A stretch of 64,000 nt of DNA, from contig OX597825.1 of the NCBI GenBank assembly GCA_951406725.2, positions 33,666,001 through 33,730,000 on the forward strand, written 5' to 3'. A model generated the notes under the pieces. It was not told the DNA's origin. It saw only the letters and a list, made by a program, of their open reading frames with translations, and made no database searches. Source of the stretch: Octopus vulgaris (Eukaryota). Shown here in pieces: positions 1 through 64,000 of the stretch. The position numbers were made by a program, and so were the translations under genes. Position 1 is the stretch's first letter, and the number at the start of each line of letters is the position of its first letter.

Positions 1-381
1 TAATTGGATAGAAATACTTGGTTAAGTGGTCCAAGTAAAACGACAAAAAAAATTTAAAAAAAAGATATATATTATGAAATGAAGTTCTTATATTTCCCAT
101 AAAGTGTGAAGGATATTATTGCATGTAACGAAACAAATACTATTGCAGACATTTGCTTTTTCAAGAAAATTGATCATTTTATATAATCAAACATATTGAA
201 TAAAGATTTCAATTCTATTCTTTCTTAAGTGGAATTTGATATTTTACTTAATATTTTTCACTGACCTTGTATGTTTTTAAAGAAATTTCAAAAACATTTA
301 TCAGGAAAAAAAAACATTGCATGCATTACCAAAATCTAAGACATCTGGTTAATTTCATATTGTTTTTTTTTATTTGTTACA

Positions 382-412
<31 letters not shown>

Positions 413-671
413 GCAATCATTATCATCATTGTCATCTTTTGTCTTATGCAGTATGTTATAATTTCTACTGCATTTAAATTTTGTTTTTAATTTGATTTGC
501 CACATGAATTATTGGTAATTAAGTTGTTGTTAATCTTGGATTGCTATTATTTTTTCCTGTGATAGTTGTTATATTGTTGGCTGCCCTCCTTTTGATAATC
601 TTTGTAACAGATCTGTCTGTATTTGTGTGAGAGAGTGTACATATCTATATGTGTGTGTGTATATGTGTTTG

Positions 672-955
672 AAGACATTGCTTAATGGGCACTGGGCTCA
701 TAATCACAAGATCATAGTTTCAATTCCTGGACTGGGCATTGCATGTGTTCTTGAACAAAACACTTCATTTCACCTTGCTCCAGTCCACTCAACTACAAAT
801 TGGTAACCTTGCAATGGACTGGCATTCCATTCTGGGAGAATATTGACCTACCAACTTAACCAGCTGGGTGACATTATTCAAAAGCTATAACAATGCATGG
901 AAACACATTGTGACCAATGGTGTATAACAGCAACCAATAGCCTGGTCAATGCAAT
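672..955 (+). mobile_element. decayed tRNA-derived SINE (CORE/V-type body)
   Basis: tRNA-like head (gtttcaattcct) followed by tgtgttcttgaacaaaacacttcatttcaccttgctccagtccactca; related pieces at about 29093-29200, 36030-36130 and 41446-41545. Confidence 0.7.
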
Positions 956-2055
956 TATATATATATATATATATGCTCATACACACACACACACCTACAC
1001 ACACAGATAGATGGAATTGTTGCTAGCATTTGTATCATTGGAAGTCTTTTAGATATTTGGATTAAAATTAAAAAAAAACAAAAAACTTAGACTGGACAAT
1101 GCAAATCTCTTCAGGCTTGAGAAAACTAATTAAACTGGCTAATGTTATGGTATTTGGGGAGGATGGGAAAGGGGGAGGCTCATTATCTTTCAGATCTACT
1201 TGTCTCTTTCCTTCTTTTTCACTGAGAAATTTTTGTCATGAAGTTGGTTATGATTTCTTTTCTACTTAAAACCTGGTTCCATGTTTCATTTATGTAGTGC
1301 TGAGAGCAATAACTGAGTGTGTCTTATGGCAACATACACCTCTTTACTTTTTAAGCTTTAGTTTCATTGAAGTAAACCCTTTGTTCAGAGATTTTGTAAT
1401 AACCAGACAGAAAAAAGAAAAAGGAAAAAATAAATGAACTATTTCATAAAATCTCTGCATACAGACGGCAACTGATTAAAACTCAATATCAACTGAAAGG
1501 TGCCAAACGTGTCAAAAAATTTACAATTTATTTCTTTCGTTTTACTGTAATGCTTGCTTTCAATCATCCAGATGGTATAAAGTGTTTCTAAATTGGGTTC
1601 ATCTACATTGCACGTGTGATAAAGGACCTTTCTGACATTTGATTTCATGTCAAGAGAAATGTACTCAACATTAAAGGGTACAGTTGTACCAATAATTAAA
1701 TAAAGCAGTGATTAGTATATATCTACAGGAATTGTTTCTCTCTCTTTAGTAATGTAACTCCTTATGCTTCCATTTTTTTAAAAATTTATGTTTTTACATT
1801 ATGTTGTATCATTATTATTGACTGAAAAGTTTTTGGTGAACAAATGTGTTAATAGAGATTGTATTAAGTAGACTATTGAATGAATTAGTATAAAGTAGTG
1901 AAAGTAAGGGAAGAATTTTTGTATTTATTCTAATGTTTTATTCTATGAAATATACTGTCCATGTTCTTTTTAATTATTTTTTGAATTAAGAATTTGGAAT
2001 GATTTACTAAAACAATTGGACTTTTTCATTATTAATATGCTATTTGCTTCATATT

Positions 2056-2281
2056 TTAACCACTAACATTCAGATTACTTTGTCAAATGTAATGTTTGTT
2101 TATTCCTATTGTTTTCAATTAATCATGCATTATCTCATATCTTCAAGATTTTGATGATGTGATTTTTTTAATTTTTAGAATGACTTTGTAGAGTAGGTGT
2201 GATTGGCCAGATTTGGCTGATTTGAACATAAAACAGGTAACATTTGGGCTGGTATGGCCAGTTTAAATGCAAAATGGTTAA
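2056..2281. mobile_element. piggyBac-like MITE
   Basis: ttaaccactaacattcaga ... tttaaatgcaaaatggttaa: degenerate terminal inverted repeats with TTAA at both ends. Confidence 0.6.
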
Positions 2282-2752
2282 TGAAAGATTTTTACTCATG
2301 ATGAGAAATTTTAATTGAAATATAAACAATTCTACAAGAGACAGTCTTGGACAAGTGATTTTCAAAAAGCATTAAACCTTTATTTGCTGTATCAAATACT
2401 ATTTATTATAATCATATATTAGATATTTTTTCATTCTTCAAATTAATTTTTTTTTTTTTTAGTATTTCTAGTGCATTTATAACATAAAACTCATGTACAA
2501 GTATGTAAGTGTTGCTTATTAACAATATTTTTTAATTAAACTGAAGGAAACTAATTGGGTTTTTGAGGAAAAGCAGCAACAGTCTTCAGTTAGATGTGAT
2601 TTATACACATTCGTGCATGCAAATTATATAAATATATTTTTATATAAATAAAATAAAAAATGAATTGAAGTCTAATGAAAACCAATATTTATTCAGAACA
2701 GAAAGACAAACACTAATACATACAAGTTATATATACACACACATACACGCAT

Positions 2753-2794
<42 letters not shown>

Positions 2795-4342
2795 TTAGTT
2801 GACAAACAAGTGTTTTAGTAAACTAGTAATTTATTATATTGAGTTCAATCTAAACAAAGTGTTGTTTTTATTAAGTAGGTAGTTGAACTTGATTTTAAAT
2901 AGTAACAATGGAGTTCGCTATTTATATGTTTTGTTGCTTAACTCTTTTGTGATCATGTTCCTAATAGTGTGTGTGTGTGTGGATATATATATATGTATAC
3001 ACACCCATGCATATATATATATACATATATATATATTGTGGGTAAATCATAAATCTGAAAAAGAAGCCCACTCTAAGTAATAGAGCAGTATAGTATACAG
3101 ATAAAGTTAGATAAAGCTGCACTTTTATCAAACTTTATCTACATGTATATATATATAAGTATAAGAAAGTGAAAAGCACTCTCATGTAATGGTTTAATTC
3201 TGTTGCTATACATGTATAGACACACACATTTTCATGTTCCAGACATGCAGTCATGTTGTGTAATAGTTTCATTCCATAGCAATTCTAGATATACAGTTTA
3301 ACCCTATAGATATACTTTACGATGTAGTGTTGATTGAATCAATGCCACTATGTAAATTAACATATCATTGTGTCAGCTTGGAAGCATTTTGTATATGGCT
3401 ATGATAAATATTTTTATATATTTTTTATCTCAACACACAACAACAAATAGATTTAAATAATTCCTTTAAAAAAATTTTGACAAAAAAACTCTTGAAATTG
3501 TCTGCAATGACAATGCTTGATACCTGTGCTGCATAGGTAGAAACTTAGGATGTATCTAATCATCTTTGCTGGGTTTCATTCTAAAAGAAGTCTATATTTT
3601 GTGACCATATTCCAATGGAATACACTGTTTGTGTGTCTCAAGTAAATATTAAGATAATTAAAAATTTGGGTGAATTTGGGAATCAAACCAGGGTCTTTAT
3701 AATTGCAAATGAAACATTCAGTCATGCTTGTATTCATGTATCAATACAACCAAAGTAGTTTCAGATATGATAATATCAGAAGTGTGAATCAAAAAAATAT
3801 ACTTTGATGTACTAAATACACAAAAGCTGTACTTTAAAAAGAAAAAAATTAAAATAAAAAAAGATTAAAAAAAACATGATATATCTCAGAATTGAAGCAA
3901 ATATTTGGAATACCAAGTTATTTGTTTTTAGGTTCATTTGTTTTTAAGTAATTTTTGTATATGCTTTAACATTTTCTGAAGTAGAGCTTATGTTTTCTAA
4001 ACAAAAGACATATGATTGTTACTGTAGATGCATTATTATATAGCATAATAAGTGTTCTTGTAGGCTAATGTATAAAAAAAATGTTTGCAGCATAATGATT
4101 TTTAATAAAAATTTCCTGCTATTTTTTGTGCATGTATGTATATCTATGTAAATGCCTGTGCAGATGTAAACACATGTATATGCATATACAAATATATGTG
4201 TGCTTGTAAATATATATGTATGCATGTATGTACATGCCTATATAAGTATGTAAGTATATATGAATGTATAATATATGTATATATACATATTACATGATTG
4301 GATTTATATATATGTGCATTATATATATACATTATTTGTATG

Positions 4343-4373
<31 letters not shown>

Positions 4374-4584
4374 TGGCAGTTGACTTTCATTTATATCCAC
4401 TAGGCATGGCAAAAAACATTTCAATCACATCAGGCCGCTAACTTCAAATACATATATATTTAATATAACTTCAAGCAATTTGTGTGTGTATGTGTAATAT
4501 ATATATACACTATGTATATGTATATATATATATATATATCTATTTACATATACATATATTTATGTGTACTATATATACATGCAA

Positions 4585-4644
<60 letters not shown>

Positions 4645-4762
4645 AGTCTATTATGTATATGTTGTGTATACATATATGTGTGTGTGTGTGTATATATACA
4701 TAGTCTATTACGTGTGTGTGTGCACACATATGTGTGTGTATATATATATATAGATGTATAAA

Positions 4763-4900
4763 TAACTAACAGTATAACCCGGCTTTGCCCTGGATTAAGT
4801 TAGGATTATCAAGCTAATTAAGTTCTTTATTTCAAACCAAACTAAGTAACATTGATGCCAAATTTGTATGAAATCCGTTGAAATTGGTTATATTATATAT
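4763..4900 (-). mobile_element. short non-autonomous Helitron end
   Basis: Reverse complement ccagggcaaagccgggttatactgTTAGt gives a GC hairpin about 10 nt before a CTAG-like terminus. Confidence 0.5.
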
Positions 4901-5371
4901 ATATATATATATATAGGCAACACACACATACGTACATACACCTATTGCATACATGTCTTTTGTACGCATACATGTTCATGTGTGTGTGTTGCCCATATAT
5001 CAACAAAACAGTTGTTTTCCTCAATGGAAAAAAACAACAAAAGTCTTAATAAAAACTTACTCGTCATTAGAAGGGGACTTAACTCCTGTTTGTAAACAAT
5101 GGTGATTTCTCTGACTTGAAAATTGTTAAAAGTTTTGATTGAAAAGTTATTTTTACTGCTATTCACTGGTGCGTCTGGTAAAAATAAGTTGACAAAAATA
5201 CAGCTAGTTCATGATAAATGTCCTCCTAAAATTGGAGCGACCTGCGCGCTAATTTGTGGACATGCATAAATTACATTCACATACACACAAACACACACAT
5301 CCTGCCTTTTATATATACAGATATGTATGTATATATATATTATATATAATGTAGGTTTGTGTGTGTATATA

Positions 5372-5900
5372 TATGAGGGGAAGTAAAAAATTGTCTGCAC
5401 TTTTGCCATAACATATCTTTATTATTGTCACACTACCTTCTGCACATGTGTGCTTATAGTTAGTACTATATTGTGGTTACGTATTTGAAGTTTGGGCCTG
5501 ATTGCACTATTTTTCTTACTAGCTTTAGAGTGTGAGCATGGCTGTTCCACTAGCCATGCACACCAAAATAGAACGAAGAGCAGTGATCTGAGAGATGGTA
5601 ACCGTGAACTGGTTTACCATTCCCATCTTTTGAGTTTTCTGAATCTTCTCATCATTGGTGGAGGTTGACAAGTGTCCTGCTCCCTCGTCATGCATCACAC
5701 TTGTCTGGCTACTTCTTCATGATCCACTCATACACATTTCTGCCTCTGATGAATTTCAGCATGTGACACACCTTCTGACCAGAGAAATCGGACCACTGCT
5801 CTTTGCTCTTTCATCAACATAGCTAGTGGAGCAGCTATACTTACACTCTAAAGCCAGAAACAAAAATGGTGTGATCAGGCTCAGACTTTAATCACATGAC
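5372..5900. mobile_element. mariner remnant made of two opposed 5' ends
   Basis: Plus strand has an ITR-like tatgaggggaagtaaaaaattg and KIERRAVI; minus strand has MKEQRAVVRFLWSEGVSHAEIHQR and VMHDEGAGHLSTST, the mariner HTH region. Confidence 0.65.
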
Positions 5901-6042
5901 CACGATAGTACCAACTATAAGCATGCAGGTACAGAAGGTAATGTATGCGCATGTATATATACATAGATATAAATATATATATACACACATAAAAGTACAT
6001 ACACACACACACATATATATATATATATTTACACATTTACAC

Positions 6043-6106
<64 letters not shown>

Positions 6107-6108
<2 letters not shown>

Positions 6109-6320
6109 GACACTGTAGACCAACAATCAGATTCTGTAGATTCTGGGTTTCTTTTAGTTAATCTATTTTCACCTTAAATGGTTTCATTGTGCTGTGCTTG
6201 CTTGTGTCTTGTTTAATATGATATCGTGTTATTTAAGGAATGCATATAAAGTACATGGAAAACACATGTGCTGAAGTTCGTGAGCGTTTTTGCCAATGTA
6301 GGTCAAGTCTAAAATTTAGC
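6107..6320 (+). repeat. locally triplicated segment, copy 1 (others at 17168-17272 and 18313-18530)
   Basis: gacactgtagaccaacaa...gattctgggtttcttttagttaatctattttcaccttaaatggtttcattgtgctgtgcttg recurs nearly verbatim. Confidence 0.9.
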
Positions 6321-6839
6321 AATATATATATACACATATATATACATATATATAGACATATATATGTTTGTGTATATATATTTTAAAATGTTTCAGCTTC
6401 AAAGTTGTGGGCATGCTTGAGCACCACCATTGACTGAGCTACATCATTGATTCAAATGTATGTGTATATATATATATATATATACACACACACATATATA
6501 TATATATAGATATATATGCATTATATATATATATATATAAATATGGATATATATATGCATTATATATATATATAAATATTGATATATATATGCATTATAT
6601 ATATATAAATATGGATATATATGTGTGTATATATATGAATATATGTATGTATATATATGTGTATATATATATTTATGTATGTGTATATATTTAAGTATAT
6701 ATATATGTGTGTGTGTATATCTACTACATATGTGGGCAATTCTGTCTGTGGGTGTGTTTGTGGAGTTGTTAGCCAACTCCTCCATCGTGTTATCGATTTT
6801 GATGAAATTTGATATATGAGTAGAATTCATGTTTGGAAA

Positions 6840-7018
6840 CTTGTGTCATACTCAGGTTGAAAAAAGATCGATAATAGGGCCCCTGGAAGGGATCCTTATA
6901 TGTAACTAATACAGGCATCCAGCAACAGGACCTCCGTAATGCCATGATGGACCGCGAAGTCTGGCATAGCATGGTAAATTACATTGTCTCGACCACGGTC
7001 GAACAATGATGATGATGA
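6840..7018 (+). mobile_element. RTE-type LINE 3' end
   Basis: Encodes TGIQQQDLRNAMMDREVWHSMV and ends in a (GAT)n tail. Confidence 0.65.
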
Positions 7019-7199
7019 ATACATTTTATTTTAACAGCCAATGGAAATAACCTCTTCATTTTCCTATATTATTTGGTATAAATCAAATTGAGTATGTTAG
7101 TTATTTTCACAATTTATCCAGTACAACCCATAAACAAGTAAATAGCATGTTCCCAAACAATAGATCCACTTATTTCGGTTAGTGACTTATTCACGAATA

Positions 7200-8151
7200 T
7201 ACCATGAATGACGATGCCTTTCATGATCCTGTTTACATGTAGGAATACCTTCTTAAAATCTATCTGTACATCTTGAAAATGGCCAGCGTGTATATTTCAT
7301 AGAAGACAATGCTCGACATGTTCTGAATCCATGAGAAACCACTTTGACAGCTTTCTTCAAATTATGCCAATGTGACGTTTGCCCGAACACTGTTATATAT
7401 AGAGATCCATGTGTACTATACCTGGGTACACAATAGATGAAACAGATGCAAGCAAGGAACATGCATTGAGGGCGGGAAAGAAGATGCTGTCTTCAGAAGT
7501 GGGGGGCAATCGGGTGGGTATACACTGTGCTCCCTAATTAGCAAGTGTGCTTCTTTTTGCATCTACTGCTACCTACAGTCAGAGGTCCTACATCATTCAA
7601 AGACTTTTGAAGACACAATGGGAAGTCTGCACGACCTACAGAGAAGCCTGTGCCAAACATGGACTACTTGAGGATGATGCTCACTGGGACCAGACTCTGG
7701 AGGAGGCAGCAGTCAGCACAGCACTAAGTCAACTGCGCCAGCTATTTTCTATCATGTTCATGATGTGGCTTGCGTGAACCTCACAAGCTTTGGGCAATCC
7801 ACAAAACCAGCATGGCAAAGGACATCTAGAAAAGATTCAAAGGCAAACGTCAGTGGAAATTGCCATGTTCAGTAATGCCATTTACAATGTGACATTACTT
7901 GACCTGCACACCCGATTGCAAGCTATGGGAGGTCAAGGCAAATCCACATGTGGTTATTACATAACTGACTTAACAATTTGGGTATTCATAACTAATTGGA
8001 AATTCCTAAAAACAAGATCCTCTAAAATACACAAAAATCGGTTTAAGGGCTACATACTTTGTATTATTGTTATTGGATTAGTGAAATAATTATGAGAACG
8101 GAACCAAGGGATAAACCCTGGTTTTCCAGGAATTACCGGGTACGTCAGCTA

Positions 8152-8152
<1 letters not shown>
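7200..8152 (+). mobile_element. decayed Helitron Rep/helicase fragment with 3' terminus
   Basis: LSVHLENGQRVYF, TTLTAFFKLCQ, VRGPTSF and TYREACAKHGLLEDDAHWDQTLEEAA..LSQLRQLF are Helitron RepHel motifs, broken by stops and frameshifts. A hairpin-like ccaggaattaccggg is followed by gtcagCTAC|t. Confidence 0.85.
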
Positions 8153-8191
<39 letters not shown>

Positions 8192-8929
8192 TGGTATAAA
8201 ATACACAGCTATATTTTGAGATTGCTAGTGTTAACAATACTTGCAAATAAAATACAGACTCGAGTTTTAGTGCTATATTCCGTTTAATGTCTCAATGGAG
8301 GCAATGCAAGAGGAACATAATTAATAGCCACACTCAAAATCAAATCTATACATATATTCTTCTACATTTATAAAACAGATATAAAAATTACAAATACATA
8401 AATATAAAAATACATATAAATAGATAAATATCAATGGGATACATAAAACAGAATTTTGGATTTAAAAGTTATAATACATTGGTGTAATAAAAAATTGAGA
8501 TGTATATTATTAAGCGGTAAATGTTTGTATATATATATATATATATATATAGATATATTTGTATATCTATCTATATATGTATATAAATATATATACATGT
8601 ATATATATGTATATAAATATATATACACGTATGTATATATATGTATATGTGCATATCTATCTATCTAATTATATATGTATATATAAAATACAAAATGGGA
8701 CAAGAATGCAAAACATCCAGACAACTAGGTGATACAAAAAGGGGACAAGACATCCAGAAAGACGATACAAAGGAAACAAGGACGGGTCATTTGAAGTTTT
8801 CTATCTTCAGTCAAGAACCAGATTATCCTTGCAGTTTCGAATGTTTATATATGTTAAATGTTTTAATTATATATGTGTGTGTGTATGTATATATATATAT
8901 ATATATATATACATGTGTATATATATTTC

Positions 8930-10490
8930 TGACACCTCAGTCACCTTTCTTGACTTTCAGTCAGACTTCATGACTCCACTCTCACCACCTCCATCCACTA
9001 CAAACACAACACAGACTCACATTGATACCTCAACTCCTCCTCCCACCCTAAACACACCAAGCTCTCCATCCCATATTCCCAATTCCTCCATCTACGCAGG
9101 CTCTGCAGTGACAACCATGATTTTGAGACTAAGTCTCAACTCATAGCTCATCACTTCACCCTACATCAATATCTCCTCACCATTATCCACATCTCCCAGG
9201 CCAGGGCACATTCTATGGACCATGCAGCTGCTCTCTCCCCCCACACTCACCCTGCTGTCACAAGTCCCCCATTTCCCCTCACCTACCACCCCACCATCCT
9301 ACCTCTCCAATGCACCATTCTCAGCTTTTCGGCACCTCCCGTCCGACCCCTCCACTTCGCACATCTTCCCTAACCAACCCTTCCCCTCCTTCAAATGAGA
9401 CCTCTTGGTCCACAGCTTCTTCCCTAACCCAACCTCTCAACCCAGCTTGTACCTCTGCTGCCACACTTGCCCATACCTCTTTGACACCATCCTCCTCACA
9501 GGCACCCATCATCAACCCTATCATATCACTGACTCCTTCACCTGCACTTCTAGCAACGTCATCTACTGCATCTCCTGCTCTTTCTGTCCTTCTCTATACA
9601 TCAGTCAAACAGGACACTGCTTGGCTGACTGGTTTGCAGAATACCTCCGAGACTTCAGACTGGCAATGACAACTCGGTGTCATGCCATTTCTGCTCTACC
9701 GGTCACTCTTTACAACACCTGTCTGTGTTTGGATTGCCCTTGCACAGGAGCCACCCAGACTCCCATCTTCGATGTGAGCAGCGATTAATCTTCTCTCTTT
9801 GCTCTTTTGCACCACATGGGCTCAACTCTCCTCCCCTCTTCATCTAACCGTCCTCCTCTCTTCCTCTCACACCTACTTCCTCCCACCCACCTATATTTCT
9901 CTGGCACCTACTTCTTCTCTTCACTCCTACCCATCTTCTCCCCTCCCTTGTTACCCACACCTACACATTCCAAACCCACCATCCCTATACATCCCATTCC
10001 ACCCCACCCCATCCCTTAGACTCTCACCATTGCTTCCTCCACTCTCGCCTCCCCCACACCCCACCACATCACATCACCATGCAACATACCACCATACCAC
10101 ATCACAATACCACACCACACCACATACTACCCTGCACACACTAGCACTGACCACTTCCCAGCACCTACACCATCATCCACACACCTACACACACATACAT
10201 GTCAAGGTCACCAGCCCCCTTCCACACACACGCTTTCATATACCCATGTGTACCTTTGTTTTGGTATCACCACTACTTCATTATCTCCCCATTCTAGCTC
10301 TCTATGATAGATCGCTAGCCACCAAACGATTTCTATTTTCTCTCCCTGTTTATTTCTGTGATCCTTTCTGTCGAAGAGCGTAGGCTCGAAATGTAAAAGA
10401 CTTTCTCACTTCCCGAGCATTAAACTAATACATCTGTTGTTTACACACTCATCTCTATCTTTTGTTGTTTTTTTGGTAAATTCTCACTAT
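8930..10490 (+). mobile_element. Penelope-like element 3' part (GIY-YIG endonuclease and tail with hammerhead-like motif)
   Basis: ITDSFTCTSSNVIYCISCSFCPSLYISQTGHCLADWFAEYLRD is a GIY-YIG motif; a hammerhead-like motif lies at 10364-10399; the element is bounded by (TA)n. Confidence 0.85.
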
Positions 10491-10519
10491 ATATATGTAT
10501 GTATGTACTTTATATATAC

Positions 10520-10575
<56 letters not shown>

Positions 10576-10622
10576 CATATATATATATATATGTATATAT
10601 AGATTGATATGTATATATACAT

Positions 10623-11255
10623 CATCATCATCATCATCATCATTTAATGTCCACTTTCCATGCTGACATGGGTTGGACGCTTTGACTGAGGACTGGCGAG
10701 CCAGGTGGCTGCACCAGGCTCCAATCTGATCTGGCAGAGTTTCTACAGCTGGATGCCAACCACTCTGATAGTGTAGTGGGTGCTTTTACGTGCCACTGGT
10801 AACAGCCATGCTCAAATGTTATTTTTTACATGCCACGTGCACAGGAGCCAGTCCAGTGGCACTGGCAATAACCTTGCTTGAATGTTGCTTTTTCAGGGGC
10901 CACTGGCACAAGTGCCAGTAAGGCACTGGTAATGATCATGCTCGAATGGTGCTTTTTATGTGCCACTGGCGTGGGAGCCAGTGAGTGGCCCTGGCAACGA
11001 TCATGCTTGGATGATGCTCTTAGCACTCTACTAGCGCAGATGCTAGTCATGCGGTGCTGTCATCGAATTTGATTTCGATTTCACTTGCCTCAACAGGTCT
11101 TTGCAAGCAGAGTTTAGTATCCAATGAAGGAAAGGTATGCATAAGTAGGCTGGTTACACCACTGGTATAGGCCACGTGTTATGGTCTCACTTGGCTTGCA
11201 GGGTCTTTGCAAGCACAGCATATTTCCAAAGATCTCGGTCACTAGTCATTGCCTC
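10623..11255 (-). mobile_element. 5'-truncated RTE-type LINE with 24-bp TSD
   Basis: [17 protein letters not shown]-terminus, (GAT)n tail, internal ~50-bp degenerate repeats; the direct repeat atagattgatatgtatatatacat lies at 10599-10622 and 11256-11279. Confidence 0.8.
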
Positions 11256-11335
11256 ATAGATTGATATGTATATATACATATATATAATATATATATGTCT
11301 GTATGTGTATATATGTATGTATATGTATATATGTG

Positions 11336-11385
<50 letters not shown>

Positions 11386-11415
11386 TGTGTGTGTGTATAT
11401 ATATATGTGTGTATA

Positions 11416-11493
<78 letters not shown>

Positions 11494-11821
11494 TATATAA
11501 TTTGCATTGACAGGACTTTTTAGTCTTACTGGATGGCTTATCTAATCTGTTCAGTAAACCACCAGTCATAAGTTGAAGTCCCAGTCAACACAAATTTTAT
11601 TGAGTGCTCTCTCGCAACCATCACTATGTGTTTCATTCTTATTCTTTAACTTCCTTTAAAATAATTATGTAACATACACACACACATGCATATTTATATA
11701 TCCATATACATACAGGTAAATTGTCATTTTTAGTTTTGTTTGGTATTTGTCTGAACCCCTAATATATATATTTGTCTGTGTGTGCGTGTGTGTGTGTATG
11801 TATATATATATATATATATTT

Positions 11822-12019
11822 AGTTTTAATTGTTTCAGTCATTTGACTGTGACCATGCTGGAGCAATGCCTTTAGTCGAAGAAATCGACCCCAGGGCTTA
11901 TTCTTTGTAAGCCTAGTACTTATTCTATTGTTCTCTTTTGTCGAACAGCTAATGTTTTGAGGACTTAAATGCTCCAACATCAATTGCAAATGATGGTGGG
12001 GGGGATTCATACACACACA

Positions 12020-12061
<42 letters not shown>

Positions 12062-12210
12062 TATGACAGGCTTCTTTCAGTTTCCGTCAACTAAATCCAC
12101 TCACAAGGCGTTGATTGGCCCAAGGCTATAGTAGAAGACACTTGCCCAAGGTTCCACACAGTAGGACTGAACCCGGAACAATGTGGTTGGGAAGCAAGCT
12201 TCTTAGTATA
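11822..12210 (-). mobile_element. tRNA-derived SINE family A with internal (TA)n/(CA)n
   Basis: Colinear with the copies at 30233, 43418 and 56332. Confidence 0.85.
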
Positions 12211-12496
12211 CCCTCTTTGTGTGTGTGTATGTATGTATGTATATGTCATGTATAATTGTATGTATGTGTAATTGTCTTATATAGCAAGCAAGAGCACTCG
12301 TTGCCAGATTAATACAGTTAATTTTAGTTTAATATGCTTGATGGCGTACTCTATGAATTGTTTCATGAGATTGCCATAGTTGTGTAGTTCACTCATCAGA
12401 TTATGGGTATATTTTGAAGTGTTGGAGTTTACTTAGGTTATTATTCAAGAGACTTATCTCTCTTTTAGTGCTGATTCACTGTGCTTAGTGTATATA

Positions 12497-12760
12497 ATAA
12501 ATAATAAATAAATGCTCCTTTTAAAGCCTAGCCAGGCTCATGGGCCTGCTTTCCCGGTTTCAATGGCGTATGTGCTCCCCAGCTGGATGGGACACCAGTC
12601 CATCGCAGCATTACTCATTTTTTGCCAGCTGAGTGGACTGGAGCAACGTGAAATGAAGTGTTTTGCTCAAGAACACAACACGTCGCCCAGTCCAGGAATC
12701 AAAACCACTATCTTACGATCGTGATGTTGACACCCTAACCATTAAGCCACACGCCTCCAC
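12497..12760 (-). mobile_element. tRNA-derived SINE with TSD
   Basis: Head gtggaggcgtgtggcttaatggttaggg, tail ccatgagcctggctaggctttaaaaggagc; TSD gcttagtg(t/c)atata at 12483-12496 and 12761-12774. Confidence 0.8.
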
Positions 12761-13644
12761 GCTTAGTGCATATACAATTATATGTTTATATACACACATA
12801 CATATGTGTGTATATATATATACAAAGTAATATGCTTCAACACTCAAGCAGAAATCTCAAGTAACCTGACCTCACTCCCACACTTCAAATATTCCTGTAA
12901 CACATACTTTCATTTTACTCCAAACAGCATTAAGTTGTCCATGCACCTGATGGAGTGAAATATGCAATATGACAATCTTATGAAGTGATTCATAGACTAC
13001 CAGTTCACTTGCGTTATACTCACACATACATATAGATAACTTTTGTATGATCTTTCTTTTAATACTTGTCATTAATATTGAGATTAATTAACCATTCTAG
13101 TTGGGAAAATGGTATGATTTTGTTTTCTACCCTATCTGTAATGTGATATTGTGCTGGAATAATCACTAAAGGCGAATATTCTTTCTGTTCAATCTTATAT
13201 AATCTACCTTACATTTTTCACAGATATTTTATTCAGTTACTTAATTTTCTTTCCTCTTTCACCTGTCTTTACCTCATCCTTCTGTTATGACTCTGTTATT
13301 TTTTTTTTTTCATAATCTGTTTTTTTTTTCTCTCCTTTGTTTGCCCACCCTCGTTCTCTTAGCCAATGTCGTCTTTCAAAGATGTGTCAGACCAGACCTC
13401 CCATGTGCCCTGCCCCTTCTCCTCAACTCTCTCGCGCTGCAACTGTTCTGTTTCAGTTTCACTGTTGTTTAATAGTTGACCATTCCAAACTGTGTTTTGG
13501 CTGCAGGAAGTTACCAGAACAAATTCTGTAGAAAGATATTTTCTGTAATAATAAAGATTATATGAAGCATAAAAAAATACAAAAAAAATAATAGTGTTTT
13601 TGTTATTCTTTACAATAATTTCATTATGATGGTTATCTATCTTT

Positions 13645-14017
13645 TGTCTTTTACATGTTTCAGTCATTGGACTCGCAGCCAGGCTGGGGCACTGCCTTGA
13701 AGGCTTTACTCAAACAAATCGACCTCAGCACTTACTTTGTAAGCCTGTTACTTATTCGATAACTTTCTTTCAGTGAACCTCTAAGTTACAGGGATGCAAA
13801 CAAACCAATGCCAGTTGTCAACCAGTGGTTGGGGATAAACACATACACTAAGACACACATGTGATGGGCTTCTTTCAGTTTCTGTCTACTAAATACAATC
13901 ACAAAGCATTAGTCAGCCTGGAGCTACAATAGAAGACAATTGTCTTAGGTGCTGTTCAGTGGGACTGAATCCAGGACTACATGGTTGACAAACAAGCTTC
14001 TTAGCTACACAGCCACT
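13645..14017 (-). mobile_element. SINE family A, heavily CpG-decayed copy
   Basis: Colinear with 43418-43824, but many CG positions read TG or CA. Confidence 0.8.
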
Positions 14018-14519
14018 TTAAAAAAAATTTTTCTATGAATTTATTGACTTTTTCTTTTAGTTCATATTTTAATCAGTCATTTTAGTGACTTTGATTAGTA
14101 GTATTTCAGATAGAAGTATTCATATCTATTAGTAGTCTAGAGGATGTGTCTTGATAATGAATGGAAACAGTGAATAGGTGCTTTCAGTCACTCTTCAGTA
14201 GCCCACTCTGGAGTGTTGCTCTCAAAGGTTTATAGTTGGTTATATCAACCAAAGAACTTGTAGACAAGAGTTTTATTGACCCAGGAGGGATAAAACTTGA
14301 AATGGACCATGAGTGAGATTGCTTGGAACCTCAGAATCTGAAGAGATGATGAAAATTCACAAGGTATTTTGTCTGATGCATCACTAATTCTGCTAGTCAT
14401 GATTCAGACCTTAAAGAACAGCAGATCCACTGATAGGTTTCAATCTATACATCTGACAGACAAAAACTCCTTCTAGGGTAGTTTAACCATTTTGCTATCA
14501 TATTTCCTGTGCTGGAGCC

Positions 14520-14800
14520 ACATTAAAAGCACCTGTGCTGGTGCTACATCAACTGCACCCATGCTGGTGCCACATATAAAGCACCCATGTTGTGCAATGT
14601 ATAAAGCATTCATGCAGATGTTGTGTAGAAAGCACCCAGTACACTGTAAAGTGGTTAGCATTCGGAAGGGCATCCAGCCATAGAAACCATGCCAAAACTG
14701 ACAATTGGAGCTTGGTGCAGCTGCCCAGCTCCTGGCAAACCATCAAACTGAACCAGCATGGCTGGATGTTAAATGATGCTGATGATGATGATGATGATAT
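14520..14800 (+). mobile_element. RTE-like 3' UTR fragment
   Basis: Shares aaagcaccca...catccagc...tagaaac with 10623-10800 and ends in (GAT)n. Confidence 0.6.
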
Positions 14801-16132
14801 TTTTTATGGAAATATATTGCCTTCATTTCCAGTAATTTTGAAAATAACAAAGAATTTAATAAAATAACTCATTATAAAGCTGGTATTTGGATGGTTTTGA
14901 TCTAGATTTCTTTAAATAAGAAGTTTGATCATAGAACCAGGCGAGGGTTGACACCAAAAGGATTAAAAGCTAGAAAAATATAGAAAGTGAGATGAGTTAG
15001 CTGAAATTTATTTTGACAATGTAGACAATGCGGATTGGAGTGGATTTGTCTTTCCTATAACACAATGTCAGTGGTTTAGTGAACATCAGTTCTGATAAAG
15101 CAAAAACATTCTCGCCATGACCATCACATCTATTTTCATGTATGCAGGAAACCAAGGACCACATTATCTAATATGTCCAAAACAATAAGGTACATTTGAG
15201 AGAGATTTGGCTACCATCTCTTACAAGTGATGCAACCATGAAGAGAAAACCTATCCATTAACCACTGCTGTTAATGTTGGTTGTTTGGCACTTAAGCACA
15301 TCATCATCATTATCCTTTAATGTCCTTTTTCTATACTGGCTTGTGTTGGGTGATTTAGCAGGGTCTGGTGCACACCAGGATCATGTCAACTTTGGCATTG
15401 TTTCTACAGCTTGTGCCCTTCCTAATGCTAATCAGTGTTATTTTTCATGCCACCAGCACTTGCGAGATCGCCATGTTATTTGCAAAATGAGAACAGGAAA
15501 AAGGAAAGAAAATCTGGTACAACCTTAAAATGACATTACCATTGGTTAGATATTTTCTAGTTTGATTTTTGAGGTTAACAGGTGCCCCAGTTGTCTGTCA
15601 CTGAAGATTACCATATTACTGTGCCTGACCTACATCGATTATTGCATAATGCCTATTTCTGCTATTTTTCATTGCAAGGATCAGATATCAATCAAAATTA
15701 CAGAGACGTACAAAGGATTTTTATTGTCATGTCTCATCATGGTTTTATTTATACATTTTATCTCTTTGGTTCATTAACATAATTGGTCTTCTTCATTAAC
15801 CATATCAGTTCCAATTATTTGCTTTTGGATGGCAATGATACTTTTTTATATTTTTGTTATTTTTATTTATTTATTCTCTTTCATTGGGCCACGTTGCTAG
15901 CATACAGAAAGGAAACTTCTATGTATGGAGAACCACTGATCTTTTATAAAAAGAACCTTTGCCTTGGAGAAGAGTCTTTCAGGTTGCTGTCCATGGTCTC
16001 ATGAGACATGCTGTGGCCTCAGAGAAAGCATCCTCATTATCATCATCATTGAATTAATGAGGTAGCTTTTACCTGTGAACCAGATCTGCTAAAACTAGCA
16101 ACCAAATCTCTTACAAAATTCACTCTGTCCTC

Positions 16133-16376
16133 TTAATCCTTTTACTGCGAAATTAAATTTCATGGTTATTCCAGTAATGATGTTGAATATTTACCAAAAA
16201 ATAGAATTGGTAGAACTGGTATTTCCTGCTTCAATAAATTTGATATGTTTTAACAAAACACTTTCATGTATGATTTTCCTCAACAAAAGATAGTTTAGTA
16301 TATAAAATTGCCTTCCACAGTTAAGGTAAGTAAAATATTCTGTGGATTTGTCTTATTTCCACAGTAAAAGGGATTA
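16133..16376. mobile_element. piggyBac-like MITE
   Basis: ttaatccttttactgcgaaat ... atttccacagtaaaagggatta: ~20-bp imperfect TIRs with TTAA-like flanks. Confidence 0.6.
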
Positions 16377-17004
16377 TCAAAGAACACATTTGACATACCC
16401 TCTAGATAGTTGGGATGGTCAGAGCTGAAATACTTTTGTAGTTCCATTTAGTTAGGATTGATGTGGAAGTTGGTGGGTAGCTAAACAGCAGCATTCATTA
16501 TCATCGTTATTGTTGTCATTGTCATATGAAAACTTTGTTAATAGTTTTCTGACCAACCCTTGTCCAAGCTGTCAGAAAACACTGGTGCCCTCTATCCCTG
16601 GTTATGGATGAATGGTGAGTAACTTTCTTGCAAGTGCTGTAATCATACTTTGCTTACAATCCTCAAACCCAAATGTGAGTGAATAATAACTTGGCCGTTT
16701 TGATGGTTGTGAGTTTCACTTGTGTGAGGGATGTGGTGTATATCAATGACTCACTTCTGTTAATTGGGCCACAGGTGAAGCACACAAAAAATAAAACCAT
16801 AGGGCATCTATACAGCCATTCAACCTGCCACAAATAGCAGCCAAATCTCTCTCAAACCACAACCTATACGTTAGTTAATGTAGCCTCCTAGATTTTGGAA
16901 AAGGACACGATAGTCACAGTGAGCTGCCTTGAATCTGAGACTAAAGAAAAATTATAACAACATCAATTATAAAACTGCAATATCCTGGTTAAATTTTAAG
17001 AATA

Positions 17005-18530
17005 GTAGCTGTCATTTCAGCTTTTGTTTGCGTTTATTTGTTTGTATAGAGGCGCGTGCAAGAGAGAGAAAGAGTGGTTAACATATAATTGCTGCAGCTT
17101 AGAGCTATATTACCTCATGTAGCATTCATGTTGTTTTCATTTAATTTTTTAGAGTGGGAGATTAACTTGACACTGTAGACCAACAACCAGTTTCTCTAGA
17201 TTCTGGGTTTCTTTTAGTTAATCTATTTTCACTTTAAATGGTTTCATTGTCCTGTGCTTGCTTGTGTCTTTGTGTATGCACATATGTGTGAAAGAGAGAG
17301 CGCATGCACGCGTCTGTGTGTGAGTGTATGCACACACATCTGTGTGTGTGTGTGTGAGTGTATGCACACACATCTATGTGTGTGTTGCTATTTAAGCTTA
17401 AAGACAGTCCTAATCATACAGTTTGGCCTATGATCAAAAGTAATGCATTCATGACAATTCCATTATTATATATATATATATGTGTGTTGTTGGTGATTTC
17501 TTTTCCTTCTTTGGACTTTTTCCTTTCTCCTCTCTGATGAAGAACTATGCTCGAAATGTCAAAACTCCCTCTTTTTATTGAGCATCAAATTAATACATTC
17601 CTTGTGCACGTCCTCTTGTCTGTTAATTTTGTTATTCGTTCATTTGAATTGACTATTTATATTCTTTTACTTGTTTCAGCCATTTGACTATGGCCATGCT
17701 GGAGCATCGCTTAAATATGTGTGTGTGTCTATGTATGTATGTATGTGTGTATATATATATATAAATTAAATTAAAGATAAAACCACTATTAGGCAAATCA
17801 AACAGTGAAAAACATAAGAATAAAACATAAGAATAAAAATAATTGATATAATTATTGTTTTACATATATATATACATACAGGCTTAGTGTATTAAATGCG
17901 TTCCCGCTTTTCGGGTTTTTTAAAATTGTCAGGATGTGCGAATTGAGGGAGATATGGCTGTCATTTCAGCTTGTCTTCGCGTAAATTTGTTTGAATAAAG
18001 GCGAGAGAGAGAGAGAGAGCGGGAGTCGAGGTTAACATATAATTGCTGCTGCTTAGAGCTATATTACCTCATGTACCGTTCATATTGTCTTCATCCTTTT
18101 CTGCATGAGTGAATGTCGATTACAAGACCCCTACGAAGCGGTTAACAATAAAAGAGGATTTTAACAACATATTACGATTACCACTTTCTGCGATAAGGGG
18201 TGAAAATATGTTTAAAAACAACAATAATAATATTTACAAAGTCAGTTATTAAGCCGACTGACTTTGTTTATTGTTTATAATTTACATGACATTTTTTTAT
18301 AGAGCGAGAGATGAACTTGACGCTGTCCACCAACAACCATATTCTCTAGATTCTGGGATTTTTTTGATTAATCTATTTTCACCTTAAATAGTTTCATTGT
18401 GCTGTGCTTGCCTGTGTCTTGTTTAATATGATATCGTGTTATTTAAGGAATGCATATAAAGTACACGGAAAATACTTGCGCTGAAGCTCGTGAGCGTTTT
18501 TGCCAATTTAGGTCGAATCTACAATTTAAA
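17005..18530 (+). repeat. local tandem duplication (17005-17272 versus 17955-18530)
   Basis: gctgtcatttcagctt...ggttaacatataattgctgc.gcttagagctatattacctcatgta occurs at about 17008 and 17958, each followed by the segment also present at 6107. Confidence 0.85.
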
Positions 18531-19490
18531 AATAGCCCCGAGGGCGAGTGCTCTACAGCTATCTGTATATTGATTGCGTTTGCTTTATAGCAAACCAATG
18601 AGAAAGACTCTACGAAGTAGCTAGAAATAGCAACCAAGTCTACCTCAACCCACATCCTACCTGTTTGTTTTTAAGATAGAAGGTAACTTCGAATAATGTA
18701 ATTCTAGATGCAATAATAGCAGCAACAAGGAACAATAAAACATTTGCTTGAAGTATATGTAGCGGTTCATGCAGGCATGGCAGGGATTCGGTCCTCAATA
18801 GGCAAATTTCACTTAACAGTTCAGCAGCACTTTTTCACGGTAAAACAATAGTTTTTCTGTGAGTGACAGCAGTTACATTTGCCAGATGCCTTCGCTAAGC
18901 AGAATAATGTCTTTGCCACTTGACCCTTCTAACCTTTTCTAGGCCTCCAAAATCTAGAATAGAGATAACAGACCGCCAACGAAATCTACTGTTCTCAATA
19001 ATATGTCTCTCCTTCTAACTAGTTTGGATACTTATAAATACAAGAACACCGTAAAAAAAAGTTAGTTGGCAAAAAGGAGATGACGTAGATGCGACCACAG
19101 GCAGAATCCAGTTAGTGAGATAATTCAGCTGAGAGAAGGCTTACAGTGAGAATGTCAACTATGATACAGTGTCTTATCACAATATCACTGCTGTCAGGCA
19201 CAATGAAGGCATCATTTTATCGACTCCCTACATTTAACATTCACTCTATCTTCCTCTAATTCCTAGTTAGGCAGCTAGCAGTTGACCAAACATAAACAGC
19301 AAAGACATACAAGGAAAGATAACTCTTGTTTTTATATGATTCACATACCTGCCCGTCGAGGCAAGGCATTATACAAAGTAACGGTAAATAAATATTTCTT
19401 TAAAACTTCGATCGCTGTTCTTCTTTCATCTTGCATACTGGCAATTAACACCCTAACAACAACCGTTACATATATTATTATTATTATTAT

Positions 19491-20022
19491 TGAGTGAGAG
19501 AGCAGTTCATGCCATCAAAGTGACACTGGGGTAAAATATACGAAGCCCAATATACCCATCGTGACTACCCGTCTGATAAGGGTACACCAGGCACATGCAT
19601 CACAACCATATGTGCGCGACATGGTGATCTCATATCAAGATAAATAGCACATGACCTTGCAGGTGGGGCCCAGTTAGAATTTTCTTCAGGTTGAGTAGCC
19701 CATCTCACTCAAAAGGTCCCTGAATAAGGATTGTTTAAGGATGTTGAAAGAACCACCCATGTTTCCAGAGGTGACTTATTCAAACCCCAAAGAATCCCTC
19801 TCAACACATGGCTATGATGCTCCCCCACTACTTCTGCTCGTGATCAGAGATGCACATATCGTCAGCCACTAAGGGACATGCTCAACTGGTTAAAGTCAAA
19901 CAACTGACAAGCAAATCTGTGGTATAGAGCAGAATGTTTGCTGTAGCCCATCTTTTATACCAAGACAAAACAATGTACATGATAACACTTTCAATCAGTT
20001 AAGATCAGAAGCCATGAGAGCC
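19491..20022 (-). mobile_element. repeat inserted into (TAA)n, probably non-LTR 3' part or a non-autonomous derivative
   Basis: Flanked by (att)n on both sides; a partial second copy lies at about 48945-49105. Confidence 0.6.
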
Positions 20023-20519
20023 TTATTATTATTATTATTATTATTATTGGACTGTTGACAAAATACTTGACAGTTTTCAGTTGCGTAGCTTTACATTCTA
20101 AGTTCGAATACTGTCGAGCTTGACCTTTGCTTTTCAACTTCAGGGGACAATTAAACTAGGTACCAGTTAAGTACTGTATCTTTATAACCAATTGCCCAGT
20201 GCACACACACATACAAAATAACTGCGGTCTTGTGTCTTGCTTAAGACGGAAATAATCGTCAACAACCTGCTGTGTGACCCTTAAAGGGAAAGATAGTTTA
20301 ATAAGGATATAGAAATAGAAAACAACAAATCTAAGAGGAAGGTGGCGGACAGTTTAGTAGAAGAGGAAACATATCCGTCTTACGACCGGCAAAAATATAA
20401 CTCAAAACAGTTTTCGACGCCAAACGTAAGTTATGTTATTTGAAAGTGTTCAATGGTGAAGCAGAAATACAACGTGCTAACAAAACCACTATTTGGCCTT
20501 TGACGCACCACGTTCTATA

Positions 20520-20780
20520 TGGAGAGCTGGAAACGCACAAGTAATATGGTAGAAGACAGGAGAACTAGTTGTTACACATGCAGTAGCACCATCCACCAGA
20601 CGGCTTTCCGTGTTCAGGCAAAGATACCAAAACTTCCTTTGATGCCAACGTCACGACCACAGCAGCAGCATCGACAACCGCAAGAAAAAGCACAAGTAGC
20701 AAAAGTCCAAATCACAAACACAACTCACAAGAATGTCCTCCTTCTACAAACAGCTTCGATACAGTTGACGCAAACGCACA
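20520..20780 (+). mobile_element. BEL/Pao LTR retrotransposon gag-protease junction remnant
   Basis: CYTCSSTIHQT (degenerate CCHC knuckle) followed by VLLLQTA, a typical Pao arrangement. Confidence 0.5.
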
Positions 20781-21062
20781 TACATGCATTAATCGAAGCC
20801 ATCTCTCTCGGATTTCATGCCAAACGATGAGGAAAATGAAGAGCAGACATCAGAGGGACAAGAGAGGGAAAATAAACGGCTATATCTTCGCAATAGAAGC
20901 GCAAAACGTAAAAGAGTAGATAAAAGCACTAAAGCTCACAGACTAGTGAACCCTCGGCACAGCCATCAAGAACGACAAAAGCAAAACCTAAACCCACAGC
21001 AGCTAAAACTACAACCAACAACAACAACAGGATTGTGCATAAACACGACAGCCACAGCACAG

Positions 21063-21190
21063 TGGAGGCGCAATAGCTCAGTGGTTAGGGCAGCGGACTT
21101 GCGGTCGTAAGAACGCTGTTTCGATTCCCAGACCGGGCATTGTGGGTGTTTATTGAGCAAAATCACCTAAGCTCCACGAGGCTCCGAGGC
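21063..21190 (+). mobile_element. tRNA-derived SINE head (same family as 52497-52758)
   Basis: ggaggcgcaatagctcagtggttagggcagcggacttgcggtcg...gtttcgattcc carries A and B boxes and continues into SINE body sequence. Confidence 0.75.
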
Positions 21191-21249
21191 TCTTTCTTCC
21201 TACTTCTCCTACTTCTGCCACAAAGCAGAGGAACCATTGTGTAACACAC

Positions 21250-21520
21250 CATGGATATCAAATGTCCCTGCAACGTTCGTCAAAGAAAACCGCCATTTGT
21301 CTAGGGAATATATCATAGTGTTCGCCCAGGTTAGCAATGATAACCAAAATCAATCTTATCCCAGAGTTTGTATTTAAGGGAACTGGGAAAAGACTATCAA
21401 CACTGAATGCCCTGCACACAATGAAATATCAACGGTCTCCTAAAGGTTCTTATAGAATGGTGGAACAGCTGCTTTGTGCTATTGAAAACCTTCCAAGACG
21501 ATTCAGTGTTTTCACATGCA
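21250..21520 (+). mobile_element. pogo-like DDE transposase remnant
   Basis: TFVKENRHLSRE, then in another frame PEFVFKGTGKR...SPKGSYR...IENLP. Confidence 0.5.
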
Positions 21521-21938
21521 AACTTTTGATCAGTAGCCATCCCCTAGTTTATGAAAAAAATACAAAAATCCTTGTATAGAACTTCGCTTCACAGTTCCAG
21601 CAACGTGGTATTTGGCTGTTGTGCGAATGCTCACATGTACGAGATAGGAAGTTTCACGCTAGGGAGAGAGAGCACAGCGTGAACAACAATGTCGACCCCA
21701 GTGTTCCGATGAAAGTTAGTGTTTCTATTTTACTCCGCGTGCGCTGTGCTTAAAACCGTGTTTATATTCTTGAATGTGATAAAGTGTAGAATTAGATTAT
21801 TATCCTGCTTCCAGCTTCAGTGTTGCTACCAGGATTTGAAAAATAGGACACCCCCGCTTCATTTTATGATTTAGTCGGTATATATATATATATATAATGG
21901 GACTAGAAGGTATCACCTTCTCCCATTACAATTATTTC

Positions 21939-22357
21939 TGTAGTCTTATGATCTGTAACTCGAAAAAAGAAGCTTACAAGCGGATGCAATTCAATAGTTG
22001 TTTATTTTGGTTCTCGTTCATGTGGCACGCTCCCAGTGACCATCTGTATGGCAGCGCGTAGTCCGTTATTGCTCCGCTCACATGAGGTACATTACCTCTA
22101 GAGATAACGGGTAAAGTTAGGGCAGGATAAGAATCCGCTGTGAGCTGCCAGTTGGCGGTGTTTCTCAGCGTAAGCGAGAAAGTGAAGAGGGAGAATTTCC
22201 TTAATACGCCTTCTTAAATATATGTTGCCCACGAGAGTCTCGCTGTGGTCTCGTGCATGGCAACATGGTTGTAGGCGAGCTCTTGCTCTTGTCTCGGACA
22301 TGGTAATGGCTGCCGGCGAGATCTCGCACAAAATGGCGCTGGCTTCTTGTGTCACGC

Positions 22358-22361
<4 letters not shown>
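21939..22361 (-). mobile_element. probable LTR fragment
   Basis: TGTAG...CTACA ends, CpG-rich, AATAAA near the minus-strand 3' end (about 22001-22006); no matching TSD. Confidence 0.45.
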
Positions 22362-22429
<68 letters not shown>

Positions 22430-22434
<5 letters not shown>

Positions 22435-22599
22435 AGAGTTTACGAAAAAAACAAAAGACGAAGACAGGTGGTGTACAAAACAAACAGATGTATTAGTATA
22501 ACGCTCAGGAATAGAAAAAGTCTTTTACGTTTCGAGCCTACGCTCTTCTACAGAAAGGGACACAGAAAAAATAAGGAGAGAGAAAAATGTGTGTAGTGG

Positions 22600-22600
<1 letters not shown>
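22430..22600 (-). mobile_element. Penelope tail fragment with hammerhead-like motif in (TA)n
   Basis: Reverse complement of 10340-10490; motif at 22522-22557. Confidence 0.8.
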
Positions 22601-22648
<48 letters not shown>

Positions 22649-23941
22649 AAAAATATAGAGTAAAATTAGTAAAAATTTTGCCAAGTAGTCAGTACGTAAA
22701 AAAATACCTTTCAGGTAAATTATGCAAAATATTCTATAATTATATACATAATTATAATAAGGGGTCAGCTAAGTGCCTCGCCACGTATGCATACATATAT
22801 AATAATTGTGAACACTTTTTTTCTATTGGAGTTTATATGAAAGTGGCAATCGCACGTTATGGAAATTCCACTAAATTTTAACAATTTGAAAAACTGAATT
22901 CGTATGTATAAAAAATAATTTGTCTTTCGGAAGTGGTATGGTTGGTGCGGCCATTTAATATGGCTAACTGCATGTGTCATCATTTTACTGTCTCCATTTT
23001 ATGTAGGTTCTTGCTGTCTACCAATTCAATTATTTAAATTTTTTCTTCAACAAACTTTTATACTGTTTTTCATTGCTCTTAACATTCTTGCTATCACCTA
23101 CCACCTAGTTTTTCTTTGTTCTCAGTATTCTTGTTAATAACTATCTGTTCCCTTTTCAACCCACCACTTTGTTTCTGCACGCACCATTTCATCTAACCTT
23201 GTTTTTCATTGCTCTCGACATTCTTGCTGTGTGCTTTGTAACGAACTAATCATACAGTATTTCGTTACACATGCTACAGCTTCCGCTTTTCGACATCCCA
23301 TTCCCACCTCCATCCTTTTAGTTTATCTTTTCCGTTGTTGCGTTCGAACTAATATGGTACCAACTTTTTTCCGACATAGTAAGATCCGAGGTATGTAATA
23401 ATGTTCTGTTTTATTGTGTCTAAGGAGAGTCATTATCCCAATATCGTTAACACGTGAACTGGTTCAATCCTACTCCTTCATTATTAAGTCAATTGGTTAA
23501 ATATCAAACAAATTCATCGATTGTTTGAAATCTTTTCAAAGAGCAACGAAAGAGCTTTGACAAAAAAAAGCCCCAAAACATACGACTTACTGTTTAACAA
23601 AGTTAAATAAGCAATCGATTAGCTAGATAAATATTTAACCAATTAACTAATAATAAAGGAGTGCAATTGAACCAGTGCGTGTGTTAATAATATTGATATA
23701 ATGACTCTCCTTAGGCACACCAAAATTTGTTTCAACACACGAATTCACATAAAGAATCTTGCAAACCAGATACGAAAACGAAGTACTGTTTATTATTTGG
23801 GGTGAAATTCTTATCTCTGCTCCGCCACTATTGGATTCACTTACAAACCTGTGCAGCATAATGCATTAAGCCTCATTTAAGCAGACTGGAAAGCAACCAT
23901 AAAGCGGAATTCAACGCAATTGTGTCAAAGAGTCATAAAGG

Positions 23942-24394
23942 TGTAGTGACGCCTGGTTCCAGACATCATTTTGGGATTTTCCTTCATGCATGCGCAGAGA
24001 TTATAGCCTTCCGGAAGGCCTGTCGGAAGCCCCTTATGCGCATGCGCAGTCATCAGCAGCAGCTAGGCTTGACCGCCATTCTCTCTCTCTTCGGCCCCGG
24101 CTTCTGACCTGACAGAACGCAACTTAGACCAGCTCCGTGGCGCTGGAATTCTGACGGCGAGCGACGTTGCGAGTCTGAGAAAATGCCTTCGTATTTTTGT
24201 GTCCAACTACTAACCCTGCTGCTTCTCGCGTACCAAGGCGTCCAGGCTACCGATGTCCAGAGATGAAATGCTTATTCAGGCGAAATAAATTATTATTGTT
24301 ATTTGTTCGGAGATTCTTGTTCCCGCTATTTTCCTTTCCACGACTATGTAAGGAATTGTGAGGCACTCATCCAGTGCCAACCTCATTTCCTACA
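23942..24394 (+). mobile_element. solo LTR (453 bp) with 4-bp TSD
   Basis: aagg|TGTAG...CTACA|aagg; AATAAA at 24284-24289; CpG-rich U3-like region. Confidence 0.85.
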
Positions 24395-25249
24395 AAGGCA
24401 TTATGTTGGCAATTATAAGAATTGATGCGAAAGAAAAATTCAGCCATATTACAAAAACATTAATGCTTGTAACGCCTACCATATGAACAATATCAAAAAG
24501 TAAAGACAAAATTAGGCTAAGTACTGAAGTAACTGCTCTCTTTACTCTCGAACATTTTTTTATATAGATGTGACGTGTTGCTTTTCGCATATTACCTGTA
24601 TGGATCGACGATCAGACTAAACTTAATGTACCAATATGGTCATCGAAGCGAAAGCTAAAAATTAGCATAGCGATTTGTAGAAATTGGGAGATACTATTAT
24701 TGACGCAAACGTTTCTGGCCAGTGAAGTCTGATTTGAAATGATTAAGTGGGGGTCTTATTTTGCACAACATAATGACTGGTGAAACTAGCGGTGCTGATG
24801 CAAAGGTTGCTGTTTAATATCGTAAGAAATTAAAGAAAATGATTTTCCTAAGGAAGTTATAGCCTTGGTGAAACTGGGCTTTCCTGGTGAAGGAAACTCA
24901 GCACAAAGTTTAAAAGCTTTCAAAAATCCTCTGAAGCTTCTTTTGGAAAGAAATGCTTTAGCATGAAATCAAACCCTTATGTATCACTTCCAAGATCTAC
25001 ATTAAGTTTAATCTCCCTGTGATTTTGGCGTTCAAATGAAGTAGATTGACAAAATTATCATTTGAACCTGTTGAAGACACACGAGATGTCGAAATATCGT
25101 TCACTAGATGACAATGGCACTCTTCTTTTAATACTAGTATTATTATTATTCAGGTCACTGACTGGAATCGAACTCGGGGTTAGTAGCCTGCGCTCTTAAT
25201 CCCTATGCCATATGCCCGCGGACAATTAGGGAGTGAATTTTAGGGCTTA

Positions 25250-26135
25250 TAAATCTAATATTTTCCTATCCTTCCTTAATACCAATTCCTATATGCTATT
25301 CACATCTGCACTTGGTCGGCTTAGGAGGTTGTTGTGTCCTAGCATATGTGCTGCTTCTTTTAGTTTTCGTATTTTCCAGTGGTGTTCTCTGTCTATTATT
25401 TTAACTTCATCCCACAAGGAGAGGTGGTCTCAATTTTTCCATATGTGATCAGCTATACCCGATTTATCAATATCTCCTCGTGTCACAGCTTTGCGATGTC
25501 CCTCTACCCTTATTTTGAGGGGACGGCATGTTTCGCCTTTGTATAACCTACCACAGCTGTATGGGATGGAGGACACGCAGTTCTTAGTCATATTCTCTTC
25601 TATTGGTGGTTTTACTCGAAGGAGATATTTGCAAAGTGTTGTATTACTCTTGAATACTGTCCTGATGTCATATGGCCGCACACCTCTTGTATCTTTTCGG
25701 AGAAGCCTTTCACATAGGGTAGAAAGACTGTAGACAGTTTATTGGTTTCATCCCTTCTTTTCTTCATAATTGGAGTATACAGTATGTTTTTGTGGTAGTT
25801 GTTGCTTAATAGATTGTTAATGAGCTTGATCACTTCTTCGTGGTGGGTATCACGATTGCTGCTTATATTCTTTGCTCAATGTTTTAGACACTGAGCAATT
25901 TCTCTCTTTACACTGTATGGATGGTGGCAATTGAAGTTAAGGTATCGTCCAGTGAAGGTCTTCTTGCGGTATACGGAAGTTCTGAATCCATACTTGGTGC
26001 GTGTTATTAATACGTCCAGGAATGCTAGCTGTCAGTAACAATCTATTAAGCAATAGCTACCCCAAAAACATACTATCTACTCCAGTTATGAAGAAAAGAG
26101 AGAATGAAACCAATAAACTGTCTATAGTCTGCCTA
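25250..26135 (-). mobile_element. Penelope-like element (RT thumb and GIY-YIG) with an inverted terminal segment
   Basis: LAFLDVLITRTKYGFRTSVYRKKTFTGRYLNFNCHHP and NCVSSIPYSCGRLYKGETCRPLKIRVEGHRKAV...SGIADHIW. Confidence 0.88.
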
Positions 26136-26145
26136 TATAGGTAAG

Positions 26146-26531
<386 letters not shown>

Positions 26532-27475
26532 AGCTTACCTCTAATTAGGTGACACGAGTCTGAAGATATAAATTTGCACATTGTTTACGTTTACTTGACA
26601 TTTCTTTATATCTGATAGTGATTTGTGGAAGGTTGTTCTAATATCAAAATGCCGTCAGTAACATCGCAACAGGTATCGATAACGCCGTCGCCAAAATGTC
26701 ACGTAAAAAAAAAAGAGAAAGAATCGTATTGTATTTCTTTGTTTTATTTTCATTTTATTTGTATATTTGTTTGATATTATGATTGTTATTTTTCATTTCT
26801 ATCACTTTTTAGCATTACGGATATTAATGCCAAAAGAAAATAAACACCATTATGGCATACTTGTATTACGATAAAACTATGCAAGTCTGAAGTTAATGGA
26901 AGAGAAGAGACTATTGGCAATTACATTTACAGTATAAAATAACTGACGGTAACCACAGATGAGCGTCAGAAAACTTTTCAGGAAAGAACAAGTTTAAAAA
27001 TAACCATTCTCTACTGGTGACCCTTATATCACAAGGGGGCTTATTGAAGATAGCAGGATGGGACATCGTATTTGATATGCTACTACTACTGCAAATACCA
27101 CTATCACCATCGCTGCCATATATAATCTACTTCGAGATCCACAAGGCCAAAAAACAATGGCTGTGTGTGTGTGTAAATGTGTGTCTATGTTTGTCCCCCA
27201 CCCCCATGACCGCTTGACAACCGGTGTTGGCGTGTTTACGTCCTGGTGACTTTGCGTTTCGGAAAAAGAGACCGATAGTATAAGTACCAGGCTAATAAAA
27301 TAAAATAATACTAATAAATAAAAGTACTGGGGTCGATCCATTCGACTAGACAAAAAAAAGTCAAGGTAGTGCCTCAGCATGGACGCAGTCTAACGACAAA
27401 CAAGTAATAGATATAAGGCAAAAGATACACGCCCGCACGCCCTCCCGCCCGCACGCACGCACGCAAGTACGCACG

Positions 27476-27557
<82 letters not shown>

Positions 27558-27562
<5 letters not shown>

Positions 27563-28702
27563 CGAAGGAATCCTGGAACTCTTGCGAAGTGATGCCTTTT
27601 AACGCCTCTTTCGTTGTTTTCTTCACCTCTTCCACATCTGCAAAATGTTTTCCTTTAAGGACTTCATTCGAGGGAACAAAAAAACCACAAGGAGCAAGAT
27701 CAGGTGAATAGAGATGATGGGTAAGCAGGGTTATGCCAATTTTGAGTGTCTCTCACTCAAAGCGCACTGTCGTGATGAAATCACTACTTTCCACTTTGCC
27801 ACAGGTCAGAGCGTTTTCGTCACACCGCATCTCGCAAATGCTTCAGAACTGCCAGGTAAAATGTCTGGCTAACTGTTTGACCAGGAGGAACAAATTCTTT
27901 GACGAGAATTCTTTTCGCATCGATGAAACAAATCAGCATCGTCTTGATATTGGACTTCACTTGACGAAACTTTTTGTGGGCGTGGTGACATTGAACGCGT
28001 CCATTGACTTGATTGCTGTTACGTTTCTGGGTTGTAGCCGTAGCACCAGACTTTCGTCACAAGTGATGGCCTTCGAAAAAAGGTCCGGATCAACTTCCAA
28101 CTGTTATTTCAGTTCACAACACGCATTCAGTCGTGACTGCTTTTGATCTTCCGTGAGAAAATGAGGCACAAATTTTGCTGTAACTCTTTTCCTTCGCAAT
28201 TCCTCGCCCAAAATTCGTTGGGAGGGAGGTCTAGTACACAGCAGTCATATCAACAAATTCGTCGATTGTTCGGTGACGATTCTCCAAGATCAGTTCTTGA
28301 ATTTTCAGGATGTTTTCTTTTGGGACGTCAACAGTCGCCCTGAACGAGATTGGTCTCCAAGCGACAAGTGACCATTCTTAAAGCGCGAAAACCACACGTA
28401 CACTTGTGTTTTGCTCATGGCAGCGTTCTTGTAAGCTATTTGAAGCATGAAAACGGTTTCGGCCGCCTTTTTCCCCAGCAGAAAACAGAATTTCACGGAA
28501 GTACGTTGTTCCTTCGTTTCAGCTATCACAAAAATCAACAAACAGAAAAAGAAAAGCCGCACTACGTAGCAGAATGACTTCACTCGACGACGTCAGTTGG
28601 CAGGCTGATCCCTGAGGGTTTCATCAAGTGGCTTCTAACGGCGAATTCCTGAACTACCACGGGCTTATCCCACAGGGAACGTTTCCGGTTACTTTTGGGT
28701 AA
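27558..28702 (-). mobile_element. decayed mariner (DD34D-type) transposon, 3'-truncated at (CA)n
   Basis: EQRTSVKFCFLLGKKAAETVFMLQIAY..AMSKTQVYVWFSRFKNG (HTH), ITCDES (catalytic D motif), FADVEEVKKTTKEALKGI; ITR-like end next to TA at about 28700. Confidence 0.88.
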
Positions 28703-28938
28703 TATATATATATATATATGCTACATACATACACATATATTTCCATATGACTGCCATATGATTACAGCTGTTTCATAACCTTCTTAGTGTAGTATCAATT
28801 TCAGTAGGAAAAATTATTCGTACATGTTTGCATCAATATGTATGCTCAGCGTTATATAATACAGCTGTCTATTAACAAATTAAGGCAACTAAAGAAAGCA
28901 GTCATCAAATCACCGAAATCTCTCTCTCCCCCTCTCTT

Positions 28939-29053
<115 letters not shown>

Positions 29054-30039
29054 GTGTGTGTGTGTCTGTGTGTGTGTGTGTATGAATATATGAAGGCGTG
29101 TGGCCTCGTGGCTAGGGTGTTGTTGAGCAAAACTTTTCATTTCACGTTGCTCCAGTCAACTCAGCTGTAAACGGGTAACCCTGCAATGGATTAGCTGCTG
29201 TCGAGACTGCCTCCGACTCCACCTAGTTTCCGACCCGTCGACCTTGTCATCACATCTTTCGCCTTCGCCTTTTCGCGACCGTCTCTGCCAGCATCCGTCG
29301 GCACGCTACGGAAGCTTACAACCTGTTGTTGTCCCGTTGGCGATGTCGTCTATTACAACTGACCTGGAGTTAAACAACAACAATGAACCAGTGAAGGAGG
29401 AGCCTCTAAGTTGTTGCTCGTCTACTAGAAAAGAGCGAAATTCTCTCAAATTATATCGTAATGTTGAATAAAATATGACTCTGGATAAAAATGACATGAA
29501 AGTCATAGTTAGAATGCCTTTGATCACATATCGGCTTGATTAGGGCTGACAACATGGTTAAACAACAAATACGAGAACGGACCATTACCTAATTGCCCGA
29601 CTTGTTAGGAACAATAGCCAAATATTTCACAATTTCTTTTCTGCTATCGTTTTAAAAAATAAAACTGCGTTTTGTCGAACGTAGTCTCACAGGACATTAA
29701 TCAGAAGGGATAGTCAAAGCTAGAATAACAGCCTTTGATCATAAGATTTGCTTGACCAGAGCCGATCGGGACGAATCAAGAAAATCAATTACAACTAATG
29801 GGAATGGGAAATCCAAAGAAAATGCTTGAAGCTTGTGTTGAAACTGAAAGAATTACGATATGAAATAGCTGTTGTAACTATTTAGCAACACATAAACTAA
29901 TAATTGTATTCAATATCAAACCATGAGAGAGAGAGAGAAAGAGGGGGAGAGGGAAGAGGGAGAGAGAAAGAGGGGGGAGAGGGGAGAGAGAGAGAAACAT
30001 GAGTGTTATTTAATTTCACATTTTGAATATATAAAAAAC

Positions 30040-30210
30040 GAAGCACTTCTAAAACCGTATACAGCAATACAACATTTTTCGTCTCGAATTCAGTCTTAAC
30101 AAATATATTAATTTTTTTATAATCTTCCTCGGTGATCAATAGTCTTTCAGTAGAGAGCATAGCTAACCCACACAGTCTATTGTCACTCATTATAGAACGA
30201 AGATTCGAAG
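30040..30210 (-). mobile_element. hAT transposase C-terminal dimerisation remnant
   Basis: MSDNRLCGLAMLSTER matches the hATC pattern MS..RL..LA.LSIE. Confidence 0.6.
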
Positions 30211-30232
30211 GTTCGATTTTATATACTACTTA

Positions 30233-30397
30233 GGCGCAGGAGCGGCTGTGTGGTAAGTAGCTTGCTTCCCAACCACATGGTTCTGGTTTCATTCCCACTG
30301 CGTGGCACCTTGGGCAAGTGCCTTCTACTATAGCCTCGGACTGACCAAAGCCTTGTGAGTGGATTCGGTAGACGGAAACTGAAAGAAGCCCGTCGTA

Positions 30398-30470
<73 letters not shown>

Positions 30471-30697
30471 GTGTGTGTATGTTTGTGTGTCTGTGTTTGT
30501 TCCCCTCCCCCAATATCGCTTGACAACCGATGGTGGTGTGTTTACGTCCTCGTAACTTAGCGGTTCGGCAAAAGAGACCGATAGAATAAGTACTAGGCTT
30601 CCAAGGAATAAGTCATAGGGTCGCTTTGCTCGACTAAAGGCGGTGCTCCAGCATGGTCGCAGTCAAATGACTGAAACATGTAAAAGAGTAAAAGAGT
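30233..30697 (+). mobile_element. SINE family A, full-length
   Basis: tRNA-like head ggcgcaggagcggctgtgtggtaag, internal (TA)n(TG)n, tail (taaaagag)n. Confidence 0.9.
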
Positions 30698-31612
30698 GCC
30701 GTTATCAAAGGATCGTTCTACAACAACGACAGTTATATCTAAGGTTTAGAAAACCATAGTACAACGTAGAAAGGTTAGAATAAATGGAACACATGACATC
30801 GGTAGTTATGAATTTAAGTACATTGTTGAGGGTCAGTTATTCGACACCTCAATTTATCATACTGCTAAAACTCACTATCTCTTTGTACGTGTCTTTGAAT
30901 AAAAGACTCTCCCTGTCCGAATTCAATTTTACCTCGGGCGACGTCTGATTATGTGTCTGCCAAAAATTCTAATTTGCTCACCATTATCTATGTTGACAAA
31001 ATGTGTTGGATCAAATGCACTAAATTTGAAACCTATATTTTTAAAAAGTTCATATTTTTTATTTTGTTGTATCTTGGGAGGGCCATTACGCTAATAATAA
31101 TAATAACACACGCACTGGTTCAATATAACTTCTTTATTGATAGTCAATTGGTTAGATATCTAACCAACTAACTAATTGATTGTTTTGTTTAATGTGCTGA
31201 TTAAACAATCAATCGGTTCTTTTTTGCCGATCATTGCTTGTTAGCTATTCGCGACCATTTTGTTTATTAGGCTATGAGGGTGTAATGTGCCCCAGGAGAA
31301 ATGTTTACTAGTACACAACCTATTATAACCCGAGATAACTATAGTACAACTACAAGCACAAGATATTTTGTGAACATAATAAATAACTTAGTTGTTACCT
31401 TATAGACACCTGACTTGAAATAATAAGGTTCAATCTAAACAATTAGAGATTAATAAATGAAGAATGTTCGTTACTATTCCCAATGTAAGGATAGTACGTG
31501 GTCAGGGAAATTCATCAACGTCAAGGCGGGATCAACAAATTTTGACTTTACTCTGCATTCTCAATCTCATTATCAATAAACTGTCCTAACTTTCACTTAA
31601 AAGTATCGACTT

Positions 31613-31671
<59 letters not shown>

Positions 31672-34639
31672 AAGTTCTGCCCTGAGTCTTTTATATCTCT
31701 ACTTTGTGCCAGTTATAACAAAACCTAAGGACATGAAGTAGGATTCCACCATAAATTTCTGTCAGGCATGAAACAGCCCGTCATCCTTTGCAGTATCATT
31801 GGAATCTTTGAATTTACCTTCTCTGAGCTACTTGAATTTTGCTTTAATACTACTTTTTAAACCAATTCATTGGTTTCATTCTCTTTCTGTTCTTATTTAT
31901 GTTGCATGTTTTTTTATATAATTTTCGAAAAGTTGAATCAAGTGAGAAGCCGTTAGCACGTTTATGCTCCTTTTGTGTAAGTATACGTATAAATTGGGTG
32001 TCTTGTATAGCACTTTAGAATAACTAGGAATTCGTAAATATTAAGTGCTTCCGGGATTCCCTTTGCCCAAGCAAGCTGTTTAGCAATACAGATTTTTTTT
32101 CATCTTACCATGCAGAGTAACTACTTCAGTTGTTAAACATGACAAAAGCAGCTCACATTGCTGGCTTTCTGAACCCAATCTAGCAACACAAAATTTAGTT
32201 AGAGTCAGTACAAAAGATCTGATATGATTGTGTTGTTCTTTTAATGCTGAAAGACGAGATAAATTACCAGAGAAATCAAAAAATGATGTAGACATTTCTA
32301 GTGTTCTAAAAAGTAACCTCGTTTTAATAATGAAGCTTACTGCATACATTAAAACCAAATTTAACTTGTGAATATCAACGGTGTAAAAAGAATGCACTTG
32401 GAGTCATTTCTCCACTCTTTGTTTGAAGTCTAAATATTTCACACGACATGGTGCTTACTCTATAGTAAGACCGACAGTAACACATAGTTATTAATAGCCT
32501 TAAGCTTTGATTGTTAGAGAAAGAATATTGAAAAAATTCCAATCCTTGCTCTAGATAAGTCGCTCAATTGTATAAATTGTTCCCCTATATCACAGTTTAT
32601 TTTTTACATGTGACAAGGATAAAGAAAATTCTGCTGATATTAATAGGAGAGTCGACAATTATTGCAAAGAACTTAACTGCCTTGATTTAATCTATTGTCT
32701 TTGATCATTTTGTATTTCTGGACTAAGATATGTTGCTATAAGGCAACCAAACCAATTCGTTGAACAAACGAAATTTCGAAACAGAATTGATTTTTCTCCG
32801 TCTTTTCGTGAGTTTTACTTTCTGAGAGAATCGTTAGAGCGTCCCACAAAATGCTTTGCAGAATTTCTTCTGATTCTTTACATTCTGAGTTGAAACCCCA
32901 CAGAGGTCAGCCTTGCCTTTCACCCATCTTGGATCGCTAAAAACAGTACCAATCAAGTGCTGGGGTCGATGTCACTGACATAACCCCTTTCTCTCAAAAT
33001 TGCAAACTTTATGCCAAAATTACAATCAGTTTTCAGTGTACCTGTAACACAGGTTTCGTAACTAGCTTTTGGAAGACTTCAGTCATCTTACCGATCTGTA
33101 AAGAGCCAGCAAGCAAAACAAAGCATAGTCTTTGCTCTTGGTGGGAAAGCATCAAGTCGCTATTTATATAACACCCTCTTTTAACTTGTTTCTTGTTCCA
33201 AATTACTCTGAAATGACATTCAGCCTCAATTCAAAATACTATCCAAATTATCTTAAAGACCTGATTGGCAAAAGCCTAACTTGAAAAAAGAAATGTATGA
33301 AATCATGTGTTACGGATATTTCACAAAACTTTCTGCACTTGTTGTTCAATGATCAAACAGCTTTACTTCGTAAATTTTATTCATTGGGTGAAATAAAATG
33401 ATAGCGTCTTCTACGGGCTCCACTTCTACCACTTATGTAGCCACAGTAGCCAGGGTAAATCACTATACTCTAGGCGGAAAGTAGGCAGCTGCAAGTTTTT
33501 AGAGAATCCTACCTCAGACTGAAAACCGTTTCATTTTCCAGAGCTGAAGGCAGCTAGCAAGCCTTCAGAAAGTTCTATCTCTAGCCCAACCGATGTACGC
33601 TTGCCGAATGAAAAGTAGATTACTTGTTTCTAGTATACAAACGACTCTTTTTCTCAGTTTTTAAATTTCTCGAGCTTTCTATCTTGCCTAGATACCCTCT
33701 TTTCGTCACTATTTTTATTTTTGGTTTCTCCTTATCAGAAAAAAAGTATATGGTAATTTTTTCATAGCGTCCTCATAATAAAATGCAATATATAATAGAG
33801 AGCAACCTACAACCTGACAATCATAAATTGTTTTATGAGATCTTTGTGTTGTACCAAAAGTTCATGAAGCAATTATGTTTGTTTATGTCACAACAAACAA
33901 TATCAGTAAACGACAAGAATATATTATATTATGATAATTTGATTTAGGGCATTGATCCTTAGTTCATCCCTGGCATTCAGTTTTATCAATAAACGAGTTG
34001 CGTAAATGCACACTCATATCTCTCATATTACAAAGTAAAAATATTCAGCAACTATAATATACATAATTGTATTTCTACATTCATTAGTTTTATGTTTGTG
34101 AAATAAGGTCAGTATATATAAATACGAGCAGGTAGCATCGTTAGCGTACTGGACAAAATGCTTAGCGGCATTTCTTCCAGTTTTGCACTCTGAGTTCAAA
34201 TTCGGCCGACGTCTACCACGTGGTTACAAATCAAACTTCTTAACCACACAACCATACGTGAGTGTTAATTTACGAGCAAAATTTTCGTTTTGTAGCTGCT
34301 TTCTAACATAGTACGCTACTTTTCAAATACTTTCTGCTACTTTTTATGAAATTAACCTGGCAAGACTGCACTGAGCTTCTGTTTCAAGTGATACTCCGAG
34401 AAGTTAAGAGGAGTTTTCGTTGGTGAGTAAAAAGGAAAAGAAACTATTTGATTACTTCTTTCGTTGTAGCAGTCAGTTAGGGGGAAACTACCTGATTTTT
34501 GCTGCTGATGTGGTTTGGCTGCCAGCTGGATCTATCCTATGTGTATTATAATATGAGATCAAAAGTTTAATTGCCGTGATGAGTAAATAGTTTATTTAAC
34601 GTTTCGAGCTTTTGATCTTTGTCATAGAATGAAGTTAAA

Positions 34640-35110
34640 GAGTAACTCTCGCAATTTATCGCACGAGCTAATTTCCAATAAATTAATCGTTGATGACATA
34701 AGCCATAATCAACTTGCTCAGCAGTTCTACATAATTTCATGGAGATGTCTGTTCACTGTCCGTTGTCTTCGTTACCGTCTCTGCCCAGAAATATCTGCAG
34801 TTGTTAAGCTTCAGTGTGTGCTTGCCCATCGTCAGCTATGGCATTCCAATACACCCACCTCTCCTTGGATCGTTGTTGCCAGCAGATAGGTCCCATTCTC
34901 TTTCTTTCTCCACCCTCCACCACATATATCGTTCAATGTTGTTTGGTAAAAGTCCATCTGAATTTTTCCTGCCATATGGTACGCTAATGTTCATATGGTA
35001 TCAATTGAAATACTTGGGGTACATCATAAGTTCATCACCATTCCAATGATATGCTCAGAACGTACAGAGCTCCAAGAGATCTCGCTCGACGTATAACATT
35101 CTGCCAATCC
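34640..35110 (-). mobile_element. very degraded LINE (RTE-like) RT remnant
   Basis: Weak fragments such as SAGNND and CIGMP.LTMGK resemble the post-YLG region of RTE RT. Confidence 0.3.
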
Positions 35111-37074
35111 TCTGCTACAGGCCGATGCGTTACTTTTTATGGATCTCAAAAGGATAAAATGCAAAGTTGACTTATGTGGGTTTTGAACTTACGACCCAGA
35201 TGCCGGAGAAAATATCGCAAAGCATCTATCTACCCAATTAACGACGCTGCTAATTCGACAACATACCGCACGTGCAACGGTCTTCCGGGTAGTTTCCATC
35301 TATCAAATTCCACTCACAATGTATTGGCCTAACTCGAGGCTAAAGTTGTAGACTCTTGCCGCTAGTACTGCCGCACACTAAGACTGAACTCAGAATCATA
35401 GTGTTGCAAGACAGATTTTGTTACCCATACAATCATATCTGTTCATAATTCATTCATTGACATAGTCAGACACAAAGACACTTTTGTTAACCTCACCTCC
35501 GCTCTCTCATGCACACGTCTACCTACGGGAATATAATATACATTATTATGATAAAGAAACAATGGTTTATAAATTGTAATTAACAATGACAAAATTTACA
35601 GGAAATAAAGACAAACAAAAGAGCGATATATAGAAAACCTATTGTTTTAATCAGCTGATGAAATCTGTTCTTAATATTTATTTACTTATGCTCTTCTTGG
35701 TTTATTTTTACGTTATAGAATGTACACCTTCCCAGTTTGTAATACTACACTTAGGAAACTTACCGAGGAAAAGTTAATAAGTGTAGCCTTTGTTCTTCGA
35801 TATATCTAAAGTTGGTATTGTATGTTCTATAAATGTTAGCAATCAGTCCAACAGAAAAGATCCTTATACGTATACACATCTGTATATTGATGTGAACAGA
35901 CATAAATTACATCAGATTAAGTAAGTGTACCTCTTGAATGAACAATCCTATGATAAAAGAAAATTTTAAGACTTTAAACAATATTAAAATACAATTCCAA
36001 TAAAACTTTTTATTCAAATTCCACACCCGATGGTGGAAGTTTGTGGCTTAGTGTTTAAGGGTGCTGGGCCTCATGATTGCAGGATTGTGGTTTTGATTCC
36101 TGGACTGGGCAATGCGTCGTGTTCTTGACCATAACTCCTCCAGTTAGCAAAACTGAATAATATGATGAAGTTGCAACAGTCCTAGCAAGCCGGCGATGGA
36201 TGGTAGACCTGCCAAAAGAGCAAGCAGTAGGGAACTTCTGGACTGACGGGTCATAGGCCTACCCTGTAGTTGGGTATTACCTCTTCAGTCCGTGCTCTGT
36301 GGTATATTTGTCCGCCTTGAACAACAAGGTCGAAATCACGTGAGCTGGTGGTCTCGACGCTGGAGGTGGCGGGGATTTATCTCCTCGCTAGCCATATAAA
36401 CAAGAGTGCATTTGCACCTAAAATCCAATGTGAGAGTTTCTCTCATAGTAACTACCGCAATATAGTTTGTTCAAATGGAACGTCCACGTTGTTAATATTA
36501 GTCGTTAATATAGATTTCGTACAACATATTAGTTCTATGAAAAGTTGTTTTGTCTCCCTGACTCAATGCTTCTCCGTTTCTGGAGAAAAGAACACTGCGA
36601 GTGATTTCCACGATTTTTCGCGAAGCGAAATGTAGGTGAGTTTGAGAGAAACAGATCAACCTTGATGTTTCACTGGTGATTTATTTAACGACTCCCGAAG
36701 GATGAAAAACAAAGTCGACATTGGTGGAATTTGAACTGAGCGTAAAAGTAACAACAAATACCGCATGGCATTCTGTCCAACGTTCTAACAACACAACTCT
36801 CTCTATTTCTTCCCCCCCATCTCTCTCTCTCTATTTCTCTCCTTTTTTCTTTCTCTCTGTCAACTCACTACCTTGAATATAAAATTTGCAAGTTTGCAAC
36901 TTGTTCTATATAAGATGTTTTCAGATTCAAATAGATAAGACCGCCTAAAATTGACTCCATGTACTTGAATGCTACCATTTTTTGCCGATTAAAATCTTAA
37001 ACGCAAACAGGATTCAATAGTTGACTTAATACAGCACATCAGTTGGAAAATTCCATTCCGATTCGTTGGCGTTT

Positions 37075-37985
37075 ATCAAAATCTGTCTCTTCTACCTTTC
37101 TGAGTTCTACAGTGATTTAGGTTACCTGAAAAATTACGCTCATATTGCATGCCAAAACTAATCTGCATTTCTTCTTGCATTTCAGTGGAATACATTTGAA
37201 GCCATTTACAATGAATCAATCCATTTTCCGATCGACATTTATTTTCTATTGATTTAGTCAACGGAAAGGTAAAGCCCTTGACACTTGTAAGGGCCTCCAA
37301 AACTGGGGTCTCTTCGACTTCAACAATGAACGAAAATCGTGTTGCGAATGATAACCGAATCAGTACCTAAGACTGGAAATTACCTTCAGAAACATCAGTT
37401 CTGCAATTTCTTTGAGTTCACAAGATCATATGTATAATAACGGAGGATTTTGAGAGAAGGGAAATCTATATATTCAACAAAATTAAAAGAATATATTCTC
37501 TGTGTACATTAGATCAAAACTTTTTAAGTATTCAATTCTAATACAAAGACGAGAAGAAAAATGTCTATTTCACAATGTTGTCCAATATATGTACACTCAA
37601 AAAGATGTGAGATTTTGAACGAGAATTGCTATACACGTCCTTTTGTGTGTAAGATGTACTGCACCCGTAGTGTGTAAGTTGTGCTACACACATTGTACAT
37701 TTTACTTTCAAAAATGAAATGTCATACCCTTTGGATAGTCTCAGATGATGAGGATGATGATAAGGATGATTGTGATGGGAGGAGAAAGAAAGGGGAGAAT
37801 GAAAAGAATAGCCGAAACAGTATCATAGAATGGTGATTACATAGGCAAATCACAGTGGAACACATTTGACGCTATTTACAATGAATCAATCCATTCGCCG
37901 ATCAACAGGTTTTTTATTTATTTATTGATTTAGTCAATGGAAGGGCAACGTTCTTGCCACTTGTAAAAGCCTTCAAAACTTGTGG
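37075..37985 (+). mobile_element. two copies of a BEL/Pao gag (DUF1759-like) fragment
   Basis: About 130 bp duplicated (37180-37305 and 37852-37982), reading WNTFEAI.NESI..PID...IDLV.GKALDTCKGLQ across frameshifts. Confidence 0.45.
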
Positions 37986-38139
37986 ATGGAAAGAAGGAAG
38001 TACTTCGTACTGTAAACCTGGCTTGAACACTTACAGCTGATTGGACTCTGTTAAAAGTATCCAAGGACCAGGTGATGATGTCTAGCAAATTTCTGTCAAA
38101 CGAATTTCTCATACAAGACCTTGGTTGACTTGGAGCTAA

Positions 38140-38440
38140 TCTGTTTCTTAATCCTTAAAATCCATGTGAAACATAGGGCACCAACAGTAGAACTCCAACT
38201 GTCACGATCTTTAGCAATGGATTGTAGTTGTCCCAATGTGTGACCGCCTGCCAGTGCCTCAGTTTCTGTGGACCTTCTCTATATTGATTTTAGTCTATCA
38301 CGTTTGCATCTCCCTAGGGATGTCCATCGGAGGACTTGATTTGTAATATTAGACACAAGTTTCTGTTGGATGTATCCCAGTCAACCCTAGTTCCTTCTCT
38401 TCATATGGATTTCGATAAGTTGCTGGTTTGCTTGTTCCCA
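38140..38440 (-). mobile_element. RTE-type LINE 3' coding remnant
   Basis: Degenerate RWTS(P)..R.KR.R and AKDRDSWSSTVGALCFT, typical of the RTE ORF2 C-terminus. Confidence 0.55.
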
Positions 38441-38987
38441 CATGCAAAGAGAATATCTTAGCTATATAACCATACCACTGTTTTGTTCTGTGTGAATATA
38501 AATGTATTGACGGTTACGTGCCTTTAGCAGCTTGCTTACAATAGACTACATTTATCTATTTAACAAGTATCTGTCGTAAACTTTTTATATGCCCCCTGAT
38601 TACGTTTTAATCACAATAGCTGTATATATAAGTAAAGGCATGTTTGTTAAAAGGCTTCTTTTATATAGCGTGGATTTGGAAACAACGTAACTATTCTAAT
38701 TCGTTTGCAACTCAATCTATTGTCTACAAAGCCAACAGGCTATCAACCAGTTTTCGTAATTATGTAAGTTCAGGTGTATTTGCATAAAGCTAAAATTACC
38801 CATTGTTTGAAATTCACATTTATATAATTGCTGAACGAAGAAATCGCTAATACTATATTATCGTGTGAACAGTTTCTCTATCAAAAATAACAGGATTTAT
38901 TCATTGGCCTAGTGTTTATAATAATAATAATAATAATAATTATAATAATAATAATAATAGTTATTATGACTATTATTATTATTATTA

Positions 38988-39076
<89 letters not shown>

Positions 39077-39077
39077 G

Positions 39078-39690
39078 AAGGCAGCAAGCTAGCAGAATAG
39101 TTATTACACCGGGCGAAATGCTTAGCGATATTTCATCTGCCGCTACGTTTCGTGTTTGATGTTGCCTTTCGGGTCGATAAAATAAGTACAAGTTGAACAC
39201 TGGGGTCGATGTAATTGACTCATCCCCTCTCCAAAATGGCTGCCCTTGTGGCAAAATTTGAAACCATTATCATTATTATCATGATGGAAGGCGGCGAGCT
39301 GGCAGAACCGTGAGCACGCCGGGCGAAATGCGTAGCCGTATTTCGTCCATTATTACGTTCTAAGTTCAAATTCCGCCGAGGTCGACTTTGCCTTTCATCC
39401 TTTCGGGGTCGATTAAATAAGTACCAGTTACGCACTGGGGAAGATGTAATCGACTTAATCCGTTTGTCTGTCCTTGTTTGTCCTCTTTGTGTTTAGCCCC
39501 TTGTGGGTAGTAAAGAAATAGGTACTTTCGTCTGCCGCTACGTTCTGAGTTCAAATTCCACCGAAGTTGACCCTGCCTTTTATCCTTTCGATAAATTAAA
39601 TATCAGTTGCATACTGGGGACGATCTACTCGTTTGGTTCCCTCCCCACAAATTTCAGACCTTGTGCCTATAGGAGAAAGGGTAATTATTA
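39078..39690 (+). mobile_element. cluster of SINE family B copies including a head-to-tail dimer
   Basis: Head ggcggcgagctggcagaa, B box gagttcaaattcc, core gcctttcatcctttcggggtcgat..taagtaccag (Deu/Nin-like core by inference). Confidence 0.85.
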
Positions 39691-39693
39691 TTA

Positions 39694-40086
39694 TTGTCTT
39701 TGCACAGCTTCTATCGCTGGAGACGTACTACGGTACATAGCTGTGAACTAAGGTAACATCCCTTTTTTTATTCAAGCACCTTCCGGCGTAATCGAGCGGT
39801 TCCAAGCAGTGCTGTTTTCTGCGAGTAATCGACCCTTATTGCAGCCCCTATTTGTTCCATGTACTTCTCAAGATTTTTACTCACTGTTCCCAGGGCTCCG
39901 ACAATTATTGGTATTACTACCACCTTTTTCATCGACCACAACTGCTTAACCTCCCAAGCTAACCTGTCATATCGATCGACTTTTCTTTCTTCCTTATCGC
40001 AAACCTTGTTGTTAGCTGGGCATGCTTATCTATGATCCAGCATCGTTTGCTTTCTTTCTTAATTTCAGACCTAGTAGAAAGGGTTA

Positions 40087-40128
<42 letters not shown>

Positions 40129-40815
40129 GTATCTTCTTTCAATTCTGTTTCCATTTCTTGTCGAGTGTCTTCCTCACACCTAGAGCAGAGAAACGCACTG
40201 TATACATTGGTAAGCCATTAAAATAAACACACCAAGTTGTCCATTGACAAAGTCATATGATAGAGAAAAGGGGGGAAGAAAGACAAAGAAAAAAAAAAAT
40301 AAAAGTAAACAAAGAAAATAATGGGGGCGGGGAAATTCACAGTGACAATGCTCTTCTCAATACGTGTAACGTACCAGTTAGAACAAACTTTTGCACTTCC
40401 TGTATGGACAGTAAACCGGGGATCATTCTTAAATAATTTTCAGTTACTTTTTTGATCATTCCAAGTGCTCCTACAGGTATTGTAACCGTCTTGAGATGCC
40501 ACATCTTTTCGATTTCGATTAGGAAATCTTTATATTTTCTGAGCTTATCAAATTCTTTTGCCGATATATTATGGTCACAGGGTATGTTCATGTCAATTAG
40601 TAAATAAACTTTGTGGCTTTTGTCTTTCACAACAATATCTGGTCCATTTGCTTGGATTGTCCGGTCTGTACATACTGGGAAGTCCCAAAGAATAGTTACA
40701 TTTTCTCCCTCAGGGTGGTGCTTGTACTATTTGTCAGCAGTTTTGATGTTATAATGCCGACGCATTATCAAAGTGTAGATATTGGATAACTCTGACATGT
40801 CTTGATTTGTACTCT

Positions 40816-40895
<80 letters not shown>

Positions 40896-41216
40896 GTTTG
40901 ACTTTTGCTTTCCATTTGTACAAGTTTGCTCCAAGTCTCACCCAGAGACCTCAAGAGACAACAGGTTGGAAGTTCATGTTGTTGTTATGCCTAGTGTGCC
41001 ATATATTTGGGGTTTTTTTTTAGTGTTGTACTAGTGAATGTCTATAAAAAAATTTAAAAAAAACATACGAAAATTATGTTTGTTTTAAAACTTGAGATTA
41101 CATAGAAAGTATTTTGCGTAGGATATGAGCAGTTCCCATGAGCACTATCTTTTGAATTTTTGCCATGTTTGGGTTTCCTGGTATCTGAGTTAGGTAGCAA
41201 TCAGACCCTTTTGCTA

Positions 41217-41218
<2 letters not shown>
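39694..41218 (-). mobile_element. three distinct R4/Dong-type LINE 3' ends (restriction-like endonuclease) separated by (TAA)n
   Basis: VDRYDRLAWEVKQLWSMKKVVVIPIIVGALG (about 39700-40080); ILWDF..TDRTIQANGPDIVV..LIDM..P.D....KEFDKLRKYKD (40131-40800); IQKIVLMGTAHILRKILS (40893-41218). Confidence 0.85.
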
Positions 41219-41298
<80 letters not shown>

Positions 41299-41559
41299 TA
41301 TTATTATCATCATCATTATTATTATTATTATTTAAAATAGTTTCTTCGGCACCATGCAGCTTTAAGTTTGTGTGTATGTGTGTGTGTGTGTGTGTGTGTG
41401 TATTTGTGTGTGTGTATGTGTGTGCGCGCGCGCGTCTATTCGAGGGCACATGGCCAAATGATTATGACGTGTGTTCGTTTCGCTGACCCGGTGGTACTTT
41501 GTGTTCTTGAGCAAAATACTTCATCTCACATTGCTCTGCGCCCACTTTAATTAAATACG

Positions 41560-42300
41560 AAAACAACACTGGGAAGGCCTAAGCGTAGGTATAGGAAAAG
41601 TAATATGTTATGATACAACCCTGTATTTACCCTAGCAGTAAAAAATGATATATCTAGAAATTTTCTTAATTTGATAGATCACCTTTTTCCTCCAGAAAGT
41701 AAGTAGAGAAAAAATATTGAATAGAAACTGCAATAAGGTTAGTTATTCAGTTTTCAAGAATTTCAGCTGTTATTTCAGAGGCTTTATTGCTGCGAAGCTG
41801 AATAGAAGAGTGATGCAAACAGCTTAGCAACAAATATCATGCAGCTGTAAAATTCGTGAATACTGTCCACAAGACGGTAACTGTTTGGAAAGTCGATTGT
41901 ATACAATGTCAAGGTTGGATCAAACAGCAGTGACGAATCTAAAGTATATATCAGGACAACAGAACTTACATCCAAAAACCATTATTACAAGTACGAATAT
42001 TTTTTGTAAGCCCCGACAGAAAATGTGCGAAAACTTTGTCGAAGTTTATGTTGTTCTTGTGTGAGGAAGACCTCACGAATTCAAAATTACCCAGTCTATT
42101 ATAGATAATGCGCAACTATACAGGAACGGGAGCTTCACCTCAGAAATGCAGTGTGACCTTTGTCTGAGCAAAACATTGAGAACTTTGACTAAATGCAGTA
42201 ATAGTTTGAATAATAGAACAGAACAATGTATACAAGCGGCTAAATATCTTTTATGCAAATACAAGCCTTCTTGAATTTTGTTCTGATTAAGAGGAAAAGA
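41560..42300 (+). mobile_element. degraded Penelope-like element of a third subtype
   Basis: RKSNML*YNP, NRNCNKVSYS, KVYIRTTE, TLSKF, CDLCL and LNNRTE follow the RKRNIIWFNPP...NRNTVKVSYSC...YIG.TE...C.LCL.EK...LN.R.E pattern. Confidence 0.65.
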
Positions 42301-42886
42301 TGTTGGTTTCGAAAGGTCTTATTGATATATATTCTAATATATATCGTATCTACGTGTGCGTATGTGCATATGCATACACGAATATATTATTCCGTGTTTA
42401 AGTGTGTCAGTCTGCATGAGTGTACATGTGTGTATCTGCACAGTCGTATGCAAAAGGTAGAGCCACATATACATCTATTTTTTAATGGGCGTGTATGCAC
42501 CTAAATTAAAATATTATTTAAAGGTATGATTTTGGAACATTGCTATTTCATGACTTCACTTCCAATGGAGTTTATGACGTTTATAATAATATTTACTACG
42601 AAAAACCAAAAAAGAAAATCAAAAGTGTGAGCTTGAAGCAACCGTTTTTGCGTGTGTTCTTCACAATGGCTTTCAAAAAAAAAACAAAAAACATAAATTT
42701 TCATATAATGTTAAAAAAATATTCAGATAGTGGATATTTCTAAAGAAAACAAGGTTCAATTTACCAGCTGATGATCGGAACCGAGTCACTCTGAGTATTG
42801 GAATTTGGAACCTTCAGTTATAATCTATTAAAATATACTCTACATTTGTACTGAACACTGTAATTTATCACTTCTGGTCAATCAAC

Positions 42887-42917
<31 letters not shown>

Positions 42918-43417
42918 AAAGTAAAAAAATATACAAACTGGGACAAGAACGTAATCTTTATAAGAAATTATCATATATAAACTTAGATAAACTTAGATAT
43001 GTTTCGACCAAAGATTGGTCCAGTATATATGTATGAATGTATGTATGTATGTATGTATGTATGTATGTATGTATGTATGTATGTATGTATGTATGTAGAT
43101 CTTTAGCTGGGCTAAAAAGTCACATTGGATCACAGCACCAGTAACAGTTAAGCTTCGTGCAATGGCCATACTCGATAACGAGGGCGCAGCCATAATAATA
43201 ATAATGTATGTATGTATGTATATATATGCACGTGTGTGTGTGGGTGTGTGTGTGGGTGTGTGTAAAGGAAATAAACAATTATGTTATGAGCAATATTAGC
43301 TAACATCTGTTTCTGCTGAAACATCAAGCACTCATGTATGGGTGTCAGCTAATGAAGATCATAACATAATTGTTCATTGTTCATTTCTTTCGTCATCCAA
43401 ATTTATATATATCTCTC

Positions 43418-43824
43418 ACTTTTACTCTTTTACTTGTTTCAGTCATTTGACTGCGGCCATGCTGGAGCACCGCCTTTAATCGAGCAACTCGACCCCGAGA
43501 CTTATTCTTTTGTAAGCCCAGTACTTATTCTATCGGTCTCTTTTGCCGAACCGCTAAGTTACGGGGACATAAACACGCCAGCATCGGTTGTCAAGCAATG
43601 CTAGGGGGACAACCACAGACACACAAACACACACACATATATATATATATATACATATATACGACAGGCTTCTTTCAGTTTCCGTCTACCAAATCCACTC
43701 ACAAGGCTTTGGTCGGCCCGAGGCTATAGTAGAAGACACTTGCCCAAAGTGCCACGCAGTGGGAATGAACCTGGAGCCATGTGGTTGGTAAACAAGCTAC
43801 TTACCACACAGCCACTCCTGCGCC
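43418..43824 (-). mobile_element. SINE family A, full-length
   Basis: Reverse complement of the 30233 and 56332 copies. Confidence 0.9.
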
Positions 43825-43828
43825 TATG

Positions 43829-43864
<36 letters not shown>

Positions 43865-44307
43865 TATACGAGCAAAACGCACCCCGTCCAATGGACGGTG
43901 CTGTGTTGTCAAACATTTAAACCAAATTTTCTTAAGACAACTTGTTCCACAGTGCCATAGGCCTCCCCTTTGAGAAACACTGTTTTAACCTAAATTTGAG
44001 ACACCAGCAAAAGAAGAAATAAAGATAGACTTTTTTATTCCAAAGAAAAACGATTTTATTCACACAAATATGCAACCGCAGAGTTTAAAGTACCAGTAAG
44101 TACATCGCAACAGCTGATGTACTTGCGCGTACAAATGCACGTTCCCACGGCTTTATCGATCGCATTCTCACCTTGAATCGATTTTTGTAACTTTTTCAAG
44201 ACTTATATACGCCCTGATACCGTCGGTATCTACATATAAAATTTCAGCGCAATCGGATGGAGGATACCCGAGATCCTGGAAGACACACACACAGACAGAA
44301 CGGATTT

Positions 44308-44338
<31 letters not shown>

Positions 44339-44504
44339 GGAGGTATTGGTATCTAGAAGACCCAAGATGGCAGGTAAGGCTATGTAGATGCTACGGCAGG
44401 AGCGTAGTTAGACTCTCTTATGTGAATATGTTGATTAATTAATAAATTAATTTGTATCCATTAGATCTCTGTTTTCTAACTCGATAATATATGTATGTGT
44501 ATAT

Positions 44505-44559
<55 letters not shown>

Positions 44560-45030
44560 TTGTCAGTATCTCGATGTAGCCACAGCGGCTGTTTTTCATT
44601 CACTTACCATCCGTTATTTATAATTAATCTTTTATATAAAAACGAAGCTGTAATCCCTTAAATGCTGCTTTTCTATACCCAAACCGAGAAGATATCTTGC
44701 GGAACAGTCATTATTTTAATAAGACACATCTTGTAATCATCCGAAGAGACACATCTACACCGACGGATACACCTAAGCCAGTTGTTAAGTATCTCACTCG
44801 TGAGGGATCAATGCTATATGGGTTGAAACAATTGTAGTGATTAATAAGCATTGTCATATCTTCCATCTTCCTTCTCTCTCATTAACCAAATATAAATAAA
44901 TATATATATATATATATACACATTTATGCGTGCGTGCGCGTGTATGTGTTTGTGTACATTTGAACGTGAAAACTATGTGTGTGTGCTCGTGCACTTCAAT
45001 AAATGTGTCTGCTTGTATATATATATATAA

Positions 45031-45122
<92 letters not shown>

Positions 45123-45301
45123 TATACATATATATACATATATATATATATATACATATAATGTTAATCTGTGTATCGAGTGTGGCCGAATCAATCAATG
45201 TATGAGAGAAGTAGTATGACTGAAATCAGATATGGAATAGATTTTGAATTCAGCTTCAATTTTTATGAAATTTCCAAACTGGAATTTTATAATCATATAT
45301 A

Positions 45302-46576
45302 GAGGGTGCGATGGGTATGTTATCAGCATTTATATTTTTAATTTCGCGGATTGTTTGCTTTTGATTTTGTCGACTACACAATATAGTAAGGTCAGTTGGG
45401 CATCATCTGTGAGAAAAACAGCACCACGACACAATTAATTCTGCTAGAAATTTGGAAACGGCATGCTGTACTGCTTGGCATTCGTGCCGGAAACTCCAAT
45501 ACGAACAAATGGTAAACACTCAGAATAAGCGTCAGCTTGTCGTGTCCTCAAAACATGTACAGTGAGTGATAAAAATCAAACATCCAGTCATGATGCTTGG
45601 AGTGATCACTTGTGATGGTGACGTTATACCTCTACTTATCTTCCCACGCGGCCTCAGACTCAACACGGATCCCTCCAAGTCAATCAGGTCCGTCGCCAAG
45701 GACATAGGAGTGTCTGAGTTTCTTATCAGACATTCGGTATTCCTCATACAAGATGAGAAAAGGCTAATTTTTATACCAAGTCATCAAGGACAAGAAGAAA
45801 GACCACGCTACGAAGTTTTTGAACAAACTCAAGCACACACCCCTCCCAACCGAATATTCTTTGATTTTTCTTAGGCGAGAAACATTTCTGCCAGGATCAG
45901 ATGGTGAACACACCGAACAACCGTTGGCTTTCCGTGTCCCCAAAACATATATCGAGAGTGATAAAAATCAAACATTCAGTCAACATCATGGTGTTTGGAA
46001 TGATCACTAGCGATGGCGACGTTATTATGCTTCCATTCATCTTGTCACACAGCCTCAGACTAAACACGGAGGCCTGTATCAAGTGCCTGGAAGATGTAGT
46101 GCTGCCTTGGGTCAAGAGGTGACTGCTGGAAGACCCTGTCTGGCAACAGGACACTGTACCATGCCACATAAGCAGGAGGACCCAGTCATAGCTGTCAGAC
46201 AATTTCTGTGACCATATCACCCCAAACATTTGGCCACCTAACTGCCCAGACTGCAACCCCCTTAATTATTACGCGTGGGGCACAGTTGAGCGAAAGAATA
46301 ACAAAACTCTTTGTAACACCAAAGATGAGGTGAAGGCAAGGATTATGGCAGCATTTACCAACTTAAACAAAGAGACTGTCCAGAAGAGTTGCAAGAGATT
46401 CTCTGGTCGTCTGGAGGCCGTGGTTGAAGTCAGTGGCGATTTTATTGAAAAAATCTATTCTTTAGTATTTCAAGATATCTTTATGCAATTTTGGTAAAAT
46501 ATATCTGTTAAAATGAGTTGTCAGTGTTATTTTTATTTTTGCGTAATTTAAACGACAGTTTATTCACTGCACCCTG
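45302..46576 (+). mobile_element. Tc1/mariner DD37D (maT-like) transposon, decayed, with internal duplication
   Basis: VMVFGMITSDG and WQQD-37 residues-(N for D) in WPPNCPDCNPLNY; ends TA|gagggtgc and gcaccctg|TA; 45540-45670 repeats 45933-46070. Confidence 0.85.
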
Positions 46577-46680
46577 TATATGTGTGTGTATGTGCGAGCG
46601 TGTGTATACATATATATACATATATATGGATTTATATAAACACACACAAACACACACACACACACACACAGACACACACA

Positions 46681-46738
<58 letters not shown>

Positions 46739-46842
46739 CACGCATATAAACTAGATGTCGCTCAATCAAGAGTTGCCGATAACCTACCTCGCAACAGGAA
46801 ATGCAAATGAGGGCGGCGGCGGCAGCATCAAACACCCTCATT

Positions 46843-47447
46843 TATTTCTTTGTTGCCCACATGGGGCTAAACATAGAGCGGACAAACAAGGACAGACAAA
46901 GGGATTGAGTCGATTACATCGACCCCAGTGCGTAACTAGTACTATTTAATCGACCCCGAAAGGATGAAAGGCAAAGTCGACCTCGGCGGAATTTGAACTC
47001 AGAACGTAACGTCAGACGAAATACCTATTTCTTTACTACCCACAAGGAGCTACACACAGAAGGGACAAACAAAGACAGGCAAAGAGATTAAGTCGATTAT
47101 ATCGACACCAGTGCGTAACTGGTACTTAATTTATCGACCCCGAAAGGATGACAGGCAAAGTCGACCTCGGCGGAATTTGAACTCAGACAGTAGCGGCAGA
47201 CGAAATACCTATTTCTATTTCTTTACTACCCACAAGGGGCTAAACACAGAGAGGACAAACAAGGACAGACAAACGGATCAAGTCGATTATATCGACCCCA
47301 GTGCATAACAGGTACTTATTTAATCGACCCTGAAAGGATGAAAGGCAAATCAACCTTGGCGGAATTTGAACTCAGAACGTAACGGCAGACGAAATATCGC
47401 TAAGCATTTCGCTCGGCGTGCTAACATTTCTGGCAGCTCACCGCCTT
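46843..47447 (-). mobile_element. SINE family B trimer inside one 12-bp TSD
   Basis: Three ~185-bp units; TSD aacaccctcatt at 46831-46842 and 47448-47459. Confidence 0.9.
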
Positions 47448-47575
47448 AACACCCTCATTCCCTAAATTGTACATATTAGTGGATTATTGAAGTGATGAAA
47501 GGGTAAGTATAAGCGTAAAAGAGCATATATACATACATACATATACATATATATATGCACACACACACACACACA

Positions 47576-47656
<81 letters not shown>

Positions 47657-49849
47657 GTATATATATATGGCGAACACTTCAATATGGCTGACTGTATGAA
47701 GTATATGTTTTCTGAAAAACACCGTTATATAACGGTTATTTAGAACTAATATGTGTATCTTGGTACACCATACGTATCCTTAAAAATTACTAATCTCTCC
47801 CTATGGTGCAGCAAATAAATTTATAGGTTTTTGCTACTCACGCATATACATCTTCACACATATAAACAGGTACATTCATGCACGTGCATGTATGTGTGTG
47901 TGTGCGCGCGCGCGAACTGGATCCATAGGACCATTTTATACCTTCTCCAATGGACACTTTTCTTTTGCGCAACCAATATTGTTTTTAACCTTTTAATATA
48001 AAAACCAGCATGAATATATATCTAACAACCATGATATACCATAAACACATTAATAACAATCAATCGGTTAGAAGTGTTGCATTCCCTTTTCTATTGGTCA
48101 CGTGGTATGACGCATGCGTACAGATTATTGTACGTTCGGGGTGTCTTGTCTTCGTCTGCCTTTTTATGTCTTTCTTTCACAGGCACGCCACATACAGACA
48201 TCCTAGTACACATGTGTGGCTGTGTGTGCAGTTGTGTTTGGTTTGTGTGTGTGTGTGCATGCACTTCTTGAAATTTACTTATCTTGTGTTACGGAATAGT
48301 TTGGCAACCATAAACAAAGTTCATAAATCTCGCGAGAAATTACAAGACGTGTGTATACAGGAGTGTATTATGAGTTGTTATCTCTTCGTTTAACTGTCAA
48401 ATAATGTCGAGGAATTGTCGTAAAAATAATAGATGATGAGAACTGTTTAAGAAAGTTATGCAAAATTTACGGCCCGTTGAACTGTCTGAATGACATGTCT
48501 AGCGAAAATTACCCTGAATCTTTTTAGTAACGCAGCCTGGTTCTCGAATAAGATTGCCCATGCCTGGTCTAAAAGACATATGTTCGGTGTTTTCTGCGAT
48601 TTAAGATCACTTATCATGGTTTCTTTTGCGTACAAGGTTCAAGACAACTTTCCAGCGTTTTAAACAAATTTTGCCTACAAGAGCCGCAGCTCCAGCTCAG
48701 CCTTTTTTGAGTGAAATTTGGTAGAAGGAAACTGCAGAAATCCATCATTCAAAAAAAAAAAAAAAAAAAAGAGGAAACTCTAAGACTCTGAAATTTTGGG
48801 GACAAAGCATTTTGGTTGACCGAAGGCACGTAAATAACACTGTGTAACACGATTTTTGTCCCTAGGTCGCAAATTTTCTATTTCCTTACCCCTAGAAAGT
48901 ATGAAAATGGCTAATATTTCTTTCAAACTTCGCTTTTGTGATATTTATTCAAACCTCAACGAATTCCTTTCAACACATGGCTCCCCATTACTCTTGCTCG
49001 TGATCAGAGATGCACATATTGCCAGCCATTAAGAAACATGCTCAAATGGTTATGGTCAAACAACTGACAAGCAAATCTGTGGTATTGGGCAGAACGTTTG
49101 CTATAACGATGTTTCTGAAAGCCAGCAACTCAGCGCTGAACCTTGCCTTTAATGTAATGGAAAATAGAACAGTTTAAAAACATTGATGTTCAGGTCACAA
49201 AAGCAAAGTTTGAAGGGAATAGCAGTCATTTCCTTTGATTCCTAAATAGAAGCAAATAGGAAATAACACTGACCAAAGACAAAAAAAAAAAAAGAAAAAG
49301 AAAAATATTAAAAATTTTGTTACACAGTGTAATTGATTAGACATAACTCTAGAGAAACGCCGGATGGACTGGACGACTATCAGACCAGATGAGTAACACA
49401 GCACTCAATAGTAAAGGGAGAATGTTATTTCTGATTATCAAACAACTGGCTCTTCACAGCTGGTTATTCCTATTGTGCGTTTCTGATTATTATATTGGAT
49501 ATGAAGTGCAATCTTATATAGACTGATGAAAAGAAAGATGAAATTCAAATAACCAGATGTTAGGGGCCTTGTTATAAATCATAGGTGTGTGTGTGTCTTT
49601 TTTTTGTTTTTGTTCTTTAGTTTCTTTTCGCCATCACAGCGAAAGCCAAACAAGAGCACCGCTTTTAAATTCAACAATTTTGATGCTAATCTGCAATATA
49701 TCAATTTAACATCAAGTGCATTGATCCTCTACCCACTTCACGGAGGAGTCAATGTTCCAGATGTTCGATAAATCATAGCAATTCACTCATTGAATTTGGG
49801 TGTTAGTGAATGAGCGAGTACCGAATTTTTTAAAGACCCAGAAGAAATA

Positions 49850-50680
49850 ATTGTTTCAAATGTTGGCACAAGGCCAGACATTTTAAGGAAAGGAGTAAAT
49901 CGATTACATCGGATTCAGTGTTCAACTGATACTTATTTTATCGATCCCGAAAGGATGAAAGCTGAAGTTGACCGCAATAGTATTTGAACACAGAACGTAG
50001 GGTCGCTAAGCATGATAATAATTCTGCCAGCTCGTCACCTTACAAAGAACAATGGTCTTAAATTTTGGCACAGGGCCAGCAGTTTTTAATGGAAGAGGAA
50101 AGTTGATAAAATTAATCCCAGTACTGGATTGGTGCTTATTTTACCGACTCCGAAAAGATAAAAGACTAAGTCTGCCTCGGCGGAATTTTAGTTCGGAACG
50201 TAAAGAAAGACGTAATACCGCTAAGCATTTTGTCCGGAGTGCTAACGATTCTGCCGGTTCGTCGTCTTACACAAAACGAATAATCCTTTCTAGTATAGGC
50301 ACAAGGCTTGAAATTTGGGTGTGAGGAGGGGCCAGTTAATTATATCGACCCAGTTCTCGATTGGTACTTATTTTATCGACCTCGAACGGATGAAAGGCAA
50401 GCCGACCTCTGCGGAATTTAAACTCTAAACGTAAAGTCGAACGAAATGTCGCTAAGAATTTTGCCTGACATGCTAACGACTCTTATTTCCTTATTGCCCA
50501 CAAGGGGCTAAACATAGAGCGGACAAACAAGGACAGACAAACGGATTAAGTCGATTACATCGATCCCAGTGTGTAACTGGTACTCGACCTCGGCGGAATT
50601 TGAACTCAGAACGTAACGGCAGACGAAATACTGCTAAGTATTTCGCCCGCCGTGCTAACGATTCTGCCAACTCGTCGCTT
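49850..50680 (-). mobile_element. array of about four SINE family B copies
   Basis: Repeated atcgac.ccgaaaggatgaaaggcaaag...cggcggaatttgaac...ctgccagctcgtcgcc. Confidence 0.85.
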
Positions 50681-50874
50681 TACACAGGACAAATAATAAA
50701 AAATAAAATACGATATGAATATTTATATAGAAACATATTTAAAAATATTGTGTTTTTTTAACGAACATGAAAGAGTAAAAATGTCTACATTTTAACAAAT
50801 ATTTTGATGCTTTTTTTATGAGGTTCACGTTGTCGTTTTTATTATTGTGATGTCATTTAAAGCTGCAACTTGTG

Positions 50875-51039
50875 TCAAGAGAAAGACCATTCTTCTTTGC
50901 ATAAACCTTCTTTGCATGCTTGGCACAGATCTGTATTGTGCTGATTCCTAGGTTTGCCGGCACGACGGTCAATTCGAAGCGGAGGACGAACAAACCCGTA
51001 ATGCAGTTGACCAATTCGATTGTACACGTTTCCGATTAC
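50875..51039 (-). CDS. zf-3CxxC / RTP-like gene, terminal exon (VIGNVYNRIGQLHYGFVRPPLRIDRRAGKPRNQHNTDLCQACKEGLCKEEWSFS*)
   Basis: tttctttttag|GTA ATC GGA...TTC TCT TGA; phase 0 matches the previous donor. It contains the H....C.AC..G.C motif that closes the 3CxxC domain. A minus-strand AATAAA at 50843-50838 is a candidate polyA signal. Confidence 0.9.
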   Translation of the reverse strand, partial: VIGNVYNRIGQLHYGFVRPPLRIDRRAGKPRNQHNTDLCQACKEGLCKEEWSFS

Positions 51040-51149
51040 CTAAAAAGAAAATTTTTTAAAATCAACAACATGATAAGTATGTATGTATGTATGTATGTAT
51101 GTATGTATGTATGTATGTATGTATGTATATAAATATATGTATATATATA

Positions 51150-51425
51150 TAAAGAGAAAGGGAGAAAGAGACCCCTTCAGTTACGAATGACCATGGGATT
51201 GCACCGAGGAACAAGTCCGGTAAGGTTGTTTGTGGAAGACCAGTAGTAGCCCATGCATACCAGTCTCCCCTCTCCACACCACCGATGTTGTCCAAGGGAA
51301 AACCTGATACGTCGCAACTCATTTCTACAGCTTAGTGAACTGGAGAAACGTGAAATAAAGTGTCTTGCTCAAGTACACAACACACAGCCCGGTCCAGGAA
51401 TCAAACTCACTATCTCACGATTGAA
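51150..51425 (-). mobile_element. SINE with CORE-like body and distinct tail
   Basis: ctggagaaacgtgaaataaagtgtcttgctcaagtacacaacac is shared with 12640-12690. Confidence 0.7.
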
Positions 51426-51899
51426 GCTCAAACTGCCGTGTCATATCTTTTCTCAGTTCGAGCTATTTTTCTGTTAGTTCCAGGCGGGTTCCATAATCTA
51501 GTGTGTGCATATCTCTTATGACGAATGAAGTATATATGAGATTCTTCGCATTCTTCTAGCCATCGTCTTCACAACTAAATACATGATGACCGTTGACTCA
51601 CGTTAGTGAACCCATTGATGATAATACTGAACAAAAACTGACTTAAAAGTTAGATACCACACTGAAGCGATTCAGCAAAGATCGATATATGTGTATGTAA
51701 GTGGAATGTTATGAAAAATATAAACTTAAATTGAATACCATTACGGCTGAATTTTCAATCATTATTGATAGTTATGAAGTCACGAAGAATGAAATAACTT
51801 TAAACTATCAAAAGAAAAAAAGGAAAGGCAGTTGAGCTAGTAAAAAAAGACAATCTAATATGGAAAAATTCACCGATCCAATAATAGAGAGTTGAAATA

Positions 51900-52116
51900 T
51901 TGTTTTTAAAGTTTGGCACAAGGCCCGAAACTTCGGGGTAGAGGGCAAGTCGTATACATCGACCCCAGTGCTCAATGTATACTTATTTTATCGACCCCGA
52001 AACGATGAAAGGCAAAGTCGACCTTAGCGGAATTTGAACTTTGAACATAAACTCAGACGAAATGTCGCTAAGCGTTTTTGTTCGGCGTGCTAATGATTCT
52101 GCCAGCTTGTCGCCTC
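51900..52116 (-). mobile_element. SINE family B
   Basis: Same core as 46843-47447. Confidence 0.85.
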
Positions 52117-52165
52117 AAGACAGACGAAATATTATTTACCATATTCGATGGAGATATGTTTTTAT

Positions 52166-52202
<37 letters not shown>

Positions 52203-52496
52203 GTGGTGGTGATAGCTGTGGTAGTGATAATAGTTGTTGTGGTGGTGATGATGTGATGGTGATGGTGGTAATGACATTGATGGTGGTAGTCTCGTAGTTC
52301 TATAATCAAAGCCATGCCATTTTGAGGGTTTCTACAGAGTCACGTTAACTAATGCAGGCATGGGCAAGGTTATTCGAGAAGCGGCCCGCATGAGACATAG
52401 CTCATCAGCAGGCGGGCCCTACTCCTAAAAATAATGCCAAGTAATTTTTAGCTAGACGTGCCATGCAGGAAATCCCATGGATTGCCTTTTGTCCAT

Positions 52497-52758
52497 ACGA
52501 TAAACGTCGCCCTTTTCAAGCCTTGCCAGGCTCATGGGCCCAGTCCATCGCAGCGTTACTCAAGAAACAGGAAGAGAGAGTGAGAGAAAGTTGGTGGCGA
52601 AAGAGTACAACAGGGGTCACCACCAACCCCTGCCGGAGCTTCGTGGAGCTTTTAGGTGTTTTCGCTCAATAAACTCACAACGCTCGGTCTCGTAATCGAA
52701 ACCGCTATCCTCCGACCGCGAGTCCGCTGCCCTAACCACTGGGCCATTCCGCCTCCAC
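52497..52758 (-). mobile_element. tRNA-derived SINE with 12-bp TSD
   Basis: TSD ccttttgtccat at 52485-52496 and 52759-52770; tRNA-like head gtggaggcggaatggcccagtggttagggcagcggac. Confidence 0.85.
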
Positions 52759-53599
52759 CCTTTTGTCCATGACTCGTTATATGTCACTTCTTTTCTGAAG
52801 ACTTCTAGAGTATGATTGTGGCTGTTGTTGTTTAACTCCAGTCAGATTTTTTATGCCATACCAGGTCTTATTTTTCTTTCCTCAGAGAATTTTAATATTT
52901 TACAAGTGAAATATATCAACCGTCTTAACTAGCTACATACGACATTATAGAGAAGAAAATTAAGTCTACAAGTCAATGAGTCAAATATGTTACGTTAGCA
53001 ATATTAACTATGCTATAATATTTCTATGCATGTGTGTGTGTGTGTGACGTGCAAAGACTGCTAAGAGATAGAAATCATTAATTAACAACTCCTTAACCGC
53101 TGTTGGAAGCTATTTTTGTCTACACGAGAAGCTTTCTCAAGACGTATACAGCAGTTTTGTAGCTTTCGATAGTATTTCCACGTTAAGTAAGATATATATA
53201 ATGCTGTTCTGAACCAATACTGCTTCTGTTGCTAATAACAAATTTCTACTCAGCCCGCAAACTATCTTCAAAACCAGTGATTTGTTAATTATTGTTTTCC
53301 TGTTTTAGTAAAAGCAAAATTTGTCTGAGCATCTGGTTGATAGTGTATACTTGCTACTGATGACGAGCAAAGACACTGGGTTTGGCAATACTATCACCAT
53401 GCTGAATGCCTTTCGTTTGTTATTGATACACTTCTATGCTTTTTAGCACTATACGTCTATATGAGATGCTTTCTCAATACCGCAATTTCGTGGCTTTTGA
53501 TAGAATATCCATGTTAAGTAAGATGTACAGAATGATATTTAGTTTTGTATATTAGTTAATATAAGCAAATTAGTAATGTTAGTATATATTAGTTAACAT

Positions 53600-55140
53600 A
53601 TTCACAAATACACACACAGAGGAATATAGACGTGCAGTATAAAGAAAGAAAAAATAAAGATGCACTTGAAGTCTTTAAAAATATTTATTTACATTTACTT
53701 AACCGCTTTACAATTCCATCATACTGGAAATACTGTAAATGAAAGGACCGAGAACAATGCCGTATTGTCTCGAGTTTGACTGGAATTAAAACATTTACTC
53801 CTTTTATAGAGAAATTCTGGCTTAAACTGCCATGCTAGAATTTTGGTGATTTGTTTGTTGCACGTAAATCTTAATGTTCACTTAGCAGAATCTGTCCCGG
53901 TATTAGAATTTCGTATTTACTGCCTATGAATACCCAGTCTGTTTCTTACGGCAAGCTTCTTTTACCTTGTGTAATCTTCATTACAGCTGTTACATTTAGT
54001 AGAATAAATTAAGATTTTTGATGCACAAATGAAGTGATTTTTTTTATGCAGTGAAATATGTTCTGATGTGAATTCATAAGATATGTTTTCTATAATGTTG
54101 ATGCAAATTCTGCAGTCACACTGACCGCATTTTTTTTAGTATAGGTCTTGTGTTAGCAGTGGATAATTTGGCGTTGGTAAGTAATACATTTAGGAATTTA
54201 GGTTGTTTTTTGCTTTTGATTATTTTGTGTATTTCGGGTGCTTGTTTCATTCTTAGATCTTGCATTGAATGTTTCTGTTTTCTTGGGTTATCTGTTGTGA
54301 TGTATTACAGAATATTTGGCGCATTATTTTTGTAATATGTGATTCTTAAACTTCTTTTGCTTTGTCACGTTCTATTACGTTAATAAATTTTGTTGAAGAC
54401 TGTCTTTCAAGTAGAATTTGGTTTAATTCTTGGAGTCTTGTATTTTGAGTTTCAAAATTCGAAATGAATGAATATATTCTTTGTGATAGATTAAACAGTT
54501 ACATTCGTTTCCGTATGTTTTGCATCGCAAGAATTTAATAATAAGCCTTTTTTAGAGTCTGTCGGTTTCAATATTTATATACTTTGTTATTTGTAAGATA
54601 TCCAGGAAGGATAGCCGATTTGTATTCCATAGTGTTTATTATTCCCGTTGTTTATTAATCAAAATTATGAAATCAATAAGTTGGTCAAAACCAGAATGAA
54701 GTAGTCATCCAAGTTATCTCTCCAATTCTTTTAATAGATAATTTGTAGAAGTTGATGTTGCACTTCAGTCTGGACTGTTCGCATATTTGGATTCCTGCGG
54801 ATGCCATGACCAAATTGGTGTACGTTGGGGCAACCACCATTCCCATTGCAGTTCGAGGTATTTGTTCGTAACTATTGTCACTAAAGTTGAAAAGATTATT
54901 TTGTGTGATAAATTTAATTCCTGCAGTAATTTATTTTTATCTATTCGCTCCGGTATTTCGTTGAGGAATATTTCAAGACAGAATTGTATGGCTTTTGCAT
55001 GGATAGTAGGATAGAGATTTACTTTATTATATATGTGAGACGGTTTACATGTTTTCTGAGAGGTGGTTTAACAGGCCCCAGTCACAGCTTACAACGCTTG
55101 GTATGTAATTTAGAGTAGGCTTCAGCAATATGTCTGCTAT
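53600..55140 (-). mobile_element. degraded Penelope-like RT/GIY-YIG element in an RTP intron
   Basis: FNFSDNSYEQIPRTAMGMVVAPTYTNLVM (Q..GTAMG..AP.YANL), LDD and RLSFLDI. Confidence 0.8.
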
Positions 55141-55148
55141 GTTACTAA

Positions 55149-55217
<69 letters not shown>

Positions 55218-55222
<5 letters not shown>

Positions 55223-55412
55223 AGAATTTACAAAAAAACAACAAAAGACGAAGACGGGTATGTAATCAACAAACAGATGTATTAGTATTAACGCTCGGGA
55301 AGTGAGAAAGTCTTTTACGTTTCGAGCCTACGCTCTTCGACAGAAAGGATCACAGAAATAAACAGGGAGAGAAAATAGAAAACGGCATAGTGGCTAGCGA
55401 TCTATCATGGCG
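55218..55412 (-). mobile_element. Penelope tail fragment with hammerhead-like motif
   Basis: Near-identical to the reverse complement of 10310-10490; motif at 55312-55347. Confidence 0.85.
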
Positions 55413-55413
55413 A

Positions 55414-55452
<39 letters not shown>

Positions 55453-55541
55453 CAGAGTGAGAATAGAAAGTGGAGACAGACAGGCCGAGACGAAAACAGA
55501 AGCAGAGACAAATGGCAATAATGGAAAGTTGATTCACTCAC

Positions 55542-55712
55542 TTTTACAACTTCTTCAGGGTACCACATTGCTGGTTCATAACAACCATTTTTACATCGCA
55601 TGCATTGTTGGCCATATAATTTAAACATCACATAACCAGAACTAGTTGCGAAATTCAAATGAAACCAAAATATAACTCTGCCTTTCATCGAAGTCCAACC
55701 ATGACCACATTG
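55542..55712 (-). CDS. zf-3CxxC / RTP-like gene, middle exon (QCGHGWTSMKGRVIFWFHLNFATSSGYVMFKLYGQQCMRCKNGCYEPAMWYPEEVVK)
   Basis: tgttatag|CAA TGT GGT...GTT GTA AAA|gtgagt; 171 nt, 57 codons, phase 0 at both ends. It completes the CQ|QC motif and carries WTS and LYGQQCxxC, matching RTP C..C...W.S and LFGQ.C..C. Confidence 0.92.
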
Positions 55713-56331
55713 CTATAACAAATATAAGAAAAAATAATACCTAGGAATTACTGAACTAGTCATAAGTTAAGGAAAAGAAGAAACATTGTAAATGTGTTGC
55801 TTTAATACTTTAAATAAAAATTTATGCAAATAAGTAACGGGTATCAAGATTTTATCTATCCTAGTAATAAAGTATAGCTATATTATTCTCTACTGGAAGC
55901 TAAATGAATTAGCAGGACAAGAAAGCAAAAGAAGGAAAATAATGACTGTAGAAATAGTATATTTATCATAAATACAAAGAGAGTAGCGTCCTTATGCAAC
56001 TATAAAACTATTAATTGCAAGGCTATTAAAAAAAACTTGCAATGAGTAAATGGCTATAAAAAAAAACTTGCAATGAATACAAGATATAAAACACGAACAA
56101 AATTAAAAACGAAAACGTCTTCAAGGACGGTAACAAATGTAGAGAGGATAATAGAGAAATAAACAGAAATCATTTAAAAAAGAAAAACTAAACATTGAGC
56201 TGATAATGAAATTATTGTAAGGTATGCCATATATACTTGTATACATTATATATGTATATATATGCTTATATAAAAGTATATATATATATATATTTACTAT
56301 AAATATTATATGCATGTATTGATATACACAT

Positions 56332-56508
56332 GGCGTAGGAGTGGCTGTGTGTTAAGTAGCTTGTTTACGAACCACATGGTTCCGGGTTCAGTCCCACTGC
56401 GTGGCACCTTGGGCAAGTGTCTTCTACTATAGCCTCGGGCCGACCAAAGCCTTGTGAGTGGATTTGGTAGACGGAAACTGAAAGAAGCCCGTCGTATATA
56501 TATATATG

Positions 56509-56589
<81 letters not shown>

Positions 56590-56789
56590 CTGTGTTTCTG
56601 TGTTTGTCTTCCCAACATCGCTTGACAACCGATGCTGATGTGTTTACGTCCTCGTAACTTAGCGGTTCTGCAAAAGAGACCGATAGAATAAGTACTAGGC
56701 TTACAAAGAATAAGTTGATTTGCTCGACTAAAGGCGGTGCTCCAGCATGGCCACAGTCACATGACTGAAACAAGTAAAACAGTAAAACA
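56332..56789 (+). mobile_element. SINE family A, full-length
   Basis: Colinear with 30233-30697. Confidence 0.9.
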
Positions 56790-57120
56790 TACATATATAC
56801 TTATATATACACTATATATACATGTATAAATATATATACAAACATATTCATACGTATACATATACACATACACACTCACGCATACACACACACACATACA
56901 CACACACGCGCGCACACACACACACGTGCCCACACGCACACTCGAGGGTCGGTTGAAAAGTCCATAGGCTGACCAAGATGTTCTCATTGAAAGTGACCAA
57001 AAACTGATACAGCAAAACACCTTTCGCCAGTTTTGCTGGCGTTTCGTCGTGATAGCCTTTTGTAACTGCCTCACCAAGTTGACACAGTACTCTCCTTCCT
57101 CGCCTCATTTAATATTCTGC

Positions 57121-57174
<54 letters not shown>

Positions 57175-57178
<4 letters not shown>

Positions 57179-57315
57179 AGCAGTTCCTCTTGATTTCTCC
57201 CTTCATCATTTTTGCTCTTCGGGCAGTAGTTTCTTTTCCAGAAAATTATACTTCATCTGCTATAAGGCCAGTTAGCAATTTCCAGAGTAATGGTAAGCAA
57301 GTAATAGGTCTCGTC
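57175..57315 (-). mobile_element. R4/Dong-type RT fragment next to (GAA)n
   Basis: RPITCLPLLWKLLTGLIADEV is an RT subdomain motif of R4/Dong elements. Confidence 0.75.
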
Positions 57316-57498
57316 TTCTTCTTCTTCTTCTTCTTCTTCTTCTTCTTCTTCTTCTTCTTCTTCTTCTTCTTCTTCTTCTTCTTCTTCTTCTTCTTCTTCT
57401 TCTTCTTCTTTGTTTTGCCACAGGTCATTGAAATGATCTGTGTACGTATATTTATACTTATGTATGCACACATGTATGTATGTATGTATGTATGTATG

Positions 57499-57529
<31 letters not shown>

Positions 57530-57929
57530 GATCGGCTATTTATGAAGGCTGCAATTTTATTCGTGATATAAATTTCGTTTCAGCTATAAATGACAACCAA
57601 TTTAAATCCAGCCAAGTTCAAATTACTTATATAGATAGACAGAGTGCCTGAAGTAGTATACATGATAAATCTATTTTAAATAACAAATCTCTCAAACGTC
57701 AAACTCTCACTATCTTATTGTGTGCTCACGGCCTTCTTTCGAGAAGTGGTTCTAAATGCCAGGCTAGAGAAGCTTGGGTGGCCACTTCAGAAAGCCTGAG
57801 CATGGTTGTGTTACTTTATTGCCACACAAACACACGTACATGTATATATAGATATATATATAATTCTTTTATTCTTTTACGTTTTAGAGCGCTCCTTAAA
57901 AATCCAACAATTGTTTCAATTGCATTAAC

Positions 57930-58314
57930 CTATACATACATACATACGTACATATATACGTACATACAAACATACATACATACATACATACATACATACA
58001 TACATAATACATACATACATACATACATACATACATACATACATACATACATACATACATACATACATGCATGCATACATACATACCTACATACCTACAT
58101 ACATGCATGCATACATACATACATACATACATACATACATACATAATACATGCATACATACATACCTACATACATACATACATACATACATACATACATA
58201 CATACATACATACATACATACATACATACATACATACATACATACATACATACATACCTACATACATACATGCATGCATGCATACATACATACATACATA
58301 CATACATACATACA

Positions 58315-58342
<28 letters not shown>
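57930..58342. repeat. (CATA)n tetranucleotide microsatellite
   Basis: Seen directly, about 400 bp. Confidence 0.95.
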
Positions 58343-58345
<3 letters not shown>

Positions 58346-58605
58346 TCAAGTATACACATACCGATATATATGTATATGCATAATATTATTAGAATTAATA
58401 ATAATATATACGAAAAATTATATCAACACACCATTATTAAGGTAATCCAAATAGGTGAAATTCTAACTGAAAATCTGGAAAATTTTAGCTCTTAATAAAC
58501 GCTAACAAAAAGAAACGCCAAACCAAATTTAACTTTAGACATTCATTCATCCAACCAAGACTGACGTCATTGAATAACTAATTTAGTTTAGAAAGGTAAA
58601 ATATA

Positions 58606-59142
58606 AACAAGAGCAGTCAGAGAGCGCAAAGCTCAACCAAGGTAACACCAACGTCTTCTCAACGATTAGCCAGAGATGATTTTTAAAATGAAAACACAAA
58701 CGAGAATACTAAAAACCCGGAAAAAGTAAAAAACCCGGAAAAAATAATCCAGAATCCTGTCTGGATTATTCTATTCTAATGGTAGTCACGGAATGTGAAG
58801 GTGGCTGTAGAAAATTTAGTAACAGTAATAAATAGTTTATTCTTATCTAATTCACCATTCAAAAGAGTTACGGCCTAAAGAGAGATAAATGAGAAAGACT
58901 TGAAAGTTAACGTATGATCATAATCATGTAAAGTATATATAACAAATAATCTAGAATCCTTGTCAGATACCAGATCGATCCCCAAATCTAATCAGTTCGT
59001 GCCAGTCACGATACCAAACATCACCGAAAGTTTCATCTGAATTCATCCAGTGGTTCTTGAGATATCTTGTCCATGGACAAAGAAACAAATAAACAAACGC
59101 GACTGAAAACAATACTCCACCTTTGCTAAGGCAAACGTAAAA
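58606..59142. mobile_element. Helentron-associated non-autonomous element (HINE/DINE-like), interrupted
   Basis: aacaagagcagtcagagagcgcaaa at one end and gaaaacaatactccacctttgctaaggcaaacgtaaaa (terminal hairpin) at the other; the insert is flanked by duplicated aaataatc.agaatcct. Confidence 0.65.
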
Positions 59143-59287
59143 ATACCATACTAATTCCATATTTTCTGGCAATTTGAAATCTACATAGAAAAAGCCTAAC
59201 TTTGAAAACGAGTATATTTATCTACTAAAATTGATGACGTCACTGGATATCTAAAGAACAAAAACTGCAGTCAAGAATTCTACGTTA

Positions 59288-60548
59288 TCTATATATATAT
59301 AATTTTGTTTGTTTGTTTGTCTGTCTGTCTATTCCCTATGCATTCTCAAACGGTTCCACCAAATCAAATCAAATGTTACAAGGTAATAGTATTACACTCA
59401 GCGAGTGTCAACATGTAGCTTTTATTTTCGTTTGGATTGAAATAATATAACATTTTCTCGAAAATAATCTTTCTGTAGTCAACTATAGTAACGGACATTT
59501 TATACCACGACGACGGCGACGTCACATTTTGTATACGAGTGTGTATGTGTCTGTGAAGGTGTGTGTTTGCGCGTTCGTTACGTATGATATAGTAAAGAGC
59601 ATTTTTATACCACGACGACGACGACGTTACACCTCTATCATTCTCTCTTCATTCTATCAACCATTCTGTCTAGCGTTTACCGTTCTAACAATGTTTGGCA
59701 CCAAAAAAATATTACAGCTACTTTTATTGTTTACAATCTTCAGCACTGGTGTATTTGTGTACACCAACACAAACAAAATCTTAAAAAAGCTGAAAGGTCA
59801 AACAAAAACGCTGTACCGGTGTACCAGTAAATAACCATGTTGTAACGATTTCTGGTACCAAGAACATTATTACAGCTACTTTCATTGTTTACAAACTTCT
59901 GTATTTGTGTATCAGTAAATAACAATGGGTAAATATTTCGTAAAGGACCAGTTCATACCTAGGTGTGAAATCATTTTTTCCACAAGGTTTTTCGAATGCA
60001 TTCAACGTGTCTGACCTCCAAACCCGCTGCAAGCCACTTTTTTCCGGAAAAGAAAAGTGGTGGGGGAGGGGCGCCAAAAAGTTATTTCACAGCGAAATAT
60101 CGGCGGGTCCTTTATCACAAATAGCTGTTACGTGGTAGTAGGGCGTGCAAGAGATAGCAGCCAAATCTTTCCTTTTCTGGGGAAAAGAACCGTTTACGCA
60201 TGATTTCGATGTCACATTCGTTGAAAGTATGCGAAGTAACCTGGAAAAGAAAAAACAAAAACCCGCGAAACAGAACTCCGTTGGTAGGAAACTCCTAGGT
60301 CCCCACCACCCCTCCCCCATTCTTTTCTGGAAAAAGGTGGCTTACGGCGGGTTTGAAGGTCAGATACGCTGATTGCACTCGAAAAATCTCGTGGATAAAA
60401 ATTATTTGACACTGAGGTACGAACGGCTCTTTTACGAAATATTTACCTAACCATGCCCAGAAGGAAGGTGTCAAATTACACTGCAAGCAAAGAGTACTGT
60501 TTAAGGCTATTAGTTTATAACCCGAGTGAAACCGGGTCCTTCTGTTTG
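59288..60548 (+). mobile_element. non-autonomous Helitron with internal inverted repeat
   Basis: a|TCTATATATAT...(gtct)n 5' end; 3' hairpin cccgagtgaaaccggg followed by a degenerate CTAG (tttg)|t. Confidence 0.65.
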
Positions 60549-60659
60549 TGCTTAATATATAATTGAAGAATAAAAACTACCGATAATAATTCTACGTAAT
60601 GCTTAATAGAAACTTATATACTTTAACTCGCAACAATTAATTACCCATTGATATATTTA

Positions 60660-61090
60660 ATATAATAAACCCTTCTATAGGAATTAACCTTATTTTATAA
60701 TAACTGAAGAATTATTATATTCGACAATATACACAACCACCGAGGATCTTACTAGGTAATTAAAGAATGAAAATTACAGAAAAGACAACTAAATATCTAT
60801 TTATTTATTATAATAAACTCATATATAAGAATTAACCTTATTATATAATAATTGAAAAATTATTATAATAAATTACAATATGTACAGTTATTGATGACTA
60901 CGCCAGATAACTAAAGAATAAAAATAACAGATAAGATAATTAAATACCTATTTATTTTTATATTATACCCTTCAGTAGGAATTATGATTATTATATAATA
61001 ATTTTAAAAATTACTATAATTAATAATATATACAATTCTTGATGACCTCGGCGGATAATTAAAAGAATAAAAATTATTGATAAGAATTCT
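60660..61090. repeat. AT-rich ~150-bp degenerate tandem repeat, about three copies
   Basis: gaattaaccttatt.tataataa.tgaa.aattattata...aaagaat.aaaat.acaga recurs at about 60680, 60830 and 60980. Confidence 0.75.
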
Positions 61091-61692
61091 ACGTTATGCA
61101 TAATCGAAGCTTCTAAAATGTGTGCCGAAATTCGAAGGATTATTTTGCTACAATGGTAAAACGTGTAACATGTGTTACAGAAGATGTGGGTTCGAGTTCC
61201 ATAGGTAAGCTTTCACTTTTTCCATCCAAGGTTTCCATCCAACATTTATTTACTATTATTTATAGCTCTATCTACTTCAAGGTGTACCGTTATAAACTAT
61301 TTATTTCATATCCATCGAAGATTCTAAATTCTTATGACCAAAACAAATTTGTATATTTCAATGAATTCTTGAACATCTTATAAAACGATGTTAATCTCCG
61401 TCTGTCTGTCCGTCTCAACATCTATTAGAAGGGAAGAAGGGGAGGAGTCAAAAGGGGAGATAACCCGTGCTACAACGTATATTTAGAAGGGGAGGAGAAA
61501 ATTGTTCTTGAGAGAGAAATACAATTAGAGAGGGAGAGTGAAAGATAGATAGATATGTATGTATGTGGGTAGGTAGGTAGGTAGTTGTCACCATAGAAAC
61601 TAACAAATTTTGATAAAAAACGTTGGAATTTTAAGTGCAAGTCTGTGAACAGAACGCAACACAGACTTCAAAAAACAATAAATATATATATG

Positions 61693-61731
<39 letters not shown>

Positions 61732-62071
61732 TTACGAGCAAAATGCCCACCGTCCAGTGTGTGTGTATGTGTGTGAGTGTGTGTGAGTGTGTAAGTGCGT
61801 GTGTGTTTCTCTATGTCTTTCAACATATAGACAACGTTAGACAGACTTTAAGAAAGAATTTCACTAAGACAGGTTGTTGTTGTTGTTGTTGTTGCTGCTG
61901 AGAGAAAGAGTGTGTGAAAGACAAAATACAAAATTTGTTTCAAGAAAGAAAAAAACAGGTTGTTGCTGAGCCTATCAATGTGATCATTGTTGTAGGCTTC
62001 TGCGGAAGGGTCTATTACATCTTGACTATTCAGAAATATTTATTAAAGGGGATAAATTAATCCCTCACCGT

Positions 62072-62134
<63 letters not shown>

Positions 62135-62345
62135 ACACACACATACACACACGCATCACATCATGTAACTTTTGCAAGAATTTCAAGCTAGAGTTTCTGA
62201 TTTGAGGATAGCTTTCTCCCTTCACTTTATCACTTTCGAAGCTCGTGGGCGTCACCCTATTTTCACTGATTAAGACTAAAACTTCGAATAAAAAAGAAAC
62301 AAAAAAAATCTGACAAACTAATTAAGAAATAATTTTCCCTTTTAC

Positions 62346-62490
62346 CTGACAAGAAAATCTGACTTTCGCACTGTCTTTAAAGGTTCTCCATCGATTACTT
62401 GGTGGGTAATGAGTCGACAAGAGGTGCCATTGGTCTGGGAAGTATTGACAAAACAGCCGATCGAATTCTCCATGCCATACCATCTCCATA
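62346..62490 (-). CDS. zf-3CxxC / RTP-like gene, first visible coding exon (MEMVWHGEFDRLFCQYFPDQWHLLSTHYPPSNRWRTFKDSAKVRFSCQ)
   Basis: Reverse complement reads ttttcttag|T ATG GAG ATG GTA TGG...TCT TGT CAG|gtaaa. There are 48 open codons from the ATG at 62489, an acceptor AG at 62492-62491 and a donor GT at 62345-62344. The W..F..LF...W.L and A.VRF.C pattern resembles the N-terminal part of the RTP zf-3CxxC domain. Confidence 0.88.
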
Positions 62491-62775
62491 CTAAGAAAAT
62501 AAAATGAAAAAATGTTTCCATATTCTTTCGTTGCAGATCGAAAAGAAATATTTTAAATGAAAGTAAAACATCTCAGTTTTAAACTGTTATCAATATCACT
62601 TCCACCTGTTACGTTTGTGGTCATGTGGAGTGACAGCGTGGGAGCAGTGGCAATGGCAAGTTAGAGATGTTTAGACACACATGAGTTTGCATACATGTAT
62701 ACATATATGTGAACACAAACGCCTGATTTCGTCCAGTAAAGAAACCGCGTAATTCTTATTACGTTACAACCCATA

Positions 62776-62852
<77 letters not shown>

Positions 62853-64000
62853 ATTCTATATAAATATTGATTTCTAAAAAGTTTCAGCCTCTGATTTAAA
62901 GCATTCATATGAAAAGAGATTAAATAAGATCGTTCGACATTTCTGCATTTTATTTTTCTCTTCTTCCATGTGTATTATGAAAAACATTCAAATTAATTTT
63001 CTACAACAGACCTCAAGAGACAAAGATATGATAAAGATTGTTAAGTAACGATTTTCGAAGCAAGACTGAACATCATTACCATTTAACTTTACTTTTAGAT
63101 TTTCGAAGTGCAATGTTACCAAGCACAAAAAGTGAATGTACGTATTGCCCAACAGAGGGTAGTGTTGTTGGCAAAATATAATGGCGACCGGAAGTCAACC
63201 TATTATAGCTGCAGCAATATACTAACAAAATTTCATTACTAAATGTACTTTGCAAATGTGTTATCGTATATAAGTGTATTTATCTGTTTATAGGTTTGTA
63301 CAAATAAATGAAGTGAAGTGAGAGCTTAAGCATACTGGGTAAAACAAAAACAGGGACACTTTACACAAATATGTAGTGTCTTAGTTGGTAATGTATATCC
63401 TCGGTATTAATAACATACGGTTAACGACCTTAACACCTGTTCAGCATTGAAACGTAATCTGTACTAAAGTAATGTAACCCTAAAGTTTCATGTTGCCTTG
63501 AAACTATTGCAATCCACTCCATTGAACTAGAAATACATATTCAACATGTTACAAAATTTAAGAAAAGAAAAACATTTTCCAATGTTCCCAAGACAAACTT
63601 TGCCAATTATTTCAGAGGCAGTTTGAAGAGTTTAGATTATGACAGTATCGAACATAAATATAGTAGGTTTGACTACATCCAGTATTTTCAACATCAGAAA
63701 CAACCACAGTAGGGTTAAAACGACGAATAGTAACCGACGACACTTAGGAAATCAGTAACATTTTCGAGTTATCTCCCCTAAGATAGTGTGTACCCATGAC
63801 AGCTAACTTTATAAGGGATTCAATCACTTCCAATTTAAGTTGAGGCATATTTCAAAATTTGGAATTTACATAAGAGTTAAGAAGGTGTATAGAGCATATA
63901 CATATAATTCATATGCATATAATTTTATCCCTACATATTACAACGTTATTGGTAGCCACGTATAACACTATTCCACCTTCCTTTAGAGTTATCAGCATAG

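What the first reader, a model, noticed from the sequence alone, without database searches (positions are those of the whole stretch)
50875..62490. Hidden three-exon zf-3CxxC (RTP-like) gene with no membrane anchor
Seen: three exons splice in phase into a 159-aa Cys/His/Trp-rich protein with CQ|QC, CMRC and H-x4-CQAC-x4-C motifs; the ORF track shows only part of one exon. It stops seven residues after the last Cys (KEEWSFS*), with no hydrophobic tail. Known: vertebrate RTP1/2 are C-terminally anchored chaperones for odorant GPCRs, and RTP4 is an interferon-induced antiviral whose zinc finger binds viral RNA. Inference: a soluble invertebrate RTP may reflect an ancestral RNA-binding or innate-immune role, or act in chemoreceptor trafficking in cephalopod sensory tissue. 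The single T before the ATG implies an upstream exon, possibly an N-terminal extension.
Basis: partly seen in the sequence, partly recalled or inferred. Interest (0 to 1): 0.75.

Follow-up and report, generated by a model that had tools for sequence, protein, structure and literature searches.

The report
Octopus RTP-like zinc finger, slow branch
This is a real, already annotated octopus gene for a small zinc-finger protein with no membrane anchor; it belongs to a very slowly changing invertebrate branch of the RTP family and likely binds the cell's own RNA, which is untested.

Summary
Three minus-strand exons splice in phase to 159 aa, match Pfam PF13695, and contigs from 4 of 4 runs bridge the last junction. 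The gene is not hidden: two more coding exons lie beyond the window, and all five give a 206-aa protein identical to NCBI records (CAI9731025.1, XP_029643699.1 'RTP4'). Having no membrane anchor is ordinary: 90 of 92 complete relatives lack a hydrophobic tail, and fish RTPs lack one (PMC8172065). What stands out is conservation. Searches found one locus in the genome, and its domain is 60-68% identical to sea urchin, tunicate and amphioxus proteins, in a branch that follows animal phylogeny. Amphioxus also has a separate, expanded, fast branch. So this is probably not an RTP4-like arms-race gene or a cephalopod sensory novelty. Best reading (0.5): a soluble, ZAR1-like binder of host RNA; untested. 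The Ciona orthologue was described in 2013 and is barely LPS-inducible. No vertebrate RTP could be placed in the tree. The scan found the same branch before in a scallop.

The parts
62491..64000 (-). Part of the intron upstream of coding exon 3; it runs out of the window. Coding exons 1 (77 coding nt, G000:C12:33800639-33800715) and 2 (63 nt, G000:C12:33733531-33733593) lie beyond the window's end
62346..62490 (-). Coding exon 3 (145 nt, entered in phase 2): Met48, first helix, first strands, Cys94
   Evidence: loose end of an X1 contig
55713..62345 (-). Intron, GT-AG, phase 0, 6633 nt
55542..55712 (-). Coding exon 4 (171 nt): Cys97, WTSMKG, CMRC (Cys132/135), WYPEEVVK
51040..55541 (-). Intron, GT-AG, phase 0, 4502 nt; skipped exactly by contigs of 4 of 4 runs
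   Evidence: table 5
50875..51039 (-). Coding part of exon 5: long helix, basic loop RIDRRAGKPR, His186, Cys191/194/199, KEEWSFS, TGA
50709..50874 (-). 3' untranslated part of exon 5, at least this long (contigs cannot show the end); an AATAAA lies at 50843-50838
35912..35947 (-). Candidate alternative last exon (AG acceptor, 11 codons, stop) matching the tail of O. bimaculoides model XP_014780923.1; would drop the last zinc motif, adds no TM helix; use in this animal not tested

Best explanation
The gene encodes a 206-residue protein with a short Pro/Ser/Thr-rich front end and a zf-3CxxC domain with no membrane anchor, and it likely acts as a soluble binder of the cell's own RNA. Shown: five coding exons, the domain, no hydrophobic tail, one locus found, and very slow change from molluscs to chordates. 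Predicted: residues 48-200 fold into one mixed alpha/beta domain, the front end is disordered, and eight invariant or near-invariant Cys/His residues would hold two zinc ions. Inferred: invariant Arg/Lys and aromatic residues form the binding surface, the partner is fixed and host-encoded, and the variable front end sets location or condensate partners, as in ZAR1. The likely job is constitutive control of mRNA storage, stability or translation.
For: Five exons give 621 nt, identical to P0123. AlphaFold2: mean pLDDT 82, blocks 51-170 at 90-98, blocks 1-40 at 48-56. In a 39-row alignment C97, C132, C135, H186, C191, C194, C199 are 39/39 and C94 38/39; R91, K105, K152, R178 are 39/39; K89, R107, K126, R177 38/39. 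The core has 21 K+R against 13 D+E, pI 9.1. Core identity to the octopus protein: molluscs 74-96%, Lingula 78%, amphioxus 68%, echinoderms 63-64%, tunicates 60-62%. The amphioxus core is 100% identical in three Branchiostoma species, while 45 pairs of fast paralogues have a median of 65%. Deuterostome and lophotrochozoan members form sister groups (30 rows, support 98/99). Four genome searches found only this locus at E below 0.1. The ZAR1 RNA-binding domain is the second structural hit (Z 5.1, rmsd 3.9, 83 aligned, 18% identity). Both ZAR1 and RTP4 bind RNA through this domain (PMC12799850, PMC10470548, passages). The Ciona orthologue is constitutive and only weakly changed by LPS (PMC3639994).
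Against: No binding, location or knock-down data exist for this branch in what I read. The ZAR1 match is in the range the tool calls common, and it is tied with unrelated metallopeptidases; Foldseek and sequence searches of the PDB found nothing. Slow change fits a fixed protein partner, or invariant dsRNA, equally well. The domain has an N-terminal helix outside the part aligned to ZAR1. The octopus front end is only 47 residues. An amphioxus 'RTP3' is induced about 1000-fold by poly(I:C), and I could not tell which paralogue it is. The 2013 Ciona paper predicted two TM segments in the orthologue; they appear to fall on the domain's two helices in my model, which is my reading.
Confidence: 0.5

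Rival explanations
1. An innate-immune or antiviral protein that works like RTP4: it binds viral or double-stranded RNA in the cytosol and blocks replication.
For: RTP4 binds viral RNA through the same domain and stays active without its TM segment (PMC10470548). An amphioxus 'RTP3' has log2 change 10.0 after poly(I:C). The Ciona orthologue is expressed in haemocytes, and LPS switches it to a short transcript without the domain. dsRNA is an invariant ligand, so slow change does not exclude a sensor.
Against: Antiviral RTPs show positive selection and repeated expansion (PMC8172065); this gene shows the opposite. Amphioxus has a separate fast family, one member fused to a death effector domain, which is the more likely induced gene (inference). 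The full-length Ciona transcript hardly responds to LPS; dsRNA was not tested there.
Confidence: 0.2
2. An accessory protein for GPCR trafficking like RTP1/RTP2, acting from the cytosolic side of the ER without an anchor, possibly for chemoreceptors.
For: PMC8172065 states that the TM segment is dispensable for receptor trafficking and that RTP1/2 lack signs of positive selection. The N-terminal and middle parts of RTP1S drive ER and Golgi exit (PMC5460901); the octopus model has an N-terminal helix and sheet in that position.
Against: The TM segment is needed for raft location and odorant response. The branch is conserved far beyond any one chemoreceptor family. Many conserved residues are basic. 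No sensory-tissue expression data were found.
Confidence: 0.15
3. A conserved protein-protein adaptor or subunit of a complex, or a DNA-binding factor, with a role unlike both ZAR1 and the vertebrate RTPs.
For: Invariant runs such as WTSMKG and WYPEEV-K include acidic and aromatic residues; the ZAR1 match is weak.
Against: No partner is known; the family members with biochemical data that I read about bind RNA or receptors.
Confidence: 0.15

Closest known systems
NCBI CAI9731025.1 (O. vulgaris, hypothetical protein) and XP_029643699.1 (O. sinensis, 'receptor-transporting protein 4')
   Same: Identical 206-aa sequence.
   Different: Nothing in sequence. The name RTP4 looks like a best-hit label, not shown orthology.
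Ciona Ci8long (ENSCING00000009651; Vizzini et al. 2013, PMC3639994)
   Same: Same branch (Ciona savignyi core 61% identical). The first 73 residues of P0061 have 21.9% Pro and 13.7% Gly, as reported for Ci8short. Five exons, and a phase-2 intron within one codon of the octopus position before the domain.
   Different: 437 aa with a long C-terminal tail; an LPS-induced intronic poly(A) site gives a short form; the authors predicted two TM segments.
Vertebrate RTP1-4 (zf-3CxxC, PF13695)
   Same: Same Pfam domain with three CxxC motifs; fish RTPs also lack a TM segment (PMC8172065).
   Different: Amniote RTPs have the domain first, then a variable region and a TM anchor, and many evolve fast. The Ciona domain is only 21-31% identical to vertebrate RTPs but 55% to a tick protein (PMC3639994). 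No vertebrate sequence was obtained here.
ZAR1/ZAR2 (PDB 9JKO, RNA-binding domain of human ZAR1)
   Same: Disordered front end plus C-terminal zf-3CxxC, no TM; weak structural match over residues 81-197.
   Different: 18% identity over 83 residues; no sequence hit; ZAR1 is oocyte-specific, and expression of this gene by tissue is unknown.
Amphioxus fast RTP-like paralogues (e.g. XP_078573984.1; DED fusion P0272)
   Same: Same domain; the three whose hydropathy I printed have no TM segment.
   Different: 32-36% identical to the octopus core, expanded and diverging; a separate group with support 100/100.

Membership tests
zf-3CxxC superfamily (Pfam PF13695) | Score above the curated cut-off | tested here: met
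   75.7 bits against 23, profile positions 2-100 of 100
zf-3CxxC superfamily (Pfam PF13695) | Three CxxC motifs plus the His and last Cys | tested here: met
   C94/C97, C132/C135, C191/C194, H186, C199
zf-3CxxC superfamily (Pfam PF13695) | Binds zinc | not testable with these tools
   Inferred from conserved ligands only
Amniote RTP1-4 | C-terminal transmembrane anchor | tested here: not met
   Seven residues after the last Cys; highest KD19 0.91; reading through the stop would add only six residues
Amniote RTP1-4 | Domain at the N-terminus followed by a variable region | tested here: not met
   47-residue low-confidence front end, domain at the C-terminus
Vertebrate RTP family | Orthology by phylogeny | not testable with these tools
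   No named vertebrate RTP was returned, so none is in the tree
Antiviral RTP3/RTP4 type | Rapid evolution or lineage expansion | tested here: not met
   One locus found; core 95% to Argonauta, 90% to Sepia, 68% to amphioxus. Protein level only; no dN/dS
Antiviral RTP3/RTP4 type | Induction by interferon, dsRNA or virus; binding of viral RNA | not testable with these tools
   Runs carry no library or tissue labels
RTP1/RTP2 type | Promotes surface expression of chemosensory GPCRs; expressed in sensory neurons | not testable with these tools
   No expression or interaction data
ZAR1/ZAR2 | Disordered N-terminal region plus C-terminal zf-3CxxC, no TM | tested here: met
   ZAR1 layout from PMC12799850
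ZAR1/ZAR2 | Sequence and fold close to the ZAR1 RNA-binding domain | tested here: inconclusive
   Z 5.1, rmsd 3.9, 83 aligned, 18% identity; no hit by sequence
ZAR1/ZAR2 | Oocyte-specific expression and mRNA binding | not testable with these tools
   No tissue data
Slow invertebrate RTP-like branch (Ci8long type; a group I defined from these data) | WTSMKG and WYPEEV-K motifs; grouping with mollusc, brachiopod and deuterostome members | tested here: met
   the bootstrap had not fully settled (0.973)

The most novel reading that the evidence does not exclude
This gene marks an ancient, nearly single-copy RNA-regulatory zinc-finger protein of bilaterian animals that vertebrates no longer have in this form. 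It split early from a second, fast immune branch seen in amphioxus and an octocoral, and the vertebrate RTPs came from that fast branch. The RTP family would then be far older than jawed vertebrates, with host-RNA control as its original job and antiviral and receptor-trafficking roles added later.
Probability: 0.3. Interest if true: 0.6.

Novelty: already known. Interest (0 to 1): 0.27.

Why it matters
As a gene it is ordinary and annotated. Its value is evolutionary. [quoted passage not shown] The data here show a slow branch across molluscs, brachiopods, annelids, chelicerates, echinoderms, hemichordates, amphioxus and tunicates, beside a fast expanded branch in amphioxus. A minimal 206-residue member is a convenient handle for asking what the RTP domain did before interferon and odorant receptors.

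Tried and rejected
Alternative TM tail: no hydrophobic tail in the main form; the one candidate alternative last exon gives 11 residues, too short for a TM helix; the tail of a second O. bimaculoides model (P0121) was not found below the donor in the window. Stop read-through would add six residues; no other letters were listed in four contig sets, which cannot exclude rare editing. Paralogues: PF13695, P0123, the fast-branch protein P0270 and P0011 hit only this locus at E below 0.1; only 4-27 candidates were scored per search, so distant or finely split paralogues such as a ZAR1 could be missed. Second mollusc N-terminal type: best score 21.4 in 121.5 kb upstream against 23.3 in the reversed control and 39-71 for true members, so not detected. 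Structure: no PDB hit by sequence or Foldseek, none among viral models; metallopeptidase and Shiftless rows were treated as noise. Vertebrate RTP and ZAR1 sequences could not be retrieved (12 hits among 2287 candidates, named ones all amphioxus). No run was on record as RNA ('no RNA holder listed'), so tissue and level are unknown. Pfam on 28 of the 129 window ORFs gave nothing above a cut-off; Rfam gave nothing on 1-56200. The identity of amphioxus gene 276140F could not be resolved from the paper's supplements. No complex prediction was run because no partner is claimed.
Full report
Observation. On the minus strand, exons 62490-62346, 55712-55542 and 51039-50875 have AG acceptors and GT donors and join into 159 codons and a TGA; the other frames are closed. 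The middle and last exons hit Pfam Zn_ribbon_3CxxC; the first alone does not. Contigs from 4 of 4 runs laid, from four studies, skip the 4502-nt intron exactly, and in run X1 the loose end at 55714 reads into the 62346 exon. I laid 4 of the 24 runs listed.

The whole gene. A search with the middle exon returned 123 relatives. Cluster members included P0123, 206 aa, recorded as CAI9731025.1 (Octopus vulgaris, hypothetical) and XP_029643699.1 (O. sinensis, 'receptor-transporting protein 4'). Two more coding exons lie beyond the window, at G000:C12:33800639-33800715 and 33733531-33733593. The five exons give 621 nt and a protein identical to P0123. Four searches of the genome found only this locus at E below 0.1, with few candidates scored each time.

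The missing anchor. The highest 19-residue hydropathy is 0.91. Of the 120 relatives listed, 92 have the complete last zinc motif; the other 28 did not match the pattern (mostly fragments or reads into introns) and were dropped. Of the 92, 62 end within 20 residues and 2 have a tail window of 1.6 or more, both fusion models (claudin, serine protease). Boys et al. 2021 (PMC8172065; passages and the first third of Results) report that all amniote RTPs have a TM domain, fish RTPs lack it, and it is dispensable for trafficking and antiviral roles. A TM-less human RTP4 stays antiviral (PMC10470548, passages). Some unnamed distant relatives do have hydrophobic tails (P0233, P0251). One candidate alternative last exon at 35947-35912 encodes only 11 residues.

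Structure. AlphaFold2 with 39 sequences gives a confident domain from about residue 48 and a low-confidence front end; the basic loop near 171-190 is less certain. Eight Cys/His residues are conserved in 38-39 of 39 rows, as are eight Arg/Lys residues. Two zinc sites are inferred from the count; I did not see coordinates. No solved structure matched by sequence or Foldseek. The wide structural search ranked the RNA-binding domain of human ZAR1 second (Z 5.1, rmsd 3.9, 83 residues, 18% identity), tied with unrelated folds. That is weak alone but agrees with the shared family (PMC12431671, passages).

Evolution. A profile search found 784 proteins at E up to 0.001 and listed 150. I chose 73 proteins by hand for a tree, favouring named and complete ones and leaving out fragments, near-copies and the long split-domain proteins. 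Eighteen lophotrochozoan and 12 deuterostome rows form sister groups (98/99); chelicerate rows lie next to them unresolved. Ten amphioxus paralogues form a separate group (100/100) near an octocoral protein and unnamed sequences. The bootstrap had not settled and the root is a midpoint. Core identity to the octopus protein is 74-96% in molluscs, 60-68% in deuterostome invertebrates, 55-63% in most chelicerates, 34-45% in crustaceans and 32-36% in the amphioxus fast group. The slow amphioxus core is identical in three species. Among hits with a species name, 0 of 56 (120 listed) and 0 of 62 (102 listed, amphioxus query) are vertebrates or insects (my count from the listings). I had no positive control that vertebrate RTPs can be retrieved, so loss in vertebrates is suggested, not shown.

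Literature. Vizzini et al. 2013 (PMC3639994; parts 1-4 of 5 read) cloned Ci8long from Ciona. Its first 73 residues match P0061 in composition, which I take as the same gene. The domain was 55% identical to a tick protein and 21-31% to vertebrate RTPs. The long transcript was constitutive, seen in haemocytes of the pharynx, the only tissue studied, and weakly changed by LPS; a domain-less short transcript was induced. The authors predicted two TM segments and gave no function. In amphioxus, 'RTP3' gene 276140F rose with log2 change 10.0 after poly(I:C) (PMC5752451; one table passage and one supplement row); the paralogue is unknown. ZAR1 has a disordered N-terminus and a C-terminal RNA-binding 3CxxC domain (PMC12799850, passages). 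RTP1S needs its TM segment for raft location (PMC5460901, passages). PMC7230320 and PMC12220480 were seen as passages only. Eight searches listed no functional study of a mollusc member; most were seen as listings only, one search was dominated by unrelated terms, subscription journals are not covered, and bioRxiv supplements were not examined. Boys et al. 2020 was seen only as cited by others.

Mechanism. Shown: gene structure, splicing of the last junction, domain, no anchor, slow change. Predicted: fold and disordered front end. Inferred: zinc binding, a basic and aromatic surface for RNA, and a fixed host partner. I put constitutive binding of host RNA at 0.5, an RTP4-like immune role at 0.2, GPCR trafficking at 0.15 and another adaptor role at 0.15. 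It may work like ZAR1, but it is not filed as ZAR1 or as RTP1-4: the anchor and domain order of amniote RTPs are not met, and orthology could not be tested.

Earlier notes of this scan. A scallop finding (e1-9589399) reached the same view of a slow, unstudied branch; I saw it after forming mine, and it is not independent support. A second note (e1-9962866) on alternative starts led me to check front ends: two types exist in bivalves and gastropods, and the second was not detected in this genome. Look-ups by sequence and by place returned nothing.

Verdict. Observation confirmed; interpretation partly supported; gene already known; interest 0.27. The boldest reading not excluded, an ancient host-RNA regulator distinct from the lineage that gave vertebrate RTPs, has probability about 0.3 and would deserve about 0.6.

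Noticed in passing
window 35947-35912 (minus strand): An AG acceptor followed by 11 codons and a stop matches 8 of 10 compared residues of the tail of O. bimaculoides model XP_014780923.1. It may be an alternative last exon that drops the last zinc motif, loosely like the domain-less short form in Ciona.
   Followed up: partly
proteins P0003, P0126, P0127, P0250, P0255, P0256: Six relatives continue with Trp exactly where the stop lies in others. A gene caller reading TGA as Trp is the likelier cause, since three of them look like single exons read from unspliced DNA. In the three cuttlefish-type records A-to-I editing of the stop is not excluded; it would add 35-39 residues (KD19 1.45 in P0003).
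   Followed up: partly
mollusc relatives; G000:C12:33728491-33850000: Bivalves and gastropods show two front-end types joined at the same point, one ending in a conserved LINYGDKDLGLLLSQR-like run. The octopus protein has the other type; the second was not detected upstream.
   Followed up: yes
P0272 (Branchiostoma lanceolatum): A fast-branch paralogue carries a death effector domain (37.5 bits, cut-off 35.9) in front of the 3CxxC domain.
   Followed up: partly
P0059, P0135, P0136: The slow-branch core is 100% identical in three Branchiostoma species.
   Followed up: yes
many of P0152-P0182: Long proteins of about 460-1200 aa end in the same domain split by a low-complexity insert; one short member is named from a mite (P0172). 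Left out of the tree.
   Followed up: no
P0186 (Montipora), P0253 (Paramuricea); ESM Atlas clusters: Cnidarians have members on both sides of the tree, with long branches; look-alike clusters include Ascomycota proteins, so the domain is likely older than animals with bilateral symmetry.
   Followed up: partly
P0061 (Ciona intestinalis database model, 655 aa): The model adds claudin domains, whereas the cloned cDNA encodes 437 aa (PMC3639994); probably two genes merged.
   Followed up: partly
window 46843-47396: Three tandem copies of a 190-bp unit; repeats near 50280-50785 and 51800-52055 draw very deep contig cover, as expected for dispersed repeats.
   Followed up: no
row 24: Human Shiftless (9kbo_A) aligns at Z 3.5 over 73 residues; too weak to use.
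   Followed up: no
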